In this document: piece after piece, positions 1 through 64,000 of the stretch
Position numbering within the stretch: position 1 is the first letter of the stretch
Layout: each line of letters begins with the position of its first letter
Assembly: GCF_032444005.1 (NCBI RefSeq)
Contig: NC_091282.1
Coordinates: forward strand, 353,958,001-354,022,000
DNA length: 64,000 bases
Origin: Ranitomeya imitator
Taxonomy: Eukaryota
Direction: 5' to 3'
The notes under the pieces: generated by a model
The model's input: the letters and a program-made list of their open reading frames with translations, nothing else
Database searches by the model: none
Told to the model about the DNA's origin: nothing
Translations under genes and position numbers: made by a program

Positions 1-687
1 AGCTGCTAGGAAGCCACTCCTAAGGACAGGCAACAAGCAGAAGAGACTTGTTTGGGCTAAAGAACACAAGGAATGGACACTAGACCAGTGAAAATCTGTG
101 CTTTGGTCTGATGAGTCCAAATTTGAGATCTTTGGGTCCAACCACCGTGTCTTTGTGCGACGCAGAAAAGATGAACGGATGGACTCTACATGTCTGGTTC
201 CCACCGTGAAGCATAGAGGAGGAGGTGTGATGGCGTGGGGGTGCTTTGCTGGTGACACTGCATGGATTTATTCAAAATTAAAGGCATACTAAACCGGCAT
301 GGCTACCACAGGATCTTGCAGCGGCATGCTATTTCATCCGGTTTGCGTTTAGTTGGACCATCATTTATTTTTCAACAGGACAATAACCCCAAACACACCT
401 CCAGGCTGTGTAAGGGCTATTTGACCAAGAAGGAGAGTGATGGGGTGCTACGCCAGATGACCTGGCCTCCACAGTCACCAGACCTGAACCCAATCGAGAT
501 GGTTTGGGGTGAGCTGGACCGCAAAGTGAAGGCAAAAAAGCCAACAAGTGCTAAGCATCTCTGGGAACTCCTTCACGATTGTTGGAAGACTACCTCTTGA
601 AGCTCCGAAAAATCTTGGCACTCTAGATGAATAATTATCATATAAAAAAGGTTTATTGATGTGCATCCATAAAGGCAAATCGAACAT

Positions 688-715
688 TTTCGGTCCACAT
701 CCGGACCTTCATCAG
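688..715 (-). ncRNA. Minimal hammerhead ribozyme core (mirror copy in left palindrome arm)
   Basis: Reverse complement reads CTGATGAaGGTCCggatgtGGACCGAAAatgttc. Confidence 0.65.
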
Positions 716-1009
716 AACAAATATAAGAGATATGGTGCAGGGAGAAACGTTAATCCTGTCTCTATAAATTCCAATATTGGTAGGGTAGCCTGGATGCAGC
801 AAGAAGTCCTGTCCATGTAGGCGCACGTGTGATGCGACCGGAGTCGCTGGGTAAATGGCGCCATTACGATTTACCCAGCGACTCCGGTCGCATCACACGT
901 GCGCCTACGTGGACAGGACTTCTTGCTGCATCCAGGCTACCCTACCAATATTGGAATTTAAAGAGACCGGATTAACGTTTTTCCCTGCACCATATCTCTT
1001 ATATTTGTT

Positions 1010-1037
1010 CTGATGAAGGTCCGGATGTGGACCGAAA
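1010..1037 (+). ncRNA. Minimal type-I hammerhead ribozyme core (degenerate helix III)
   Basis: CTGATGA-a-GGTCC-ggatgt-GGACC-GAAA: conserved core boxes around a 5-bp helix II. Confidence 0.65.
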
Positions 1038-1869
1038 ACTTTCAACTTGCCTTTATGGATGCACATCAATAAGCCTTTTGCATATGATAATTATTCATCT
1101 AGAGTGCCAAGTTTTTTCGAATTTGGATTTGTTGGGCTGGATACCCTACTTGAGCACCTACTCTATATACTAATACGAGTGCCGTGTTGTTCTATTATTA
1201 CATACCTTTTGAAGCTCATCAAGAAAATGGCAAGAGTTGAAAATACAGAAAAATCTTTAAATGAGAAGGTGTGTCCAAACTTTTGGTCGGTACTGTGTGT
1301 ATTTTTGGTGAAGAATCAACAAGTGGAACTTGAGGGCACGTGCATAGGGCAGGAAAAAGCGGGGGGGAGGGGTAGGCGGCGCCAGAGCAAGGTTTTTTTT
1401 TCTTTCTTCCAATTAGCCCAGTGCGTCCCTTGGTTCCTGAAGACAGGGGGCGGCAGAGCGGCAGTCAGAACACGTGGTGCTGATGCAGACTCTCCCTACT
1501 CCTTGCTGAATGAGACACAGTGACCCCCTCCCCCTACTCACAGCCTAACTCCTGCGTGTCCGGAAGTCCACTTACTGGGGCTGAGGTGGAGCAACAGAGC
1601 CCTGTTTCCCGACCCTGGGACACACACATTGCTGGCCAGGACTCGCAGTAGAGCAGTACACATTAAGTACTGTAATGATCTCCCGCCCGCTGCCTGCTGC
1701 TGCCTGGCTCTGTCGTGACTCCCCTCACCCCTTCCCTCAGATTCCTCAGCGTCATTTCTGCCTTCAGACAGTGCCTGAGGCTGGAGCCGTGCACTGGAAT
1801 GTTTGGTGTTTGTTTGCTCCGAGGAGTCGGACCCAGATAGTGTGAGTGGGGTGGGTCCTGGGAGCAAAC

Positions 1870-2250
1870 GTGTGTGTGCGAAGCTGTGTGTGTGTGTGTG
1901 TGTGTGCGGAGCTGTGTGTGTGCGCGCGGAGCTCTGTGTGTGTGTGGAGCTCTGTGTGTGTGTGCGGAGCTCTGTGTATGTGCGGAGCTGTGTGTGTGTA
2001 TGAGGCGCTGTATGAGGATGTGCGGAGCTTTGTGTGTATGTGCGGAGCTGTATGTGTGGGGCTGTATGTGTGTGTGTGCGGAGCTGTATGTGTGGGGCTG
2101 TATGTGTGTGTGTGTGGAGCTGTATGTGTGGCTGTATGTGTGTGCGGGGCTGTGTGTGTGTGTGCGGAGCTGTATGTGCGGAGCTGTATGTGTGGGGCTG
2201 TATGTATTTGTGCGGGGCTGTATGTATGTGTGCGGGGCTGTATGTATGTG
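1870..2250. repeat. GT-rich minisatellite (gcggagctgt(gt)n variants); second copy 3673-4053
   Basis: Directly visible; source of the spurious CV-rich and HT-rich ORFs. Confidence 0.95.
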
Positions 2251-2316
2251 TGCCACGAATGGCAAAAATCGCTGAAGTGAAAGTAGCCTAACTCACTGCC
2301 GACAGTGTCTGCATTA

Positions 2317-2477
2317 GGGCTCATACTCGCATGCGAGAAACTCAGATGAGTGTTGAACATCAATACCCGGCACTCAGGAGCGGAGCGTGTACTGCTATGC
2401 TGCCACAGGCTCCGATCTCAGTGCCAGGTATTGACGTGCGACACTCATCTGAGTTTCTCGCATGCGAGTATGAGCCC
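2317..2477. mobile_element. PIF/Harbinger-type MITE (second copy 4120-4280)
   Basis: 37-bp perfect TIR gggctcatactcgcatgcgagaaactcagatgagtgt; TTA TSD at 2314-2316 and 2478-2480. Confidence 0.85.
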
Positions 2478-2559
2478 TTAGTCATACCAATGGGGGAGGC
2501 AGCACTAAAAGTGCTTAGGGCAGCACAAACTCTAAATATGGCCCTGATTGCATGCATCA

Positions 2560-2743
2560 CTTTTCAGTTTTTGAATTTCCACAAAAATTTAAAATAAGCA
2601 ATAAATTTCGTTCAACTTCACAATTGTGTTCCACTTGTTGATTCTTCACCAAAAACTTACATTTGGTATCTTTATGTTTGAAGAATGATATGTGGGCAAA
2701 GGTTGAAAAGTTCCAGGGGGCCGAATACTTTCGCAAGGCACTG
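2560..2743 (+). mobile_element. Right inverted repeat of a Tc1-like element (second copy 4363-4546)
   Basis: Ends gggggccgaatactttcgcaaggcactg|TA, a Tc1 terminus. A 28-bp inverted fragment of the same IR lies at 1302-1329. Confidence 0.7.
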
Positions 2744-4838
2744 TACACATATATACATACACACACACACACTTGAAACCAGAAGTTTACATACACTATA
2801 TAAAAAGACACATATGCATGTTTTGCTCAATATCTGACATGAAATCTGCTCAATATCTGACATGAAATCAGAATAAATCTTTCCCATTTTAGGTCAATTA
2901 GGATAACCACAATTATGAATATTTGCCAAATGCCAGAATAATTAGAGAGAGAGAATGTTTTAATGCATTTTTATTACTTACGGCAAAGTCAAAATTTTAC
3001 ATACACTAAGATTACTATGCCTTTAAACAATTCTGACTAGAAGAAACCTGGCACTCAACTTAAAGCTGTGAAGCAGAAACGATTTTATTTGTAGTACCAA
3101 AAGAAACGTTTCGGTCACACGGACCTTCATCAGTAACGTACTGTTTGGTGAGCAAGAAGGTATTGGGGGGAGGGGTAGGCGGCGCCAGAGCAAGGTTTTT
3201 TTTTCTTTCTTCCAATTAGCCCAGTGCGTCCCTTGGTTCCTGAAGACAGGGGGCGGCAGAGCGGCAGTCAGAACACGTGGTGCTGATGCAGACTCTCCCT
3301 ACTCCTTGCTGAATGAGACACAGTGACCCCCTCCCCCTACTCACAGCCTAACTCCTGCGTGTCCGGAAGTCCACTTACTGGGGCTGAGGTGGAGCAACAG
3401 AGCCCTGTTTCCCGACCCTGGGACACACACATTGCTGGCCAGGACTCGCAGTAGAGCAGTACACATTAAGTACTGTAATGATCTCCCGCCCGCTGCCTGC
3501 TGCTGCCTGGCTCTGTCGTGACTCCCCTCACCCCTTCCCTCAGATTCCTCAGCGTCATTTCTGCCTTCAGACAGTGCCTGAGGCTGGAGCCGTGCACTGG
3601 AATGTTTGGTGTTTGTTTGCTCCGAGGAGTCGGACCCAGATAGTGTGAGTGGGGTGGGTCCTGGGAGCAAACGTGTGTGTGCGAAGCTGTGTGTGTGTGT
3701 GTGTGTGTGCGGAGCTGTGTGTGTGCGCGCGGAGCTCTGTGTGTGTGTGGAGCTCTGTGTGTGTGTGCGGAGCTCTGTGTATGTGCGGAGCTGTGTGTGT
3801 GTATGAGGCGCTGTATGAGGATGTGCGGAGCTTTGTGTGTATGTGCGGAGCTGTATGTGTGGGGCTGTATGTGTGTGTGTGCGGAGCTGTATGTGTGGGG
3901 CTGTATGTGTGTGTGTGTGGAGCTGTATGTGTGGCTGTATGTGTGTGCGGGGCTGTGTGTGTGTGTGCGGAGCTGTATGTGCGGAGCTGTATGTGTGGGG
4001 CTGTATGTATTTGTGCGGGGCTGTATGTATGTGTGCGGGGCTGTATGTATGTGTGCCACGAATGGCAAAAATCGCTGAAGTGAAAGTAGCCTAACTCACT
4101 GCCGACAGTGTCTGCATTAGGGCTCATACTCGCATGCGAGAAACTCAGATGAGTGTTGAACATCAATACCCGGCACTCAGGAGCGGAGCGTGTACTGCTA
4201 TGCTGCCACAGGCTCCGATCTCAGTGCCAGGTATTGACGTGCGACACTCATCTGAGTTTCTCGCATGCGAGTATGAGCCCTTAGTCATACCAATGGGGGA
4301 GGCAGCACTAAAAGTGCTTAGGGCAGCACAAACTCTAAATATGGCCCTGATTGCATGCATCACTTTTCAGTTTTTGAATTTCCACAAAAATTTAAAATAA
4401 GCAATAAATTTCGTTCAACTTCACAATTGTGTTCCACTTGTTGATTCTTCACCAAAAACTTACATTTGGTATCTTTATGTTTGAAGAATGATATGTGGGC
4501 AAAGGTTGAAAAGTTCCAGGGGGCCGAATACTTTCGCAAGGCACTGTACACATATATACATACACACACACACACTTGAAACCAGAAGTTTACATACACT
4601 ATATAAAAAGACACATATGCATGTTTTGCTCAATATCTGACATGAAATCTGCTCAATATCTGACATGAAATCAGAATAAATCTTTCCCATTTTAGGTCAA
4701 TTAGGATAACCACAATTATGAATATTTGCCAAATGCCAGAATAATTAGAGAGAGAGAATGTTTTAATGCATTTTTATTACTTACGGCAAAGTCAAAATTT
4801 TACATACACTAAGATTACTATGCCTTTAAACAATTCTG

Positions 4839-5093
4839 ACTAGAAGAAACCTGGCACTCAACTTAAAGCTGTGAAGCAGAAACGATTTTATTTGTAGTAC
4901 CAAAAGAAACGTTTCGGTCACACGGACCTTCATCAGTAACGTACTGTTTGGTGAGCAAGAAGGTATTGGTATCACATGATAAATTCGTGTGAGCTGCACC
5001 AATAGTGTAAACCGATGACCTTATTGAAAATATAAGATTAGGCTTATAGAACGCGTGTATGTTTGTCCAGACGCGGCATCCACCGCTTGTCTC
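4839..5093 (-). mobile_element. 255-bp Penelope-like 3' fragment with hammerhead core, inserted in the Tc1 left IR; partial duplicate 3036-3166
   Basis: 12-bp TSD taaacaattctg (4827-4838 / 5094-5105). Minus strand: CTGATGA..GAAAC, then aataaa, then gagtgcc. Confidence 0.7.
4906..4936 (-). ncRNA. Minimal hammerhead ribozyme core (identical copy at 3103-3133)
   Basis: Minus strand CTGATGA-a-GGTC-cgtgt-GACC-GAAACGTTTC; palindromic helix III (GAAACGTTTC) as in minimal PLE hammerheads. Helix I pairing is not obvious. Confidence 0.7.
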
Positions 5094-6475
5094 TAAACAA
5101 TTCTGGACTGCACATATGATGATATCATATGTTTGGAAGCTTCTGTTTTTTTTTGGCAAACATCTGAGATAATTAGAGACACACCTGTGGATGTATTTGA
5201 ATGCACACCTTAAACACACTGCTTCTTTGTGTAGCAACATGGGAAAGTCTTAAGAAATCAGCCAAGATATCAGGAAGAGAATTATGGACTTACACAAGTC
5301 GGGCTCATCCTTGGGTACTATTTCAAGATACCTGAAGGTGCCCCATTCATCTGTAAAAACAATTATACGCAAGTACAAACAAGGTGGTAATGTCCAGCCA
5401 TCATACCACCCAGGCAGGACATGGGTTCTGTGTCCCAGAGATGGACATGCTTTGATCTGACATGTGCATATCAACCCAAGGACAAAAGCAAAAGACCTTG
5501 TGAAGATGATGGCGGAAGCTGGTAAGATGTGTCAATATCCACAGTGAAACAAGTACTGTATCAACATGGGATGAAAGGCCACTCTGCCAGGAAGACGACA
5601 TTACTCCAAAAGAAACATAAAAAAGCCAGATTAATGTTTGCAAATGCACACAGGAACAAAGACCTTAATTTTTGGAGACCTGTCCTGTGGTGTGATGAAA
5701 CTAAAATTGAACTTTTTAGGCATAATAACCATTCTTATGTTTGGAGGAAAAAGGGAGGAGGCATGGAAGCCTAAGGACACCATCCCAACTGTGAAACACA
5801 GGGGTAGCCTCATCATGTTGTGGGGTTATTTTGCTGCACAAAATAGATGGCATCATGAAAAAAGAAGTTTATGTGGCAATACTGAACAACATCTCAAGAT
5901 ATCAGCCAGGAAGTTCAAGCTTGGGCGGAAATGGATTTTCCAAATGGACAATGACAAAGCATACTGCCAAAATGGTAAAAAAGTTGCTTAAGGATAACAA
6001 AGTCAATTTTTTGGACTGGCCATCACAAAGCCCTGATCTTAATCCTCTTGAAAATTTATGGACAAAGCTGAAAAGGCAGGTGCAAGCAAGGCGACCTACA
6101 AACCTGGATCAGTTACACAGTTACATCAGTTGGGCCCAAATTCTGACCAACTACTGTGAGAAGCTTGTGGAAGGATATCCCAAATGTTTGACCCAAGTCA
6201 TTCACTTTATGGGCAATAGTACCAAATACTAAAGAAATGTAAGTAAACTTGACTTTGCAGTAAGTAATAAAAATGCCTTAAAATATTCTCGCTCTCTCAT
6301 TATTCTGGCATTTGGCAAATACGGTAATAATAATAGTAATCCTAATTGACATAAAATGGGAAAGGTTTATTGTGATTTCATGTCAGATATTGAGAAAAAT
6401 ATGCATGTGTCTTTTAATATATTGTATGTAGACTTCTAGTTTCAACTGTATATACACACAGTGAAGAGGTCTCAC

Positions 6476-6638
6476 CCAGGGGAGCCTTTTTGGTGTCATA
6501 TTTCATTTCCAACACAGTTTCTTCCATGTTCTGTAAATTACAGATGAGCTTCAGCAAATCCTGCACTGAACTTTCCAATTTGGATTCCACCACAGGGGCT
6601 GGTGGCTTGTCTACCTCCACAATGTTTTCTTCTTCTTC
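6476..6638 (-). CDS. parp2: PARP2 exon (163 bp): WGR-PRD linker and start of regulatory domain
   Basis: EEEENIVEVDKPPAPVVESKLESSVQDLLKLICNLQNMEETVLEMKYDTKKAPLG resembles PARP2 ESQLDLRVQELIKLICNVQAMEEMMMEMKYNTKKAPLG; ttcctacag| acceptor, |gtgag donor. Confidence 0.95.
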
Positions 6639-7056
6639 CTGTAGGAAAGACAGACATGCTGACATTCGCCTAATAAATCAACACATCATAAATACTGTTA
6701 CTAAGGATTCTTTTATACATACCGGGTTTTTTGCGGGCCATATCGCCGCAATTTTCATGGTCTGCCGCAATAACAGAAAAACTTGCGGATCACCGTTTTT
6801 TGGATTTCCAATACTATAGAAATAGTATTGGCAAAAAAAAACCCGGCGTTCCGCAAAACCAGAAGTCACGGTGCACCGCAAAAACAAGTTTCCGTTGTTT
6901 TTGCGCCCCCCCCAACCTTGCTTTTCAATGGGGTCTGTGTCCGTAAGCCGTGAAAATGATCGAGCAGGCTCGATCTTTTTTCACGGCTGTAAATACGGCC
7001 CTCATGGCCATATGGCGCACCGTGAAATTATTGCAGCCCCATAGGCACTGCCAGTT

Positions 7057-7535
7057 AGGTATGCCGTGCTGCACTGTAGTGTTAGGCGCTGCTAGGTAGG
7101 TATGCCGTGCTGCACTGTAGTGTTAGGCGCTGCTAGGTAGGTATGCCGTGCTGCACTGTAGTGTTAGGCGCTGCTAGGTAAGTATGCCGTGCTGCACTGT
7201 AGTGTTAGGCGCTGCTAGGTAGGTATGCCGTGCTGCACTGTAGTGTTAGGCGCTGCTAGGTAGGTATGCCGTGCTGCACTGTAGTGTTAGGCGCTGCTAG
7301 GTAGGTATATCGTGCTGCACTGTAGTGTTAGGCGCTGCTAGGTAGGTATGCCGTGCTGCACTGCAGTGATGGGTGCTGCTAGGTAGGTATGCCGTGCTGC
7401 ACTGTAGTGTTAGGCGCTGCTAGGCAGGTATGCCGTGCTGCACTGTAGTGTTAGGCGCTGCTAGGTAGGTATGCCGTGCTGCACTGTAGTGATGGGTGCT
7501 GCTAGGTAGGTATACTGTGTTGCACTATAGTGTTG
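7057..7535. repeat. 41-bp minisatellite, about 11-12 copies
   Basis: Unit ggtaggtatgccgtgctgcactgtagtgttaggcgctgcta. Confidence 0.95.
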
Positions 7536-9509
7536 GGTTATAAAATAGGAGGAGCACAGGAGTGTTTAAAAAAAGTACAAAAATACTTTATTAGCACCTA
7601 AAATATTCCATATTAATCACACACAAACAAGTGTGTGATTACTCCTCTTGAGAAAGCATGGCGATTTAGCAGCAGAAATGTGAGTCGGGGTTGTTCACTT
7701 TTGCTGCGGTGGTGTGTCTGCGACTTGGTAAGGTTATATATGTCACTATTAGTATATACATATTTTAATGGCTTACTATGCCAAACTTGCATATATACAG
7801 TAACTTTTTTGTTCCACATTCATGTTTGTACCTCTGAAGGGATATCATTGATTCTTTTTGATATGGGAGATTTAAGTAGTGTTTTCCCTATCTGAGGCAG
7901 TATCTAATTAACCCTTTTACCCCCGAAGGTGGTTTGCACGTTAATCACTGGGCCATTTTTTTAAAATTCTGACCACTGTCCCTTTATGAGGTTATAACTC
8001 TGGAACGCTTCCAATGGATCCCGGTGATTGTGACATTGTTTTGTAGTGATATATTGTACTTCATGTTAGTGGTAAAATATCTTCGATAATACTTGTGTTT
8101 ATTTATGAAAAAAAGGACATATTGCGAAAATGTTTACAATTTTGCAATTTTCAAAATTTTAATTTTTATGCCCTTAAATCAGAGAGCTATGTCACACAAA
8201 ATACTTAAAATGTAATTTTTGGAACCCCAAATTTGTTTTGGTTAGGAAGTTATAAGGGTTAAAAGTTGACCAGCGATTTCTCATTTTTACACCACCATTT
8301 TTTTTAGGGACCACATCACATTTGAAGTCACATTGAGGGGTCTATATGATAGAAAATACCAAAAAGTGACACCATTCTAAAAACTGCACCACTCAAGGTG
8401 CACAAAACCATATTCAATTAGTTTATTAACCCTTCTGGTGATTCACAGGAATTTTTGGAATGTTTGAAAAAAAACACGAACATTTAACTTTTTTTTTTTT
8501 TCACAAAAAAAAATTATTTCAGATCCAAATTTTATATTTTGCAAAGGGTAACAGGAGAAATTGGACCCCAAACATAATTGTACAATTTGTCCTGAGTATG
8601 CCGATACCCCATATGTGGGGGGGAACCACTGTTTAGGCACATGGCAGATCTCAGAAGGGAAGAGTGCAGTTTGACTTTTTCAACGCAAAATTGGCTGGAC
8701 TTGAGATCGGACACCATGTCGGGTTTGGAGAGCCCCTGATGGGCCTAAACAGTAGAAAACCCCACAAGTGACAGCATTTTGGAAACTAGACCCCCAAGGA
8801 ACTTATCTAGATGTGTGATGAGAACTTTGAACCCCCAAGGACTTCACAGAAGTTTAGAACGTAGAGCCGTAAAATAAAAAAAAAAAATCTTTTTTTCCAC
8901 AAAAATGATCTTTTCGCCCCCAATTTTAATTTTCCCAAGGGTAACAGGACCCCAAAAGTTATTGTGCAATTTGTCCTGAATACGCAGATACCCCAGATGT
9001 GGGGGTAACCACTGTTTGGGCATATGGCAGAGCTCGGAAAGAAAGGAGCGCTGTTTGACTTTTTCAACGCAAAATTGGCTGGAATTGAGATTGGATGCCA
9101 TGTCGTGTTTGAAGAGCCCCTGATGTGCCTCAACAGTGAAAACCCCCACAAGTGACAATTTTGGAAACTAGACCCCCCCAAGGAACTTCTGTAGATGAGT
9201 GGTGAGAACTTTGAACCCCCAGGTGTTTCACTAAAGTTTATAACGCCCGAGGGTGAAAATAGAAAAAAAAATTAAATATTTTTTCCACAAACATGATCTT
9301 TTAGTCCCCAATGTTTTATTTTCCCAAGGGTAACAGGAGAAAACAGGATTTTTGGTTGCTTACCGTAAAATCTGTTTCTCAGAGCCTTCATTGGGACCAC
9401 AGGAACCATGGGTGTATGCTGCTGCCACTAGGAGGCTGACACTATGCACAAAATTTTTTTAGCTCCTCCTCTATAGTGTACACCCCACGACTGGCACTAT
9501 GATAATCAG

Positions 9510-10610
9510 TTAGTGAGAAGGCAGTAGGAGAAACAACAAACTGAAAGAACACAAAACAGACATCTGAACTGTAACCATGGAACACAAAAAACAAAGGGAG
9601 AGATCAACATGGGAGGGTGCTGTGTCCCCCAATGAAGGCTCCGAGAAACAGATTTTATGGTAAGCAACCAAAAATTCTACTTTCTCCATCGCTTCACTGG
9701 GGACAGAGGAACCATGGGATGTCCCAAAGCAGTCCCTGGGGAGGGAAAAGCAGACTTCCATCAGGTCGAAGAACTCACCACTGCCGCCTGCAGTCCGTGT
9801 AGGTATGGACCCTATAAAATTTGGCGAACGTGTGGAGAGAAGACCAGGTTGCCACTTTGCAAAGCGGTAGGGCGGAAGCCCTATGGTGCACCGCCCAGGA
9901 GGAGCCCACTGCCCAGTAGAGTGAGCCTTGATCTCAGGAGGAGGCACTCTGTTCTTGACCCAGTAAGCCTCCAAGATTGCCGTCCTGATCCAGTGAGCAA
10001 TAGTCACCTTGGAGGCCAGCAGGCCTCTTCGCGTGCCATCTGGAATGACGAAAAGAGTCAGTCTTTCGAAAAGAAGCGGTTCCAGCCAGATAGGCCCTCA
10101 CTGCCCTGACCAGGTCTAGCTTGTTCAATGAAAGCTCCAGAGGATGAGTCAGAGCAGGACAAAAAGAAGGTAGAACAATGTCCTCATTGAGGTGGAAGGC
10201 GGACACCACATTGGGAAGGAAGGCGGAGGCCGCAGGACCACCTTATCCTGGTGAAGAACCAAGAAAAAAGGGCGACAAGAAAGGGCCGCCAACTCTGAGA
10301 CGCGCCTGATGGAAGTGATGGCACGAGAAAGGCCACCCTCCAGGGCAGAAATAACAGAGAAACCTCTCTGAGAGGCTCAAAGGGAGAATCTTTCAGGGCC
10401 TCCAGGACTAGATTGAGATCCCACTGATCCACGGGAGCCTGGTATGGAGGAGCTGCATGCGCTACTCCCTGAATGAAGGTCTTGACCTGATAATGTCTTC
10501 TGAAAAAGAATGGAAAGCACCGATACTTGACCCTTTAGAGAACTAAGGGCAAGACCCGCATCCAGTCCCACCTGTAGAAATGCTAAAATAGAAGGGAGAG
10601 AAAAGAACAT
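9510..10610 (-). pseudogene. DIRS tyrosine recombinase (frameshifted)
   Basis: Fragments WDLNLVLEAL..PFEPL, VSAFHLNEDIVLPSFCP, LDLVRAVRAYL, IAHWIRTAILEAY, IKAHST. Confidence 0.85.
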
Positions 10611-10999
10611 AGGTGGGATATGATTGGAGGGCCCGTTTCAACTGGTGCAAGTTCAGGTTCGATAGTAGATCCTGCAGGACGACGCCTGGATCATGGTGTG
10701 AATCACCCGATCTGAAAAACCGGACTCTTTCAGAACTGCGGTTTCAACAGCCATGCCGTCAAACTGAGCGAACGAGAATTCGGGTGGCAGATTGGACCTT
10801 GAGACAGCAGATTGGATTTGTCTGGAAGCCTACAGGGAGTGTCCGCGAGAAGGTTGACAATCTCCGCAAACCCAGACCTTCTGGGTCAATCCGGTGCGAT
10901 CAGAAAGACTGGCACCCCTCAACCTTGATCATCTTCAACAGCTTGGGAAGAAGAGGAAGGGAAGGGGAGATGAACTGAGGGACCTTCCTGTTCAGTCAG

Positions 11000-12750
11000 G
11001 ACACCATGAGGTCCACACCCGGAGTCCTCCATAGAAGGCAAATCTGATGGAAGACCTCCTGATGCAGGGACCATTCCCCTGCAGCAAGGACCTCGCGGCT
11101 GAGAAAATAGGCGGCCCAGTTGATGCCGCTGGGGATATGCACTGTGGATATTGCTGGAACTGTCACCTCTGCCAAAGCAAAGGAACTCAGAGTCCCTTCC
11201 CTGGTGGGTGACATATGCCACTGCCATGACATTGTCCTTCTGAATTTGGATTGGCAGACCCCTGAGAAGACTTTATCGAGGACATTGATCGGCAGCGCAG
11301 ACTCCTGTGCTGACTAACGACCCTGGACAGTCAGGGTCCCCCCAGCCGAAAAGGCTGGCGTCCGTTGTCACCACCTGCCAGTGAATGGGAAGGAACCACC
11401 GGCCCTGGAAGATGAGGGGTGATGTCAGCCACCAATTGAGGGACCGTTTAACCAGGGACGAGAGCCGAATTAGAAGATCCAGAGAAAGGACAGACTTGTC
11501 CCACTGCCAAAGGATGGCCTGCTGAAGTGGTCTTGAGTGGAATTGAGAGAAGGCGATTGCCTACAACGTTGCCACCATCCTCCCTAGGATCTTCATGGCT
11601 GATCGGAAGGAGGGATGCCGAGGGCCCTGAAGCAAAGGAACTTGCTGCCAGAGAATTGCTCTCTTCTCTTCGGGAAGGAAAACTCTGGTCTGACGGGTGT
11701 CTAACAGCATGCCTAGAAGCACGAGGCGCTGAGTCTGAACAAGCCAGGACTTCTTCCTGTTGACAAGCCACCTGAAATGGGACAGAGTGTCGAGGACGAT
11801 GGTCAGACTTTCGTGAGCCTGGGAAAAAGACAGAGCCTTAATGAGGATGTCGTCGAGGTACGGAAAGAGAACTAGACCTCTGATCCTCAAAATGTCCATC
11901 AACGCTGCCATGATCTTTGTGAAAACCCTGGGAGCGGACGCTAGACCGAACGGCAGGGCGACAAACTGGAAATGCTCCTGATGTACCGCAAAACGCAGGA
12001 ATTTGTGATGTCTTGGGAATATAGTGACATGAAGATAGGCGTCCTGAATGTCTATGGTGCACAGAAATTCCTGCGCCTCCATGAAAGCGATTACTGAAAG
12101 AAGGGACTACATCTTGAAATGTCGCAGTCGGACCCTTTAGTTCAGTAACTTGAGGTCCAGAATGGGCCGAACCGCGCTGTCTTTTTTCGGCACCACAAAC
12201 AGGTTTGAGTTCTCTATCTGGAACGGGAATGATTACTGCCGAACTGAGGAGGGAGGCGATGGATGCAAAGAAACCCAGGATCAGAGCGGGGTCTCTTGGA
12301 AGGCAGGATTCGAAGAATTGATCTCGGGGCCAAGGAACAAATTCTATTTTGTATCCTGAAGCTACAACCTCCCTGACTCATGCGTCCTCCACCGAGTCGA
12401 GCCAGACGTCTCTGAAGGAAAGGAGATGGCCGCCCAGCTTGGGAAAAGCGCTGGGGTCTCGGTGAGAGTCATGTCGAGGTAGACCTTCAAGGTCAAGACA
12501 TGGTGGATCTGCCTTGGGTGTAGCGGGAGCGCCAAGGTGTGGGGCTAATTGAAACTTTCTTCTTATCCTGGTGAGCCTGCGGCCTCTGTTGGTGGGAGAA
12601 GGACTGCCGCCGTGAAATGACGAAAGGGACGAAAAAACTGAAACTGCCGCTTCAGAAGAGGATGGCGAGGTTTGGACTGGGGGAGAAGGAAGCTTGTGCC
12701 CCCGATGGCGTCCTAAATAATTTTGTCCATCCTGGAGCCCAAAAGACATG
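11000..12750 (-). pseudogene. DIRS reverse transcriptase / RNase H region (frameshifted)
   Basis: ORF 11561-12082 with RT motifs; flanking frames give RNase H-like fragments (WQAVHIPGVDNWAAD-like). Confidence 0.85.
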
Positions 12751-12810
12751 ATCCTTGAAAAGGCAGGCTGGTGAAGGACTTTGACAACAAGTCCACCTGT
12801 CAGGCCTTAA

Positions 12811-13443
12811 AAGGAATCTGTCACCCCAAAAATCGTATATGAGCTAAGGCCACAGGCATCAGGGGCTTATCTAGAGCATTCGGTAATGCTGTAGATAAGC
12901 ACCCGATGTAACCTGAAAGGTAAGAAAAACAGGATATATTCTACTCACCTAGGGGCGGTCCCGATTCGCTTCGGGTCTGATGGGCGTCGCGGTCCGATGC
13001 CTCCTATCTTCATACGATGACGTCCTCCTCTTGTCTTCCTGCCGCGGAATCAGCGCAGGCATACTTTGTCTGCCCTGTTGAGGGCAGAGCAAAGTACTGC
13101 AGTGCGCAGGCGCTGGGCCTCTCTGACTTTTCCCAGTGACTGCGCACTGCAGTACTTTGCTCTGCCCTCAACAGGGCAGACAAAGTACGCCTGCGCTGGA
13201 GCCGCGGCAGAAAGACAAGAAGAGGACGTCATTGTATGAAGATGGGAGGCGCCAGACCCGGACCGCGAAGCCCATCGGACCGGACCGCAGCGGGACCTCC
13301 CCTGGGCGAGTATAATATAACAGTTTTTTCTTACCTTTCAGGTTACATCGGGGGCTTATCTACAGCATTACAGAATGCTGCAGACAAGCCCCCGATGCCG
13401 GTGGCCATAGCTCATATACGATTTTTTGGGTGACAGATTCCCT
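12811..13443. mobile_element. Kolobok/T2-type MITE inserted in DIRS
   Basis: TTAA|aaggaatctgtcacccc ... gggtgacagattccct|TTAA; internal palindrome; same family as 32297-32892. Confidence 0.85.
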
Positions 13444-14549
13444 TTAAGCCAAACAGTCCGCCGGATAGCAACAACACTGCTGGACGCCTGAGCTGCGCAA
13501 GACACGGCATCCAGGAAGGCAGAAAACAAAAACTCCCCTGCATGAGAAATCTGGTTGGCGACATCTGCCAGCTGTTTTGGTTGAGCTCAGGCCAGAATGC
13601 ATTGACGGAGTTGTTTGGCCCATTTGGCTACGGACTTTGAAACCCAAGTGGAAAATCTGACCTTGCAAAGGATTTTATAATTCTGTCATTAGAATCCTTC
13701 AATGATGCTCCATCAGTAAGCGTGAGGACAGTGTTGGTAGACAGTCTAGAAACTGGCGGGTCCACGGAGGGAGAAGCTGCCCAGTTGGTGGTAAGCTCAG
13801 GAGAAAAAAAGGATATAACACGCCAAGGCGCTTCCCTCTTTGAAAGTGTCTGGTCAGATTCTGCCTTTCCCTGGCCAGAATCTCCTCAAATTCTGAATGA
13901 GGAGCGAAGACCTTGGAAGGTGGTTTAGACCATCTAAAGGAAACCGCCTGATCTGCAGGTTCCGTAAAGGTATCTTTGATGCCAAAGGTCTGTTGATCGC
14001 CCTAATGAGACTCTGAACATATCCCTCATGTTAGCGATTTGGCCCGAATCCAGCTCCAAAACGTCTTCCGATGGCGCGTCCGAAAACGCCTCGCCTGACT
14101 CGGGAGAGGAGGATTGGGACGAAGATCGCTGAGATGGACCAGGGGGTGAGATGGAATGGAAGAGGACTCAGACTGGTGCTCGTGTCTGGATCTTTTGAGG
14201 CCTGTGTTGGAAGGCCCGGACGGAGCTTCCTGTGACCCGCTGGCTACCACGGGAGTCTGCAGGGGCAACCTATCAAGTACAGACACCAGGGTCTGAAACA
14301 CCCTGGTGAAATCCACCACAGATTGTGACAGAGAGGAAGCCCACCCTGGGATAGGGGTCTCGCTCTAACCTGGGACAGAAGGGGGCTCATGGGCAGTGGG
14401 GTTGCTGCAGTCCTGACAGAGGGGAGAGTACTGACCTGAGGGAAGCCTGCATTTACAAGAAGAGCATACAAAGTGTCTCACCAGAGCAGAGGAGGAGGAG
14501 GCAGGAGGACGTTCTCCATTAGAATTAGACATGAGCAGACCCACTAAGT

Positions 14550-14877
14550 CAGGGGTGGGGAACCTCAGGCCCCAGCGCCATTTACGGTCCTCGATGACCT
14601 TTTATCAGGCCCCTCGAGCAGATTCTCAGGGACTGCATTCTTGGGCAGGGAGCTGTAGCTGCATATTGATTACAACCAGCTCATTAATTTCTTCTTGCTC
14701 TATTAGCACACACATGCAGTGTTCACTAGTGAACACTGAAGGGCATGCAATGAAAGATTACGTCCTGAAATCAGTGCCAGAGTCAGGATGTACTTTGTGG
14801 GCGGAGTTTGTACGGCCCCTGAAGGATGGTATAAATATCCAAACGGCCCTTGGCTGAAAAAAGATTCCCCACCCCTG
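14550..14877. mobile_element. hAT-type MITE inserted in DIRS
   Basis: caggggtgggga ... tccccacccctg termini; 8-bp TSD cactaagt (14542-14549 / 14878-14885). Confidence 0.9.
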
Positions 14878-17335
14878 CACTAAGTGATGCCAGCAGGTTA
14901 GGGGACAGTAAAATGCAGAGGAGAAATGTCAGTCTGCAGTGCAGAGCTACACTCAGTACTGTGCAGTGGTCCTGATTCAGCGTCTAGGTGCAGGGCTGTT
15001 GTGCGGGAAGAGGGTACTCCGCAAGAAGGAGGGACTATCCGGCTGTGCAGACCAGAAAGATGATGGCCGCCAGAGGATGCCCAGGTCCAAGAAGGAAAAG
15101 CACTTGCTGAAAAACCCGCTCTTGAAAATGGAAGAAGGGGGGGCAGAGCCCAAGCGCTGTGTCCAGGGGCAGTAAGAAGGGGGCCGGCTCCAGGGGGCGG
15201 AGCTAACCGCCGGCAGGAAGGAACTAAGACGGGTGGGGGAAAAGCCTACCCGAAGAGCAGGAAGAAGAGGGGCAAAGCCAACGCTGCAGCTAGGCCGGAG
15301 TGAATCCGGGAACTAGATTTGCAGCTGGTGCCCGCCGGAGCATGGGGGACTGGCGCGGAGGGCCCTGGAGCGCCAAAAGGGAAGCGACTGGGGCCCCCAA
15401 TACCCCCGGAATCAAAGGGGGAAGACCCAATTACTCAATGCTGCAGCTAGTCCCCAGAGAAGCCAGGACCTAGGCTACAGCTGATGTCTGCCCGAGTATG
15501 GGAGAGCGGCGTGGAAGCCCTAAAACGCAGAAGGTACGCCTGACTTAAAGGGAAAGACCCCTAAGGCCCTCTAATAAAATAAAGGGAATCTGTCTTTATT
15601 TTTTTTTTTCAAAGCTAAAATTCTTACCTTTTCTTCTTATCCTCTTCATTGGCAACTGGGGGGGAGAAGAGAAAAATACCTCCCCATCCAGGAAAGATTG
15701 GACATCCGAAAATCTTGCGATGTGGGATATCCGCGTCTCGTCCAACTGACAGGCTCTGGTGGGTGAGTGGGTGGGAGAAGGACACAGGACCAACGATCGG
15801 ATCACCTAAACACGCTTCTGTGTAAGGGGTTGGGGTCCTGTCAAGCAAACATATGAGGATACGGGGTGGCCGTACACGCTTTACTCATAGTCTCTTTGTG
15901 GGAGTACTGTTGTGACTATTCACGCTGTATCCCTCCAGGCACCTGAAAGAAAACGCACACTGAGATAGATATGGGTCTAGTGAAAGACCGTGTCCACCTC
16001 CTACTGACACTAAGCTAAACTGATATAGTGCCAGTCGGTGGGATGTACACTGTAGAGGAGGAGCTAACTTTTTTTGTGCATAGTGTTAGCCTCCTAGTGG
16101 CAGCAGCATACACCCATGGTTCCTGTATCCCCCAATGAAGCGATAGAGAAATTGGACACCAAAAGTTGTTGTAAAATTTGTCCTGAGTACCCATATGTGG
16201 GAGAAAACTACTGTATGGGTACACATCGGGGCTCAGAAGGAAAGTAGTGACGTTTTGGAATGCAGACTTTGATGGAATGGTCTGCGGGCATCATGTTGCG
16301 TTTGGAGAGCCCCTGATGTGCCTAAACAGTGAAAACCCCCCAATTCTAACTTCAACCCTAACCCACCCCTAACCGTAATCCTAACTTTAGCCCCAACCCT
16401 AATGGGAAAATGGAAATAAATACATTTCTGTCAGCCCCTCGGCCAGCTCCAGAACGCTGCAATCATGTTTGATCACAGTGTTCCGGGAAAATCAGCTGAC
16501 ACACGGCAGCAATCATCCCAGTGATCGCTGCCGATCGCTTAGACGTACTATTCCGTCCATGGGAATTAGGGCCCACATAGGGAATTAGGGTCACATGTAC
16601 GGAATAGTACTTCTGATGGCAGAAAGGGTTAAAGGGATAAACTTGCATAGTAGACATTATCAAATAATTTTTTTTAACTGTATTTGAACCTTCTGTATTT
16701 ATACATTTATATGGAGAACCACTACTATGTGTCCTTATTTTGCACTTGTTTGTAATTAGTATGTAATATTCTAGGTGCTAATAAAGTATTTTTGTACATT
16801 TTTAAACACTCCTGTGCTCCTATTTTATAATGCTTATTTTGGAGAGTTTTTTTCTGCGGCTGAGTGTATAGTACTCTCTCCACATATCACTATGAGTCTG
16901 GGTCTTCTGATATTAATTACTGTAGTGTTGGGTGCTGCTAAGGGCTTTTGCATTATTAGCACTGCATAGTGCTATATGAATAGGGCTATGTTGTAGTAAT
17001 TTTTAGCTGGCCAGGCATCAGAATCATCAATGATTGTCTAGTGAGGCCTGAGTAGCAAAAGTAGAAGCCTAAAAGTGTCTACATTCTTTCACATTGTGCA
17101 CAAAAGCATGGGGGAATGAATCTTCAAACACCGATGATATGAAAAAAAATCTAAATTCTTTAACAGTGAGACCACAACTTGTTGAAAAATTTTAGATGCA
17201 CACAAGCAATTTTCAGGAAGCAGGGGCTTGATGCACTGGAGGTCATGCTCTAGGAATAAGTTATTCAGGCTTTCCTACAGTGTTTTTTCAGGATCTTCCG
17301 TTTAGAAGATTTACTTGGCCGAAGGTTTCACTTAC

Positions 17336-17438
17336 CTCTTTAATGGGGTTATAATCCATATGCAGAAAGTCATATTTACCAGGAACCTTTTCAAAATTTG
17401 CGCGCTCAGACCAAAGATTTTTTGTCTTATCAAAAAAC
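17336..17438 (-). CDS. parp2: PARP2 exon (103 bp), C-terminal WGR domain
   Basis: FFDKTKNLWSERANFEKVPGKYDFLHMDYNPIKE; tttctag| and |gtaagt; phase 2 in, phase 0 out, matching neighbours. Confidence 0.95.
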
Positions 17439-18329
17439 CTAGAAAAATATAACGTTAACTTAAAACTTCAGGTTATTGCCTATAGCAAACATTATTGTGA
17501 TGAAAACCGAGATGACCAGAAAGCTCTGACATCAGTACATCTTAAAAATGGTTCTTTATATAATATTACAAACAGAATTGACATTTTTTTTGCATGCACA
17601 CAGACCTTTTCTCAAGCTGAAAAAGGAGTCTGCATAATGCTGCCTTCACACATCCATGTTCACTGACGCGTTACAGACAGAGTGTCTCCTCACAAAGAAC
17701 TCAACCTCAGATTGTACACGGACCATGAAATACAGATGTGTGACACCGGCCTTAAACGAGATGCAACTTTTAAATTCCTGTACTTTGCTAAAATATCCTG
17801 ATCACACAGGACCCTACACGATCAGACCCATCTCTTTAACCTAGGCTTGCAAAGGAACTTCATGGCAGGTGGGATCCAGCTACATCTTACTCTAATTAAA
17901 ACAGGGCTTGCTTAGGCCAGGTTCACATTTGCGTCTGTGTGCGCAGCGTACGATCCGTATGTGTCACGCGTACATATCTTTAATATTGTGTACGCAGTGA
18001 CATGGTTTTGCATGTGTTCACTTGTGGATGCGTACGTTTGGAGGTGTGCAGCAGCGGCCGGCGAACGCAACGTTGCATTTTTTGAGTCGGCAAAAATTGC
18101 TCAATCGTCCGCATGCGGACGATTGCGTAAAAAAACCTCAATACTGTATGGGAACGCATTGTTACGCAAGGACATGCGTACGCTTGCGTTCGATACGCAT
18201 GTGTACTTCTGACTAATTTTGCCTTGGAAATGATGTAACCACCTGAAAATTGTCAGCTGTATAAAAGGGGGTCTGGAGACAGGAAGTCCATTACTCTCAA
18301 GACTCTTGATGCGGCCAACAGGACATTGG

Positions 18330-18960
18330 AAGAAGGCAGAAGACTCTGGATGTAAGTATAGAAGCTTTGAAAATGTGTGTCTGTCTCTCACTGCATTCTG
18401 TAATCATGTTTTTTTTCTGTTGCTTCTAGACTGTTTGTTGCTGCCATCCTGATGCCGCCATCTTGGGCAAAGTGCTGCAGTCTATATGCAAGTATAGAAG
18501 GTGTGAAAATATCTGTCTTTGCACTCTGTACAGAATTTTTTTTCCATTCCTTGTAGATTAGGTGCTGCTGTCTTGGTCCCAGTGGTGCAGTCTTTGTCCA
18601 AGTGCTGTCATCCATATGTAAGTATAGAAGATGTGAAAATGTCTGTCTTTTGCACTCTGTACAGATTTTTTTTCTCCATTCTTTGTAGATTGGGTGCTGC
18701 TGTCTTGGTACCAGTGCTGCCGTCTTGGTCCCGCTGCTGCCATCTATGTAAGTATGGAAGCTTTGAAAATGTCTGTCTTTGCACTCTGTACAGAATTTTT
18801 TTTCCATTCCTTGTAGATTAGGTGCTGCTGTCTTGGTGCTGCTCTCTTGGTCCCAGTGCTGCTGTCTTGGTCCCGGTGCTGTTCTTCAGTCCGTCCTGGT
18901 GCTGTGGTTCCTGTTGTGTGGTGCCTGGTGTGTGCTTGGACTACTGCCTGTAATGTAAGT
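18330..18960 (+). repeat. ~130-bp tandem units inside Harbinger, each a mini exon plus a ~70-nt GT/GC-AG intron-like segment
   Basis: gtaagtat...tttccattccttgtag recurs at 18352-18429, 18488-18556, 18618-18688 and 18748-18816. Confidence 0.8.
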
Positions 18961-19066
18961 ATTGTTGTCCAAATTTTTATGTTTTTTTTCTACATTATTT
19001 TGCTTTTACCAAGTTACATGTTTTTTCTCTCTAGTGTATCACTTGACTGCTGCCTGCTCTTACAAC

Positions 19067-21300
19067 ATGTCCTCCACTGAAGGCTCTGAAAGTGGCCATG
19101 ACACCGATTATGTAATCACATTTGATTTACTGATTGGTATGTATTTACTGTCAATACTTGACATGTTAAATCATGTATTTTCTTTACAGGTACCTGACAC
19201 TGCAGAAGAGCAGGAGCAGTCAAGTGGAAATTATTCTTCCCAGGGTCGTCGGCCTCAAGTTGCTGAGGAGAAAAGACGAGGTGTAAGTATCCTTTATCAG
19301 ACTTTTTATTGAATTTGTTGTCATTTTTACTAACAAATTCTTTTTTTGTATTTCATCTATAGGTTCCACAACGTGACATAGAAAATTACCTACTGATTCA
19401 AGCTGTGCAAGAGCGAGCAGCGTTGTGGGACCCCGTGATCGGAATCATTCCGACTCAGTCTTGATCCGACGACTCTGTGTAGAAGTGGCCAGATCGCTGA
19501 TGGATGATTGGGACCATGCAACGCCAAAAGTCAGAAAGGATTTTGGTAAATATTGCTATTTTGGTCGCCTCTGTTTTTCTGTAAATTTTTCTGTCTTAAT
19601 TTTATTTTTCCTCCCCCTTCACAGAGAAAAGAGTAAAAGTTCGTTGGCGTTCTATGAAGGATCACTTCAATAAGTACACAAGAGGAGATTTGGGTTCGAA
19701 GTGGTGCAGCTCGAAAAATCAGAAAATACAAGTATCATAACGAGCTTTCTTTTCTGAAGCCAGCAGTTGCTCAGCGAACGCGAGTATCTTTTTGTGTTTT
19801 TCACTATTTAATTTTTTCTTTTTTGTAATTTTTTTAAAATTTCTTTTCCACACAAAACCTGGAGCACACTGTTGAACCTGGATCTTCCTCTGTTGGAGTA
19901 GCCCCTCATCGACCAGCCAACGAACCGGCATCATCCCAATCATCCACCAGTGATGCAGCAGCCAGGCAGGCTTCACAGGCTGGGGAACAGGAAGCCGGCC
20001 CTTCTGGTTTTCCCCTCTCCCAGCCCTCTGCCACTTTACTTGGGTCTGTTTGGCAGCGGCAGAGGGCCGGGGAGAAGTCAGTCATGCCAGAGTTTACTCA
20101 CTTAAGCTTGGTCTTCCAGGCTGGGATGAAGGCGGTTGTGGATAGGATGGAGAATGGGTTCACTCATGTGAACACACGGTTCCAGGAAGTCCACAAATGC
20201 CTTGACCGCCTGGAAGGCGACCTTAATAGACCCTGCGCGACATTATTTTTCCACTATAGAACGGGGAGTGATGGAAAACCTTAAGGCCCCTTCACACTTA
20301 GCGACGCTGCAGCGATACCGACAACGATCCGGATCGCTGCAGCGTCGCTGTTTGGTCGCTGGAGAGCTGTCACACAGACCGCTCTCCAGCGACCAACGAT
20401 GCCGGTAACCAGGGTAAACATCGGGTAACTAAGCGCAGGGCCGCGCTTAGTAACCCGATGTTTACCCTGGTTACCATGCTAAAAGTAAAAAAAAACAAAC
20501 ACTAGATACTTACCTACCGCTGTCTGTCCTCTGCTCTCCTCCTGTACTGGCTGTGAGCCGGAAAGCAGAGCGGTGACGTCACCGCTCTGCTTTCCGGCTC
20601 ACAGCCAGTACAGGAGGAGAGCAGAGCACAGCGCTGGAGGACAGACAGCGGTAGGTAAGTATCTAGTGTTTGTTTTTTTTACTTTTAGCATGGTAACCAG
20701 GGTAAACATCGGGTTACTAAGCGCGGCCCTGCGCTTAGTTACCCGATGTTTACCCTGGTTACCAGTGAAGACATCGCTGGATCGGTGTCACACATGCCGA
20801 TCCAGCGATGTCAGCAGGAGTCCAGCGACGAAATAAAGTTCTGGACTTTATTCAGCGACCAACGTTCTCCCAGCAGGGGCCTGATCGTTGGTCGCTGTCA
20901 CACATAACGATTTCATTAACGATATCGTTGCTACGTCACAAATAGCAACGATATCGTTAACAATATCGTTGTGTGTGAAGGTACCTTAAGTCCTGATCTC
21001 CTACTGTTCGTGATGAAGGCCTGTCAGGATGCTTATACCGAGGCCATGCAGCGGGGTCCCGATAGCAGCAGGCACAAAGTTGTTTCCGTACAGGGCAACA
21101 AGCTCCAGCACAACATCAGTGGCAGAATCCGCCTGCGCCGACTTACCAAGGGACTTATCTACCACCACCACCGCTGGACATTGCACTTCCAAGAATCCCA
21201 AGGTTCACCATGCAGCCTAGTGCAGAAGACCAGCCATCCACATCTACCACCACACAGCCTAGTGCAGAAGCCCAGCTGTCTGGTTCTGCCATTAAGATGA
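19067..21300 (+). pseudogene. Harbinger Myb/SANT (MADF) gene, multi-exon, frameshifted and MITE-interrupted
   Basis: Exons MSSTEGSESGHDTDY / VPDTAEEQ / LLIQAVQERAALWDP[-1 frameshift]RDRNHSDS / RWRSMKDHFNK..KYKYHNELSFLKP. Confidence 0.8.
20285..20985. mobile_element. 701-bp highly palindromic MITE inserted in the Harbinger MADF gene
   Basis: TTAA on both sides (20281-20284, 20986-20989); termini ggccccttcacac / gtgtgtgaaggtacc; nested internal inverted repeats. Confidence 0.85.
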
Positions 21301-21739
21301 GTGCACATTTCTCCTCTACCAAGGCAGCACCAGAGGAAAAAGAGAGGAAAAAACAGTCACGGAGAAAAAACAGGAATAAATGTTACATGCACCCCCTCAA
21401 CCCTCACCTCCTAATGTGTCTGTGCGTTCTAGTCTGTCCACACCTTCACTCTTCCCCTAATGTGACTTCCCCCAATGTGTCTGACCCAATCCTTCAATTG
21501 TCTTACACTTCCCCCTGTAACAACTTACCCAACCACTCCTAACCTACCATCAAAGCCCGACACCCCCCTGGTCCACCATGTTACTCCCTCCCACAGACCC
21601 CAAAAGTAATTCATTTTTCTTTAAAAAAAAATTGCAATTTTTTATTTATTTCTGCTAGTAAAAAATTTTTTGATTCACAATACCGGTCTCGTTGTGTTTT
21701 CGTTATCTCTTTATTTAACCATGTGTGTATTGTTGAATG

Positions 21740-23000
21740 AAGTACGAACGGGTGTAACAGTTAAGGTGTTTATTATACAAGTTAGATTCAAGGTGTTTTA
21801 TTTACAGGTTAAACCATTTCATCTTGCCATGACACACGTCCACTATCAGAGACAAAATAGGCTGCAAATGTATCCCTCATTTGGGCAACTTCGCCTGCAG
21901 CCCTCAGAGGGTGATGTTGGTAATCCTGCAATGTGGTATTAACAGTTTCCTCAAGTTCAACAACATGTTTTCACAACCTCATCAATTGTATCTATTTTTT
22001 TTATGGCTGTTCCCAAAATGCGTCATTTAAATGCCAGCACACTCCACAGTTCTTCATACTCTTGTCAGTCAGTAGTTGAAAATCCTTTTGTGTGACTCAA
22101 GTCCCGATTTGAGTGCGGTTTTAGGAAGTTGCCACACATTTGAAAGGCCTCATCACCAACAATAACAAACGTCATTGATGGTCCTTCAGTTTTAGGAAGA
22201 GGCTGTGGTGGGGGAATATTAAAATCATTCCCATACAATCGTCCCATGTCAGAGTTTTTGAAAGTCTGAGTCATTTTCTCGTCCAAATGAGACAACGTCA
22301 ACAAATAAACATTCAGCATCCGCAACTGCCATCAGAACAATGGAAAAATATTTTTTATAATTGAAGTACTCAGATCCACTTCCTGCAGGTTTCAGAATCA
22401 GAATTTGGTTTGCAGTCCACAGCCCCCACAAAGTTAGGAAAATTACACATTTCATTGAATTTTGCGGCAATTTGCAGCCACAGTTCAGCTGTGGGTTGGG
22501 GGAGGAAGCTGGCACGCAGAACATCACACAATGCATGGCAAGAGTCTCCAACAATCCCAAAAAGAGTGGACAGTCCAATTCGAAATTAAAAATGTAGAGA
22601 TCTTAAGGTCTCTCCAGTAGCCAGGAATCTGCAGAACAGAGAAAGGAACAAATAAATCAGTACATGGCTTTTCTAACAATAATAGTAACGACAGGTGTTT
22701 GTTCAAAATTAAGTACCTTATAGTCACCAACAGACTTTCCTCAGCAGGAATTGCTCTACATAGTTGGGTGTCCTGCCTGCTGATGTATCCTCGGACACAT
22801 TGCAGCAAATCATTGAAGCTCTGTAGCGACATCCTGGTGCAGTCCAAAAACGTCGCCGGGTTTTCACGAAGCTCTGTGTACTATGCGTGGTAGGCTCCAC
22901 GGCTCTGTCGGAGTTCAACAATGGGGTGTTACCAAAAGCGATGAAGACGTCTTCTCCATCTTTCTCTTCTCCTTTCTTCCTCACAAGCCACAGCGAAAGC
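21740..23000 (-). pseudogene. Harbinger DDE (HARBI1/DDE_Tnp_4-like) transposase
   Basis: RMSLQSFNDLL..ISRQDT..AIPAEESLLVTIRYL; GSEYFNYKKYFSIVLMAVADA; VIVGDEAF. Multiple frameshifts. Confidence 0.88.
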
Positions 23001-23048
23001 AAAAGCCAATTTCAAAGATAAATCTAGATTCATATTGAAGTTCTCCAC

Positions 23049-25302
23049 GCAGCAGCATAATAATGATTTTATTTACATAGCGCTAACATATTCCGCAGCG
23101 CTTTACAAATTATAGAGGGGATTTGTACAGACAATAGACATTACAGCGTAAGAAAAACACAGTTCAAAATAGATTTCAAAATAGATACCAAGAGGAGTGA
23201 GGGCCCTGCTCGCAAGCTTACAATCTATAGGAAAAAGGGAGACACGAGAGGTGGATGGTAACAATTGCTTTCGTTGTTCGGACCAGCCATAGTTTAAGAT
23301 CGGGTGTTCATGTAAAGCTGCATGAACCAGTTAACAGCCTAAGTAGGTAACTGTACAGACACAAAGGGCTAATAAATGCATGAAGTGTATGAGAACATGA
23401 TGTGAGGAACCTGATTATGTTGTTTTTTTTTTTGAATGGGCCACACAGGGATAGTTAGGTTAATGCTTTGAGGCGGTAGGCCAGTCTGAACAAATGCGTT
23501 TTTAGGGCACGCTTAAAACTGTGGGGATTAATCGTATTAACCTGGGTAGTGCATTCCAAAGAATTGGCAAAGCACGTGAAAAGTCTTGGAGACGGGAGTG
23601 GGAGGTTCTGATTATTGACGATGCTAACCTCAGGTCATTAGCAGAACGGACAGCACGAGCAGGGTGGTAGACTGAGACCAGGGAGGAGATGTAGGGTGGT
23701 GCTGAGCCATGGAGTGCTTTGTGGATGAGGGTAATAGTTTTGTACTGGATTCTGGAGTGGATGGGTAACCAGTGTAATGACTGGCACAAGGTAGAGGCAT
23801 CGGTGTAACGGTTGGTGAGGAATATAATCCTGGCAGCAGAGTTCAGGACAGATTGGAGCGGGGAGAGTATGGTAAGAGGGAGGACGATTAAGAGTTACAA
23901 TAGTCAAGACGAGAATGAATGAGTGAAACAGTAAGAGTTTTTGCAGTGTCGAAAGTAAGAAAAGGGCGAATTCTAGAAATGTTTTTGAGATGCAGATAAA
24001 AAGAGCGAGCCAATGATCGGATGTGGGGGGTAAAGAAAAGCTCGGAATTAAGGATGACCCCAAGGCAGCGGGCATGTTGCTTGGGAGTAATGGTGGAACC
24101 ACACAATGTCAGGCAAAGGTAGGTTAGTAGAGGGAGAGAACAAGAGGAATTCAGTTTTAGACAGGTTCAGTTTAAGATAGAGGGAGGACATGATGTTAGA
24201 GACAGCGGTAAGACAATCACTGGTGTTTTCTAAAAAGGCAGGCGTGATACTAGGAGAAGAAGTGTATAATTGGGTGTCATCAGCATAGAGATGGTACTGG
24301 AACCCAAATCTACTGATTGTTTGTCCAATAAGGGCAGTATACAAAGAAGAGGAGGGGGCCTAGGACTGATCCTTGAGGAACCCCTACAGTAAGGGGAAGG
24401 TGAGAGGAGGAGGAACCAGCAAAAGATACAGTGAAAGAGCGATCAGAGAGAAAGGAGGAGAACCAGGAGAGAACGGTGTCCTTGAGGCCGATGGAGCGGA
24501 GCAGTGAGGAGGAGCTGATGGTCCCCAGTATCGAATGCTGCGGAGAGATCCAAGAGAATTAGCATGGAGTAGTGACCATTAGATTTAGCTGTTAGTAGGT
24601 CATTAGAGACTTTAGTGAGAGCAGTTTCAGTAGAGTGTAAAGAGCGGAAACCAGATTGAAGACTGTCGAGAAGAGTGTTATCTGCGAGATCGCGTAAAAG
24701 ACGGGAGTGGACCATGCATTCGAGGAGTTTAGAGATGAAGGGAAGATTAGAGACAGGTCTATAACTAGCAGCACAGTTTTGATCGAGGGATATTTTAATG
24801 GATGTATGATGGCATGCTTAAATGAGGAGGGAAAAATACCGGAAGAGAGAGAAAGGTTGAATATTTTTGTTAGGTGAGAGGTGACAGCTGGGGAAAGGGA
24901 CTGGAGGAGATGTGACGGAAAGGGGTCACTGGTGCAAGTGGTCGGGCGAGAAGATGCAAGGAGCTTGATTACTTCTTCTGTGACTGGTTCAAAGTCAGAG
25001 AGTGAACTAGATGCAGTGGGGGAGGGAGGACAGTGCATGGTATGAAGGGATTGGGAGATAATTTCCTGTCGAATGTGGTCAATTTTTTCTTTGAAGTAAT
25101 TGGCCAGATCATAAGCGCGGAGATCTGTGGTTGGGGCCTGCACTCTTGCGTTGAGTAGGGACTGGAAAGTGTCAAAGAGACGTTTAGGGTTATTGGACAG
25201 TGAGGTGATGAGGGTGTTAAAATAGGTTTGTTTGGAGAGGTGAAGGGCAGAGTTGTACGTTTTAAGAATGAACTTATAATGGATGAAATCTTCGGGTAGA
25301 TT
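23049..25302 (-). mobile_element. 5'-truncated L2/CR1-clade LINE inserted in Harbinger
   Basis: RT fragments ([79 protein letters not shown]); (taa)-like 3' tail; probable TSD ttctccac (23041-23048 / 25303-25310). Confidence 0.9.
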
Positions 25303-25747
25303 TTCTCCACAGATGTTCGGCGCACCTGGAGCACCGCTGCAGGAAACGTGTTTGCAGCGTGTGCCACGGTTGTCGCCGTCTGTGCTGCATCCAAAGAAGC
25401 GAATATCTGCTGTGTAGTGTCTCTATATATAGAAAACCCATAAGCCACGCCCATTGGAAAATACCGTACGCATTACGCATAAACAACGCAAACGCATGCA
25501 AAAACATGCAATCGCAGCTTTTTTTGACATCATGCGTAAAAGCATGTGGATAAAAAACGCCGCGTACACATGCGTTTTTTTGCATGCAGACGATACGCTG
25601 TGGACACATACGCAAATGTGAACTTAGCCTTACATGGATGGAGTGTGTGGCAAACATATGCACAAGATGAAAACGCCAAAGCACGACAGCATGCTAAAAG
25701 TCCAGACTTTTTTTTTTCTATTTTGCTTTTTTCTAGAGAGTAGCAAT

Positions 25748-26014
25748 TAGTCATGAGTGAATGCACGCAAATACCGTGTTAGCTCAGTATATTGGGCTTG
25801 CTCGGATAAAATGTTCTAGTCCCTGCGGCTGCATGTTTTGCGACTATTAGACAATTGCAACACTTACGGGGATAGCCTGCTTGTTAGACAATCCCTACGT
25901 GTTGCTGCTGTCTAACAGCCGCAAATCATTCAGCCATGGGGACTCAAACATATTATCCGAGCACGCCCAAGATACTGAGATAACACGTTATCCAAGCACG
26001 TTCGCTCATCACTA
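25748..26014. mobile_element. hAT-type MITE
   Basis: Termini tagtcatgagtgaatg / cgttcgctcatcacta; 8-bp TSD gtagcaat / gtagcatt. Confidence 0.75.
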
Positions 26015-26128
26015 GTAGCATTACATACTACAGATGCGACTTCTAAATCCATCGTTTTAACCATTTTTCAGGTCTTGAAAAAGGCGAGAAAATCGTACAA
26101 GAATAAAAGCTACTAAGTGTAGACTTAC

Positions 26129-26204
26129 TTTTTTTGGAAGACATCTTTTGCTTTCTTCAAGTCCCCTGCACAGGATACCAGAGAATTCTGCCCAACCTTC
26201 CCCA
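26129..26204 (-). CDS. parp2: PARP2 exon (76 bp), WGR domain
   Basis: (V)GKVGQNSLVSCAGDLKKAKDVFQK(K); cccttttag| and |gtaagt; phase 1 in, phase 2 out. Confidence 0.95.
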
Positions 26205-27021
26205 CTAAAAGGGAAATACACCTCCAGTTATTTGGCTTCTCATCAATGAAGTTTCATTTTATACGCCTGAAATGCATGTCGTCAGAAGAAAAAAGCTCTC
26301 ACTAGTAGATTACTTTAACCCCTTAACGACCGCCGATACGCCTTTTAACGGCAGCAGTTAAGGGTACTTAAACCACAGCGCCGTTAATTAGCGGCGCTGT
26401 GGAAAAAGTGAATAGCGCCCCCTAGAGTTGGATTTTATCTGGGGTCTCGGTTGCCGGGGGTAGCCGAGACCACAGAGAACATGATTCAGGGTTTTTTTTT
26501 TACCGACCCCCGAGTTGAGATCGCCGGTAATGAACCGTTTACCAGCGATCGCAAAAAAAAACAAAAACGTGATTTCCCTTCTAATTTCTCTGTCCTCCGA
26601 TGTGATTACACACAGAGGACAGAGAAATGGGGTCCCAGATAGCCCCCCCGATACTCTTCGTGGCTCCCGATGGGCGCTGCCATCTTTTTCCAGCAAAAAA
26701 ATGGCGGGCGCATGCGCAGTGCGCCCGCCACCGGGAGGATCTTTGGGGTCTCGGCTGCCGGGGGTAGCCGAGACCCCAAAGAACATTAACTGTTTACCGG
26801 TGGTCGCAAAAAAAAAAAAGCGATGTGTAATTCTCTGTCCTCTGATGTGATCGCACATCAGAGGACAGAGAAATAGGGGGATTCGGGGACCCTATTATAC
26901 TTACCAGCGTCCCTGGGTCCTCCTGCGTCCTCTCCTGCCCGCCGGCCTCTTCATGGGGAAACAAAATGGCGGACGCATGCGCAGTACGCCCGCCATCTGT
27001 CGGCCGGCAGGAGAAAGCAGT

Positions 27022-27950
27022 TGGGGCTAAATTTAGGGTTAGGGCTAAATTTAGGGTTAGGGTTGGGGCTAAATTTAGGGTTAGGCTTCTTTCACACTTG
27101 CGTCGGTACGGGGCCGTCGCAATGCGTCGGCCTGACATACCGATGCACGTTGTGAAACTTGTGCACATTGTGGGCAGCGGATGCAGTTTTTCAATGCATC
27201 CGCTGCCCAGTCTATGTCCTGGGGAGGAGGGGGCGGAGTTACGGCCACGCATGCGCAGTCGGAAATGGCGGACGCGACGTACAAAAAAAGTTACATTGAA
27301 CGTTTTTTTTGTGCCGACGGTCCGCCAAAACACAACTGATCCAGTGCACGACGGACGCGACGTGTGGCCATCCGTTGCGATCTGTCGGCTATACAAGTCT
27401 ATGGGCAAAAAACGCATCCTTCGGGCACATTTGCAGGATCCGTTTTTGTCCAAAATGACGGATTGCGACGGATGCCAAACTACACAAGTGTGAAAGTAGC
27501 CTTAGGGCTAAGGTTAGGGTTGGGGCTAAAGTTAGGGCTAGGTTTAGGGTTGGAGCTAAAGTTAGGGCTAGGGTTAGGGTTGGGGCTAAATTTAGGGTTA
27601 GGGCTAGGGTTGGGGCTAAAGTTAGGGCTAGGGTTGTCGCTAAAGTTAGGGTTAGAGTTGGGATTAGGGTTAGGCTTTGGATTAGGGTTGGCATTAGGCT
27701 TACGCTTGGGATTAGGGTTAGGTTTGGGATTAGGCTTACGGTTGGGATTAGGGGTGTATTGGGATTAGGGTTAGGTTTGAGGTTAGGGTTGAGATTAGGA
27801 TTAGGGGTGTGTTGGATTTAAGGTTTTGATTAGGGTTGACATTAGGGTTGTTTTGGGGTTAGGGTTGTGGTTATCGTTAGGGTTGTGATTAGGATTATGC
27901 ATAGGGTTGGGATTAGGGGTGTGTTGGGAGTTAGGGTTTGAGTTAGAATT
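27022..27950 (+). repeat. Degenerate telomere-like (TTAGGG-variant) array inside the piggyBac-like element, split by a MITE
   Basis: Numerous ttaggg units mixed with ttgggg, ctaggg, ctaaag and attagg variants. Confidence 0.9.
27084..27501. mobile_element. PIF/Harbinger MITE inserted into the TTAGGG array
   Basis: TTA|ggcttctttcacacttg ... caagtgtgaaagtagcc|TTA. Confidence 0.85.
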
Positions 27951-29703
27951 GGGGTGTTTCCACTGTTTAGCTACATCAGGAGGTCTCCAAACACGACAGC
28001 CAATTTTGCGCTCAAAAAGTCAAATGGTGCTCCCTCTCTTCTGAGCGCTGCCGTGCGCCCAAACAGTGGGTTACCCCCACATATGGGGCATAAGCGTACT
28101 CGGGATAAATTGGAGAACAACTTTTGGGGTCCAATTTCTCCTGTTATCCTTGTTAAAATAAAAACTTGGGGGCTAAAAAATCTTTTTGTGGGAAATTGTT
28201 ATTTTTTTTATTTTGACGACTGCATTCTAAACTTCTGTGAAGCACTTGGGCATTTAAAGTTCTCACCACACATCTAGATAAGTTCCTTGGGGGGATCTAG
28301 TTTACAAAATGGGGTCACTTGTGGGGGGTTACTACTGTTTAGGCACATCAGGGGCTCTCCAAACGCGACATGGCGTCCGATCTCAATTCCAGCCAATTCT
28401 ACATTGAAAAAGTAAAACGGCACTCCTTCTCTTCCAAGCTCTGCGGTGCGCCCAAACAGTGGTTTACCCCCACATATGGGGTATTGACGTACTCAGGAGA
28501 AATTGCACAACAACTTTTGTGGTCTAATTTCTCCTGTTACCCTTGTGAAAATAAGAATTTCTGGGTGAAAAGATCATTTTTGTGTAAACAAATGCGATTT
28601 TTTATTTTCACGGCTCTACGTTATAAACTTCTGTGAAGCACTTGGGGGCTCAAAGTGCTCATAACACATCTAGATAAGTTCCTTAAGGGGTCTAGTTTCC
28701 AAAATGGTGTCACTTGTGGGGGGTTTCCACTGTTTAGGCACATCAGGGGCTCTCTAAACGTGACATGGCATCCAATCTCAATTCCAGCCAATTCTGCATT
28801 GAAAAAGTCAAATGGCGCTCCTTCACTTCCAAGTTCTGCGGTGCGCCTAAACAGTGGTTTACCCCCACATATGGGGTATCGGCGTATTTAGGAGAAATTG
28901 CACAACAAAATTTATGGTTTAAATTCTGTTTTTACACTTGTGAAAATAAAAAAAAATGGTTCTGAAGTAAAATGTTTGCAAAAAAAAAGTTAAATGTTCA
29001 TTTTTTTCTTCCACATGGTTTCAGTTCCTGTGAAGCACGTAAAGGGTTAATAAACTTCTTGAATGTGGTTTTGAGCACCTTGAGGGGTGCAGTTTTTAGA
29101 ATGGTGTCACACTTGGTTATTTTCTATCATATAGACCCCTCAAAATGACTTCAAATGTGATGTGGTCCCTAAAAAAAATGGTGTTGTAAAAATGAGAAAT
29201 TGCTGGTCAAGTTTTAAACCTTATAACTCCCTAACAAAAAAAAATGTTGTTTCCAAAATTGTGCTGATGTAACTACTTTACATCAGCATGTCTACTAAAT
29301 GTGGGAAATGTTATTTATTAATTATTTTTCATGACATATCTCTCTGATTTAAGGGCATAAAAATACAAAGTTTGAAAATTGCAAAATTTTAAAAATTTTC
29401 GCCATATTTCCTTTTTTTCATAAATAATCGCAAGTAATATTGAAGAAATGTTACCACTAACATGAAGTACAATATGTCACGAAAAAAACAATCTCAGAAT
29501 CAGTGGGATCCGTTAAAGTGTTCCAGAGTTATAACCTCAAAGTGACTGGTCAGAATTGTAAAAATTGGCTCGGTCACTAAGGGGTTAAACATTTACAGCT
29601 CCTACAGAACTCCCAACCACCAGCCTAAAAATGAGATGTTGTGAAGAGAAGTGGTAGGCTGGTTTCCACACGAAATGCTGAGACAAGCATTAAGAAATCT
29701 CAC

Positions 29704-29800
29704 CTCGCCCCCAGCGCATCCAAACAGAGAAATTTCTAGCACTGTCATCTTCAAGCAGCTGGATCAGATAGTATTTATTGTTATTAAACTGCAGGTTTGT
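29704..29800 (-). CDS. parp2: PARP2 exon (97 bp) containing the WGR signature
   Basis: TNLQFNNNKYYLIQLLEDDSARNFSVWMRWGR; ttttcccag| and |gtgag. Confidence 0.97.
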
Positions 29801-29918
29801 CTGGGAAAAAATAAAAGATTGTTTTTAAACTAAGCAGAGGATAAGACAGAAGTAAAAAAAAAACAAAAAAACAAGTTTTACATAGAAAATTGATATATAT
29901 TTAAAGTGATAATTAATA

Positions 29919-31842
29919 TCTACTATATAAAGCTGAATGTGTGTATGTGTGTATGTATGTCCGGGATTGGCATCTGCACCGTCGCAGCTACAGCCACAAA
30001 ATTTTGCACAGTCACACGTCTGGACCCCGAGAGCGTCATAGGCTATGTTGTGAGGTGAAATTTTAACCCCGCGCATTCCAATTCACCAAACAATTTTGCC
30101 CCTATCTACATAATGGGAAAAAATGAAAGGAAAAGTGTTGGAGGCAAATTGACAGCTGCCAGATGTGAACAAGGGGGACGTAAAGAGTGAGAGCGATGGC
30201 GCCAAAGAGTATATACCGTACAGTTGCTAAGGTGGGGCCCCGACATGGGATACTCACCACACACGGGGATATGAACACACACACAAAATGCGCCACACAC
30301 TTCCACGTGCTTGAACACATATCACCCTCAGCACACATTTCACCACACATTCTCCAACCTCGCCACATAAAAGTCGAAACACAAAAGTCGCCGCTCAAAA
30401 CTCGCCACGCGCAGAACTCGCCACATGCAAAAACTAGGCTCTTGCAAAACTCGCCACAAGTGCAAAACTCACCTCATGGAAAACTCGCCACACGCAAAAC
30501 TTGCACATGCGGAAAAATTGCCACATGCACAAAAGTTGCAACACATGCAAAATTTCTTCACACAAAACTTGCACATACTCAAAAGGCACCACACAAAACT
30601 CGCCACGTGCAAAACTCGTCATGCGCAAAACTTGCTGCACACAAGTTGCTACACTAACCCGTCACATGCAACTCGACACACAAAAAGTTGCTACACGCAT
30701 GTTGGCACACACAACTCATCTCACAAAAGTCGCTACATACATGTCGCCACACGCAACTCAACACACACAACTTGACAAACGAAACTCGCCCTAAAACACA
30801 CACAAGTCTGGTCTTATCCTTCAAAAATAAAAATCTGATTAATAAGCAGACAAACTACAACAAATGTACCATAAAGGAATTACGGCAGCTGTCAGTCACA
30901 TGACCTGTCTATTATGTGTATGTGTGAGCTAATATATACTGCCAGGGGGAGGGCTTCCTGCTGGCTGGGGATTTATCAGGCTGCCAATTTAGCTTACAAA
31001 TACTGAGGTAAAAATACTGAGCAAATAACGTGTGAACGAGGTCTAATACAGGAGGAGAGGACACACAGGTATATACTATATACAGGAGAGATGACACACA
31101 GGTATATACTATATAGAGGAGGAGATGACATACAGGTACATATATATACAGGAGGAGATGACATACAGGTATATACTATATACAGGAGGAGATGACACAC
31201 AGGTATATACTATATACAGGAGCAGATGACCTACAGGTATATACTATATACAGGAGGAGATGACATACAGGTATATGCTATATATAGAAGATGACATGCA
31301 GGTATATACTATATACAGGAGGAGATGACACAGATATATACTATATACAGGGGAGATGACACACAGGTATATACTATATACAGGAGATGACATACAGGTA
31401 TATACTATATATAGAAGGAGATGACATTCAGGTATATACTATATATAGGGGAGATGACACAGCAGGTATATAATATATACAGGGGAGATGACATACAGGT
31501 ATATACTATATACAGGAGATGACATACAGATGTATACTATATATAAGGGAGATGACAAACATGTATATACTGAGGTGATGAGGTGAAAATGAGAGGTGTG
31601 AGGTGAAAATGAAAAGGTTTGAGTGCAAAATGAGAGGAGTGAGGAAAAATAATGGAGTGATCAGAAAATGACAGATGTGAGGTTGAAATGACAAGTGTTA
31701 GGGGGGAATGAGAGGAGTGAGGGAGAAAATGAAAGATGTGATTGGGAAAATGAGAGGCGGGATGGGAAAATAAGAGAAGTGATGTGCTATAACTAACCAC
31801 AGATATTTACTATGCCCAGGCAACGCCGGGCTCTTCAGCTAG
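29919..31842 (+). mobile_element. Non-autonomous Helitron-like element with internal minisatellites
   Basis: A|TCtactatataa start; 3' hairpin gcccaggc-aac-gccgggc then CTAG|T; no TSD; ~20-bp repeats at 30400-30790 and ~34-bp repeats at 31045-31570. Confidence 0.8.
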
Positions 31843-32296
31843 TATATATATATTTAAAGTAAAATATTTTGAGGTATTTGGGACCCATGGATCCAAACAC
31901 AGACTGATGGCGACTTTTCCACTAATTGATGGGTATGGCTTTTGTCCTAAACGAATTATAAATTATTTCAAGATAATCCCCAAAAGCAATTATACAAGGT
32001 TTTTTATCCCCTCCTTCCTTTTTTTCCTTCCTCCCCTTTTTTCTTCATCTTTTCTCAATTATTACAATGCAGTTAAGTTGATACTGATGTATATTCGTTT
32101 TGTCCAGCTAAAATCAATAAGTCAAGGATACTGTATTAATACTATTTACATTTTTATACTTCCCCCTGCGAGGGGTTCCTTGTACTTCATATTCCATGTC
32201 ATTCATGTTATTTTGAGGTTATCTGCAATAAAACTGTTGAGACTAAATATATTTATATATATATTATCACTTTAAATAAATATATTATCACTTTAA

Positions 32297-32892
32297 AGGG
32301 AACCTGTCAGCAGATTTTGCAGTTTTAAGACGCGGCCACTGCCTTTCAGGGATTATCTACAGCATTCTCTAATGCTGTAGATAAGCCCCCGGTCCGACCA
32401 GCAAGTGAAGAGAAAGAAGTTATATTATACTGACCCAGGTGGGCAGGCTGGTCCGATGGGTGTTGCAAGTCCGGGTCCGGCGCCTCCAATCATCTTGCGA
32501 TACTGCCCTCCTGCTTCTTCATCGCTTCCTGGTATCGCCCTCCTGCGCAGGCGTACTTCTTTGCCCTGTTGAGGGCAGAGCAAAGTACTGCAGTACACCG
32601 GTGCTGGACCTCTCTGACCTTTCCCGGCACCTGCGCACTGCAGTACTTTGCTCTGCCCTCAACAGGGCAGAGTACGCCTGCACAGGAGGGCGATACCAGG
32701 GAGCGATGAAGAAGCAGGAGGGTGGCATCGCAAGAAGATGGGAGGCGCCAAACCTGGACTTGCGACACCCATCGGGTTGGACTCTCCCCCTACCCGGGTG
32801 AGTACAATAGTATAATATAACTTTTTTTTCTTCACTTGCTGTAGATAAGCCCTGAAAGGCAGTGGCCACATCTAATAGCGGCAAAGTTTGCT
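32297..32892. mobile_element. Kolobok/T2-type MITE (right end lost in gap)
   Basis: TTAA|agggaacctgtcagc start; internal palindrome shared with 12811-13443. Confidence 0.75.
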
Positions 32893-33081
32893 NNNNNNNN
32901 NNNNNNNNNNNNNNNNNNNNNNNNNNNNNNNNNNNNNNNNNNNNNNNNNNNNNNNNNNNNNNNNNNNNNNNNNNNNNNNNNNNNNNNNNNNNNNNNNNNN
33001 NNNNNNNNNNNNNNNNNNNNNNNNNNNNNNNNNNNNNNNNNNNNNNNNNNNNNNNNNNNNNNNNNNNNNNNNNNNNNNNNN
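32893..33081. other. Assembly gap (189 N)
   Basis: N run. Confidence 1.
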
Positions 33082-33370
33082 TGTGCACACTTGGTATTTG
33101 GTGCAGAAATTTCTGCACCATTTCTCCATGTTTTGGCTGGAAAAACAGGAATTTTTGCTGCATTTTCTACTTGCAGATCTGCAAATCCCAAATAAGCAAC
33201 GTGTTCATGAGACTTCAGGGTTCTCATTCACTTTGCTGACTGGAAAGGAAACCCTTCAGGTTCAATGGCAAATCTGCACCGAAAAAAATGCATCAAAAAC
33301 GCAACGTGCGCAAACAGCCTATCAAAAAGAAGAAAAGAAACATGCATGTACGCAGGGATCACAAAGTTTA

Positions 33371-33688
33371 TCTAATATATAATTGCCTAGAATACTACTT
33401 CCTGCTAATGTCCGGAGCTAATGTCCGGAGCTAATGTCCGGAGCTAAGTGACGTCAACAGTGTCCAGTGTCTGATTGGTTGCCGCCTGCTGCGAGCGACC
33501 AATCAGAAACGTGCCGTACTGTGACACACTCCGCCCGCCATTTTGGTGTGATTTTTGAATTTTTACCTCACAGCAAGTTTCTACTGCGTGGAGGCGGGCC
33601 CAGTGACGTTGCTCTTCAAGCTCCTGCCGAATTTCAAGTATATATGGATTCTAGACTCCCGATTCTTTAGAATCGGGCTGCCATCTAG
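33371..33688 (+). mobile_element. Short (318-bp) Helitron-like element
   Basis: A|TCtaatatat start; hairpin cccgattc-ttta-gaatcggg; CTAG|T end; three 13-bp ctaatgtccggag repeats. Confidence 0.8.
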
Positions 33689-34229
33689 TTAATAATAAGT
33701 CCTTAAACCACATACATGAACTTTAAAAGCACTTAAAAAATCCAAACTGACAAATGTGCGCACACAGCCTAAACGTGGTAGCTGTGTGCCGACTACTATT
33801 TACCATGAGTTTCAATGTGATTGGCTAAGGGCTCATGCAGACGCACGGACTGGCCGGCGGCTGTCCCAACCCGATAGTGACAGTCTGATAGAAATATATG
33901 ATAACACTCAGGTCGTGAGAGCTGCGGCCAGTCCGTGCATTGTAGTCCGAGATTCACGGATGGCTAAACGAGCCATAATTCTGAACACATCCCCACTTGT
34001 GCATCCACATTATTTTAAATGTACCCCTTATCAAAATGATTTCAGTCTTTCAATCTAAACAGATTTGTATAGAACCTGGGTGATTTCAAATGTGGGAAAA
34101 GTTCTGAAATGTTTCTTCTAGGTTTGGAATTTTTTTTATGTGACAAAAACCAAGAATTTTAACAGGTGTGTAGCCATTTTATATCCGCTGTACTAATACT
34201 GCAGGAGTAAACCAATGATATATCAACAC

Positions 34230-34586
34230 AATAAAAAAGTACATATACAATTTCAAACAATATAACGCTATATACAAATTTATTGTTACAAACAGATAAT
34301 CCCAAATAAAAAAAAAAAAACAATCAATACACAATGAAATGGCACAATACAGAGTGGAGGAGCAACGGAAATATGGATCAAGGTATACATGAACCTAAAC
34401 AATAAAAGGAAATACGTAATTTAGGTTCATTTATACATTGATCATTTTCATGCTGCTCCTCCACTTTATATTGTGCTATTTTCAATGTGTATTGTATGTT
34501 TTTTTAATTTTATCAATTTGCTTACTCAAACATTTATATACGTTTATAGTGCTTGAAATTGTCTATATACCGTACTTTTTTTAGTT
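34230..34586. repeat. AT-rich degenerate palindrome (~170-bp arms)
   Basis: e.g. caatacacaatgaaatggcacaatacagagtggaggagca vs tgctcctccactttatattgtgctattttcaatgtgtattg; centre near 34410. Confidence 0.7.
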
Positions 34587-37500
34587 CTATATGCTTGGCT
34601 TGTCATTTATGGGCACTCTGCTCTTTTCTGATACACTTTGTATATTTGTTTCTAGTTCTTTTTCGTTGGTTCATTATACCTCATGGGCTCTGCCAATGCA
34701 ATATGGTAACAGGAAACAATTCTAGCAAAATTTGCAGTACCAGGAAGAAATTAATTAATACATTATGCCACAATGATTATCAAATACATTTCTTATTACC
34801 TCTTGTAGAAACTAAACATTTTGGACCAATTCTACAAAATATTGTAACGATCATAAGATTTATATATAGTTAAGAAATCTGCAAAACTTCTGTGCGGCAA
34901 ACTTTTTCATTACACCAGTAGAAAAATTCCTTGGGCAACATGGTTTTCCAATATGGAGTCACTTCTCTAGCGTTTCCTTGGTGCTGGAACTTCAGGGGCT
35001 GTGAAATTGCATTATGGCAAAAAAAACAATTCAGGAAAATTTGCACTCTAAAGGCAGATGGTACTCCTTCCCTTCTGAGCGGTGTCATTCTTCCATACAG
35101 TATTAACCACATATAGGGTAATGTCATTCCGTAGAAATTGGATATCAAATTGTGAGGTATTGAAATAAAAAGAAAACATTGGATCTAAAACTGCATTGTA
35201 ATGGAAAACTTGGATTTTTTTTTTTTTTTAATTTTTACTTAATTCATGTGAACCACCCGAAGAGTTAAACTTACTAAATTCTGTCTTGAATATTATAAAG
35301 GGAGCACTTGTTAAAATGTGTTGATTTGTGTGGAGCTCAAATATATCAATCCCTCAAAAAAAAAAAACAAAAAAAAAAAAATACAAATTGGTTTCTGAAA
35401 GTTCATTGAAAATTTCAAAAATTGCTTCTAAACGTCCCCCAAAGATCCAATGTCCCCCAAAGATTAAATGGGCTTCTAAAAAACAATGCAAACATAGTAG
35501 ATATTGAGAAAATGATAATAAACATTATGTGTGGCATGACTTACCTGTTTTAAGGGCAGACACATCTAAAGTTTTAAAAGTGCAAAGTTTTCTAAATATT
35601 AGTATATTTCGGTTTTCTTTTTTATAAATTCAAACCATATTAATCTAAATTTATTAATGTAAAGTACAACGTGTCAGGAAAAACAAACATCTTAGAACCA
35701 CTGGGATTCATAGAAGCATGTCAAAGTCATTGTTACGTAATGTGACATGCCAGATTTTAATTTTCCAGTGTAAGACCAGATGGTTGGGTCTTTCCCATTA
35801 CGATTTTATAAAAATAAAGAACAATTTGTCATTGATCTAAATGGTATATATGGATTCAGCACTTGTTAAACTTAGTTTAAGTTGGTGGGGTACATCTAAT
35901 TTTAGGTCACGCTTTAAGCCACTATTATCAATTTTTATAAATAAAAATTCACTTTGATGCAAAATTGCATGAAGGTGCCGATGTGTAGAAAGTTTTTTTA
36001 AAAAAAATTGGATTTTATTTGCAGGTCAAAAGTGTGAAAAAAAAAAAAAAAGCCTGAGCAGCATAAGGGATAGACTTGAGCGACGTATTCCAGGTATATA
36101 TTAGGAATGATAGCAGCTGAATAGTGGAATAACTGGGTATTAGGGGCGCTCTGTGAGCCCACCATTTAGCTCCTATCACTAAATAGATAAACCTGAAGTA
36201 CCTCAATGATCATATACATTATGCTGCTGCATTGCTATAGCACCGGAGAGTACGCTCAACTACTAGGAGTACATGTACATACACCGGCTGGACAAAGACA
36301 TCCATTAGCACTAGCAGTTTATTAACTATCCTTCTACCATTTTCTCTTCTCAGGTTGTCTAAATAAATCCTTACAGATCAAACTTGGCAGCAATTACTTT
36401 TACATAATTCTATATTTTTATTGTTCGATTGGTATTTTTTACCCTATAGAAGAGCAAAGACCCATCATGTTTTAACAATTACCATATGACTACTTTACCT
36501 GCGCGCATTTCATACGTCCTTTTTATTTTGTCATGATCGAGGGCAATTGTTCACTTTTTGAAGGACATTTACAAAACACTAAGAGATCTTCCTATGAAGT
36601 GACTTTGGCTAAACCAACAAACATGATACCATTTTGAAAATTGGACTCAAAAGTATTCTACATTGGTATCAGGATAAATGATAGTCAGATGCTTTAAAAG
36701 AATTAACAAAAAGTGGAATGAAAAATTAAATTTTTCCCTTTGCTCTAAAATGTTTTTTGCCTCAGATTTTTCATGTACACAATGTGTAATAGTTTTTGAC
36801 TATATCTTGGGGATTGCCAGGTTAACGAAAAATTGTGTAAGAAATTGTGGGGTTTATTTTCTCATGTTTGGCCAGATGGCAGGGCCCGCAAGGAAAGGAT
36901 TGCTAAATGACCTATGGAATTCAGATTGTGCTGGAAGAGTTTGCAGGTTTTTTTTTTTTTAAATTTTGGGGTATTTTTTTTTAGTGCTTTTAAGACTAGA
37001 TTCACATTTAGTCTGTGCTCCAGATGAAGCACTTACATCAGGGTTTCTATATAAACCTGGGTGCAATTTGTAGAGCTCTTGAGGTACCAGAATAGCAGGA
37101 AAGCCACCAAAAGTGAACCATTTCGAAAATTACACCCCTTTGGGTGTTTTTTTTTTTAACTCACATATGTGTTTTTCAGGAAAAGGTATGCACTTGACAT
37201 TGCAGAATGAGAATTACAAATTTTGGCACGAAGGCTCTGTAAGAGAGAATGTTAGTATTTTGCCAGAATTTCTTGGAGCAATGTTACAATAGCACGAAGG
37301 CTATCGAAAAAGTATGTGGAAACCCAACATTTTTCTATTGACTGTCCTGTGTCAGATCTTTTTGTGGGATGAGGTGAATTTTTAGTGTGTGTGTTATTGG
37401 TACGGTATAGATCTATTCGGGATTTCACTGGGATTAGGAATAATGTAATGTAATGTTTATATAATAAAATTAATTTTTAAGGGATTACATGTCACAGTTT

Positions 37501-38253
37501 AATATTTTCCCTGTTTTTGTGGTATATTAATATTTTTTTGTCGTATTCTGTGAATTTTTAGTGGCATCACTTTTGGCTGTAGGTTTGACCACTTGTAAGG
37601 ATAGGTTCAAATTTATCCTATGCACGGTGTCAGGGTTTTTGCCCAAATTTATATAACATATGTGATTCAGACAACCATTCAGTGTAACGAGGCAGATGGA
37701 CTCACTCTGTGCTTCATATGGCCTTTTTTTCATGGTGGTTGACAGAAACAGCTGGAAAATTGGCAATATGGAATCTAAAGCAACTTTTTCTACCTGAAAG
37801 TGAATGGTTTTATCTAAAATCACATTTTTCTCTGATTTAGAGGGAACCTCTGATGTAAAGTTTAATTCAAGTTTATACGCCCCATATTTCATTCCAACTT
37901 TAATTCACCAAGAATTTCCTAAATCCAGATGCCTCCAAACAGGTGCTTCTACCAGCAACTTCTCAAATCCATTTTTGCTTCCAACAGGTCTTCCACATTA
38001 AATTGAGATGCAAATAGGAATTCTCTAGCCAAAATTCCTTTATAAATTCCCTCTGGCACATTCCCATATTGTTTTCATCTGAGACGCCTGTTACAGGTTT
38101 TTGCAAACTCACCATTTTAATACGAAGGTATTTTCCCCTCCGAACAGTATCTCTGAGAACACTATAAAGTTTGAAGACTCGCTCAGGCTGCTATATGGGA
38201 AGGATTGAAATCACATGTGTTACTGAAGGTAAACCCTACCCTATTAATTTGTA

Positions 38254-38883
38254 CCGTATTTTCTGGTGTATAAGATGACTGGGCGTATAAGACGACCCCC
38301 AAATTTTCCATATAAAATATGGAATTTGGGATATACCCGCCGTATAGACGGGGGTCATCTTATACGCCCAGTCATCTTATACGGCGTGTGCGGTGCGTAT
38401 GGTTCCCAGGGTCTGGAGGAGAGACTCTCCTTCAGGCCCTGGGATCCATATTCATGTAAAAAATAAAGAATAAAAATAAAAAATATGGATATACTCACCC
38501 TCCGACGGTCCCTGGCTCTCAGCGGTGCAAGCGTCTGCCTCCGTTCCTAAGAATGCATTGAGCGTAGGACCTGCGATGACGTCGCGGTCACGCGACCACA
38601 ACATCATTGCAGGTCCTATGCTCAATGCATTCTTAGGAACGGAGGCAGACGCTTGCACCGCTGAGAGCCAGGGTCCGTCGGTGGGTGAGTATATCCATAT
38701 TTTTTATTTTTATTCTTTACATGAATATGGATCCCAGGGCCTGAAGGAGAGTCTCCTGTCCTTCAGACCTTGGGAACTATCCAGGATCGCTCCGTGCACC
38801 CATACCCGGCATATAAGACGACCCCCGACTTTTGAGACGATTTTCAGGGGTTAAAAAGTCATCTTATACGCCGGAAAATACGG
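38254..38883. mobile_element. Tigger/pogo-like MITE with large internal palindrome
   Basis: TA|ccgtattttctgg ... ccggaaaatacgg|TA. Confidence 0.85.
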
Positions 38884-39337
38884 TAATTTACTCTTCACTC
38901 TCAATTTCTGAAATAATTAAACCATATTAAATGTAAATCCTTCATACCTCTTGTTGTTCATTTAACACAATCTCTCTCTACAAACAGAAAATACAGATCT
39001 GGGAAAGGCTCTTAAATGTGCAGGGGCACCTACATGGATTTTCCCTACATTACTCTGAAGCTGGAGATGCCATCAAAATCATTTAGAATGTTAAAGGCCT
39101 TCTCAATCGAAAGGAGAGAATGTAAAAATAACAGTACATAATCATAAAGTGCAATCTTCTCTAATGTCAACCCTAAACCCCCCCCAACCTCCTCGCTTTG
39201 GATTATTGTTGTTCTATCGCCAAGGCAAACAATAATGGAGTTGGAGGGCACCTTTGCTGATGGGGAACCCCTCTGATATAGGACCATTCACCTCTATTCT
39301 AGCCAGAAGCTTGCTATATAACAACTTAACCAATCTA

Positions 39338-40969
<1,632 letters not shown>

Positions 40970-42907
40970 AAAAAAGGCCCAAAATCCGTACATTCCAAAA
41001 ACTTTCACAAATACGACCGTATTGAAAGCCCTGACTGCATACAGGGAATATCAGGGCACATAACGGTCTAATGATACATGTTGATTTATGCTTCATAAAA
41101 GCAGTTTGATCACCATTTATGATATTTGAAATGACCTTTTGCCATCAGTATTAACTAATGAAATCAGTCTATATGATATTCAATACATAAGGGATCTTTA
41201 CCAGTTTTTAATAACCGTATAATTATCGCTTCCCTCATCGTTTGAAGGAGCAAACCCATCTCTAAAGAAACGTTCCAACGTTTCTTCAATCTAGCAAACA
41301 CAGCATTTTTAAAGCTAAAACATGCTTTCTTAATGTATCTTCAATTAGAAGCTTTCCATATTTTACAACCTCTTTTTGCCATTTCTCAAAATTTGTATCC
41401 ATGGCAGTAAGATTATAGTGATGCCAGATTCATGTAGGTTGTTTTGCAGTGCTATCTTTTTTTCTGCACACCTCGTAGTGCTAACTTTGCACAAATCCCC
41501 CACCCACCCAAAACACCTGTTTTGCTTTGCCATTTTTTTGCAAACTGTAGCTTTTTATTTTTTGGTCAACAAACTCATGGGGCAATTTTCTTTTTGTGCT
41601 GGACGTATTGACATTTGTGCGTCAGTTTGATTAAAACACGTCACCACTTCTGCATTTATCACCCACTCCTGGTTTTGGCTTACAAATACTGATGTAAAAT
41701 ACTGACCCAATACTGCTAGTGTGACGGCAGCCTAATAGGTTTTATCAGTGCATTCTGCTTCTTTCTCCACTTAGGAGACATATTTTCTTCAGCCTCCTCA
41801 ACTCATCATCCACTCGGAAAAACTACTCAAAACCCACTGCAGTATCATGTTACACATTCTATTATTCTCTATAAAAACTATAACATTTCTTCAATGATGC
41901 TGCTGCTTCTGTCAGTGAGCTAAGGAACGAAGAGCAGAAATCCTTCTATGTGCTATGGGTGGGAGAGATTATACCACCTAGTCTCCTACCACTAGCTGAG
42001 AGTTAACTGCAAATTAGGAAAAAGGCTGCAGAGAAGAAAACTGCAGGATACACGTCAAAATGGCCAGACAGTGTTATTCTTCCATGTACACACACAGCCA
42101 CTTCTGACAAGAGATTAATATAATTACCCTTTAAGCATACTGACAAAATAAAACACAGACACACGTTTTACTTAAAATTATTCATTAAACCATAAAATAA
42201 ATATTTTTCACATAACATGTAAAAAAAATAAGCACCCTCCCTCCCCTGTAAACTTCTCAATTTACTGTAAAAATACACCCCCGATAGCAAACCTACCCTC
42301 CCTACCCATAAGAAACCCCAAAATAATAAATCATTTTCATTGCAAGAACAGCTAAACCTGAAGTGGCCATTGATGCACACAGTCGAGCATTAGTTACCAT
42401 CTTCTTGACCTGAAAAAGGCTGCTTTATAGGCAGCACAGTGAAGGCAGATAACCTACGACTTCAGGTTTAGAGTCCCTTTATACAGAAATGTTTTAAACA
42501 AAGAAAAGCCCCCCAACAAGCCTGCCAACCCAGAGTGATTACATAACCCCCAAACATTTACAAAATGGAGAAAAAAAAAAAAAAGGATTCCCCAGTCACT
42601 TGGGATGCATACCTCCATTCTTTAAATGGAACCAAAATTTTATATATATATATATATATGCAAAAAAAAAAAAAGTGGGAGAAGAGGAATGAAATGAACC
42701 AAAATGGGAGGTAGTGGTGGGAGGAAAATTGATGGGGGAGGGTAAGGGGTTGTATATTACAGTCTGAAACAGGCGAGGAAACACTGGGTATGGAAGGTGG
42801 GAAAACAAGTGTATAAGGAGAAGGAAGAGGAGAGAAAGGCAAATGAATAAGTCACAGAAGGAGGGTATTAGGCTGTTAACGACATAAGAAATTTGTCACA
42901 GGAAGCG

Positions 42908-43391
42908 TTATTGAGTTTGAGGTGACTGGTACTGCGAACTTCCCGTTTGTGGGGTGCACGCCATTCGGAGATTAGCCACCAATGTGTCGACCTCAGGTGG
43001 GTAAAAAGGGGGAAGAAAATACTCTACAGAGCTGAGCACGTAAGCCATAAACCTTGATCGACTAGGTTCAGGCAGCCAACGTATTCGGTCGGCCAGCGTG
43101 CGGCTAAACGCATCAGCATCATCCTCAGCCCAGGTCCTCCGTAATAGGGCTAGAATTTCATCATCCAACTCCTGTGTAATCTTGGCCCTGCTACGGATAA
43201 TACATTTCCCCCCTGTTTTGGATGGTGGCACACGGGGAGGCGGGGGCACAGGTTCAGTACTCTGTCCTGCGATGGCAAAGTCAATGTTTGCCCCCTCAGT
43301 TTCCACAACAGGTGGCACAAAAGAGCCTTCAAGTGGTTCACTCTCCTTTGGCTGGGGCAATCCCACTTCTTTGTCCAGACCTGACGAAGTC
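42908..43391 (-). CDS. MADF-BESS gene exon 4 (to TAA stop), acidic/Pro linker plus BESS-like motif
   Basis: ttttgtaacag| TSSGLDKEVG...EDDADAFSRTLADRIRWLPEPSRSRFMAYVLSSVEYF...QTQ*; phase 2 in, matching exon 3. Confidence 0.8.
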
Positions 43392-44754
43392 CTGTTACAA
43401 AAACGGAAAAAAAAATACATGTTAAAATTGTATACAGTATAAATTGTAGATGTTTCAAGAAGTGCTCCATCTTGTAGCAAATACCGTTTACAAGATTTAC
43501 TAGATGGCAGTCAAAGAAAAATGAACAAACTTACTAGAGTACACTGTGTTCTAGAGTCACACCATTTTCTCATTCTGTCTCAGCTTCAGGAGTAAATGTT
43601 TGGAATCCAGGGGAGACATCCACTGACCATACTTGCCAACTCTCCAGGAACACCTGCGAGGTTCCCACATAAAGAGGAGACCTCTCAGACTCCTGAAAGG
43701 GTTGACAAGTTTCCCAGGAACCATCGAAACCTCCTGGAAAGGAGAGTTGCAGGAAACTACCAACTTTAGCCAGATGCTGTGTCAGCAGACTCAGCCCTAG
43801 TGACAGAAGAAGCACGTTCGGCAGGAGGTTTGGCGCTAGAACTTAAATTTTAGCCTCGGTGGCAGGAATATTTGGTCTTGCTGCGGCGATTGTGTGAAAA
43901 AAGTGACACTCTGGCATCATCTGTTTTGGTTTGAGGTAGGTACAAAGCTGCACCCGTTACCAGCCTTAGTGTGCTATACAATGCAAATCACTGCTCTGCT
44001 TCCAGCATTATAGTCCTGATGCCAGGGTATACTCAAGATTACGGCTCATGAAGAGCCACTAGGTACACCCCTATGTGTCAGTTGTGCTTACAGCACCTTC
44101 TGTACGTGGCATTATTTTATCTACTACATTTCTGAAATGTATGTAGACAGCTATATGTATGGCGACCACGTAAACCCAAATATTAAATGACATCCTCTGG
44201 GATTTCATCATTTCCACATGGCATTTGTTCAAGAATCTGGATGTGGATTTTATTTTGGTGGTGTTGGAAGGGGTCATGTGGTATTTGTGATTGAAACTCT
44301 ATGATGTAGCATGTTCTATATAAAATGTGCGGAGCACAATAAGCAATAATTTTGTGGTGTGTGCCACTTTATATTCCTGTGTGGAATCTCCTTCACGTCC
44401 TTTTTCAAAAGTTGTTAAGTGCCAGAGACATCTGTGGATGGACAGAGCACTCAGTAAACTAGTTTAGAGACAGGCTTGTCAAATCAGTTGCCTATAGAGT
44501 GTGGGAATGAATGAATGTATGTATGTACGTATGAATGTATGTACGTATGTATGGTCTACAGCCAACCAATAAAAGAGGCAATGAATAAGTATTCCAACAA
44601 AGCCCCATCCAAAGCGAGTCGTTGGCAGTGTAAACAAAAGATACCGGAGCAGATTCTGTACTAGCCTATGTTTATTACCATTACATCACAGTATCCACAG
44701 AACATTACATTTTATTACATTCACCCCATTAAATGTTAAATGTACGATGCTTAC

Positions 44755-44908
44755 GGGCAAGGTGGCCTGATTGACCTGAGGAACATCAGCTGATGTAAAT
44801 ATTGGTAACGTTTGCGCTTTGAAGGAGAGGACCCAGTCTTTTCTTCCATTGACATCTCCTTGCGGAACCTGTCGCGCACTGACCGCCATCTATTTTTGAC
44901 ATCCTTCT
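44755..44908 (-). CDS. MADF-BESS gene exon 3 (154 bp)
   Basis: gctttcag| EKDVKNRWRSVRDRFRKEMSMEEKTGSSPSKRKRYQYLHQLMFLRSIRPPCP |gtaagc; MADF helix 3 (RW..VRD.F, Y.Y...L.FL). Confidence 0.85.
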
Positions 44909-45137
44909 CTGAAAGCAGAGTAATAAGAAAAAAAAAGTTATAGAAACTGCATATAAACACCCTATGGAGGTTGTCAAGCTGGAAACAAATGCAATGAAGT
45001 AGTGATTATGATCGAGGTAGATATTTCTCCTGGACTTTATCAGTCATGCCACACTACAGTTTATGCTCATCTAAATGACTGACAGGTTTGACTGGTAATA
45101 GATTGCATAGCAGAAGAAAAAGGGAAAACACACTCAC

Positions 45138-45279
45138 CAATTGCCCCCTGCTCTTTGATGGTGAGCCCATCCCATGAAGGGTACAGGTGGCGGAAGATGC
45201 TTGTCCATGCGTCTTCTCTCGCCTGCCGGTCACTGTATCCCTCTGCTCCAGCATCCCAAAGCTCAGGATGAGTTTCAAC
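45138..45279 (-). CDS. MADF-BESS gene exon 2 (142 bp)
   Basis: aatgcag| VETHPELWDAGAEGYSDRQAREDAWTSIFRHLYPSWDGLTIKEQGAI |gtgagt; first half of MADF (LWD..Y.D...R..AW). Confidence 0.85.
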
Positions 45280-45482
45280 CTGCATTAGAAAAAAAAAAAT
45301 ATGGGGGAAAAAAAAGGAAAAGACCATTACTAGAAATTCCTTGCATCATAAAAAAAGTAAAGTTTGGGAAAAAAAATAAAAACTACTTAAAAATTGTGAT
45401 TGCAGAAATAAATGTAAAATAACACACGGAAATCAATACATGACAAAGATACTCAACAGACCATTCCAATGGCGTTACTCAC

Positions 45483-45515
45483 TTGCTGAATGAGGTGCTT
45501 CACATTTATGGACAT
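45483..45515 (-). CDS. MADF-BESS gene exon 1 (coding part, ATG at 45515)
   Basis: MSINVKHLIQQ followed by |gtgagt donor; phase 0. Confidence 0.7.
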
Positions 45516-46459
45516 CCTTTGGTGGGATGTCAGTTTCACATTTGATTTCTGCAGCTCCCAGTCCTGTTCCCTGAAGCAGTCGGTCATAAAATGCTGCCGT
45601 ATTGCTTCCTGTTATTAATTTGCATGTTTGACAGAGTCAGAAACTTATATGAAACTTCATGTAAAAACCGCATGTTAACACGCACATGGGTTTGCATTTT
45701 TAGTTTTTTCGCCTAATGGGGACAATGATGTGACATTCGGTTCCAGCGATACTTTACACTTAAAATAAGGTTACAGCGAATCCCAGTTTGCTGTAAGAAT
45801 GTCAATTCCAACAGATTTTCTTTTTGATAGAAATAATTTTGTAAATGCATTATTGCAAGGACCAATTATTTACAGTCATATTGGTTAAATGCTTTGTGAA
45901 AATGGCCGCCGAAACAAAGGATGCACTTATTTTTGGCAGGAAACTAATATTATATATATTTTTTTTTAATGGAGATTTTTTTTTTTTTTAAATCACTTTA
46001 TAGTTTGGCCATATTGGAGAAGCTTTATTTCAGTTGCAATGAATAGGAGTTAATTGACCAAGAAATATAGCCCCTGACCTAGACTAGTAAGTTGCAATAA
46101 AAGCACACAGAATTCAAGCTTCAGATCAATAAAAACACCAAAAATTAACGTTTACGTGTTTATTTAGGTCAAGTTTTTATTAGTCAGGCTCATTAAATTG
46201 GAATAGACCCTTTTATTTCGGATTATGTACTTTACTGTTATATGGTTCTTTGTATAGAATCTCAATGTTTTTATGCAATCTGATCTTGCGTAGTTAGTAA
46301 CAATCTGCACTAATCAGCATGTAAGGATCTTACTGAGGTATAACACTAAATCTCATATACAAAAAAAGCAATGTCTTAAAAAAAAATTCCAAACACATGC
46401 AAAATGTAACATTGATCAAAAACGTATGAACACATGTACAGAGAACAGACGTGACTTAC

Positions 46460-46510
46460 CTGGTTCAGCATAACATCGTACACCTCTTCACCTTCACTAT
46501 AAACATGAGC
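46460..46510 (-). CDS. parp2: PARP2 exon (51 bp), start of WGR domain
   Basis: AHVYSEGEEVYDVMLNQ resembles PARP2 AHVYCEGNDVYDVMLNQ; tcttctag| and |gtaagt; phase 0/0. Confidence 0.95.
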
Positions 46511-47079
46511 CTAGAAGACAGATCATAAAGGGATAATAGTTAAGGGGTATTTTCAAGTTTTTAAATTGCTTTAATTAGCATCAAAATAATCAAGTTTGCC
46601 ATTTGCTTTTTCTATCTCCTGTCATTCTCCAGCTGTGAGAGCTTTAATCTTTTATAGCGTACAGCACGTTTCCATAGAGATTAGCTTTCAGACCCGGCAA
46701 AGGGTGCATAGTAGATACATTTCTGGAGCGGAGTTAACTTAACACTCCGCTCTTAACCTACTGATTTCTTTTTTTTTTTTTTTTTTAATTCGTTTATTGG
46801 TTCAGAATAAACAAACATTGAACACATTTGCATTATCATTAATTATACCATGGAATACAAATAGTTGCAAAACATTGTCGTACCAAAGATTACAAAGGTA
46901 GTGGAGTGTGCATGTTAAATCATTAGATCCTTATAAGAAAATACCTATTATACAACTTTAACCATTAATAGTGAGTCGCCAAAAGGAAAACAGATTTAAA
47001 TCCTGCTCTATAAGTGATGCCCCCGAAAACCACAAGCCCACCTTTCTATGTAGATGTCTAATCAGTGCAGACTATAGAG

Positions 47080-47241
47080 CAGAGGTCCCCAACTCCAGTC
47101 CTCAAGGCCCACCAACAGGTCATGTTTTCAGGATTTCCTTAGTCTTGCCCAGGTAATAATTGCATCACCTGTGCAATGCAAAGGAAATCCTGAAAACATG
47201 ACCTGTTGGTGGGCCTTGAGGACTGGAGTTGGGGACCTCTG
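47080..47241. mobile_element. 162-bp palindromic hAT MITE inserted at the L1 ORF2 stop / 3'UTR boundary
   Basis: cagaggtccccaactcc ... ggagttggggacctctg; 8-bp TSD ctatagag (47072-47079 / 47242-47249). Confidence 0.92.
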
Positions 47242-47396
47242 CTATAGAGTACGATAAGAGGAATTCCATCTGCCCCATATCTTTTCGAATTTACCTGGAC
47301 AACCTCTATTTTGATACATTGTTTTTTCATATGGGATAATCGAATTCACCAGATCAATCCAAACTCTAAGGGTCGGGGGGGAGCCACCCATCCATC

Positions 47397-50300
47397 TTAA
47401 CGCCAATACTTTCCGTGCCAAAAAGAGCGTCTCTCGGAGAAAGATCCCAGTATAATGATCCCAAGTCTCCTCATCCCACACCCCGACAAACAGGTCAATG
47501 GCCTGAGCGGGACAGGGATTGACAGTAAAGACGTTAGTAATGTCGTGACCTCACTCCAGTAATGAAGAACTACAGGGCACCTCCAAATCATATGAATAAA
47601 ATCTGCGTCAGGCATATGACACCGTAAACAATCTGACGAATGTAAGCAACCCATTTTAAAGAGTCGTGTCGGGGTCAAATAGGTCTGATATACTATATAC
47701 AACTGAGTCATCCTATTATTGACTGAGGGTGAAACTGTAGTTGGAGATTCTAGAATATCCTCCCATTCCTCTCCCAGTACATCAGGAAGGAGTTCCTCCC
47801 ATTTCCCTCTGACAGAATTGATGACAGACCCATCTCCCACGGATAGTAGATATGTATATAGAGTGGAAAGGAGTCCTTGAGGACCCTGTGAGTTGAGGAT
47901 ACCTATCAAAGGTAAAGAAGAGATCGACCGAACCGTATCTACATTCCGTATGTGCGACTGGAAGGCTGATCTTAATTGTAAATACCGGAAGAATTGAGAC
48001 CTCGGGATGTTGTAATTATTCTGTAGTTGTTCAAAAGTTACAAAAACCCCCTGGTCATGTACATCGCTCACCGAGAGAACACCGCAGGAAATCCAAAAAT
48101 CAGTAGATGGGTGATTCAGTAATTCTGGTAGATAACTATTATTCCACAGTGGCATTTCAGCTATGACATCCACAAAATTAATAACTTTTTTAATTTGTCT
48201 CCATACCAATCTCGCCAGCCGGAGCATAGGCAACAGACGACAAGTACCAACTTTCTCCATCTCCAAGAATCCCAGTGGGCAATCAATCCGGGCAGAATGA
48301 ATTAAATGACTCTCGGAATTAGGTAGGGAGCTATTAGGCATCCACTTACTTATCGCCCTGGCCTGCCCGGCAAGGCAATACAGATAGAGGTCTGGTAGGG
48401 CCGCCCCACCCCCCTTTTTTGGTCTCTGTAGAATAGATAGTTTGAGTTTGGGCCTGGTCTTCCCCCATATAAAGGATGTGATTAAAGAGTTTAAATTTGC
48501 AAAAAATGACTTGGGTATTGGTACAGCACTATGTTGAAAACCGTAATTGAGTTTGGGAAGCAGTATCATTTTAATTAGATTAATGTGGCCTGCAACAGAG
48601 AGGGGGAGTCTACTCCAGGTCATAAATTTAGATTTGATCAAATCCAACAGTGGATAAATGTTAAGTTGTAGGTCTAACCGACTATATTGAGACATATGAA
48701 TACCCAGATATTTGAAATTGGAAACCACAGGTAGCGACGTGAGAGTCCCGAGACAGGGAGCCGGAGTATGAGATAAAGGCATCAGGGCAGATTTATCCCA
48801 ATTTATATATAGACCGGAGAATTTACTAAATTTATCTATGGTCGCTATCACTTGTGGTAGAGATTCTTCTATTTTATCCATAAATATTATCATGTCATCA
48901 GCATAAAGACCGATGGTATCCACACGACCCGCGATATTTATTCCTTTAATATCTGTGGAGGACCTTATGCGTATTGCTAAGGCTTCTATCGTGAGAGCAA
49001 AGAGAGCCGGGGATAAAGGACATCCCTGACGGGTTCGCCTATGTAAGGTAAAAGAATCAGAGGTGGAGTTATTTACAATTACACGCGCCCTGGGATTTTT
49101 ATACAGTGTGTCTATCCCCCTAATAAATGTCTCTCCAAAACCATATTTCTGCAGACACGCAGAGAGAAAAGGCCACCCGAGAGAGTCGAACGCCTTGGCC
49201 GTATCCAGCGATGCCAGCGCCCAACTATTATCCGGCTCTAAAGAGCTATATTGAATCACCGATTGGACCCGCCTGATATTGATAGAAGTACTTTTCCCAG
49301 GCATAAAGCCTGTTTGATCCGGGTGTATAAGGTCTAATATGAGCGTATTTAGTCTAGTGGCCAATATTTTAGTGAAAATTTTGTAATCTACGTTTACTAG
49401 TGATATGGGGCGATACGATCCGCATTCCAGAGGGTCCTTCCCTTCTTTAAGTACAATAATGTTTGCATCATAAAATGTTTCGGGCATGAATCCTCCCTCC
49501 CATATACTCCGAAGTACCTTCAATAAAAGTGGTGCCAATTGACCCCGATATTTCTTATACAGCTCAATAGGAAACCCATCAGATCCAGGGGCCTTCCCGG
49601 TGGCCATATCCATTATAGCTTGCCCCACCTCCTCCAAAGTGAACTCAGCCTCCATAAAGGCTTGCTGAGCTGGACTCAACGAGGGGAATGTTATATCCGA
49701 TAAATAATCTGCACATTCAGGGACACCGAAACCCCCACTAGACTTGTATAAAGATTTATAGTAATCATAAAAACACTGGAGGATCTCCTCAGTAGAGGAT
49801 ACCAATGAACCATCAGGTGCCCGGATCTGTAGTACCGTATCAGATGTGTTGTGCTGGCGTACTAAAAAAGCCAATAGTTTGCTGGCCTGGTTCCCCAATT
49901 CGAAATAGGACTGACGGGTAAAAAACAATTTGCGTTTTGATTTTATGTCTATATGTTGAGTATATAACCTTTGGGAAGTAAGCCATGCCACCCTGTTGCC
50001 ACTAGTTTGGCTGGCTACATAAGCGGTCTCGGACTCCTTCAGCCGTCGCTCCATCTCGTCATCCTCCCCCACCGTCATCCTTTTAATATAGGAAATTGTG
50101 GAAGACAGACATCCCCTTAGATATGCTTTTAAAGTATCCCAGAATAGACCAAAATTTGAGGGGTCTGGGTGAGTAAAGATAAAGCAGTTCAGCTGATCCA
50201 CCGTTCTATCGCTAGAATCTATTAATTTCAGCCAGAAGGGATTCAATTTCCAGGGTATAGTATTATTTGACTGACCGTATTTAAGTTTAAGAATAACTGG

Positions 50301-51005
50301 GCTGTGGTCCGATATCCCCCTATTGCCATGCTTAACACTATCCACCCATAATGCCAGGTCACTAGATCCAAATATATAGTCTATACGAGACAGAGACCGT
50401 TTAGTTGACGAGTGGCAAGTGTAATCCCTCATCTCAGGGTGACGTATTCTCCATAGGTCCAGCCATCCGCTACCGTTCATAAACAGTGCCAATTGAGAAG
50501 AGGATTGAATAGAAGGGCCCCCAGATATCCCATCGTCCAGTCTCAATCTATCTAAGGAACTATCCATAACTAGGTTAAAATCTCCCATACAAATAATACT
50601 AGCATCAGGATAATTTAGGGAGAATCCCATTGCCATACGGAGAACCGATATATTAGCTGGGGGTGGGTTATAGATGCACAGTATCACGTATTCCCTTGTG
50701 TTAATAAAGGCGTGCACAAAAACAAAGCGACCTTCGGGATCTCGTCTTGCCTCCCTGGCCTCCCACCTAACACTTCTATGGATTAGCAGAGAGACCACTC
50801 TTGAATAGCTGGTATGGAATGCGTGGAGGGACCACTGTACCCAAGGCTTTTGTGTACATTTAGCTGTGTCCCTGGTCAGATGTGTCTCTACAAGTGCTAC
50901 CACATGGGGATGATACCGCTTAATGTGTGAAAATACCTTGATTTTTTTACGGAGAGTCTTAATACCCCGTATATTCCAAGTCATACATATAATCTCAGAC
51001 CCCAT
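47397..51005 (-). CDS. L1 ORF2p (APE endonuclease + RT + C-terminal Cys motif), 1202 aa open; native C-terminus (to stop at 47242) shifted by one frameshift near 47480
   Basis: TWNIRG, LVETHL, MGDFN, SRIDYIF, SDHSPV; YRPISLVNVD, LDTAKAFD, RQGCPLSP, LYADD; CLRC...FIHMIWRC. Confidence 0.95.
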   Translation of the reverse strand: MGSEIICMTWNIRGIKTLRKKIKVFSHIKRYHPHVVALVETHLTRDTAKCTQKPWVQWSLHAFHTSYSRVVSLLIHRSVRWEAREARRDPEGRFVFVHAFINTREYVILCIYNPPPANISVLRMAMGFSLNYPDASIICMGDFNLVMDSSLDRLRLDDGISGGPSIQSSSQLALFMNGSGWLDLWRIRHPEMRDYTCHSSTKRSLSRIDYIFGSSDLALWVDSVKHGNRGISDHSPVILKLKYGQSNNTIPWKLNPFWLKLIDSSDRTVDQLNCFIFTHPDPSNFGLFWDTLKAYLRGCLSSTISYIKRMTVGEDDEMERRLKESETAYVASQTSGNRVAWLTSQRLYTQHIDIKSKRKLFFTRQSYFELGNQASKLLAFLVRQHNTSDTVLQIRAPDGSLVSSTEEILQCFYDYYKSLYKSSGGFGVPECADYLSDITFPSLSPAQQAFMEAEFTLEEVGQAIMDMATGKAPGSDGFPIELYKKYRGQLAPLLLKVLRSIWEGGFMPETFYDANIIVLKEGKDPLECGSYRPISLVNVDYKIFTKILATRLNTLILDLIHPDQTGFMPGKSTSINIRRVQSVIQYSSLEPDNSWALASLDTAKAFDSLGWPFLSACLQKYGFGETFIRGIDTLYKNPRARVIVNNSTSDSFTLHRRTRQGCPLSPALFALTIEALAIRIRSSTDIKGINIAGRVDTIGLYADDMIIFMDKIEESLPQVIATIDKFSKFSGLYINWDKSALMPLSHTPAPCLGTLTSLPVVSNFKYLGIHMSQYSRLDLQLNIYPLLDLIKSKFMTWSRLPLSVAGHINLIKMILLPKLNYGFQHSAVPIPKSFFANLNSLITSFIWGKTRPKLKLSILQRPKKGGGAALPDLYLYCLAGQARAISKWMPNSSLPNSESHLIHSARIDCPLGFLEMEKVGTCRLLPMLRLARLVWRQIKKVINFVDVIAEMPLWNNSYLPELLNHPSTDFWISCGVLSVSDVHDQGVFVTFEQLQNNYNIPRSQFFRYLQLRSAFQSHIRNVDTVRSISSLPLIGILNSQGPQGLLSTLYTYLLSVGDGSVINSVRGKWEELLPDVLGEEWEDILESPTTVSPSVNNRMTQLYIVYQTYLTPTRLFKMGCLHSSDCLRCHMPDADFIHMIWRCPVVLHYWSEVTTLLTSLLSIPVPLRPLTCLSGCGMRRLGIIILGSFSERRSFWHGKYWR

Positions 51006-51287
51006 ATCTACACTTAAGAAAAGGAATATTGTACACCATAGCTCGCGCAGAGATCAGGAACACCACACAGAGCACAGAATTATCAATGGCGACTATCAAA
51101 CATATCAAACAATCAAAACTGGTGTAAAAACCCAAACAAAACAAAGCTCGAACAGTGGAGGAGTATAATCCTACAGTCAAATAGAAAAGGGGATACCCTC
51201 ACTGGAATCAGCGTTCGGTATTGTTGATAAGCTCAACACCTGTCTGGAGAGCTCTATTTTGTGTTGCTATTGGATAAGGAAGATTGC

Positions 51288-52184
51288 TCAGGAGTCCGGC
51301 ACATTAGACGCCTTGCATATTCGTAACCATTCGGTTACCTCCGCCGGATCTGTAAAAAACAGGGACGAGCCTTCATGGACAACGCGGAGTCGAGCTGGGT
51401 AAAGCATGGAATAAATGAGGTTTTTATCCCTGAGCCGCTTCTTAACTTCCACAAATCGAACTCGCTGTTTTTGGAGCTCCATGGAAAAATCCGGGAAAAT
51501 TGATACAGTAGCGTTATTGAATTTAATAGGGCCCTTCTGCCTCGCCAGGCGGAGTATCGCATCTCTGTCTCTACAGTTGAGAAGACGCGCCAAGAAGGGC
51601 CGGGGCGGAGCTCCGGGGGGAAGGGGCCTCGTCGGTACTCTATGGGCCCTCTCCACGGAAAATGTTGAGGAGAATCCATCTCCCAAGGAGGTTTTAAGCC
51701 AATCCTCTAGGAATTGCTCAGGTTGCTGACCCTCCGAGCGCTCCGGCAGGCCTATAATTCGAATGTTATTACGGCGCAGTCTATTTTCCAGGTTGTCTGC
51801 TTTTTGTTTCCAGGCATTTACGGACCCGGCGGCTTTTGACAATTTAGTTTCCATAGGGGTAATGGTGTCTTCTATCTGAGACACTCTTGTTTCAACCTCC
51901 GAGATGCGTTCCCTCATAGCTTGCATATCATGCCGCAAACGACCCACTTCAGTATGTACGTCCATTTTCTCAGTAAGAGAAGATCTGGTGAGGGATATAG
52001 CCTGCATCAGTTGTTCAGACGCTTGTTTAAGAGTCAGTTCTCCCTCCTCATTACTGTCAGAAGGACGATTTTTGCGTTGGTTCTGCGTGGAATTATATCT
52101 GAGAGAACGTACACTATCATGGGCATCCTCTCTGGCATATTTCTTTAATTTCTCAGCAGCCCCCATTCCCTTGGAGTGCTGCAT
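51288..52184 (-). CDS. L1 ORF1p (coiled-coil/RRM/CTD), 298 aa, open
   Basis: LENRLRRNNIRIIGLPE, VERAHRV, IFPDFS..LQKQR..F, YSMLYPARLRV. Confidence 0.92.
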   Translation of the reverse strand: MQHSKGMGAAEKLKKYAREDAHDSVRSLRYNSTQNQRKNRPSDSNEEGELTLKQASEQLMQAISLTRSSLTEKMDVHTEVGRLRHDMQAMRERISEVETRVSQIEDTITPMETKLSKAAGSVNAWKQKADNLENRLRRNNIRIIGLPERSEGQQPEQFLEDWLKTSLGDGFSSTFSVERAHRVPTRPLPPGAPPRPFLARLLNCRDRDAILRLARQKGPIKFNNATVSIFPDFSMELQKQRVRFVEVKKRLRDKNLIYSMLYPARLRVVHEGSSLFFTDPAEVTEWLRICKASNVPDS

Positions 52185-53473
52185 GGTGATTAGCAGAAGG
52201 ACCCTTCAGAAGGATCACACATATAGTTATAGCTGGTCTATTCCCCAATAGCTGACTCGGCAAAATTAAATCCTGGAGTAGATCCCAGGGAGACCACCAG
52301 TCACATAAGGGGATTGTCAGATATTCATAAAAGCGGCAACTCAGGGTTCACTCAGGCACTATGCCCCAAAGCAGCCTACAGCCTCTACAGGCAGCACAGC
52401 AGGAAGGGAGGGGTTAATCCCTCCAAAGTTTTTATGGCACATATAGGAGCTTGTCAGATAAGGGGGGTGCAGGGCCCAATCTTCCAGGGCTCACACCGCA
52501 CTACCCCTTTATTGTTACAGTGATTTGTTCACCTCCTGGGTTATACCGCGATCATGCTGTATAGCGCCGCTCTCTTCACTACTGGAGAGCGCGCTGCAGT
52601 GATGGTTGCCGTCCTCCCAGGCGCCGCTGCTGCCCCAGACACAGTACCTGTATCTCAGCGTTCCACAGCGCTCCCGCCGCTGTCCCAGACCCAGCACCTG
52701 TATCTTGGCGCTCCACAGCGCTCCTGGTTCAGCGCAGGTGTCTGCCTCCTCCAGGGGAGGTGTATCTGGCTCCAGCGATCGCCGGCGCTGTGTCCTGTAT
52801 GTCGGAACACGCGCCCAAGATGGCCGCCGCAGCCCAGGGATTTTAACCGCCCGTCCAGGCCACTTCACTTCCCGGCGTCTCTGGGCTCCCAAATTGCAGC
52901 TTTCGGGGGTCGCCGGTCTCCTGGAGTCCTGAGAGCACCTTTCCAGCCGATACAGCAGGTATGTCCGGGGATTTATGGCAGGATTAAGTTCAGGATGAAC
53001 GGAGCTCTCCCGAGGTGCGTCCTCTCTCCTGGACTACATAGCCACGCCCCCCTACTGATTTCTATAAAGCAGTTACTTGCTCACCTCATCTTCTGAAGAG
53101 ATGCATATATAAATCACCAATCTGCAGATTTCAGACCAAGTCTACTAAAACTAAGTGCAGCTCTCAGCTGTCTGGGGCTGTGTGCTTGTTTGAATGCCTT
53201 GTTATCTCTATATCTATATACAGAGTTAACAGTGTAGACTCAACAAATCACTGATAGCTAAATGTGTTATAGCAGAACTTCTGAGCTTTCTAGTTCTAAT
53301 AATTTAGTGCTACTATTCACCCAAGCTTACACTCAAGGAGGAGAGCCTGCCCTGTTAGAAACCAGGAATTGAAAGAGACTGGAAAGCTGTGTGCTGCTCA
53401 AGAGACAACTTGAGAATACCTCCTTAAATATACTCATGTAATGAGCTGTATCAACAAGTTACTCTGTGCTTAA

Positions 53474-53845
53474 AGGCAATCGGTCATCAAATTAATGCTG
53501 CCCGAACCATGGGCGCATATTTACAGCCAGGTACATTTTATTCTGAAATGCTGCAGTGTTTCAGATGAAACATTTGGTTCTTGGACAGCTTTTCTATATT
53601 TCTCAGTTGACTAGTTAAGGCTGGTCCAAGCTGGCTTCTTCCTGTCCCGATCCCGGAGATGCCGGGCAAGGACCAGCCTCGACTAGGTCAGTGAGACAGT
53701 CCTCGGCAGGCTTTTCCAAGTACCGTATATTTAATTTGAAACACAGCAGTATTTGAGTTCAACAGATCCGGCTACGATCACGCAACCAGTGTCCGATTCA
53801 TAACACCTGTGGTTTGGGCAGCATGTCCCTAATGACAGGATCCCT
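53474..53845. mobile_element. Kolobok/T2-type MITE
   Basis: TTAA|aggcaatcggtcat ... atgacaggatccct|TTAA. Confidence 0.6.
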
Positions 53846-54339
53846 TTAAAGAATAATATTCACGATTTAGCCTTACAAATGGTGGCTATGAACTCTGTTC
53901 TACAATTTCACTCTTTCATTGGTCGTAAACCAACATCAAATATCTTTATATCGAAACCGTAGCATTGTACACTTTCTAAACTACAGAGTTATAAACTTCC
54001 CAAAAGTCTTTGCTTAACAAAAAAAAAAATCATCTTTTTTTAAACACTGCAAAATAAAAAAATTGAACATGGCCTTATATAATAATACCACCACAAAATT
54101 GTGTCCCCAAAACAATTGCTAGAATAAAGAAAGTGGGCAATCCATTAGAAAGCCTTTCCAAAGCCAGTTTCCACGCTTAAATAAAGCCGAAACATTTATC
54201 TTAACACTAGGAACTAGATTATGGGAACAAGAATGCAGCCAAGTGGTGTCACTCTGTTTTGGGCTTGGAAGAGGTCGGTTGTAGAGCACTCTTGTAACCC
54301 TACTACTTAGTATGCATATTCCATGAGACATCTTCTACA

Positions 54340-55902
54340 CACTGTGTGCAGAATTATTAGGCAAGTTGTATTTTGATTACATGATACTTTTTATACATGT
54401 TGTCCTACTCCAAGCTGTTCAGGCTTGAGAGCCAACTACCAATTAAGTAAATCAGATGATGTGCATCTCTGTAATGAGGAGGGGTGTTGTCTAATTACAT
54501 CAGAACCTTTTATAAGGTGTGCTTAATTATTAGGCAACTTCCTTTCCTTTGGCAAAATGGGTCACAAGAGAGATTTGACCGGCTTTGAAAAGTCCAAAAT
54601 TGTGAGATGTCTTGCAGAGAGATGCAACAGTCTTAAAATTGCCAAACTTTTGAAGCGTTATCACCGAACAAGCAAGAGTTTCATGGCAAATAGCCAACAG
54701 GGTCGCAAGAAGCGTGTTGGGCAAAAAAGGCGCAAAATAACTGCCCATGAATTGAGGAAAATCAAGCGTGAAGCTGCCAAGATGCCATTTGTCACCAGTT
54801 TTGCCATATTTCAGAGCTGCAACGTTACTGGAGTAACAAAAAACACAAGGTGTGCGATACTCAGGGACATGACCAAGGTAAAGAAGGCTGAAAAACGACC
54901 ACCTTTGAACAAGAAACATAAGATAAAACGTCAAGACTGGGCCAAGAAATATCTTAAGACTGACTTTTCAAAGGTTTTATGGACTGATGAAATGAGAGTG
55001 ACTCTTGATGGGCAAGAGGCTGGATCAGTAAAGGGCAGAGAGCTCCACTCCGACTCAGACGCCAGCAAGGTGGAGGTGGGGTACTGGTATGGGCTGGTAT
55101 CATCAAAGATGATCCTGTGGGACTTTTTTGGGTTGAGGATGGAGTGAAGCTCAACTCCCAGACCTACTGCCAGTTTCTGGAAGACAACTACTTCAAGCAG
55201 TGGTACAGGATGAAGTCGGTATCGTTCAAGAAAAACATGATTTTCATGCAGGACAATGCTCTATCACATGCCTACAACTACTCCACAGCGTGGCTGGCCA
55301 GTAAAGGTCTCAAAGAAGAAAAAATAATGACATGGCCCCCTTGCTCACCTCATCTGAACCCCATAGAGAACCGGTGGTCCCTCATAAAATGTGAGATCTA
55401 TAGGGAGGGACAACAGTACACCTCTCGGAACAGTGTCTGGGAGGCTGTGGTGGCTGCTGCACGCAATGTTGATCATGAACAGATCAAGCAACTGACAATC
55501 TCTGGATGGAAGGCTGCTGAGTGTCATCATAAAGAAAGGTGGCTATACTGGTCAGTGGTCACTAATTTTTTGTGGTTTTGTTTTTGCATGTCAGAAATGT
55601 TTATTTCTAAATTTTGTGCAGTAATATTGGTTTACCTGGTGAAAATAAACAAGTGAGATGAGAATATATTTGGTTTTTATTAAGTTGCCTAATAATTCTG
55701 CACAGTAATAGTTACCTGCACAAACAGATATCCTCCTAAGATAGCCAAATCTAAAAAAAAAAAAAAAAAACCCACTCCAACTTCCAAAAATATTAAGCTT
55801 TGATATTTATGAGTCTTTTGGGTTGATTGAGAACATAGTTGTTGATCAATAATAAAAATAATCCTGTAAAATACAACTTGCCTAATAATTCTGCACACAG
55901 TG
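54340..55902 (+). mobile_element. Tc1/mariner full-length element, frameshifted transposase
   Basis: TIR cactgtgtgcagaattattaggcaagttgtattt with inverted copy ending at 55902|TA; motifs WTDE, MQDNA, SPHLNPIE. Confidence 0.92.
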
Positions 55903-58336
55903 TAGAAGTGTGGAGCAGAATGAAGTGCTGAGCAGCACAATCCTGCAGTGATGGGGCTTCAAGTCTTCTCACCTAAATGTGGCCTAGTGCTCAGAGTGTA
56001 GATGAGGGAACTGGAGGGAATTTTCAATGCCGACTTGGCAAAAAAAAATTATGTACAGCAATTTACAGTATAAAAAAAAAAAAAAAAATACACGGAAAAT
56101 TTTTAGAACTCCATACAAACATACCGGGGAAAACTGAAGCCTAGAAATCAAAACATGCCATGAATTGTTAAAGCCGAGTTTGACTGTGAATTTCCTTTAC
56201 TCATATCTGTCCCTAACCCAAAAGCGATATTCATGAAATAAAGCACTGAATTTTGCTGAGGGTTAAGACGAAAGTCTGCTACATTTTGACTTGTCCTCCG
56301 AGTGGAGGTACCTTTTATGGTTCCATCAGCTGGAAACGTCTCATCTGTTGTAAGTGATGATAAATAGGCCTACATATGAGAAACCACTTTAACCCCCTTC
56401 ACTCTGATTTCACCTTCCTGACCAGGCCAAATTGTACAATTCTGACCACTGTCACTTTAAGTGGTAATATCTCTGGAATGCTTCAACGGATCCCACAGTC
56501 GGAGACTGTTTTTTCGTGACGTATATTCAGGATAGTGGTAACATTTCTTCCATATGACTCATTTGTAAAAATATCGGAAATTTGGTGAAAAAATTGCAAA
56601 CTTTAGCAACTTTTCAAACTTAATTTTTGTGCCCTTAAACCAGAGTAATTTCACACAAAATAGTTAATAAAATAACATTTCCCACATGTCTACTTTAACG
56701 CAGCACAATTTTTGAAACAATTTATTTTTGTTAGGAAGTTAAAAGCATTAAAAATTGACCAGCGATCTCATTTTTGCAACAAAATTTACAAAAATTTTTT
56801 TTTTTGGGTATCATCTCACATTTGAAGTGACTGAGGGGCCTATATGATGATAGAAAATACCCAAAAGACACCATTCTAAAAACTGCAAACCTCGAGGTGC
56901 TCAAAACCACATTCAAGCAGTTTATTTACCCTTCAGGTGCTTCACAGGAATTAATAGAATGTGGAAAGAAAAAAAACAAACATTTAACCTTTATTCACAA
57001 AATTTTATATTTTGGACCAGTGATGGGGAACCTTTTGGAGACAAGAGTGCCCAAACTGAAATCCAAAACCTACTTATTTAATCACAAAATGCAAACATGG
57101 CAATTTAATCTGAATACTGTGGTTTTAGATTAGAAAAACAACTCGTACATTAGCACGGTATACAGTCTATAGCAAAGAGCTTGTAAGCGCTGCATTCCAA
57201 GCCTAAGATACTAGCCACTGAGTTGAATTCTATTAAAAAAAGTAAAATTGCAAAATTTGTTTTTACAACCTCTCTGTAATTGTAAACCTCTATCATGATG
57301 AGAATAACCCTTTAAAGCAGGGATGTCAAACTCAAACACAGAGGGCCAAAGTTAAAAGCTTGGAGAAAGTCGCAGGCCAACCTCAATATTTGTAAAAAAT
57401 AAAAAGGTCTACAATTGAGAAGTTTTTCCTTATCAAACAAAACAATTAACTTTTGGAATTATAGTGGAATAATAATGTTATTTAAGAGCAGTAAAAAGAA
57501 TATGGCCCAATGCCCTAATTTAAATGTGTAAAAGATTTAAAAAAAACTGTGAATAAAACAGATAAAGTATGTTGCAAACAAAAGTGCCAAACAGTACTAT
57601 ACCCCCACAATGAATTCCTCCATATGCACAGTATGATGACCCTACTATACCCCCCTTGATCATTTCCTCCAAAAAGAATGGTGTCCCCATCACTGCATGA
57701 CTCTCCACCTGAAGCTCTCCATACTGTATAACGGCCCCACACGACGCCCCATACTGTACAATCTGGTGTCTTCGTATATCACAGTCTTACCTGCGGGCAT
57801 GGCATTTCCCTCATCACTAGCGCCGCCACTCTCATCCTGTGCGCCATGCTCCTCAGCATGCGCAGAGTGCCCCGACGCTAGTGAGGAGGGAAATGGCAGT
57901 GCTAGCTTTGAGGAGATTCCAGTTGTCACGCATGCAAGGGCTTTGCGTGAAACCTCTGACACGCGTGCCACAGGCTCACCACCACACAGACCCCCAATTT
58001 TTTATTTTTTTATTTTTATTTTCGCAAGGGTAACAAGAAAATTGTTGTGCAATTTCTCCCAAGTACTCACATACCCCAAATTTTGGGGAAAACCACAGTT
58101 TGGGCCACACAGCAGAGATCGGAAGGGAAGGAGCGCTATTTGATTTTTTTTCATGTAAAATTTGATGGAATCATTAGCGAACGCCATGTCACGTTTGGAG
58201 AGCCCCTGATGTGCCTAAAGAGTGGAAACCCCCCCACAAGGGACTCCATTTTGGAAACTAGACCTCACAGGAAACTTATCTAGATGTGTGGTGAGCTCCA
58301 TGAACCCCCAGGTGCTTCACAGAAGTTACGGTAATA

Positions 58337-58470
58337 NNNNNNNNNNNNNNNNNNNNNNNNNNNNNNNNNNNNNNNNNNNNNNNNNNNNNNNNNNNNNNNN
58401 NNNNNNNNNNNNNNNNNNNNNNNNNNNNNNNNNNNNNNNNNNNNNNNNNNNNNNNNNNNNNNNNNNNNNT
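58337..58470. other. Assembly gap (134 N)
   Basis: N run. Confidence 1.
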
Positions 58471-60345
58471 ATTTTTTTCCCCACAAGGTTAAGAGGGGAA
58501 AATGGGCCTCAAAATTTGTTGTGCAATTTCTCCTGAGTACAACAATACTTCATATGTGGCCGAGAACGACTTGAGGCACAGTGCAGAGCTCAGAAGGGAA
58601 GAAATGCCATATTAGAGTTCAGATTTTGCTGGACTAGTTTGAGGGTGCCATGTCACAATGATTGAGCCCCTGAGGTGCCAGAAAAGCAGAACCCCCCATA
58701 AGTGACCCCATTTTACAAACTACACTTCTCAATGAATTAATCTAGAGGTGCAATGATCAGATCATATTAACACCACAGGTCTGTCAGAATTTTATACCAT
58801 TGGGAGGTGAAGAAAAAATAACTACATTTTCACCACTAAAATTTAGTTTTAGCCCAAGATCTTACATTTTTCACACTGGGAAATGGGTAAAAATGGTACC
58901 AAAATGTGTCCCACAATTTCTGCGGAATGTGGAAATACCCCATATGTTGCTGTACAGTATTGTTTATGGCGAGACTCTGGAAGGACGAAGCACTATTTGC
59001 CTTCTGGAGCACAGATTTTGGTAGAATAATTTGCGGACTCCATACCCACAGCCCCTAAAGCGCTAGGAGAGCAGAATCCCCCATGAAAATTATAGCCCTT
59101 TGGGAAATTATCTACAGGTGTAGTGAAGATTTTGACTCCATGGGCGTTTTCCAGAAACAAGCAGCAGTGGATGTTGCTGAGTGATAATTGCAAACTGCCA
59201 TTGTAGTGACCAGTACGCTGTAGTGACCAGGTTGTGCTTCTGGAGACATGCACCTTTAACTTAGGCGGGCTCTCATCGCTACAGAAGTGACAAATGCCAA
59301 ATGTGGTTTAGGCACACTGTGGTGCTCAGAAGGGAGGGTCATTTGGATTTGAGAGTGCAGTAATTGCTCAATTTCTTTTGGGGACAAGAAGCTTTTCCAG
59401 AGTCTTTGCACTACCAGTAATGTGGAAGCCCCCTATTTTCCGTTAAAAGATGACGGAGCCAAGAGGAGACTTGCTTTGTTTGTGGATTGATTTGTAGCTT
59501 TCGCAGCAGGGAATATTTTGCATAACAATTGGGATCACATTTATACTGCGCTCTACGCTGAGCACTTTCTTTGGGATGGGGGTTTCCATCTAAATCTCTT
59601 AGTGACTTGATTCAGATGAAACCCTTGAGGGACCCATTCACTGCAGCAGCAGAGTTACTCTGGACTCCTTCTGGCCTCTTCAGCAATGTACTTTTCACAG
59701 GTGCCCAAAACTCTTGTCGACTGCACTTTTATGCAATCCTAAAAAGACGGACACCGCTGGATCATAGGCAGCCACACGGCATCCACTGTGCCTCGATCTG
59801 CCTCATTATAAGGAATCTTCCTCTGGAAATTCCATCTGAATCACATTTTTCAGAGATTTGCAAGCGCTCAACGTAGAGCGCGGTATAAATGTGTGCCGAG
59901 AAATAAACATGGAAAAAAATAAACAGCAGGTAAAGAATTTTTATTTATGTTTTTATGCCGTTCCTCGTACAGTATAAGCGATTAGACAACTTTATTCTTC
60001 AAGTCGGTGCAATTACAGCAATACCAGATAGCTTTTTTTTTTATATGTTTGGATGCTATGACAGACTTTAATGCAAAAGTATCGCCTTATTTTGATAGCT
60101 ATAATTTTTCCATATTTCAGCTGACAGTCACGTGAGGCTTGCTTTTTGCAGGATGAGTTGATGTTTTTATTGGTACCATTTTTGGGCACATGACATTTTT
60201 TGATCGCCTTCTACTCCAATTTTTCAGAGGCAGAGTGAACAAAAACCAGCAATTCAGGATTTTTTTTTTATGCTGTTCTGCGTGCGGTAAAATTGATAAG
60301 GCAGCTTTATGATCCGGGTCAGTACAAAAACAGCGATACCACTTA

Positions 60346-61630
60346 CCGTATATACTCGAGTATAAGCCGACCCGAGTATAAGCCGACCCCCCTAATTTTG
60401 CCACAAAAAACTGGGAAAACTTATTGACTCGAGTATAAGCCTAGGGTGGAAATGCAGCATTTACCGCTGAATTTCAAAAATAAAAATAGATCATTATTTC
60501 CCCATAGCTGTGCCATATAGTGCTCTGCACCGTTCATATTGCCCCATATCTGTGCCCCATATAGTGCTCTGCACCGTTCATATTGCCCCATATCTGTGCC
60601 CCATACAGTGCTCTGCACCGTTCATATTGCCCTATAGATGCTGCACAGATGCCCCATATAGTGCTCTGCAGCGTTCATTGTGCCCCATAGATGCTGCACA
60701 GATGCCCCATATAGTGCTCTGCAGCGTTCATTGTGCCCCATAGATGCTGCACAGATGCCCCATATAGTGCTCTGCAGCGTTCATTGTGCCCCATAGATGC
60801 TGCACAGATGCCCCATATAGTGCTCTGCAACGTTCATTGTGCCCCATAGATGCTGCACAGATGCCCCATACAGTGCTCTGCAGCGTTCATTGTGCCCCAT
60901 AGATGCCCCATATAGTGCTCTGCAGCGTTCATTGTGCCCCATAGATGCTGCACAGATGCCCCATATAGTGCTCTGCAGCGTTCATTGTGCCCCATAGATG
61001 CTGCACAGATGCCCCATATAGTGCTCTGCAGCGTTCATTGTGCCCCATAGATGCTGCACATAAATCTGTGCCATGGTCGCTGCTGCTGCAATAAAAAAAA
61101 AAAAAAAAGCCATACTCACCTCTCTTGATTGCAGCTCACAGCGTCTCGTTCCGGCGTCTCCCCGCTCTGACAGTCAGAGCGCAGACGCCGGGAAGATGGA
61201 GCGACGCCCGGCGGCTGGAACGTGGACAGGTAAATATAACATACTCACCTAGTCCTAGCGATCCTCGCGCTGTCCCTGCCTTCCTCCCCGTCTTCTGTGC
61301 TGCAGCCTCTTCCTGTCAGCGGTCACCGGCACCGCTGATTAGAGAAATGAATAGGCGGCTCCACCCCTATGGGAGGTGGAGCCGCCTATTCATTTCTGTA
61401 ATGAGCGGTCCCACGTGACCGCTGAAGAGAGGAAGAAGCTGCAGCACAGAAGACGGGGAGGAAGGCAGGGACAGCGCGAGGATCGCTGGGACTAGGTAAG
61501 TATACCTCAGCGCCCTCACCCCCTCACCCGCCGACCGCATCGCTACCGTGACTCGAGTATAAGCCGAGAGGGGCACTTTCAGCCCAAAAATTTGGGCTGA
61601 AAATCTCGGCTTATACTCGAGTATATACGG
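60346..61630. mobile_element. Tigger/pogo-like MITE (1285 bp) with internal 53-bp minisatellite (60510-61075)
   Basis: TA|ccgtatatactcgagtataagccga ... tcggcttatactcgagtatatacgg|TA. Confidence 0.88.
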
Positions 61631-62314
61631 TATATAGTTTTTTTTTAATGTTTTAGTGCTTTTACACAATAAAAAACATTTTATAGAAAAATAATATATT
61701 TGTGCCTCGCTTTATTCTGAGAGCTATAACATTTTTTCCATTGACGGAGTTGTATGGCGGCTTGTTTGAGGGACAAGATGAAGTTTTCAGAGATACCATT
61801 TTTATGACCTCCGTTTTATTCCACTTTTTGTTTGGCGTCATGATAAAGCATAGTTTTTTATTTTTTATGGTGCTTACTGGAGGGGTTAACTAGAGGGACA
61901 GTTTTATAACTAGTGGCAATCCACATTTGGTACTTTTTTTTTTTTTAAACATAAATTAGATTAATATTTTTCCTTTTTAGTTCTTTATTTTGTGATTTTT
62001 TAAAACTATTTTTTTTACATTGTTCCAGGATGGGACGTCAACTTCATACTGACAAATTGCTAATCTAGTACTGTGCAATGCTTCTGCATTGCAGAGCATT
62101 AGAGCAGAGTCTGACATGCAGGGAGGTGGTGTGTCAGTGCGTACTCAGAGCTTGGGTGACCCTGCAGCCATCTTTCGGCCCGGGGTCACCAAGGAGACCA
62201 TCAGCATAATGTGATCGTATCACATTGTGCCGATGGGAGCACAGAGGGAGCTCTGCAGTCATCACAGTGATTAAATGCCATTGTGGGCGTCGCTAAGATT
62301 TGCGGGAACGCAGC

Positions 62315-62360
<46 letters not shown>
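62315..62360. repeat. (TA)n microsatellite
   Basis: Directly visible. Confidence 0.95.
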
Positions 62361-62364
<4 letters not shown>

Positions 62365-64000
62365 ATCACATCACATGTCGAGAAGGTGTTAAAATCTGTG
62401 TGTGTTAACTCCTATTTTGTTTCTATATGGTGAAACACATGACGTATTAGAGTCCACTGAGCGTAAACGGCTATCCTTTGTCCGTTTTAAGGATTAAAAA
62501 TAAAAAAAACTAAAAAGTTGAGTGTGTATTCTGCATTTAGGGACTTAAAGGGAACCCGTTACATGACATAGGTAGTCCAAACCATGGTAAAAATCAAAAT
62601 AAATGAACTGGAATATAAGTTGGTATGCATGCAACGTGTAGGCGCATGATCACACTGGCCAGTATACAAAGAAAACGTAGGAAATAAACAAAATGAGCGA
62701 ATACCCTGAAGTATATGAGGTAAATGTGCATGAAATTAACATTGAGGGTACTTTGTTAAAAAAAAGGTTTTAAAGTAAAAAAAAAAAAAAAAAAAAAAAA
62801 AGCTTGACATTACACTTATATAGCGCCCCATGGCTATGTGTCCAGTGGTTGGGGCCTCTGTCCTGATGAGCCCTTATTTACGCCATTGACTTATGGTAAG
62901 GTTTTTATACTAGAGGTTAGGACCGTCCTGAAGAGGTTCACCTTGACGTGGTGGGATAGCCTTTGTGTTTTGGTTTTTTTTATCAAAAGAAAGTTCACCA
63001 AGTACTCTATATTATTTTCATGCACTATTGCAATTTACTTACTGCAGGGTATTCGCTCATTTTGTTTTCATATTAGGTCCTCCACAAAAAGTGGGCAGCA
63101 TGAATCAGAGTCTGGCTGTGCGATTGCAGACAGGCATGTTTTTCACATAGATTTTAAAGATCTGGCGGTCAACCATAGGGAGAAATGTGCTTAGTAGTCC
63201 AGTATGCTTCCTAGTAGGCTTTTCCCCACTCCGCTCTAAGTGATTAACAAGTCTCTCCCCATCTATACACACAGGAGAGACATGTGAATCAATGGAAGTG
63301 TAGAAAACCGGGGCAGGGCTATGTTTTCTCGGAAGCATTTCAGAAAAAAAAACGTCATGCCTGGCTGCAATCACACAGCCAGGCTCTGATCCACACTGCT
63401 CATGGAATATGCAGCTCCCTTTAATAGAAGCTTTCTGCTTTAGACAATCTCTGCTTATTAGAAGTGTAACCTAAGAAGCAGATAAAAAGATCCCTCAACA
63501 GTGACATCCCAGCACATCCCCCACAGATCATTTGTGGGGGACTTGGCATAAAGGTTCTGCCTACACATCATTTGATTCACATGTTCGTATAAAGAAGGCA
63601 GGTTACTAGCCGATACAAAGGGCTCCATTCAACTTCTGGAATCCCATCACTAGGCTGATACAAAAAGGAATAACTTTGATTTTCTATAAAAGAACAAACA
63701 ACTTAAATCATGCTTCTCTACAGAGATAGGAATCCTGCAAAAACACACAAGACGTAGTCCTATAGAGGGGCATAAGTTGAAGCCTTCCATCAGAGGTAAA
63801 TATTAACCAACACACCCAACATCTGACAAACAAAAGAATATGCAGGTTTTATGTGAACAAAGCTTGAGTTCAGGTTTCCTGCAGCAGTGCCTCCAACAGG
63901 GAACATGAAGCATTACATAGCGCCCATTCAAAGGATTAACTGAGTAACTGCTCTCCAACTTGGATTAAATAAAAAAAAAAAAAAAGTCATCATTCTAAAT

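Follow-up and report, generated by a model that had tools for sequence, protein, structure and literature searches.

The question raised by this locus is whether an intact gene for a MADF-type protein, lying within an intron of PARP2 in the frog Ranitomeya imitator, is the cargo of a transposon, the relic of one or a gene of the host. The window analysed here is the whole 64,000-nucleotide stretch of contig NC_091282.1 (forward-strand positions 353,958,001 to 354,022,000), and all coordinates below are counted within it. A preliminary description, made from the letters alone, had proposed four exons on the minus strand, and translation bears this out: the four segments are bounded by GT donors and AG acceptors, join (33 + 142 + 154 + 484 = 813 nt) into an open frame of 270 amino acids plus stop, and yield a product that contains the peptide strings quoted at the time. 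The coding part of exon 1 (45483..45587, minus strand, 105 nt when counted from the more upstream of two ATG codons) ends in phase 0 and is followed directly by a GTGAGT donor. Exon 2 (45138..45279, minus strand, 142 nt) starts in phase 0 after a long polypyrimidine tract and encodes the first half of the MADF domain; exon 3 (44755..44908, minus strand, 154 nt) supplies the second half, including the RWRSVRDRFRKE helix. The coding part of exon 4 (42908..43391, minus strand, 484 nt, with a TAA stop at 42910-42908) encodes a linker, a basic stretch and a C-terminal domain.

The first reading began the protein at the ATG at 45515 (ATG2). An in-frame ATG at 45587 (ATG1), 72 nt further upstream, adds 24 residues, and this N-terminal extension is kept in five species, shortened in Engystomops by a single in-frame deletion of 3 nt. 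The choice of start codon is ambiguous because the Kozak context is better at 45515 than at 45587; but since the extension is conserved and the Leptodactylus fuscus RefSeq model starts at the ATG equivalent to 45587, the protein is probably 294 residues long and not 270.

Splicing is seen directly in an RNA contig of another frog (L001, 1399 nt, Logan SRR3901720), whose alignment to the window falls into four blocks (45790-45480, 45282-45145, 44909-44756 and 43391-42662) that agree with the four exons give or take a few bases. The predicted splicing is thereby borne out in a relative, and the window holds a real, spliced four-exon gene. The contig carries 253 nt 5' of the ATG; its positions 52-361 align to 45790-45480, and a loose colinearity with the genome continues through positions 1-51. 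By homology to this transcript, the 5' untranslated region (UTR) spans 45588..45840 (minus strand, at least ~250 nt). A 5' UTR colinear with the genome implies that the gene has a promoter of its own, predicted to lie upstream of ~45840, the position to which this UTR reaches. At the other end, a 3' UTR of ~760 nt (42150..42907, minus strand) is delimited by blastn conservation with Leptodactylus, which spans 43419 to 42145. Its last ~190 nt are ~95% identical to Leptodactylus, identity collapses past ~42150, and the same end is also kept in Eleutherodactylus; a probable variant poly(A) signal, AGTAAA, lies at 42172-42167 and is followed by a GT-rich element.

These boundaries bear on an octamer, ATGCAAAT, which had been offered as a weak promoter hint. 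Its position (45625-45618) is correct, 31 nt upstream of the ATG at 45587, but the promoter interpretation does not hold: the octamer is no evidence of a promoter because it sits inside the transcribed 5' UTR of L001, where it forms the start of a short upstream reading frame (45584..45625, minus strand, 13 codons) whose TGA overlaps the main ATG as ATGA. The upstream ATG and octamer are kept in four of the five species and are absent in Engystomops.

Expression in R. imitator itself is read from word shares, the spliced transcript being that of a relative. In its RNA runs, 0.30-0.47 of the words that make up the full gene region are present, versus 0.07-0.35 of those of intron 3, and in two of the runs the exon-rich part is represented 4-7 times better than intron 3. 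Among the relatives, one protein (P0004) was found on 14 Logan contigs, and most of the relatives' contigs (these 14 and that of P0007) have the 3' end of intron 1 in place of exon 1; the fully spliced form may thus not be the commonest one.

The location first described, on the same strand within a parp2 intron, is likewise correct. An upstream PARP2 exon (46460..46510, minus strand, ending ...YDVMLNQ; AHVYSEGEEVYDVMLNQ) closes in phase 0 with a GTAAGT donor and is 95% identical to the Leptodactylus PARP2 exon, and a downstream exon (29704..29800, minus strand, TNLQFNNNKYY...; TNLQFNNNKYYLIQLLEDD...) also matches PARP2. With these exons (46510-46460 and 29800-29704) on either side of the MADF gene, the host intron runs from 46459 to 29801 (16.7 kb). 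Comparison by blastn shows the order PARP2 exon, MADF gene, PARP2 exon to be colinear with Leptodactylus. A synteny check in other frogs had been suggested, and reading the loci places the gene in the same PARP2 intron, on the same strand and with the same exon lengths, in four genera (Ranitomeya, Leptodactylus, Engystomops and Eleutherodactylus); the orthologues in the three other hyloid genera are intact (105(102)/142/154/481 nt). Three families (Dendrobatidae, Leptodactylidae and Eleutherodactylidae) are thus covered by locus and a fourth, Hylidae, by a partial gene model from Dendropsophus. The PARP2 loci of Mixophyes (a myobatrachid) and Pyxicephalus (a ranoid) gave no MADF gene by tblastn, HMM or blastn. 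A Leptobrachium PARP2 model with a MADF domain (P0183) was considered as a deeper orthologue and rejected, because its MADF exon differs in sequence and lies in another, earlier intron. We found no literature linking MADF with PARP2. Annotation of the gene is sparse: NCBI annotates it in Leptodactylus, the sole genus among the RefSeq-annotated frogs reached by our protein searches in which it stands as a stand-alone protein, and it is absent from the locus annotation of Engystomops and Eleutherodactylus and from the Ranitomeya PARP2 gene list.

Comparison of the five species shows the gene to be under strong purifying selection. Pairwise dN/dS, which the preliminary description had named as a check, falls within 0.07-0.11 for each of the ten pairs (bootstrap upper limits all under 0.19, dS of about 0.42-0.66), far from the value of 1 expected without constraint on the protein. 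A C-terminal stretch of 89 amino acids is invariant in all five, every coding indel is a multiple of 3, and the introns are largely unalignable between species while the coding sequence stays open. Parts of the locus outside the coding sequence (5' UTR, intron 1 and the end of the 3' UTR) are kept as well, as would be expected if the frame were that of a conserved but non-functional relic or annotation artefact, preserved by chance or by overlapping regulatory constraint within the PARP2 intron. Such a reading is very improbable: synonymous sites are roughly tenfold more diverged than non-synonymous ones in all ten pairs, the indels respect the frame, splice sites and exon lengths are conserved, and a spliced, apparently mature mRNA contig exists.

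Searches for the remainder of a transposon agree with the earlier report of no DDE partner and no terminal inverted repeats (TIRs). tblastn with a frog Harbinger transposase (from Engystomops) is blank across the 16.7-kb intron and equally so over the orthologous loci read from Leptodactylus, Engystomops and Eleutherodactylus. Inverted repeats around 41000-46460 consist only of low-complexity A/T arms, and after a dS of ~0.5 old TIRs would be unrecognisable anyway. Neither an adjacent DDE_Tnp_4 (Plant_tran) gene nor TIRs with a 3-bp target-site duplication, both marks of an autonomous PIF/Harbinger element, accompany the gene. Elsewhere in the window, the sole match of the Engystomops transposase lies at 21960-22630, in another intron, and a decayed Harbinger lies 20 kb from the MADF gene.

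Related genes nonetheless point to such an element as the source. A full-length relative in Engystomops (P0016) belongs to a 7.6-kb unit present in two copies that are 99.7% identical (L007/L008), and this unit carries a convergent DDE_Tnp_4/Plant_tran gene; a MADF gene of this type aligns to the window gene over its full length (31% identity, E 3e-32). Other relatives occur as 13-17 near-identical proteins within one genome. Phylogenetically, the orthologues group tightly together on short branches (support 100/99; branch lengths 0.007-0.074 versus a median of 0.68) next to multi-copy Harbinger MADF lineages, and the closest multi-copy relatives are the MADF genes of young frog Harbinger elements. 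Copy number appears to differ: above 77% identity our protein searches returned only orthologue clusters, and no paralogue above 50% identity appeared in these searches or among 50%-identity cluster representatives, this coverage being of protein sequences. Within the window, tblastn of the protein gave no second copy, and the stretch at 19067-21300, earlier called another MADF gene, is too distant to match at E≤10. The absence of near-identical proteins suggests that the gene is single-copy in its genome.

It could be argued that the gene is the ordinary cargo of a young or recent transposon, either a Harbinger that lacks its transposase or a MADF-only non-autonomous element, and is intact only through youth; the family is full of young multi-copy frog Harbinger MADF genes, and the window contains the decayed Harbinger 20 kb from the gene. 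The probability of this is close to nil. The orthologous locus is occupied in three other hyloid genera at dS ~0.5, the coding sequence is open at dN/dS ~0.1 between largely unalignable introns, near-identical paralogues are missing from the protein searches, and neither TIRs nor a transposase remnant were found. Of the two possibilities first put forward, synteny and selection reject a MADF-only mobile element, and a co-opted DNA-binding gene is supported by the synteny, the dN/dS of ~0.1, the spliced transcript in a relative, the lack of transposase and TIRs and the Harbinger relatives. Because the gene is intact and conserved in one PARP2 intron in all hyloids examined (four families, Hylidae by the partial model), we read it as a hyloid-specific host gene and not as a live or decaying transposon.

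The encoded protein is modular, and is modelled as a MADF domain, a disordered acidic and proline-rich linker, a basic stretch and a four-helix BESS-like C-terminal domain. Its description as a MADF-BESS protein stands in the first part: the HMM search that had been proposed for MADF (PF10545) gives a match with window exon 3 alone (MADF_DNA_bdg, E 5.1e-07, 30.4 bits versus a cut-off of 22), and the full model is matched above gathering score by an orthologue 93% identical to the window protein (P0001; 63.9 bits, E 1.8e-17, model positions 1-84) and by another (P0003; 60.2 bits, E 2.6e-16). A trihelix with conserved tryptophans completes the MADF assignment; across 30 family members, W60 and W90 never vary, and W43 is near-invariant (kept in at least 90%). 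The BESS part does not stand as a Pfam hit. The BESS profile (PF02944) has no match on P0001 (E≤10) or P0003 (E≤1), and window exon 4 matches no Pfam family. Four of 30 relatives do match BESS (best 31.5 bits, E 1.5e-07), at columns aligned to EDDADAFSRTLADRIRWLPEP..., and hhalign of an orthologue C terminus against these BESS-bearing relatives gives 95.3% probability (E 2.3e-08). The C-terminal domain is, judged by profile comparison, a BESS-like homologue and not a Pfam BESS match. In an AF2 model, residues 29-130 (MADF) are helical with pLDDT above 90 and the C-terminal helices cover 201-278 with pLDDT of 83-92. The best structural match of this model is Drosophila Adf-1 (residues 29-256), followed by NAIF1, MYPOP and MSANTD4; a fold search of the PDB gave no match below E=1.

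We consider it very likely that this is a single-copy host gene of hyloid frogs, domesticated from a PIF/Harbinger MADF gene within the PARP2 intron. Measured against published criteria for domesticated genes (PMC9392472), it has syntenic orthologues, purifying selection, processed mRNA (the spliced L001, the P0004 contigs and the word shares) and demonstrable transposon-gene relatives (the P0016 element and the tree). A PIF/Harbinger element would have inserted into the PARP2 intron, its Myb/SANT-like 'ORF1' MADF gene being kept while the rest of the element decayed. By homology, the protein may be an adaptor that binds specific DNA sequences: DNA contact would fall to the N-terminal MADF trihelix and nuclear import to the basic stretch, and the invariant four-helix BESS-like domain would engage a conserved protein partner. 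Candidates for this partner are co-factors of transcription or chromatin and transposases of the Harbinger type, HARBI1 among them. The same division of labour is known from Harbinger Myb-like proteins, their derivative NAIF1 and Drosophila MADF-BESS factors such as Adf-1. As constraint is stronger on the C-terminal than on the DNA-binding domain, partner binding may be the core selected function.

Domestication of a Harbinger MADF gene is a known kind of event, and this gene is a new case. NAIF1 and MSANTD1-4 likewise derive from the second, DNA-binding gene of a PIF/Harbinger element, are single-copy (as the window gene probably is), syntenic and under purifying selection without TIRs or an adjacent transposase, and combine an N-terminal trihelix with helices towards the C terminus; two of them, NAIF1 and MSANTD4, rank among the top structural matches of the window protein. 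They differ in domain type (Myb_DNA-bind_4/5 rather than Pfam MADF, so that the similarity is at fold level only), in setting, as the window gene is nested on the same strand in a host intron, and in age. The NAIF1/MSANTD genes go back to the root of the jawed vertebrates or of the sarcopterygians, some 430-500 My ago (PMC9392472), whereas the window gene is restricted to hyloid frogs, the corresponding locus of Mixophyes and Pyxicephalus having none. Drosophila Adf-1, Dip3 and others share the arrangement of an N-terminal MADF domain with a BESS-type helical interaction motif near the C terminus. That MADF stems from PIF/Harbinger is generally accepted (as cited in PMC10027918), and PIF-derived MADF partner genes have been co-domesticated in insects (PMC9710019). 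The window gene differs from these in being an independent vertebrate event with no identified co-domesticated transposase partner, and from the Drosophila MADF-BESS proteins in a C-terminal domain that misses the Pfam BESS threshold and continues for ~40 residues past the BESS motif (SVEYFLPPFYPPEVDTLVANLRMACT). The MADF genes of active frog Harbinger elements, such as the 7.6-kb Engystomops unit, are alignable over the full length, multi-exonic, of the same domain order and of the same frog-wide family; unlike the window gene, which is probably single-copy and has very short branches and no transposase, they are multi-copy and lie tail-to-tail with a DDE_Tnp_4 gene.

NAIF1 and MSANTD1-4, the vertebrate domestications of the Harbinger DNA-binding gene known so far, are all of that age (430-500 My, PMC9392472), so that the steps of co-option are no longer visible in them. 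The window gene would be a much younger Harbinger MADF domestication, in one frog superfamily and with active Harbinger relatives in the same genomes, and this makes several properties testable: whether the protein recognizes Harbinger ends and binds Harbinger-type transposases, whether it is a repressor of its Harbinger relatives or a new transcription factor, and why its C-terminal domain is frozen (89 invariant residues) while the DNA-binding domain drifts. Most frog annotations miss the gene. Its same-strand nesting in PARP2 also provides a natural setting in which to ask how a host gene copes with, or exploits, a strong acceptor and a poly(A) site in its interior.

That nesting allows a different product. 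The MADF exons could serve mainly as alternative 3'-terminal exons of PARP2, yielding a WWE-WWE-MADF-BESS-like chimera that tethers a PAR-reading module to DNA, with the stand-alone transcript secondary. From the ...YDVMLNQ exon (phase 0) two routes exist, one to MADF exon 2 (phase 0), whose acceptor has a strong polypyrimidine tract, and one to an AG dinucleotide at 45606..45607 (minus strand), 21 nt upstream of ATG1, from which the frame continues with no stop. Both joins are in frame in all five species, although phase compatibility alone has a one-in-three chance; the AG is also kept in all five, but makes a weak acceptor because the tract upstream is purine-rich. Conservation of the 24 residues upstream of ATG2 speaks for such joins, and chimeras are encoded by the Engystomops GenBank models P0009 (joined to exon 2) and P0170 (joined at -21) and by the Dendropsophus model P0008 (also joined at -21), the latter two reading ...YDVMLNQ directly followed by EA(I/L)RQHFMT(D/E)CF... 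The Engystomops models were built by a pipeline drawing on both homology and transcripts (PMC10794172), which favours them, but the Dendropsophus model looks ab initio because it runs into intron 2, and the RefSeq PARP2 models of Leptodactylus, Engystomops and Eleutherodactylus include no such isoform. A parallel is found in the closest paralogue, from Hyla sarda, where the NCBI 'BCCIP isoform X1' joins BCCIP N-terminal exons to the same exon-2 boundary. RNA points the other way. L001, the sole full-length transcript seen, is not a fusion, because its 253-nt 5' UTR runs colinear through the -21 AG; no Logan contig encodes a fusion, and P0172 reads from the PARP2 exon into the intron.

We accordingly regard PARP2 as the main source of MADF transcripts as quite improbable, and prefer a domesticated gene with its own transcript. 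The broader proposal, that hyloids regularly make a PARP2::MADF chimera in which the two WWE domains of PARP2, which read poly-ADP-ribose, are joined together with the first part of its WGR region to the MADF and BESS-like modules, is conceivable but unlikely. If it were true, the nested gene would be a regulated gene trap that truncates PARP2 and creates a DNA-tethered PAR reader, and the exon-2 capture by BCCIP in Hyla would be independent, making this MADF lineage a recurrent source of fusions with two DNA-repair-linked genes. TSNARE1, listed as a putative Harbinger Myb-like-derived gene (PMC9392472), and exon-capture fusions in general resemble the locus in a geometry that lets host exons splice in frame to a transposon-derived DNA-binding module, and fusion models exist both here and for the Hyla paralogue in BCCIP. 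They differ in that the fusion here is a gene prediction only, the form seen being a stand-alone transcript with its own 5' UTR. The WWE domains of frog PARP2 were also considered as a sign of a mis-joined gene model; this was rejected, because PARP2 as a rule carries WWE domains in fishes, amphibians, reptiles, monotremes and marsupials.

The nested gene is a conserved, spliced and selected protein-coding gene whose product combines a MADF domain with a helical domain that is BESS-like. Re-read from the sequence, its four minus-strand exons (45515–45483, 33 nt; 45279–45138, 142 nt; 44908–44755, 154 nt; 43391–42908, 484 nt to the TAA) have GT and AG at their borders and together give an 813-nt frame (270 codons plus TAA), whose translation contains the peptides quoted in the preliminary description. 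The upstream PARP2 exon (...AHVYSEGEEVYDVMLNQ, 46510–46460, minus), which matches many PARP2 proteins, and the following one (TNLQFNNNKYYLIQLLEDD..., 29800–29704, minus) flank the gene, confirming that it is nested in a 16.7 kb PARP2 intron whose strand host and guest share. N-terminal WWE domains are found in PARP2 of frogs, fishes, crocodile, turtles, monotremes and marsupials, and are missing from eutherian PARP2; because WWE-bearing PARP2 is this widespread among non-eutherian vertebrates, the 736-aa frog PARP2 models are not mis-joined.

A protein search with exon 4 retrieves P0001 (269 aa, 93% identity), encoded without introns on a 1,399-nt Logan RNA contig from another frog (L001, SRR3901720). 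L001 maps onto the window as four blocks (45790–45480, 45282–45145, 44909–44756 and 43391–42662), within a few bases of the exons. Its open frame starts 72 nt 5′ of ATG 45515, which had been taken as the start; an equivalent in-frame ATG lies at 45587, and five species share the 24 residues it adds (MTDCFREQDWELQKSNVKLTSHQR), apart from a 3-nt deletion in Engystomops, so the protein is probably 294 aa long, with the upstream ATG its probable start. Both ATGs may be in use, since 45515 has A at −3 and 45587 has T there and shares bases with the stop codon of a short uORF (MQINNRKQYGSIL, 45584–45625, minus, ending in ATGA). This uORF, conserved in four of five species and lost in Engystomops, may shift initiation onto the second ATG. 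The octamer earlier offered as a promoter hint (45625–45618) gives no such indication, because it is itself transcribed: it opens the uORF within the 5′UTR of L001. That 5′UTR, at least ~250 nt long, is colinear with the genome, which suggests a transcription start within the PARP2 intron. Downstream, conservation with Leptodactylus extends ~760 nt beyond the stop codon. The final ~190 nt of the 3′UTR are ~95% identical between poison frog and Leptodactylus (window 42150–42340; L002 13440–13620) and 87% identical to Eleutherodactylus (L004 31899–32134); they exceed the conservation of synonymous sites by a wide margin, suggesting an element of post-transcriptional control. Identity stops abruptly after AGTAAA (42172–42167) and a GT-rich run, making a poly(A) site likely near 42150.

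In RNA runs of the window's own species, 0.30–0.47 of sampled words from 42800–45700 are present and just 0.07–0.35 of those from intron 3; in two runs (X3 and X7) coverage of the exon-rich remainder is 4–7 times that of intron 3. These word shares, as distinct from junction evidence, are consistent with a spliced mRNA. Among relatives, the fully spliced form is less common than contigs in which the end of intron 1 is kept (P0004, 14 Logan contigs; P0007). In the latter the intron 1 3′ end (…ATGCAG/GTTGAA) replaces exon 1, implying intron-1 retention or a start site within intron 1; an ATG at −6 of this acceptor is conserved in three of four genomes.

The P0001 cluster includes a Leptodactylus fuscus RefSeq protein (XP_075133417, P0003, 293 aa), whose gene lies on the same strand within a WWE-WGR-PARP gene (L002), colinear with the window through PARP2 exon, MADF gene and following PARP2 exon. 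We compared whole PARP2 loci from four further frogs: Engystomops, Eleutherodactylus coqui, Mixophyes fleayi and Pyxicephalus adspersus. Intact orthologues occupy the same intron in Engystomops (Leptodactylidae; L003 38616–43062, 292 aa) and E. coqui (Eleutherodactylidae; L004 28601–31039, 293 aa), so that synteny holds in these two and Leptodactylus. Coding exon lengths are 105/142/154/484 in the window, 105/142/154/481 in Leptodactylus and E. coqui, and 102/142/154/481 in Engystomops. The gene is largely absent from annotations: the Engystomops and E. coqui orthologues are unlisted as genes in the NCBI-annotated locus tables, and an older Engystomops GenBank annotation has the orthologue solely as PARP2 fusion models. 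A partial Dendropsophus model (P0008) places the gene in Hylidae. The same intron in M. fleayi (Myobatrachidae) and P. adspersus (Ranoidea) holds no trace by tblastn, orthologue and family HMMs or sensitive blastn. The simplest reading is that the gene was acquired on the hyloid stem lineage once myobatrachids had split off, though these absences may instead reflect loss in the two outgroups. Pairwise dS is star-like (0.42–0.66), which fits the radiation of hyloid families around the end of the Cretaceous.

Purifying selection is evident throughout, with dN/dS far from 1 at 0.07–0.11 in all ten orthologue pairs (Nei–Gojobori; bootstrap upper limits below 0.19). Values are about 0.08 in the MADF domain, 0.13–0.24 in the linker and 0.03–0.13 in the C-terminal third. 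An 89-residue run (GGKCIIRSRAK...LRMACTPQ) shows no amino-acid change among the five species at a synonymous divergence of 0.28–0.47; introns 2 and 3 align only patchily between window and Leptodactylus.

Pfam supports the MADF half of the MADF-BESS assignment, with MADF_DNA_bdg matched across the whole model in P0001 (E 1.8e-17) and in window exon 3 by itself (E 5e-07). Pfam BESS does not match the nested-gene protein; it matches 4 of 30 aligned relatives (best E 1.5e-07) at columns aligned to EDDADAFSRTLADRIRWLPEP..., and profile comparison shows the orthologue C-terminus to be homologous to these BESS-bearing proteins (95.3% probability, E 2.3e-08). AlphaFold (mean pLDDT 76.7) confidently models the MADF trihelix (29–130) and four helices (201–278), with a disordered linker between them. 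Among reviewed proteins the best structural match is Drosophila Adf-1 (residues 29–256), then NAIF1, MYPOP and MSANTD4; solved structures gave no match. By analogy with these families, the MADF domain would bind specific DNA, the basic stretch would drive import into the nucleus, and the C-terminal domain would engage a conserved partner, the role BESS plays in Drosophila factors; the Harbinger Myb-like protein binds its own transposase and NAIF1 binds HARBI1 (Sinzelle et al. 2008, as cited in PMC9392472). The lack of change in the C-terminal domain suggests selection chiefly for partner binding.

An exhaustive profile-free search gave 909 relatives at E ≤ 0.001 (227 at E ≤ 1e-10); every one source-checked is a frog protein, and several clusters comprise 13–17 near-identical proteins across chromosomes of one species. 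P0016 from Engystomops gives a full-length alignment. It belongs to a 7.6 kb unit present in two copies, 99.7% identical, on two chromosomes (L007 9639–17231; L008 9639–17229), in which a 4-kb multi-exon MADF gene lies tail to tail with a convergent DDE_Tnp_4/Plant_tran gene: a young Harbinger element, probably recently active. A maximum-likelihood tree unites the five orthologues in a tight clade (100/99), with terminal branches of 0.007–0.074 against a family median of 0.68. Their sister is a BCCIP-nested Hyla sarda gene (94/84), next comes a Spea 'Adf-1-like' gene, and the group sits beside multi-copy lineages. As first described, the nested gene has no DDE partner or TIRs: neither the host intron nor three orthologous loci hold a transposase remnant, and no TIRs are visible around it. 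The next PARP2 intron does hold a decayed Harbinger (18900–22900), with minus-strand transposase remnants (21960–22630, 30–42% identity to the Engystomops transposase), more N-terminal-like ORFs up to 22847 and weak plus-strand MADF-like ORFs (~19400–19700); its MADF is too distant to match the nested gene by tblastn (E ≤ 10). Synteny, purifying selection, expression, lost transposon hallmarks and Harbinger relatives, the grounds on which NAIF1 and MSANTD1–4 were recognized as domesticated (PMC9392472), all favour the co-option proposed earlier and support a hyloid-frog-specific domesticated Harbinger MADF gene within PARP2. A 1,136-aa Anomaloglossus baeobatrachus protein (P0010, 39% identity) has this family's MADF unit repeated three times in tandem after a duplicated frog-type N-terminal domain (MDRDRDKMAERILHLTLEILF…) and ends in the same BESS-like domain.

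A selected PARP2::MADF fusion protein is unlikely, although occasional chimeric transcripts are plausible. The upstream PARP2 exon and MADF exon 1 both end in phase 0, and an in-frame AG 21 nt 5′ of ATG 45587 is conserved, but as an acceptor it is purine-rich. Engystomops GenBank models P0009 and P0170 code for both possible chimeras, in an annotation built with homology and transcript evidence (PMC10794172), and the Dendropsophus model codes for one; against these, RefSeq has no such PARP2 isoform, the sole full-length transcript seen (L001) is not a fusion, and none occurs among the Logan proteins searched. The closest paralogue, from Hyla sarda (XP_056388974, P0011; 40–43% identity depending on alignment method, same C-terminal tail), offers a parallel: it sits within BCCIP and carries the NCBI annotation 'BCCIP isoform X1', sharing the BCCIP start, with BCCIP N-terminal exons joined at the same exon-2 boundary (…GIKKLLKQ/VEAHPVLWD). 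The possibility of a chimera in PARP2 merits testing. A PARP2 contig (P0172, Logan, 332 aa) runs from exon …YDVMLNQ directly into the host intron, which indicates intron retention or intronic polyadenylation there. In Leptobrachium leishanense, an Ensembl-type PARP2 model (P0183, UniRef A0A8C5Q2Z2) includes an unrelated MADF-like exon (…LISAVEQYPALWDTADNDYKEK…) from an earlier intron, another transposon MADF exon pulled into a PARP2 gene model.

Follow-up and report, generated by a model that had tools for sequence, protein, structure and literature searches.

Described captures of transposon genes by host genes

New regulators are known to have arisen when host genes acquired transposon-derived DNA-binding domains through alternative splicing. 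In CSB-PGBD3, the primate fusion of ERCC6 with a piggyBac-derived gene, the transposon-derived gene lies in the sense orientation in a host intron, and a host splice donor is used with an acceptor that lies where the inserted open reading frame begins. The product keeps the host N-terminus, uses the insert's own stop codon and poly(A) site, and loses the host catalytic part. CSB-PGBD3 is a major product of its locus. Other tetrapod host-transposase fusions have captured a DNA-binding domain onto host exons by alternative splicing, and in them the captured part is under purifying selection; no PARP, MADF or Harbinger case is named in the main text of the study describing them (Cosby et al., bioRxiv 10.1101/2020.05.07.082677). 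A further group, the domesticated Myb-like/MADF genes of PIF/Harbinger type (NAIF1, and DPM, APM and LPM of insects; PMC9710019), encode proteins of about 300 amino acids and are characterised by conserved synteny, low dN/dS and the lack of transposon ends.

The window analysed here, meaning the whole stretch of 64,000 nucleotides from Ranitomeya imitator, contains a locus that resembles these systems. A MADF gene of four exons, running from 45608 or 45587 to 42908, lies between two exons of parp2 on the same strand. As in CSB-PGBD3, the insert is in the sense orientation in a host intron and offers an acceptor whose frame agrees with that of the host donor before it. In contrast to CSB-PGBD3, the insert is a four-exon gene of the transposon accessory-protein type and not a transposase, it is also found as a separate mRNA, there are three acceptors, and the host gene is parp2 in hyloid frogs. 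The fusions of Cosby et al. differ in that a transposase was captured, and in that the host contributes KRAB or SCAN domains rather than a pair of WWE domains. Unlike NAIF1, DPM, APM and LPM, the frog MADF gene is nested in a host gene and spliced onto it, no partner transposase was found nearby, and its Harbinger origin is presumed. parp2/MADF is probably a new example of the class of fusions between host genes and transposon proteins. Its unusual element would be the partner, since PARP2 would contribute its two poly(ADP-ribose)-binding WWE domains but not its enzymatic part, and nothing was found in the literature searched that mentions PARP2 together with MADF.

The MADF gene nested in parp2

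The host gene was identified by tblastn with frog PARP2 proteins, which placed PARP2 residues 259–423 at 46510, 29815, 26205, 17452 and 6641. The WGR region is thus spread over exons that follow one another as in PARP2, and the closest query to the window was PARP2 of Ranitomeya imitator itself (mean identity 91.7%). The proposed fusion donor is the minus-strand exon at 46460..46510, which holds the start of WGR (translation AHVYSEGEEVYDVMLNQ). It ends in phase 0 (...MLNQ), as originally predicted, and its donor is CAG|GTAAGT; the next canonical parp2 exon, at 29704..29800 on the minus strand (TNLQFNNNKYYLIQLLEDD...WGR), lies 16.7 kb downstream of 46460.

All MADF exons are likewise on the minus strand. 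Exon 1, in the form used by fusion isoforms, occupies 45483..45608 (126 nt, 42 codons, in frame) and is followed by the donor CAA|GTGAGT after 45483; in standalone cDNAs it reaches further upstream, to at least ~45840. It contains in-frame ATGs at 45587 and 45515, of which the upstream one is more likely to be the start codon, by comparison with the RefSeq model of L. fuscus. Exon 2 (45138..45279; VETHPELWD...) begins at a strong phase-0 acceptor, with a 75% pyrimidine tract followed by ...TGCAG. The MADF domain is completed by exon 3 (44755..44908), which encodes its second half. The coding part of exon 4 (42908..43391) encodes a linker and a conserved C-terminal BESS-like region, ending in the stop codon TAA at 42910-42908. 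The probable 3′ UTR (42320..42907, minus strand) was placed from the ends of a relative's cDNA contigs, which stop ~20 nt past an AATAAA; the homologous place in the window reads AATGAA (42341). L001, a cDNA contig from a related frog in which the introns have been removed, confirms the exon borders 45483/45279, 45138/44908 and 44755/43391. The predicted start and phase of exon 2, the predicted stop at 42908 and the other coordinates of the prediction are correct.

Pfam searches were made with the window exons one by one, and deposited orthologues were used for whole-protein comparisons. MADF_DNA_bdg (PF10545; gathering score 22 bits) matched exon 2 with 27.5 bits (E 4e-06) and exon 3 with 30.4 bits (E 5e-07), the two together covering profile positions 5-84; an orthologue (P0006) scored 60.2 bits over positions 1-84. 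Window exon 4 gave no match to BESS (PF02944) up to an E of 10, and P0006 and the deposited fusion product P0010 gave none either. In relatives, the aligned C-terminal motif matches BESS for 2/26 and 9/38 proteins, with a best E of 7.6e-10. On these matches the window protein is BESS-like only through its family relatives, and of the predicted "MADF-BESS" protein the MADF part stands, while the BESS part has no Pfam match.

Five other frog species carry the MADF gene at this place in parp2, among them L. fuscus, E. pustulosus, E. coqui and D. ebraccatus (exons 1-2 only in the last). L. fuscus has a separate RefSeq MADF gene of 293 amino acids (XP_075133417). The gene is old and, with a dN/dS of 0.077–0.096 (~0.08–0.10), under purifying selection. 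Only A/T runs were found when terminal inverted repeats were sought around it, no transposase open reading frame (DDE_Tnp_4) was present in 42000-47500, and the open reading frames adjoining an E. coqui paralogue, examined as a test of Harbinger origin, had no Pfam match. The insert is not a recent transposon gene; it has long been conserved, and it lacks both terminal inverted repeats and a transposase. Conserved synteny and a dN/dS well below 1 place it with domesticated genes, with transposon derivation as a presumption; we infer that its source was most likely the second gene, Myb-like in type, of a PIF/Harbinger element. Other members of the family carry N-termini of BCCIP and DnaJ, joined at the corresponding point of exon 2.

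Chimeric products and splice acceptors

Chimeras of the predicted kind have been deposited for a related frog. At the orthologous locus of Engystomops pustulosus, GDO81_001957 has six products (KAG8596523-28), comprising two full PARP2 proteins (768 and 733 amino acids) and four PARP2(1-275)::MADF fusions (581, 574, 569 and 533 amino acids), in which residues 1-275 match PARP2 with 100% identity. The shortest, KAG8596528.1 (P0010, 533 amino acids), has exactly the predicted junction, ...MLNQ|VETHPELWD, and so represents the PARP2 N-terminus spliced in frame to MADF exon 2 and ending at the MADF stop. The other three enter through weaker in-frame acceptors in exon 1, corresponding to 45608 and 45593 in the window. 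The junction AGs are canonical and orthologous to window positions 45608, 45593 and 45279. Pfam finds two WWE domains and MADF in the fusions, and neither WGR nor the catalytic domain, which bears out the expected loss of most of WGR and of the enzyme. Trinity transcript assemblies and homology underlie this annotation (PMC10794172). The isoforms differ by 5 and 7 codons at alternative acceptors, a pattern that would be typical of transcript-derived rather than ab initio models. In Dendropsophus ebraccatus, a model (P0005) joins MLNQ to the MADF exon-1 acceptor; it is partial and runs into an intron. Canonical PARP2 is annotated in every species compared.

These models could also be explained if parp2 and MADF were simply two independent genes, MADF having its own promoter, and the chimeras were rare read-through, splicing noise or pipeline merges giving no stable protein or function. 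The separate RefSeq gene in L. fuscus agrees with this explanation. Among the RefSeq models found for E. pustulosus there are only PARP2 isoforms (736 and 733 amino acids) and no fusion isoform. The D. ebraccatus model is partial and enters an intron as ab initio merges do, and PARP2::zf-BED models made by the same annotation group in Ascaphus might reflect a habit of the pipeline. However, an annotation would hardly arrive at four isoforms that vary slightly in acceptor, always at canonical AGs, unless spliced transcripts lay behind it, and the strong exon 2 acceptor is transcribed 15.5 kb ahead of the canonical parp2 acceptor. Taking these points with the contig evidence below, we regard the two-gene explanation as unlikely.

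The exon 2 acceptor was predicted as the route into MADF, and it is indeed in frame, but it is not the sole in-frame acceptor. Acceptor A (AG 45610-45609, first exon base 45608) and acceptor B (AG 45595-45594, first exon base 45593), both in exon 1, are also in frame, with poor pyrimidine tracts (0.40 and 0.25 respectively). The AG of acceptor A is kept in 7/7 sequences, including that of E. pustulosus, which has a frame-keeping 3-nt deletion. A phase match has a chance of about 1/3 per acceptor and is therefore not beyond chance, so that the weight of the argument rests on the relatives; and as each gene is conserved on its own, phase compatibility is no evidence of selection for a chimera.

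Upstream of acceptor A, a block at 45611..45700 (minus strand) is ~90% identical in seven frogs. It contains a branch-point-like CTGAC (45640-45636), with no AG from there to acceptor A. This block was at first read as a promoter, on account of an octamer (ATGCAAAT) and an ETS-like CAGGAAG. That reading is now weakened because E. pustulosus lacks the octamer yet keeps the AG, although the block could still be promoter sequence instead of an acceptor flank.

Transcripts and proposed outputs of the locus

Evidence for a standalone transcript comes from cDNA contigs of related frogs. In L001 all of MADF exons 1-4 are spliced together, and the 5′ UTR runs colinear with the parp2 intron; the possibility that its first 51 nt were the 51-nt parp2 exon was ruled out by this colinearity. 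A parp2 exon was present in 0/15 contigs over the MADF exons from two related species, and protein searches of Logan contig open reading frames gave none with the fusion junction. The splicing of L001 through all four exons, the contigs of the second relative without a parp2 exon and the absence of the junction from all 15 are what two independent genes would give. MADF intron 1 is still present in 14 contigs of one relative. There is also a parp2 contig, L017, which has spliced parp2 exons followed by ~980 nt of retained intron and does not overlap the MADF contigs from the same run. Part of the RNA over the region is therefore unspliced precursor.

Two contigs from different runs, L011 and L014, have exactly CAG|GAAGC as their starting point. 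The end of parp2 exon 4 and the end of the intron have only CAG in common, so an assembly graph would break there if reads joining exon 4 to acceptor A and unspliced reads were both present. These start points are suggestive of a chimeric mRNA and, against the two-gene explanation, fit a real branch.

Alternatively, the MADF exons might be promoterless and, like PGBD3 in CSB-PGBD3, mainly provide parp2 with a second 3′ end; the standalone contigs would then be partly spliced parp2 RNA in which the upstream intron is retained. L017, with its retained intron behind spliced parp2 exons, is of the form expected, as are the long 5′ leaders of the contigs, with several upstream ATGs. The E. pustulosus annotation has only fusions and PARP2, with no standalone MADF gene, the E. 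coqui annotation has none either although the gene is intact there, and the ~90 nt before acceptor A are conserved as the flanks of alternative exons usually are. Against this, family members elsewhere are free-standing proteins starting from an MSINV-type ATG, L. fuscus has the separate 293-residue RefSeq gene, no contig links parp2 exons to MADF exons, and the annotation of canonical PARP2 extends to every species. We consider such an arrangement very unlikely.

The explanation that we favour, and judge on balance probable for this species, is that an old MADF gene nested in parp2 takes part in three kinds of mRNA, including in-frame parp2::MADF chimeras. The gene, with its BESS-like C-terminus, would have come to lie in the sense orientation in the intron after the ...MLNQ exon before the sampled hyloid frog lineages split. 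The first mRNA would be canonical parp2, with 46460 spliced to 29800 (TNLQFNNNKYY...WGR). The second would be standalone MADF, starting inside the intron and encoding ~294 amino acids from the ATG at 45587. In the third, the donor at 46460 would be spliced to 45608, 45593 or 45279, each route being in frame, and the transcript would continue through MADF exons 2-4 to the MADF poly(A) site. The encoded chimera would consist of the tandem WWE domains, a basic linker and the first WGR residues, then MADF and the BESS-like tail, with no catalytic domain. We infer from the relatives that the chimera is also made in Ranitomeya imitator, where it would couple the reading of poly(ADP-ribose) to sequence-specific DNA binding. 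The roles originally suggested, as a sink for parp2 transcripts or as a chromatin factor, are both conjectural.

Comparable chimeras have been modelled in other frogs. In Leptobrachium leishanense (A0A8C5Q3T1, A0A8C5Q2Z2) the models attach a transposon-type DNA-binding gene from an intron to the WWE N-terminus of PARP2; this gene differs in being another MADF-BESS gene (25–36% identity) in an intron further upstream. In Ascaphus truei (FKM82_005207) the WWE N-terminus is fused from the same ...MLNQ donor exon, to a zf-BED sequence instead of MADF. As modelled these are separate events, known from gene models only. A broader proposal would make hyloid parp2 a two-output locus, yielding PARP2 and, for tens of millions of years, a WWE-WWE-MADF protein, conserved and regulated, with specific DNA binding added to the reading of poly(ADP-ribose). 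The WWE-bearing N-terminus of frog PARP2 would then have made at least three independent captures of intronic DNA-binding genes of transposon type (hyloid MADF, Leptobrachium MADF-BESS and Ascaphus zf-BED), and the MADF family would be a habitual exon trap with other partners too (BCCIP, DnaJ, KRAB, CoaE). We put this proposal forward as a speculative one, which we rather doubt.

If the chimera is a real protein, it would tie ADP-ribose signalling to sequence-specific chromatin targeting, and PARP2 would have a naturally occurring separation-of-function variant. Should the chimeras turn out to be mere noise, what the locus holds is a nested domesticated gene of the ordinary kind. The arrangement also affects annotation, since pipelines give one gene, two genes, or miss the nested gene.

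Structure of the parp2 locus and its nested gene

When frog PARP2 proteins were aligned to the window with tblastn, the best match was that of Ranitomeya imitator (mean identity 91.7%). PARP2 residues 259-423 mapped to 46510, 29815, 26205, 17452 and 6641, and no parp2 exon was found above 46510 within the window. The donor exon, parp2 exon 4 (46510-46460, minus strand), reads AHVYSEGEEVYDVMLNQ and ends in phase 0 at the donor CAG/GTAAGT. The following exon (TNLQFNNNKYYLIQLLEDD...MRWGR) begins at 29800 on the minus strand, 16.7 kb from the donor exon.

Between these two exons lies a four-exon MADF gene, also on the minus strand. Exon 1 ends at 45483 and has in-frame ATGs at 45587 and 45515. It is followed by exon 2 (45279-45138), exon 3 (44908-44755) and exon 4 (43391-42908), all on the minus strand. 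The exon 2 acceptor is phase 0, with 75% pyrimidines and TGCAG, and a TAA stop closes exon 4. The geometry of the original prediction, in which a phase-0 donor meets a strong phase-0 acceptor at 45279 while the true next parp2 exon is 16.7 kb away and the MADF frame ends at 42908, is thus correct in each of these respects. Phase agreement is expected by chance in 1 of 3 cases, and so proves nothing alone. Of the label MADF-BESS, Pfam bore out the MADF part: it matched MADF_DNA_bdg to exons 2 and 3, both above cut-off, and detected no BESS in exon 4.

The exon structure is reproduced in cDNA of relatives. A word search matched exon 4 to a 269-residue protein, P0001, at 93% identity. P0001 is carried on a 1399-nt Logan cDNA contig (L001, SRR3901720), which aligns to the window in four blocks whose borders are exactly those of the MADF exons. 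Fourteen more cDNA contigs (SRR5149xxx), from another relative, contain exons 2-4 in spliced form. Within intron 3 of the window, the stretch 43622-44677 spans 1055 nt, against about 310 nt in the related contig L002; with some 750 nt extra, it probably contains an inserted repeat.

Conservation and origin of the nested gene

The same parp2 intron holds the MADF gene in four other frog genomes. In Leptodactylus fuscus RefSeq gives it as a separate gene of 293 aa (XP_075133417), with the upstream ATG as its start codon, within a host gene of 736 aa with the order WWE-WWE-WGR-PARP. The gene is also present in Engystomops pustulosus, and exons 1-2 only were found in Dendropsophus ebraccatus. In Eleutherodactylus coqui an intact orthologue (contig L019, 28601-31033), 83-89% identical in protein to that of L. 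fuscus, is absent from the annotation's called genes. Nei-Gojobori counts made exon by exon gave dN/dS of 0.077-0.096 against three species. The nested MADF gene is real, old and constrained.

MADF relatives are very many, with 909 representatives at E<=0.001. Common to them are the MADF domain and, at the C-terminus, the motif ED..D.FG...R..P; in a minority Pfam calls this motif BESS. The second gene of PIF/Harbinger elements encodes a Myb-like/MADF protein (PMC9710019). Neither terminal inverted repeats nor a transposase was found near the nested gene, for which we infer a transposon origin.

Fusion products deposited from other frogs

The window was searched one exon at a time, with deposited orthologues serving for whole-protein comparisons. 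An exhaustive representative search with P0006, a deposited orthologue of the nested MADF protein, gave as its top match P0010, a 533-residue E. pustulosus protein (KAG8596528.1, "hypothetical protein GDO81_001957"). Residues 272-532 of P0010 align to the part of the MADF protein that begins with exon 2, and the junction in P0010 reads ...AHVYSEGEDVYDVMLNQ/VETHPELWD.... The predicted MLNQ/VETHPELWD junction is therefore on deposit at the orthologous locus, and the interpretation placed on it is supported in part. The first 275 residues of P0010 were then used as query, followed by cluster look-ups, and six products of the one gene GDO81_001957 were recovered. Two are full PARP2 (768 and 733 aa). 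P0010 is joined straight to MADF exon 2. P0160 (574 aa) reads MLNQ/EALRQHFMTDCF... and uses an acceptor within MADF exon 1 (acceptor A), while P0280 (569 aa) reads MLNQ/HFMTDCF... and uses acceptor B, 15 nt past acceptor A. P0279 (581 aa) is like the 574-residue form, with 7 further residues from an alternative exon 3 acceptor. All the fusion junctions fall at canonical AGs in the E. pustulosus genome, orthologous to window positions 45608 (A), 45593 (B) and 45279. A second, independent model, P0005 of D. ebraccatus, joins MLNQ to acceptor A. The only database names for the chimeric proteins are "hypothetical" and "MADF domain-containing".

The JGI IGC pipeline uses aligned assemblies as a source of alternative transcripts. 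This would explain micro-variants of this kind, which ab initio predictors do not make. It was this pipeline, drawing on homology and Trinity transcript assemblies, that annotated E. pustulosus (PMC10794172). At this locus the annotation has fusion and PARP2 products only, and no standalone MADF gene was called. Among the matches listed, RefSeq has only the 736- and 733-residue forms for this species.

Acceptors A and B are both present and in frame in the window. Their pyrimidine tracts are poor. No AG separates acceptor A from a branch-point-like CTGAC 28 nt above it. The exon 1 region and the preceding 90 nt are 90% identical among seven sequences, and the AG of acceptor A is retained in all seven. 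Acceptor B has been lost in L. fuscus, and E. pustulosus has an in-frame deletion of 3 nt.

Proposed chimeric transcripts and related fusion models

In the proposed mechanism, parp2 pre-mRNA would extend through the nested gene, and the phase-0 donor would meet three in-frame acceptors 0.85-1.2 kb downstream, with the canonical acceptor 16.7 kb off. Once joined to exon 2, the transcript would run on through exons 3 and 4 to the MADF poly(A) site, giving a short mRNA. In the predicted product the two WWE domains and the linker are retained, followed by an almost complete MADF domain (in P0010, Pfam positions 3-84). It would be without the WGR and catalytic domains, a loss foreseen at the outset and seen in the structure of the deposited P0010-type product. 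Every frog among the matches listed has an annotated canonical PARP2, so the trap would be partial. The chimera may be a functional protein, a decoy or noise.

The cDNA contigs of relatives give a mixed picture. None of the 15 contigs spanning MADF exons contains the parp2 donor exon; in their 5′ portions these contigs are colinear with the intron. Intron 1 (homologous to window 45482-45280) is retained in 14/14 contigs of the SRR5149 species, with intact splice sites. In such transcripts the first in-frame start is an ATG 6 nt before the exon 2 acceptor (260-aa ORF, P0007); the window, L. fuscus and D. ebraccatus share this ATG, which E. pustulosus lacks. A parp2 contig from one SRR5149 run (L017) has exons 1-4 spliced and then about 980 nt of intron. 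Two contigs from different runs, L011 and L014, both start exactly at CAG/GAAGC. Parp2 exon 4 ends in ...AACCAG and the intron in ...AACAACAG, and CAG is the only stretch that these two ends have in common. If reads spliced from exon 4 to acceptor A coexisted with unspliced reads, CAG is exactly where an assembly graph would break. These starts fit real splicing of parp2 exon 4 to acceptor A, and are suggestive rather than proof. The common 3′ end of relatives' contigs (L004, L006, L007, L008 and L010) is preceded by AATAAA, where the window has AATGAA at 42341; in the window neither AATAAA nor ATTAAA occurs in the 1.3 kb that follow the MADF stop, the next being at 41559. On balance the evidence leans towards the locus making chimeric mRNAs.

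Such a chimera would work as CSB-PGBD3 does, and in the manner of the host-transposase fusions described by Cosby et al. (bioRxiv 10.1101/2020.05.07.082677); the main text of that paper mentions no case involving PARP, MADF or Harbinger. No paper treating PARP2 together with MADF was found in the literature searched. Given its likeness to CSB-PGBD3 and the host-transposase fusions, the chimera probably belongs with them.

Exon trapping may be a habit of this MADF family. Separately, in gene models of Leptobrachium leishanense (P0192, P0188) the PARP2 N-terminus is followed by a different MADF-BESS gene, located in a more upstream intron, which either supplies the 3′ end (498 aa) or serves as a cassette exon within PARP2 (621 aa). 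Ascaphus truei models FKM82_005207 (P0180, P0286, P0287) join the same MLNQ donor to zf-BED-containing sequence. Other gene models annotate MADF-family relatives as BCCIP and DnaJ fusions (P0012, P0110) joined at the exon 2 acceptor position, P0012 (assembly GCA_029499605.1) adjoining a HEM4/UROS gene, or place KRAB or dephospho-CoA kinase (CoaE) domains before the MADF domain.

The fusion retains exactly the WWE part of PARP2. Pfam places WWE at the PARP2 N-terminus in frogs, caecilians, reptiles, turtles, marsupials, sturgeon, teleosts and lamprey (P0161-P0278), most of these proteins being about 700-790 aa, with no eutherian sequence among the matches listed; eutherian PARP2 is shorter.

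The window has N runs at 32893-33081 and 58337-58469. The parp2 intron above exon 46510 contains, on the parp2 strand, an uninterrupted non-LTR retrotransposon ORF of 1202 aa (47397-51005, minus strand) with Exo_endo_phos endonuclease and RVT_1 reverse transcriptase. Positions 9476-11398 of D. ebraccatus contig L003 match window 23477-25384 at 72% identity across 1.9 kb; the match is inverted relative to the remaining synteny and is thus probably a shared transposable element.
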